A stretch of DNA of 11,657 bases from Archangium sp. (GTDB taxonomy: Bacteria > Myxococcota > Myxococcia > Myxococcales > Myxococcaceae). Every line of letters begins with the position of its first letter. The stretch's first letter is position 1. The translations under genes and the position numbers were made by a program. Below, piece by piece: positions 1-11,657 of this stretch. The stretch covers positions 1-11,657 of the forward strand of contig JANLPS010000044.1 of NCBI GenBank assembly GCA_031367385.1. The letters are read 5' to 3'. The notes under the pieces were generated by a model, which saw nothing but the letters and a program-made list of their open reading frames with translations, did not search any database and was not told the origin of the DNA.

Positions 1-531
1 GCGCCCACCGACGGCGGCACCCAGGTCACGGTTCAAGCGAGCAACCTGCCTGATGGGCAAGGCCCGGGGTATGAGGCCGGCTGGAAGGACTTCTACTTCA
101 CGCCGATGACCGAGTACTTCGGCACGCCCGGCGCCAAGTTCAAAGAGGCCGCCGATGCGCTCGAGAACGCCGTCGAGGCGGCGGTCGACCAGGCCTCTGC
201 CCAGATGACCAAGGTCGTCAACAGCGCGAAAAAAGGGTCAGCCAAGGCGGTGAAGTCGGCCAAGAAGGCGGCGTCGAGCTTCAGCAACAAGGTGCGGGCG
301 GCCCTCAAGCCCAAGGCCAAAGCGAAGGCCAAGCCCGCGAAAAAAGCGGCGGCGAGCGCCAAAAAGACCGCCCTGTCGGCGAAAAAGGCCGTGAAGAAGG
401 TCGTGGCCAAGGCCTCGAAGGCCCTCAAGGGCAAGCCGGCCAAGAAGGTCGCGGCCAAGGCTTCGAAGGCCGTGAAGAAGGCGGCGCCGGCGAAGAAGAA
501 GTCGGCCTCGAAGAAAAAGAGCCGTCGCTAA
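1..531 (+). CDS. 5'-truncated SRPBCC/AHA1 (START-like) domain protein with C-terminal Lys/Ala-rich histone H1-like tail
   Basis: Frame 1 is open from base 1: APTDGGTQVTVQASNLPDGQGPGYEAGWKDFYFTPMTEYFG, resembling the C-terminal strand and 'GW..(Y)F..M..YF' helix of SRPBCC/AHA1-like domains. An Ala-rich helix and a KKAA/KPAKK low-complexity tail follow, ending at TAA 529-531. The ORF-track start at 106 is an internal Met. Confidence 0.75.
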   Translation, partial: APTDGGTQVTVQASNLPDGQGPGYEAGWKDFYFTPMTEYFGTPGAKFKEAADALENAVEAAVDQASAQMTKVVNSAKKGSAKAVKSAKKAASSFSNKVRAALKPKAKAKAKPAKKAAASAKKTALSAKKAVKKVVAKASKALKGKPAKKVAAKASKAVKKAAPAKKKSASKKKSRR

Positions 532-547
532 CCTCGGGTTGAGAATT

Positions 548-574
548 GGGCGGAGTCTTTTGATAAGTCCGCCC
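548..574. promoter_or_regulatory. Intergenic stem-loop GGGCGGA-N13-TCCGCCC directly upstream of ATG 576
   Basis: Perfect 7-bp inverted repeat (548-554 / 568-574). It has no clear U-tract, so its role (pause, RNA stability, translational control or operator) is undetermined. Confidence 0.35.
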
Positions 575-575
575 G

Positions 576-2459
576 ATGCTCGTGGGTCCCCGTTGGTTGT
601 TCGCCGTGTGTGTCACCCTGACGGCGCTCGGTTGTACTTCGGGCACGGGCTGCGGCGGCTTCGTCTCGCAGGCTCCGGGCACGTACCAGGGCCCGAAAAT
701 CGACTCTGCTGGGGCCTTGCGGGTGAGCCAACACGGCTTCGCGACGCTCAGCGCCAACGGCGGCACCGCGCTGCTCGAGCTGATCGCGCCCGGAGGGACT
801 CTCGATACCAAAGTGAGCTGCGCGACCCAGGTGTTCTTGGGCGAGACCTTCGCGACGTCTGATCAAGGCGGCGTGGGCTGCACTGACGAGTCGTGTGGCC
901 GCGGAGACGGCAAGTGCGACGCCCTCGATGTACCTCAACCGGTGTCGATCGCGGTGAGCAGCTTGACGCTCCACTCGGCGACCCCTGATTTAATCGAAGC
1001 CAACCTCACCGCGACGGTGAAGACCGGCGACATCATCATCTCGTCGGCCAAGCGCAGCTCGGGCCTGTGCCTCTTGTTCGGTGGAGGCCCGGTGAAATGC
1101 GCCTTCGACTTCGACTCGACTCGGCAGCAACCGCTGACCAATGTGTTGACGGTGCAGATCAAGCTCGCGATTCGCAATGGGTTGCTCTCACTCGAGCTCG
1201 CCGACCTCACGGGCACCAAGGCCTGCGGCTCGGGCGCGAACCAGGAGTGCATCGACCCCGACGACATTCTGATCTCCCGGGTGACTGGCGGCTGCAACGT
1301 GTGCTCGACCTTGAACTCGGCCCTGGTGAAGCAGCTGCTCATCGACCAGCTGACCAAGTCGCTCAAGACGCAGCTCACCAAGTCGCTGAACAAGGTGACC
1401 TGCCAGCCTTGCGCGAACGGCACCAATCTCTGCCCGACCAACGCCGCGTGCGTCGTCGATGCCGTGACCGATGCCGGCACCTGTATGGAAAGCGCCGGAG
1501 GCCTGTGCAGCCCACGCTTTCTCGGGCTCGAAGGGCGCGCCGACCTGGGCACCTCGTTGGCCAGCTTCGGAGTGCCAGGCACCGCGGCCCTCGACGTGAG
1601 CCTCGCGCTCGGCGGCTCGACCACGGCCGAGCCCAAAGGGGCGAGCATCGGCATGCGCGGAGGGATGAGAGAAGTGGTCATCGCTCCGTGCGTCACGCCG
1701 CTCACGCCGACGACGTTGCCGAACCTGCCGTTGCCCAACTTCGATCTCGATGGGCCGGCGTCGTATGACCTGGCGTTTTCGCTCTCTCAGCAGCTGGTCT
1801 CAGAGGCGATGTTTCACGCGCAGCAGTCGGGCGCGCTGTGCCTCGAGATCGGCACCGAGACGGTGACCCAGCTCGACTCGGCCACGCTCGAGACCTTCTT
1901 GCCCTCGCTCAAAGTATTCTCTCACGGCACCAACGTGCCGATGCGCGTGGTGATTCGGCCGGTCAACCCACCGACAGCGCTCATCGGTACGGGGACCCTC
2001 GACGCGCAAGGCAAGCCGCTCGACCCGTTGATCAAGCTGAGCTGGCCGGGCGTTGAAATCGACATGTACGCGAAGGTTGAAGAGCGCCTGGTGCGCCTGT
2101 TCACCATCAGCGCCGACCTCGAGCTGCCGCTGGGGCTCGAGCTGTCAGGCTGCGGCTCGCTCAAGCCGGTGATTGGCGACTTGATGAACGCGGTGAAGAA
2201 GGTCGAAGTGAAGAACTCAGAGCTGCTCTCTGAAGATCTGGCCGCGATCGCCAAGCTGGTGCCGACCCTGCTGACACTGGCGCAGCCCGCGTTGTCGAAG
2301 GGGTTGCCCGCGGTCGCTCTGCCCTCGTTGGGCTCGACGCTACCCTTTCAAGTCAAGCTGCTGCAGGCGCGCGGCGTGGGTCAGGTGGCAGGCACGACGC
2401 AGTACAACCACCTGGGCATCTATGCGGCTCTGGTGAGCCCCGACGGCGGTTGCAACTAA
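576..2459 (+). CDS. Large Cys-rich predicted lipoprotein (627 aa), possibly with tubular lipid-binding (BPI/LBP, TULIP)-like lobes
   Basis: Hydrophobic N-terminus with lipobox-like 'LTALG-C20' and about 20 Cys in paired motifs. Long amphipathic helices alternate with long beta-strands ('YDLAFSLSQQLVSEAMFHAQQSGALCLEI'), reminiscent of BPI-like folds. The fold call is inference. Confidence 0.7.
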   Translation: MLVGPRWLFAVCVTLTALGCTSGTGCGGFVSQAPGTYQGPKIDSAGALRVSQHGFATLSANGGTALLELIAPGGTLDTKVSCATQVFLGETFATSDQGGVGCTDESCGRGDGKCDALDVPQPVSIAVSSLTLHSATPDLIEANLTATVKTGDIIISSAKRSSGLCLLFGGGPVKCAFDFDSTRQQPLTNVLTVQIKLAIRNGLLSLELADLTGTKACGSGANQECIDPDDILISRVTGGCNVCSTLNSALVKQLLIDQLTKSLKTQLTKSLNKVTCQPCANGTNLCPTNAACVVDAVTDAGTCMESAGGLCSPRFLGLEGRADLGTSLASFGVPGTAALDVSLALGGSTTAEPKGASIGMRGGMREVVIAPCVTPLTPTTLPNLPLPNFDLDGPASYDLAFSLSQQLVSEAMFHAQQSGALCLEIGTETVTQLDSATLETFLPSLKVFSHGTNVPMRVVIRPVNPPTALIGTGTLDAQGKPLDPLIKLSWPGVEIDMYAKVEERLVRLFTISADLELPLGLELSGCGSLKPVIGDLMNAVKKVEVKNSELLSEDLAAIAKLVPTLLTLAQPALSKGLPAVALPSLGSTLPFQVKLLQARGVGQVAGTTQYNHLGIYAALVSPDGGCN

Positions 2460-3568
2460 GCCTTCAGAAAGTCACGGAGCCGCTCGTAGACTGGCTCGCT
2501 GCTCAACAGCGCCAGGTGCGTCGTGTTCGAGGCGACCCAGGTTTCGGTGAAGGCCAACGTCAACGCGGGGCTGGCGTGACGACCAAGGGCGCTGTCGACC
2601 GGCACCAACCCGTCGCTGCCTGAACCCGTGTCACCGGCGATGGCGAGCGTTTTCACCCCGGGCGGGAGCGGCACTGCGCTGCGAGCATCGGCCCCGGGCT
2701 CGAAGCGGCCCTTGCCCTCCCAGTGCTCGTCGAGCACGTTGCCGTACCGCAAATCAGTCACGCCCGCGCTTCGCAGCTGCCCCAACCTTGCCAGCGGCGC
2801 GCTGTAGCGGCTCACGGTCAGCAGCACGTCGGTGAGGTTGCCCAAGCGCTCGAGGGGCGACCCGTGATGCGGCGTGCCCAACGTCACCACCTTCGTCGCC
2901 GCACGTCGCCACTGCGACCCTTCGCCGTGAACGAACGCGCTCCGCATCACCAGGCCGCCCATGCTGTGACCGATGAGCACCAGCTCGGTGACGGGTGACG
3001 GCCAGGTCGTGACCAGCTGCTCGAGCGCGGCGCTCAGCAGCCGCCCGTTCACAGAAACATGAAGGCCGCTGTTGTAGAGCGCGTACACCGGCGCGAAGCC
3101 GAGGTCTTTCGCCAGCTCAGCCCCGTGGTCATGGCCCGCGCGACGCCACTGCTCGTCGTTCATCGACGACCCGTGCACCAGCACCGCGATTCTGTCGCCG
3201 ACCCCTCGCGCGAGCAGCTGCATCTCAATCGCCAAAGGGTTGCCGGTCTCGGCGAGGTAATCACCCATCACGCCGTTGAGCGCCGAGAGCACCGCGCTGC
3301 GCTCGAGACCCGCTTGGTCGAGCACCGGTGCCAACTTCGAGAGCGCCAGGTCGAGCGTCGAGCCGACCAGGCCGGTGACGCCCCGAATCGCTCCGTAGGT
3401 AGGAGCGGTCACCACCTTCACGATCTTTTCGAGGGGTCGCCCGAGTACGTTTGGCCCAGCGCCAATGGTGCGGTGCATGGCCTCGACGATGTCGGTGACG
3501 CTGCGCGTGGCCTCGATGGCCAAGGTGGTGGCTCCACGGAGCTGGTCAATCAGCGTCTTCTTCGCCAT
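2456..3568 (-). CDS. Alpha/beta hydrolase, PGAP1-like esterase/lipase family
   Basis: Nucleophile elbow GHSMGG, oxyanion 'VLVHGS', 'TLGTPHHGSPLE', acid 'SDGLVP' and 'THLALL' His. Stop overlaps the stop of the convergent lipoprotein gene (2456-2459). Confidence 0.9.
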   Translation of the reverse strand: MAKKTLIDQLRGATTLAIEATRSVTDIVEAMHRTIGAGPNVLGRPLEKIVKVVTAPTYGAIRGVTGLVGSTLDLALSKLAPVLDQAGLERSAVLSALNGVMGDYLAETGNPLAIEMQLLARGVGDRIAVLVHGSSMNDEQWRRAGHDHGAELAKDLGFAPVYALYNSGLHVSVNGRLLSAALEQLVTTWPSPVTELVLIGHSMGGLVMRSAFVHGEGSQWRRAATKVVTLGTPHHGSPLERLGNLTDVLLTVSRYSAPLARLGQLRSAGVTDLRYGNVLDEHWEGKGRFEPGADARSAVPLPPGVKTLAIAGDTGSGSDGLVPVDSALGRHASPALTLAFTETWVASNTTHLALLSSEPVYERLRDFLKA

Positions 3569-3621
3569 GCAGGCAAGAGCGTTGCACGCGGCGGCGGCAA
3601 CTCAAATCGTGTTAACTCGAG

Positions 3622-3972
3622 GTGATGAGAGTCCTTCGACTGCGCTTAGGACGAACGGGGTGGCTCGTTCTCTGTCTGGTCATCGCGGCTCCGTCGTGGG
3701 CTGAGTTTCGGGCGTGCGAGCAGGTCGAGGGCCAGCCGTCGCCGCCATCGGCGCAGAAAGTGCGCGTGGTCTTCATCAACCGCTCGGAGCACCTGCGCGG
3801 GCTCTACTGGCTCGACTTCGAGGGCCACCGCAAGCTCTACACCTGGCTCAAGCCTGGTCAGACCTACGACGTCGACAGCTTCGTCGGCCACGCGTGGGCC
3901 ATCGTCGACAAGCGCCACCGCTGCCGTCGCGGCTTCGTGGTGACCGGCGTCGAAGAGGTCACCATCGATTGA
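3622..3972 (+). CDS. Secreted von Hippel-Lindau (VHL) beta-domain protein
   Basis: Signal peptide ending SWA|E, then 'VVFINRS...LYWLDFEG...Y..L.PG......SFVGHAWAIVD', the VHL beta-domain signature. Start GTG 3622 or ATG 3625, preceded by GAGG. Confidence 0.85.
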   Translation: MMRVLRLRLGRTGWLVLCLVIAAPSWAEFRACEQVEGQPSPPSAQKVRVVFINRSEHLRGLYWLDFEGHRKLYTWLKPGQTYDVDSFVGHAWAIVDKRHRCRRGFVVTGVEEVTID

Positions 3973-4579
3973 CCATCGCGGCGCGTTTCTTCTGCCGATC
4001 GCGGGCCCAGGTGAGCACTCGCAGGCCCATCAACACCACGTACACCGCCGAGTAGATCAACGCCTCGGTCGCCAGGGTCTTGCCGCGCCAGACGAAGTGA
4101 ACGCAGGCCAGCGCGCCGATGACGTAGACCAGGCGATGCAGCCTCTTCCACCGGGCAAAGCCGAGCCGCTTCACCGCGTTCGCCGTCGAGGTCACCGCCA
4201 GGGGTATCAAAGACAGCCAGGCCACGAAGCCCACCGTGATGAACGGCCGCTTCACCACGTCGTCGAGCAACACCTGCCAGTCGAGCCCATGGTCGATGAC
4301 CGACCAGGTGATGAAGTGCAGGCACGCGTAGGTGAACGCCAGGTTGCCGAGGTGTTTGCGAATGCGAATCGGCCAGGTGAGGCCCAGGTATTTCTGCGCT
4401 GGGGTGCAGCTCAAGCACGCCAACAAGCTCACCAACGTGAGCAGCCCGAGGCGGTTCAAGCCCTCGGCCACCGGGTTGGCGCCCAGGCCCCCGCTCTGTG
4501 CTTCGAGCAGCAGCATCGGCACCGGCAGCAGCCCCCCGGTCCACACGGCGGGTATCAACCAGGGCACCGGCTTCGCCAT
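3959..4579 (-). CDS. msrQ: Protein-methionine-sulfoxide reductase heme-binding membrane subunit MsrQ (YedZ; ferric reductase-like)
   Basis: 'LGANPVAE', 'RKHLGNLAFTYACLHF', 'KRPFITVG', 'LAVTST', 'WKRLHRLVY...HF' with heme-ligand His residues and several TM helices. TAATG overlap with the rpe stop. Confidence 0.92.
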   Translation of the reverse strand: MAKPVPWLIPAVWTGGLLPVPMLLLEAQSGGLGANPVAEGLNRLGLLTLVSLLACLSCTPAQKYLGLTWPIRIRKHLGNLAFTYACLHFITWSVIDHGLDWQVLLDDVVKRPFITVGFVAWLSLIPLAVTSTANAVKRLGFARWKRLHRLVYVIGALACVHFVWRGKTLATEALIYSAVYVVLMGLRVLTWARDRQKKRAAMVNRW

Positions 4580-5232
4580 TACGGTCGCAGCGCGGCGATG
4601 GCCGCTCGGTAGTCTTTCGAGCGAAAGACGTGATTGCCCGCGACGAGCACGGTGGCTCCGGCGGCGATGACCTGTTTGGCGGTGTCGGCGTTGATGCCTC
4701 CGTCGACCTCGATGTCGACGTGCCCCAGGCCACGGGCGTTGAGCTGCTCACGCAGCCTTCGAACCTTGTCGACCGTGGCCGTGATGAAGCTCTGGCCGCC
4801 GAAGCCGGGGTTCACCGACATCAGCAAGACCTGCGAGACCTCGCCCAGCACCTCTTCAATCGCCACCAGCGGCGTCGACGGGTTGAGCACCACCGACGGC
4901 TTGGCCCCCGCGTCGCGAATCTGGTGCAGCGTGCGGTGCAGGTGCGGGCAGGTCTCGGCATGCACCGTGATGATGCTCGCGCCGGCTTTGGCGAAGTCAG
5001 CGATGTACTTTTCGGGCTCGACGATCATCAGGTGCACATCGAGCGGCAGGCCCGTCGCCTTGCGCACCGCCTCGACCACCAGCGGGCCGATGGTGATGTT
5101 GGGCACGAAGCGGCCGTCCATCACGTCGACGTGCACGTAGTCAGCACCGGCGGCTTCGATGGCCTTGACCTCTTCGGCGAGGCGCCCGAAATCGGCTGAG
5201 AGAATCGAGGGCGCAATTTTCACGGCGGTCAT
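4579..5232 (-). CDS. rpe: Ribulose-phosphate 3-epimerase
   Basis: Canonical motifs [54 protein letters not shown] overlap with the upstream MBL gene. Confidence 0.98.
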
Positions 5233-6080
5233 GGGTGCTCCAAAGCTGTGTACATCTGCCGAATGGTCTTTTCACGACTCGAGCCACCGAACGGCATCGC
5301 CTGCAGGTCATCGAAGCCCGTCAGGTGAATCTCACGTACCGCATCGTCAGCGGTTTTGCCGCTTTCACGCGACTGCCGCACCGCTGCCTCGACCGCCGCA
5401 AGGTAATCGCGCACGTGCTCGACCTGGGCTCGGGTCATCACGTCTCCGTGACCGGGCAAGACCTGGGTGAAATCGAGCGCGAGCAACCGGTCGAGCGTGG
5501 AGCGAAAGGCCAGCGCGTTGCCCCCCGCCTGCTCGTCGATTCGCGGCTCGTAGCCATTCACCAGCAGATCTCCGGCGACCAGAATCTTTCGAGAGACCAG
5601 CAGCGCGACCAGGTCTCCATCGGTGTGGCCGGCGCCGAGGTACATGATTTGAACGGTTTCTCCGCCCAGGAGCAGCTCGATGGAGTGCTCGACCTCGACG
5701 AAGGGCGCGTGGGTGCCCTCGGCTTCGAGGCGCTTGCGGGTGGCGGGGTGCACGATCACCGCACCTACATTGGGGTACAGGTTCAGACCCCCGGCATGGT
5801 CTGGGTGCGAGTGGGTCAGCAGCAACCGCCGCACCGACTTGGCAAGCTCGGTCTCGACCTCGTAGCGCAGCTGGCGGGCCATGCCGGCGAATTTCACGTC
5901 GGTGATGAAGGCCTGATCATCGTGGGTGAGCACCAGGGAGTTGCCCCCACCTCCGAGAAAGAAGAGCACCCGCTCGTCGATTCGGCGCTTGTCGACCCGC
6001 AGAAACATCTGCGCGGCGCACCCGGCGAGCAGCGCACAGCAGGCCGTCGCGGCGATGAGTCGGTTCACGGCGGGCAACAT
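5229..6080 (-). CDS. Metallo-beta-lactamase-fold hydrolase (cyclase/glyoxalase II-like), predicted lipoprotein
   Basis: HxHxDH (THSHPDH), GHTDGD, AGDL and PGHG metal-binding motifs; lipobox LLAG-C. Start placed at ATG 6080 (or GTG 6068) rather than 6155, so that the signal peptide is N-terminal. Confidence 0.88.
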
Positions 6081-6162
6081 CACTTGTGGCGGCCCCGATT
6101 TCCACGACGAAACTGTGTTTGCCGTGTTGCGGAGCCCCCTTCGAGGGAGGAACATCGCAAGC

Positions 6163-7686
6163 GTGTCTGACTTTCAAGAGGAAAAGACCTCCCCATCGGT
6201 AAGCCCGCTTCAAGCCACGATGCGGCGGGTCAACAAGCTGAACTCGATTCTCGAGGTGGCGAAGGCGATGACCGCCGCCCACAACCTCGACACGCTGCTG
6301 CCGTTGATCATGGTCGAGGCGGCCCGGGTCGTCGAAGCCGACCGGTGCTCGCTGTTCATCGTCGACCGGCACCGCAACGAGCTGTGGAGCCGGGTCGCGC
6401 AGGGTACCACCGGCGAGATTCGTTTGCCGATGGGCCAGGGCATCGCCGGCTCGGTCGCGCAGACCGGCGTGCTGGTGAACTTGAAAGACGCCTACGCCGA
6501 CCCCCGCTTCAATCGGGAGTGGGACGTGAAGAACGGCTATCGCACCTCGAGCATTCTGTGCGTGCCGATGCGCGATACGCGGGGCGATGTGACCGGCGTG
6601 ATTCAGGCGCTCAATTCGGTGCACGCGGCGTTCGATGCTGAAGACGAAGAGCTGATGCTGGCGTTGGGTGGGCAGGCGGCGCAGGCAATTGAAAACGCGA
6701 TGCTGCACGAAGAGATCAACTCGCTGTTCGAGGGTTTCGTGCAGGCCTCGGTGGGGGCGATTGAGTCACGCGACCCCACCACGGCCGGGCACTCGAGCCG
6801 GGTGGCGTCGCTGACGGTGGCGTTGGCGCAGACGACTGAGATGACTCCGGGGGGGCCGTACCGCGGGCTGACGTTCACCGCCGACCAGCTGCAGGAGCTT
6901 CGCTACGCGTCACTGCTTCACGACTTCGGCAAGATCGGCGTGCGCGAGAACGTGCTGGTCAAGGCCGACAAGCTGTACGGGCATGAGCTCGATTTGCTCA
7001 AGCAGCGGTTCGAGCTGGCCCGGCGCGACCGGCAGATGTCGTCGCTGCAGCGCAAGCTCGACGCAGTGAAGATTCGTGGTGAGCGGGCCTTCGACGAGAT
7101 TGAAGCTGAAGAGAAAGCCCGGCTCGAGGCGTCGCTCAAGGAGCTCGATGAGGCGTTCGAGTTCGTGCTGCAGGCGAACCGGCCGACGGTGTTGGCGCAG
7201 GGTGGCTTCGAGAAGCTGGCGGGGCTCTCGAGCATCGCGTTCAACGATTCGCGCGACCGGGTGCAGATGCTGCTGACTCCGGGTGAGGTGCAGGTGCTCT
7301 CGATACCGAAGGGCTCGCTGTCGGTGGCCGAGCGTCGCGAGATCGAGTCGCATGTGACGCACACCTTTCGGTTTCTCTCGCAGATACCGTGGACACGAAC
7401 GCTCAAGCGGGTGCCGGAGATTGCGTATGCGCATCACGAGAAGCTCGATGGCAAGGGCTACCCGCGGGCCATTGCGGTCGAGCTGATACCGGTGCAGTCG
7501 AAGATGATGGCGATTTCAGACATCTACGATGCGCTGACCGCGAGCGACCGGCCGTACAAGAAGGCGGTGCCCCATGCGCTGGCGCTCGACATTTTGCACA
7601 AAGAGGCAGCGGGCGGGCAGCTCGACCCTGAGCTGCTGAAGATCTTCGTTGAGGCCGACATCCCCGGGCGGGTCGCGAAGAAGTAG
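6163..7686 (+). CDS. GAF domain + HD-GYP cyclic dinucleotide phosphodiesterase
   Basis: GAF: 'ADRCSLFIVD', 'GIAGSVAQTG', 'DAYADPRFN', 'ILCVPM', 'GVIQALN'. HD-GYP: 'ESRDPTTAGHS', 'LHDFGKIG', 'HHEKLDGKGYP', 'DIYDALT', 'RPYKK'. Start placed at GTG 6163 after GGAGG (6146-6150); ATG 6220 is the alternative. The ORF-track start at 5926 would overlap the MBL gene. Confidence 0.93.
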   Translation: MSDFQEEKTSPSVSPLQATMRRVNKLNSILEVAKAMTAAHNLDTLLPLIMVEAARVVEADRCSLFIVDRHRNELWSRVAQGTTGEIRLPMGQGIAGSVAQTGVLVNLKDAYADPRFNREWDVKNGYRTSSILCVPMRDTRGDVTGVIQALNSVHAAFDAEDEELMLALGGQAAQAIENAMLHEEINSLFEGFVQASVGAIESRDPTTAGHSSRVASLTVALAQTTEMTPGGPYRGLTFTADQLQELRYASLLHDFGKIGVRENVLVKADKLYGHELDLLKQRFELARRDRQMSSLQRKLDAVKIRGERAFDEIEAEEKARLEASLKELDEAFEFVLQANRPTVLAQGGFEKLAGLSSIAFNDSRDRVQMLLTPGEVQVLSIPKGSLSVAERREIESHVTHTFRFLSQIPWTRTLKRVPEIAYAHHEKLDGKGYPRAIAVELIPVQSKMMAISDIYDALTASDRPYKKAVPHALALDILHKEAAGGQLDPELLKIFVEADIPGRVAKK

Positions 7687-7688
7687 CA

Positions 7689-8387
7689 CTACCGCTGGCA
7701 AGTGGCGTCGTCGCAGACGCAGGGCTCGTCGGCCGGTGCCGGTGCGGCGCACCCAGCGAGCGGCGTGAGTCGAATCGGGTCGAGCGAATTGAAGCCTGAC
7801 ACCAGGGTGATCATCGTGCTGAACGCGGCGTACCCACCTTTGCCTGCCGCGAGGGTTTGAGGGCCTCCGGGGGCCAGGTTGCGGAGCTCGAAGTACCCCT
7901 TTCGGGTCTCTGAGCACAGCGAATGCCCGTTGACGGTGACCCGCGCTGAGATGGGAGCCCCGGTGCAGGCGCTCACCACGTCGGAGCTCAAAATCGCCGC
8001 CGCCACGCACTGCTGTGTCGCCGTGTCGCACACCTGCCCTCCACCACAGCCACCGCAGCCCAGCGGGCTCAACGCGATGTCGAGGTGGTTGGCGCCGGCG
8101 TGAATGCTGCCCTCGAGCGAGCGAGGTGCGTACCCTTCTTTGAGCGCGACGTCGCTCCATGGGCCGACGGCGACGTGGTCGAGCCGGTACGCGCCACGCG
8201 AATCACTGGTGGCGGCGCCAATCACGACGGCGGGCAGCGGCGCACCGTTTCGCGCGTCGTAGGTGGTGCCCAAAAGCCAGGCCTGCGGCGCGGGTGAGAG
8301 CCGAAAGACCTCTTCGCTGGTGAGCGGCGAGAGGCCGCAGGCGGCGAGCAACGGCAGCACCGCAACGAGGCAAATCTTCACAGCCAT
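7689..8387 (-). CDS. Cys-rich lipoprotein with two carboxypeptidase-regulatory-like (CarboxypepD_reg-type) beta-sandwich repeats
   Basis: ATG 8387 with GGAG 7 nt upstream (or GTG 8381, a GTGA overlap with the caspase stop). Lipobox LLAA-C. Two repeats, 'G...DARNGAPL...G.Y.L..V..G....A.K.GY' and 'SACTGAPI...GYFEL.NL.PG...A.K.GY', are separated by a Cys-rich linker. Confidence 0.78.
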   Translation of the reverse strand: MAVKICLVAVLPLLAACGLSPLTSEEVFRLSPAPQAWLLGTTYDARNGAPLPAVVIGAATSDSRGAYRLDHVAVGPWSDVALKEGYAPRSLEGSIHAGANHLDIALSPLGCGGCGGGQVCDTATQQCVAAAILSSDVVSACTGAPISARVTVNGHSLCSETRKGYFELRNLAPGGPQTLAAGKGGYAAFSTMITLVSGFNSLDPIRLTPLAGCAAPAPADEPCVCDDATCQR

Positions 8388-10066
8388 ACACTGACTCCGA
8401 CGAGCAGCGAGGGTTCGGCAAAGGGCAAGCGGGTGCCATCGAGGTTGACCCAGGCGGCTTCGAAGCGCCCGTCGAGCCAGGCCGAGATGCGTCGCGACAA
8501 GAACAGCTCGGCGCGAACGTCGGCGCCAATCGATGGCGCGAGGGGGTCGCCGTGAGCACCGAGCACGATGGTCTTGAAGCCGACCAGCGCCGAGCCCGAG
8601 AGCGCAAAGAGGTTCTTGAAGAAGAGAAACCGCCAGCCGGCCTGCGCATGCACCCCCAGGCGAAACATCGAGCTGCGGGTGCCGAGGGTGGAGTAGGTCG
8701 ACGCGCGCGCGGCGATTCGACCTCCGAGGAGCAAGCCGCCGAGGTGAAACCGCGCTCCGATTTCGGCGCCCTGCTCGACGCCCGGCAAGCCGAATGGCGC
8801 TGGCGCCAACACGTACGACGCGTCGAGCGCGGTGCCCAAGGCTCGGGCGAGGGGTGGCTCTCGGCCGGCCACGAAACCCGTCTCTAAAGCGGCGACGGCT
8901 TCGAGTGAAAACGGCGTCTGAAACGAGCGCGTCTGCCAATCGACATCGCCCCGCTCGGCGACGTGCGGCAGCGCGGTGGGCTCACCGAAGGGCGAGAGCT
9001 GGCTGGTCTCGGCGGCGACCACGTCGACCATCGCCACGCGCGCCCGATTCGCGCCGTCGAGGTGCTGCACCTGGTAACGCCCGGCCGGCAGCGTGAGTGA
9101 GAGGCTGCGACCCTTGGCCTTGTTCACCTCGGCGAAGACCGGAGCGCCGGTCGACGAGACCACCCGCATGCGCCCCTCGACCTCGGGCGCGAGCTCCAAC
9201 TTCGAGCTGCCGCGCAGGTCGACCACGGGCGCGCGGAGATCGCCTGCAGGGGCTTCGAACCACGGCCGTTGACCGGTGAGCCGCTCGGTGTTGAACGCCA
9301 CGAACGCGGCGAGCTCTCCGAAGCTGACCAACTCGTCACCGTTGACGTCGGCCGCGCCGGCGAGGCCCGAGGCCAGCACGTGCGAGAAGAAACCACCTTG
9401 GAGATCGCTCGCTTCTCCCGCGGGCTTGTCGCTCTGGGTGGCGGTGATGACCCCGAAGACGGCGCGCCGGCCGCGGTTCTCGAGCGCGTCGATTTCAGCC
9501 GAGAGGTCGGGCCCGCCGCGCTCGACGAACAGGCTTTGCGAGCGGCACGCATCGATGAACAGGTCGACGCGATCGAGCTCGAGCGCCGCCAGTCGAACGC
9601 GCAGCTCATGGCCGGTGAGGCCCGACTCTTCGGTGCCTTCGGGCGCGAGCAGCATTCGGCCGGTGAGCCCGTGGCCGGCGTAGAAGAAATACAGCACCGC
9701 GGGCCGCTTCGAGGTTCGGCGGGCCAGCCGCGCTTGAACGGCGTCGAGGGTCGCGAACAGATTCGCGCGGGTGGGGGCCTGGGTCTTGGGCAAAGCGATG
9801 CCTGCGCTCTGAAGGCCGGCGCGCGTCGTTTCATCGGGCTCGGTCAGCACCCACACGTGCGCGGGCGTGGCGAGCAGCTCGAACCAGCGCGCCATTCGCA
9901 GCGCGTCATCGTCTGCGTAGCGAAGCGGTGAGAGCTCGGGGCGCTCGGAGGTCGCCGTGAGCCCACCATTGTAGCCGACCACCACGGCGTAGACGTCGGC
10001 ATCGGCAGGGGTCTCGGCCCACGCCGCGAGCGTGAACATCGACAGCACTGTCGCCAGCGGGCGCAT
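8378..10066 (-). CDS. Exported caspase-family (peptidase C14, orthocaspase/metacaspase-like) protease with probable C-terminal outer-membrane beta-barrel
   Basis: Start ATG 10066 (TGATG overlap with the anti-sigma stop); signal peptide AWA|E. Motifs 'YAVVVGYN', 'LRYADDDA', His dyad YAGHG (H132), Cys dyad FIDACRS (C174), 'GGFFSHVLASGLAGAAD', EF-hand-like DVNGDELVSFGE and PEGA/Ig-like 'LTLPAGRYQV'. Alternating amphipathic strands end in VGVSVWL. 562 aa. Confidence 0.88.
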   Translation of the reverse strand: MRPLATVLSMFTLAAWAETPADADVYAVVVGYNGGLTATSERPELSPLRYADDDALRMARWFELLATPAHVWVLTEPDETTRAGLQSAGIALPKTQAPTRANLFATLDAVQARLARRTSKRPAVLYFFYAGHGLTGRMLLAPEGTEESGLTGHELRVRLAALELDRVDLFIDACRSQSLFVERGGPDLSAEIDALENRGRRAVFGVITATQSDKPAGEASDLQGGFFSHVLASGLAGAADVNGDELVSFGELAAFVAFNTERLTGQRPWFEAPAGDLRAPVVDLRGSSKLELAPEVEGRMRVVSSTGAPVFAEVNKAKGRSLSLTLPAGRYQVQHLDGANRARVAMVDVVAAETSQLSPFGEPTALPHVAERGDVDWQTRSFQTPFSLEAVAALETGFVAGREPPLARALGTALDASYVLAPAPFGLPGVEQGAEIGARFHLGGLLLGGRIAARASTYSTLGTRSSMFRLGVHAQAGWRFLFFKNLFALSGSALVGFKTIVLGAHGDPLAPSIGADVRAELFLSRRISAWLDGRFEAAWVNLDGTRLPFAEPSLLVGVSVWL

Positions 10067-10701
10067 CACTCGACCCACAACACACCGGCCGGCTGCTTTT
10101 GAGCAAGGGGGGCCGCTTGAATGAAGAGCCGCCAGCGACCCGCCTCGAGCGCGACGCTTTGATTCGGCTCGAACACCCGCGGGGGCTCTTCGTCGCGTTG
10201 ACCTGAGACGATCGCCGCCCCGTCGAGCTTGAACTGCACCCAGTCTCCGTGAGCGACCCGCGCTTCTCCGGCCGTGGGGAGGTCGGCCACCAGGCGCACC
10301 GGCTCGTTCTTGGTCTTCGCGTACACCCGCACCGAGAGGGCCCGTGGGGCATCGCCTCCACCGCGCTCTCGCACTTCGGGCTCGGGAGGTCTCGAGACGA
10401 GTAACGCCACGCCGAGGGCAAGCGCGGCGGCCAGCGCCACCCACTTGATGCCAGCGGTTCTGGGCGAGGCACGCCGGTCGGTCGGCAGCCCCTCGAGCAG
10501 CCGATGGAGCCCCCGCTCGAGCTCTTCACCGGTCGGCGCTTGCGGCTGTCTGGCGACCCGGGCCGTCACCGTCAGCAGGTCGTAGCGGGCTCGACACGCG
10601 TCGCAGCCGCCGAGGTGACGACGAAGGTCGAGCTCTTCGGGGCCTGACAGCTCGCCCGCGACCGCGCGGGTGATTCGACGGCCGTACCAGAGCAGGCTCA
10701 C
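10066..10701 (-). CDS. Membrane-anchored zinc-binding anti-sigma factor (zf-HC2/ZAS) with extracytoplasmic beta-rich domain
   Basis: HxxxCxxC (H29-LGG-C33-DA-C36) and one TM helix (W87-V102), then RERGG and a ~100-aa beta-rich domain. Lies directly downstream of the ECF sigma gene with a GTGA overlap. Confidence 0.88.
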   Translation of the reverse strand: MSLLWYGRRITRAVAGELSGPEELDLRRHLGGCDACRARYDLLTVTARVARQPQAPTGEELERGLHRLLEGLPTDRRASPRTAGIKWVALAAALALGVALLVSRPPEPEVRERGGGDAPRALSVRVYAKTKNEPVRLVADLPTAGEARVAHGDWVQFKLDGAAIVSGQRDEEPPRVFEPNQSVALEAGRWRLFIQAAPLAQKQPAGVLWVE

Positions 10702-11306
10702 AAGAGCTCCTTGGCCAGGCGGCCCAACATCGAGTCGGCGGCGAGGTGCTCGAGCAGCTTCTTCTTCAAGTACTTCGAGCGACGCGGGTTCACCCCCAGG
10801 TTTCGGGCGACTTCGTCGTGGGGGCGCTCCTCGAGCAGCGACTGTTGCAAGACGAGGGCTTCATCGGCCGAGAGCGTGGCCGTGACCGCGAGCATCGCCT
10901 GGGTGACCCGCGCGGTGAGGGTCGGGTCTGCGGGCGTGGGCGCCTCGAGCCAGCGCGCCTCATCGACGTCGTCGAGGGGTATCGAGCTCTCAAGCCGTCG
11001 GCCCTTCGCGCGAACCAGCTCTCGACACCGATTGGCGGCGACCACGCGCAGCCACGGGCCAAGCGCGCCTCGGTTCACGTCGAAGCTGGTCTGCATGCGA
11101 TGCACCATCAACCAAATCTCCTGCGCTGCTTCTTCTTGCTCGAAGGGGCTGCGAAAGAACCGACCGACCCACCGCCGAACCTGCACGCCACGCGCTCGAT
11201 ACACCTCGACAAAAGCCGCCCGCTCGCCTCCTGCGAAGCGAACGAGCAACTCGGTGGTTTCGCCGACCTGAAGTGGCAGTGGCTCCACGGTTTGGTTCTT
11301 GGGCAC
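10698..11306 (-). CDS. ECF-type RNA polymerase sigma-70 factor
   Basis: Region 2: 'GERAAFVEVY', 'EEAAQEIWL', 'PWLRVVAANRCRELVR'. Region 4: 'LSADEALVL...HDEVARNLGV'. Followed by an anti-sigma gene. Start uncertain (TTG 11336, GTG 11306 or GTG 11288); the promoter motif argues against 11336. Confidence 0.88.
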   Translation of the reverse strand: MPKNQTVEPLPLQVGETTELLVRFAGGERAAFVEVYRARGVQVRRWVGRFFRSPFEQEEAAQEIWLMVHRMQTSFDVNRGALGPWLRVVAANRCRELVRAKGRRLESSIPLDDVDEARWLEAPTPADPTLTARVTQAMLAVTATLSADEALVLQQSLLEERPHDEVARNLGVNPRRSKYLKKKLLEHLAADSMLGRLAKELL

Positions 11307-11309
11307 TCT

Positions 11310-11336
11310 TATGCCGGGCACCCGGGGGAGGGACAA
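11310..11336 (-). promoter_or_regulatory. Putative ECF promoter for the sigma operon (TTGTCC-N13-CCGGCATA)
   Basis: Minus strand reads TTGTCC ctcccccgggtgc CCGGCATA; the same bipartite motif occurs in the opposite orientation at 11349-11374. Confidence 0.55.
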
Positions 11337-11348
11337 AATTCAGCCCGA

Positions 11349-11374
11349 TTGTCCTCGCGCGCGCGGCCGGCATA
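11349..11374 (+). promoter_or_regulatory. Putative ECF promoter for the divergent lipoprotein gene (TTGTCC-N12-CCGGCATA)
   Basis: Plus strand reads TTGTCC tcgcgcgcgcgg CCGGCATA and ends 9 nt before ATG 11384; mirror copy of the motif at 11310-11336. Confidence 0.55.
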
Positions 11375-11383
11375 CCAGGCGCC

Positions 11384-11657
11384 ATGAACTCGACCCGCAA
11401 GACCCTCGTTCTGTGGTTGATGGTGGCGGCCTGTGGCGACCCGGCAATCGCTCCCGACCCCAAGCTGAAGCTGGCCAGCGCGCTCGCCGCCTGCCCTCAA
11501 TGCCCCGCGGTCGCCTACGCCTCGAGCGACGGCTTCGTGGTGCACGAGTGGGGCACGCTCACCTCGGTCATGGGCAGCGACGGCGTGCTGTTGCCCGGCC
11601 TTCACCACGAAGAAGAAGATTTGCCCGGCTTCGTGGCTGACCGGGTCGCGCAGGTCG
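11384..11657 (+). CDS. 3'-truncated conserved hypothetical lipoprotein (VHEWGT motif family)
   Basis: Absent from the ORF track because it has no stop in the window. Translates as MNSTRKTLVLWLMVAA-CGDPAIAPDPKLKLASALAACPQCPAVAYASSDGFVVHEWGTLTSVMGSDGVLLPGLHHEEEDLPGFV... Lipobox VAA-C. The 'VHEWGT.TS..G.DG...EDLP.FV' pattern is one I recognise from uncharacterised exported bacterial proteins. Confidence 0.8.
   Translation, partial: MNSTRKTLVLWLMVAACGDPAIAPDPKLKLASALAACPQCPAVAYASSDGFVVHEWGTLTSVMGSDGVLLPGLHHEEEDLPGFVADRVAQV

Follow-up and report, generated by a model that had tools for sequence, protein, structure and literature searches.

The analyzed stretch of Archangium sp. DNA, referred to as the window, comprises 11,657 nucleotides (assembly GCA_031367385.1, contig JANLPS010000044.1, positions 1 to 11,657 of the forward strand). 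Four genes on its minus strand overlap or abut each other in the order ECF sigma factor, zf-HC2 anti-sigma factor, C14 protease and lipoprotein, and a fifth gene is divergently oriented:

11384..11657, plus strand: divergent gene with a lipobox, recognized from the sequence and truncated by the window end
11349..11374, plus strand: predicted promoter TTGTCC-N14-GGCATA, the second of two back-to-back copies, facing the divergent gene
11310..11336, minus strand: predicted ECF promoter of the sigma operon, TTGTCC-N15-GGCATA
10698..11288, minus strand: ECF sigma factor (Pfam Sigma70_r2, E 7.6e-10, and weak region 4 matches; TIGR02937 above the cut-off)
10066..10701, minus strand: single-pass zinc anti-sigma factor, 211 aa (zf-HC2, E 2.3e-6, nt 10591-10677)
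8378..10066, minus strand: exported C14 caspase-like protease, 562 residues (Peptidase_C14, E 4.2e-6)
7689..8387, minus strand: lipoprotein with carboxypeptidase-regulatory-like domains, the fourth gene of the operon (PF13620, E 7.1e-11)

The GTG at 11288 is the likely start of the sigma factor gene because the TTG at 11336, with which the longer ORF begins, sits inside the predicted -35 element. The protein contains sigma regions 2 and 4 only and is co-encoded with a single-pass anti-sigma factor carrying the HxxxCxxC motif, which is the configuration of ECF sigma factors paired with a zinc-binding (class I type) transmembrane anti-sigma factor.

The protease belongs to the C14 family by its PF00656 score (27 bits, with the cut-off at 21.4). 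A signal peptide, read from the sequence, is followed by the catalytic domain, a beta-rich middle domain, a linker, a helix (residues 388-402) and an eight-stranded barrel. The structure was taken from the AF2 model of the cluster representative (pLDDT 89.7), which differs from the window protein in two residues; Foldseek matched the protease model to the metacaspases Yca1, AtMC9 and TbMCA2, and its barrel part to OmpA, OmpW and NspA, all with the probability of 1.00. The features of the protease, apart from the putative processing sites, are:

9905..9916, minus strand: A51-D-D-D54 loop, predicted to form an acidic S1 pocket together with D172
9671-9673 and 9545-9547, minus strand: catalytic H132 and C174, respectively, invariant in the caspase homolog alignment A1
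9314..9349, minus strand: EF-hand-like loop D240..E251, a helix-loop-helix in the model and a candidate Ca2+ site
8381..8836, minus strand: C-terminal eight-stranded beta-barrel, the predicted outer-membrane anchor (eight long strands at residues 411-561 of the model)

The catalytic pair is intact, with C174 conserved in 120/120 homologs (the best 120 of 226, at 40-100% identity, were used throughout as the conservation sample) and the His kept in 57/57, 40/40 and 60/60 loci of the three clades surveyed below, although these loci had been chosen on the catalytic motifs. Eight-stranded barrels of the OmpA/OmpW/NspA kind have both ends facing the periplasm, so that the model predicts a caspase located in the periplasm and suspended from the outer membrane by its barrel. 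D52, D53, D54 and D172 are invariant in alignment A1, and their placement in the pocket is inferred on the assumption that they are equivalent to the metacaspase pocket residues. By analogy with metacaspases, as described in passages of PMC5756287, the A51-D-D-D54 loop and D172 are predicted to accommodate Arg or Lys. The EF-hand-like loop, with D1, D/N5 and E12 kept, is matched in all three clades (53/57, 36/40 and 55/60 loci) and is a putative lead for Ca2+ control.

In the model of the anti-sigma factor (pLDDT 90.8), the transmembrane helix is followed by an unstructured linker, a coil of 21 residues, and beyond it by a periplasmic beta-sandwich of ~90 residues. A fold search with the periplasmic part returned generic Ig-like matches (best Z 7.1, none at Z>=8). 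DUF4384 (PF14326) is matched by 4/38 anti-sigma relatives at E<=0.05 (best E 1.5e-4), with no match for the window protein. Two proteins of the operon, the protease and the anti-sigma factor, share a short motif around a basic residue:

10510-10518, minus strand: ELERGL, with R63, a fourth copy of ERG, in the cytoplasmic part of the anti-sigma factor
10396-10452, minus strand: transmembrane helix of the anti-sigma factor
10360..10368, minus strand: site 3, E112-R113-G114, 11 residues outside the transmembrane helix, predicted site-1 cleavage point of the anti-sigma factor
9515..9523, minus strand: site 1, E182-R183-G184, nine residues after the catalytic Cys in a flexible loop, predicted self-cleavage point
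8948..8956, minus strand: site 2, E371-R372-G373, in the variable linker before the barrel, predicted second self-cleavage point

The sequence-only reading of this DNA had proposed that an E-R-G motif shared by the protease and the anti-sigma factor marks sites of self- and substrate cleavage at R183, R372 and R113, and had cautioned that a fourth copy lies in the cytoplasmic part of the anti-sigma factor; all these positions are confirmed. Composition shuffles of the two proteins (20,000) contain 0.45 ERG copies on average, as opposed to the four observed (P>=4 = 0.0006), but this count is post hoc and indicative only, and therefore, conservation was examined as the stronger test. The basic residue and the following Gly are conserved at all three sites, as that reading would have it: R183 is kept in 119/120 homologs (G184 in 111/120, with D in 8), R372 in 120/120 (G373 in 118/120), and both R113 and G114 in 38/38 anti-sigma factors, where P142 is the only other invariant column (alignment from the transmembrane helix on, 30% mean column identity). 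The flanks of site 2 (residues 358-371 and 374-380) vary freely, the commonest residue reaching at most 52/120. Among the 53 Arg and Lys positions of the caspase, five are basic in at least 119/120 homologs, and R183 and R372 are two of these. The Glu, by comparison, precedes site 1 in 85/120, site 2 in 46/120 and site 3 in only 6/40 relatives, so that ERG as such is rejected and the conserved motif is [R/K]-G; going by these alignments, sharing of the Glu is coincidental and local to one subclade. The cytoplasmic copy was rejected, R/K-G being present at R63 in 2/40 relatives, which is attributed to chance. Other RG and KG dipeptides of the caspase were also discarded (R198 is basic in 99/120 homologs, with Gly in only 3; R285 in 75/120; K318 in 45/120). 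The residue after the conserved basic one is sometimes D, S or A; nine loci have no Gly after the site-1 Arg, and in the relatives without a membrane anchor (see below), S, A or K follows the Arg in 11/20 anti-sigma factors. All three sites are predicted to sit in non-helical linkers, the block pLDDT dropping to 59 at residues 181-190 around site 1 and R113 being carried by the 21-residue coil.

The motif was further surveyed across loci of the same organization. From 293 fetched loci, 283 with the catalytic Cys were retained, then 218 with a sigma factor and a transmembrane protein gene upstream, 208 of sufficient length and, finally, 157 non-redundant ones (<85% identity), which fall into three clades: 40 loci including that of the window (Arg), 60 (Arg) and 57 (Lys). 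An [R/K]G lies within 36 residues of the membrane in 152/157 anti-sigma factors, compared with the mean of 67.6 and the maximum of 87 in 1000 shuffles, and with 40 and 36 in control windows of equal size further out and 34 on the cytoplasmic side; the distance from the membrane is 3-27 residues. In a second set, fetched by the Pfam match alone, 44 of the 90 loci were complete, and of these 44/44 have the site-1 [R/K]G and 41/44 the one in the anti-sigma factor; locus L349 has no clear juxtamembrane site. A site-1-like motif is also seen in 5/23 caspases of other types (with offsets of 7-11 residues from the Cys allowed, compared with 7-13 for the 44 loci). Within the genome from which the window comes, 61 sigma-like ORFs were identified, 33 of them with a transmembrane protein gene downstream; the juxtamembrane motif is present in 6/6 caspase-linked anti-sigma factors compared with 4/27 other sigma-adjacent membrane proteins (Fisher p 1.9e-4, the paralogs not being independent). 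The site in the anti-sigma factor is thus linked to caspase operons. The prediction of a complex between caspase residues 19-362 and the periplasmic part of the anti-sigma factor scored 0.02.

The identity of the basic residue agrees between the sites in most loci. Over the 157 loci, 84 have Arg and 56 have Lys at all three sites, 10 are mixed and 7 have an unscored site; among the further 44 loci, 33 are K,K,K and 5 are K,R,K. The protease of the window goes with Arg at all three sites, whereas its five paralogs in the same genome go with Lys at all three. The loop of the predicted pocket differs in parallel, A-D-D-D-A being found in 39/39 and 43/43 scored enzymes of the two Arg clades (the pattern matched in 39/40 and 43/60) and A-x-x-D-A in the 57 enzymes of the Lys clade, as would be expected if the enzyme's own pocket set the motif. 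The anticipated co-variation of the sites within loci is visible in the counts but does not survive the tree test: Arg and Lys interchanged 4, 5 and 8 times at the three sites, providing 3-6 independent pairs with sign test p values of 0.5-1 (FastTree, with the site loop and linker excluded; site 3 picked by an ad hoc score, a plain first-hit rule giving R/R 86, K/K 53, mixed 12 and unscored 6). The agreement is genuine but mostly reflects one deep split, and as an independent statistical argument for co-evolution it was rejected. The mixed loci (10/150 with all three sites scored, with single-site swaps both ways), locus L050, in which a K,K caspase is paired with an R anti-sigma factor, and the K,R,K loci indicate that the specificity is not strict; judging from these sequences, it is probably a preference. 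Separately, a complete switch between Arg and Lys seems to have taken place once independently, in L211/L221.

The lack of significance after tree correction and the tolerance of Lys at single sites in Arg-clade loci, and of Arg in Lys-clade loci, are what would be seen if the motifs were structural turns retained by inheritance, or if a general envelope protease of the trypsin-like kind acted on them, with the agreement due to shared ancestry only. This explanation appears very unlikely, given that the same dipeptide occurs in three non-homologous linkers of two proteins, with flanks free to vary, that Arg and Lys modules coexist in one genome, a situation not favored by a shared housekeeping protease, and that most other anti-sigma factors lack the site (present in 4/27).

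Site 2 had been interpreted as the point at which the protease is released from its membrane anchor. The conservation of the site agrees with a cut at R372, but R-G is also kept there in 21/21 relatives without a membrane anchor (not de-replicated), the C-terminus of which lies ~45 residues past site 2 and includes no hydrophobic anchor, so that anchor release as the sole role of the site is rejected. In these relatives, R-G is followed by an F..PF-helix segment, which in the window protein corresponds to:

8864..8923, minus strand: F382..PF386..helix segment after site 2, found in the Arg clades, a candidate latch on the catalytic domain

F382 is conserved in 118/120 and F386 in 119/120 homologs, and [FY]xxP[FYLM] after site 2 is found in 27/40 and 52/60 loci of the Arg clades compared with 3/57 of the Lys clade. 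Since both site 2 and this segment persist in the relatives that have no anchor, the cut would remove a C-terminal latch segment; the window protein would lose its barrel as well, the release from which may be one consequence of the cut at most. The same observations, namely the retention of site 2 where there is no anchor and the conserved segment next to it, are compatible with the possibility that the basic-Gly loops are never cleaved but dock in the S1 pocket as pseudo-substrate latches, shutting the protease or binding it to the anti-sigma factor, with a conformational signal as in cell-surface signaling; binding in the pocket alone would suffice to conserve the basic residue and to make it track the pocket type. 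Such a role is nevertheless improbable, considering the invariant His-Cys pair (with the caveat that the loci were chosen on these motifs) and the small residue after the basic one, which, together with the location 3-27 residues from the membrane, fits a scissile bond and a stub of the size suitable for RseP.

The predicted promoter is specific to the window's clade. The strict TTGTCC/GGCATA motif has two copies in the 7.97 Mb genome, both at this locus, and a relaxed version is found in 36/40 loci of this clade compared with 1/60 and 0/57 in the other two; the motif is putatively recognized by this sigma factor, and the divergent lipobox gene is a likely member of the regulon. Homologs of the downstream lipoprotein are present in 28/40 loci of the clade, and those of the divergent gene in 9/40. 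Given the predicted promoter, the caspase would also be an output of the sigma factor and need not be the upstream trigger. It could, then, be a downstream effector or feedback amplifier that processes itself and can cut the anti-sigma factor, the trigger being another protease or signal and the main substrates lying elsewhere in the envelope. A protease that is likely induced by the sigma factor from a clade-specific promoter, and the conserved lipoprotein neighbors, would suit such an effector, but with two strict promoter copies, the predicted regulon is very small and offers few other candidates for outputs or substrates, and the site in the anti-sigma factor is confined to the caspase-linked operons, which makes this an unlikely main role.

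The preferred interpretation is that the sigma factor is probably set free by the caspase, acting as its dedicated site-1 protease. Because the same [R/K]-G motif occupies three exposed positions, self-cleavage of the protease followed by cleavage of the anti-sigma factor is likely. An envelope signal, perhaps with Ca2+, would induce self-cleavage behind R183 and R372; with the cut at R372, the C-terminal latch and, here, the barrel would be lost, enabling the enzyme to reach the inner membrane, where it would cut the anti-sigma factor after R113; RseP would then cut the anti-sigma stub, releasing the sigma factor, which would direct transcription of the sigma operon and of the divergent lipoprotein gene from the TTGTCC/GGCATA promoters in a positive feedback. 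An RseP-type site-2 protease is encoded in the genome (TIGR00054 above the cut-off on C273), which is weak evidence because RseP is nearly universal. The preference for Arg or Lys would partly insulate the paralogous modules from one another. The cascade suggested by the sequence-only reading is, on the whole, partly supported. It is a plausible although tentative extension that these proteins form a phylum-wide trans-envelope class, in which a receptor-zymogen tethered to the outer membrane frees itself, crosses the periplasm and clips the cognate anti-sigma factor, with an R-G/K-G code set by the S1 loop separating paralogous switches.

A two-step proteolytic release of a sigma factor is familiar from regulated intramembrane proteolysis in the DegS/RseP-RseA-sigmaE pathway. 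The logic would be the same, a periplasmic site-1 cut followed by RseP (PMC10028731 and PMC8999054, in the available parts), but the site-1 enzyme would be a Cys protease of the caspase fold that processes itself, is tethered to the outer membrane and is encoded alongside each sigma factor. Closer to the present module is the DdvS/DdvA pair of M. xanthus, which, according to the accessible text of PMC11506125, likewise consists of an ECF sigma factor and a zinc-binding single-pass anti-sigma factor, with RseP as the site-2 protease and a periplasmic caspase-fold module proposed as the putative site-1 protease; DdvA is lost to RseP once its periplasmic part has been removed. There, a TPR-CHAT module with an incomplete active site is part of the anti-sigma factor (PMC11506125), whereas here the 211 aa anti-sigma factor has the beta-sandwich instead of such a fusion, and the protease is a separate C14 enzyme that has a predicted outer-membrane barrel and basic-Gly sites matching that of the anti-sigma factor.

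In the type III-E CASP system, the caspase-fold Csx29 cuts the co-encoded anti-sigma factor Csx30, freeing CASP-sigma, and the C-terminal domains of Csx30 include a DUF4384 group, this being the family weakly matched by the anti-sigma factors here (4/38); Csx29, however, is a cytoplasmic member of the CHAT family that is triggered by RNA via Cas7-11 and has its cleavage point behind a Met within the C-terminal domain (PMC10028731 and 10.1101/2022.08.17.504292, as far as accessible). No CHAT or Cas match was detected among the ten window proteins scanned, and the window contains no CRISPR genes. DdvA and Csx29/Csx30 are functional analogs, and neither defines this system. The window protease falls below the cut-off of the EACC1-associated caspase system, scoring 28.5 bits with its profile, NF047832, compared with the required 140 (43-67 for the paralogs). 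Outside the animal caspases, cleavage by C14 enzymes follows Arg or Lys (PMC5756287, in part). MaOC1 and type II metacaspases share with this protease the His-Cys pair; they have an acidic pocket, which is predicted here, and their self-cleavage after a basic residue, which MaOC1 must undergo, is needed for activity and is likewise predicted here; the parts of PMC5756287 and PMC8283722 available describe no signal peptide-barrel architecture and no anti-sigma partner for them.

Operons combining a caspase homolog with sigma-70 were reported in 2012, four of them in M. xanthus DK1622 and others in further Deltaproteobacteria, including Anaeromyxobacter, Haliangium and Sorangium (Asplund-Samuelsson 2012, PMC3501461), and are very likely the same module. 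The operon section of that paper names no anti-sigma factor, barrel, cleavage site or mechanism, and its discussion, in the parts available, leans toward cell death. In the text available from PMC8999054, PMC7159879 and the ECF re-classification preprint, the module is not described; the main text of the preprint contains no 'C14', 'peptidase' or 'DUF4384', its supplements on individual ECF groups, which may mention this neighborhood, lying outside this search. The literature search, with subscription journals largely outside its coverage, returned no paper on these sites or on the mechanism. The relatives of the protease that are named are Myxococcota, and none were found in the viral contigs searched. 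The genes may also be connected with the act operon of M. xanthus (ActD), a connection on which the literature search returned no paper.

The substrates of bacterial caspases are a long-open question, and the reviews, in the parts available, name one characterized orthocaspase. The present analysis supplies a named candidate substrate, three exact predicted bonds and a promoter reporter, which opens a signaling role to testing with a small number of point mutations, in M. xanthus as well. If the receptor-zymogen interpretation is true, it would assign a specific substrate and a signaling task to the majority of caspases in myxobacteria. The module is matched in most Myxococcota genomes sampled, 233 and 246 of 301 having a caspase match to the two profiles (profile matches rather than verified operons; the tallies include the unpublished genome G196). 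In the genome of the window, all six PF00656 genes are located in sigma/anti-sigma/caspase operons.

Among the loci L149-L202, 21 (e.g. the homologous loci L173 and L180) encode caspases that have no anchor, the C-terminal end lying ∼45 residues past site 2, the second of the two basic-Gly sites of the caspase. The anti-sigma gene lies downstream on the opposite strand in 20 of these 21 loci, as does the sigma gene, identified by profile, in 14, and the adjoining gene looks like one for a separate membrane protein. The anti-sigma site next to the membrane helix in this group is R-G (9), R-S (8), R-A (2) or R-K (1). In R-clade B, one of the clades with Arg at the sites, 27 of the 59 caspases (e.g. 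those of L053, L152 and L177) terminate in a hydrophobic helix region rather than a barrel, and therefore, the type of anchor is exchangeable, with the three sites retained.

The identity of the basic residue has exceptions. The enzymes of L211 and L221 belong to the R clades by their A-D-D-D-A loop, yet have K at site 1 and K-S at site 2, and the anti-sigma site in these loci is K-G, an apparent single, independent full switch to Lys. The K-clade caspase of L349 has R at both of its own sites, and no clear basic-Gly adjoins the membrane helix of its anti-sigma. In seven PF00656 matches (L328, L329, L332, L334, L347, L351 and L368), the script did not find the D-x-C motif; the sequence nearby is, for example, FLDA-R or VLDA-M. 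These caspase-like proteins may lack activity or have a different build.

The motif TTGTCC-N14/15-GGCATA occurs in two copies, back to back, at 11310-11374 of the window, and in its strict form, nowhere else in the genome, which points to a regulon of two operons. The motif is clade-specific, being present in a relaxed form in 36 of the 40 loci of the window's clade versus 1 of 60 and 0 of 57 in the others.

Further genes of the window are:
1-531, plus strand: gene represented by its 3' part, encoding a long histone-like tail rich in Lys and Ala (AKK repeat)
576-2459, plus strand: Cys-rich protein, likely a lipoprotein, with no match in the Pfam scan
2456-3568, minus strand: PGAP1-like hydrolase
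3622-3972, plus strand: VHL beta-domain protein
3959-4579, minus strand: presumably MsrQ-like
4579-5232, minus strand: what we take to be a ribulose-phosphate epimerase-like gene
5229-6050, minus strand: metallo-beta-lactamase-fold protein
5926-7686, plus strand: GAF and HD phosphodiesterase-like gene
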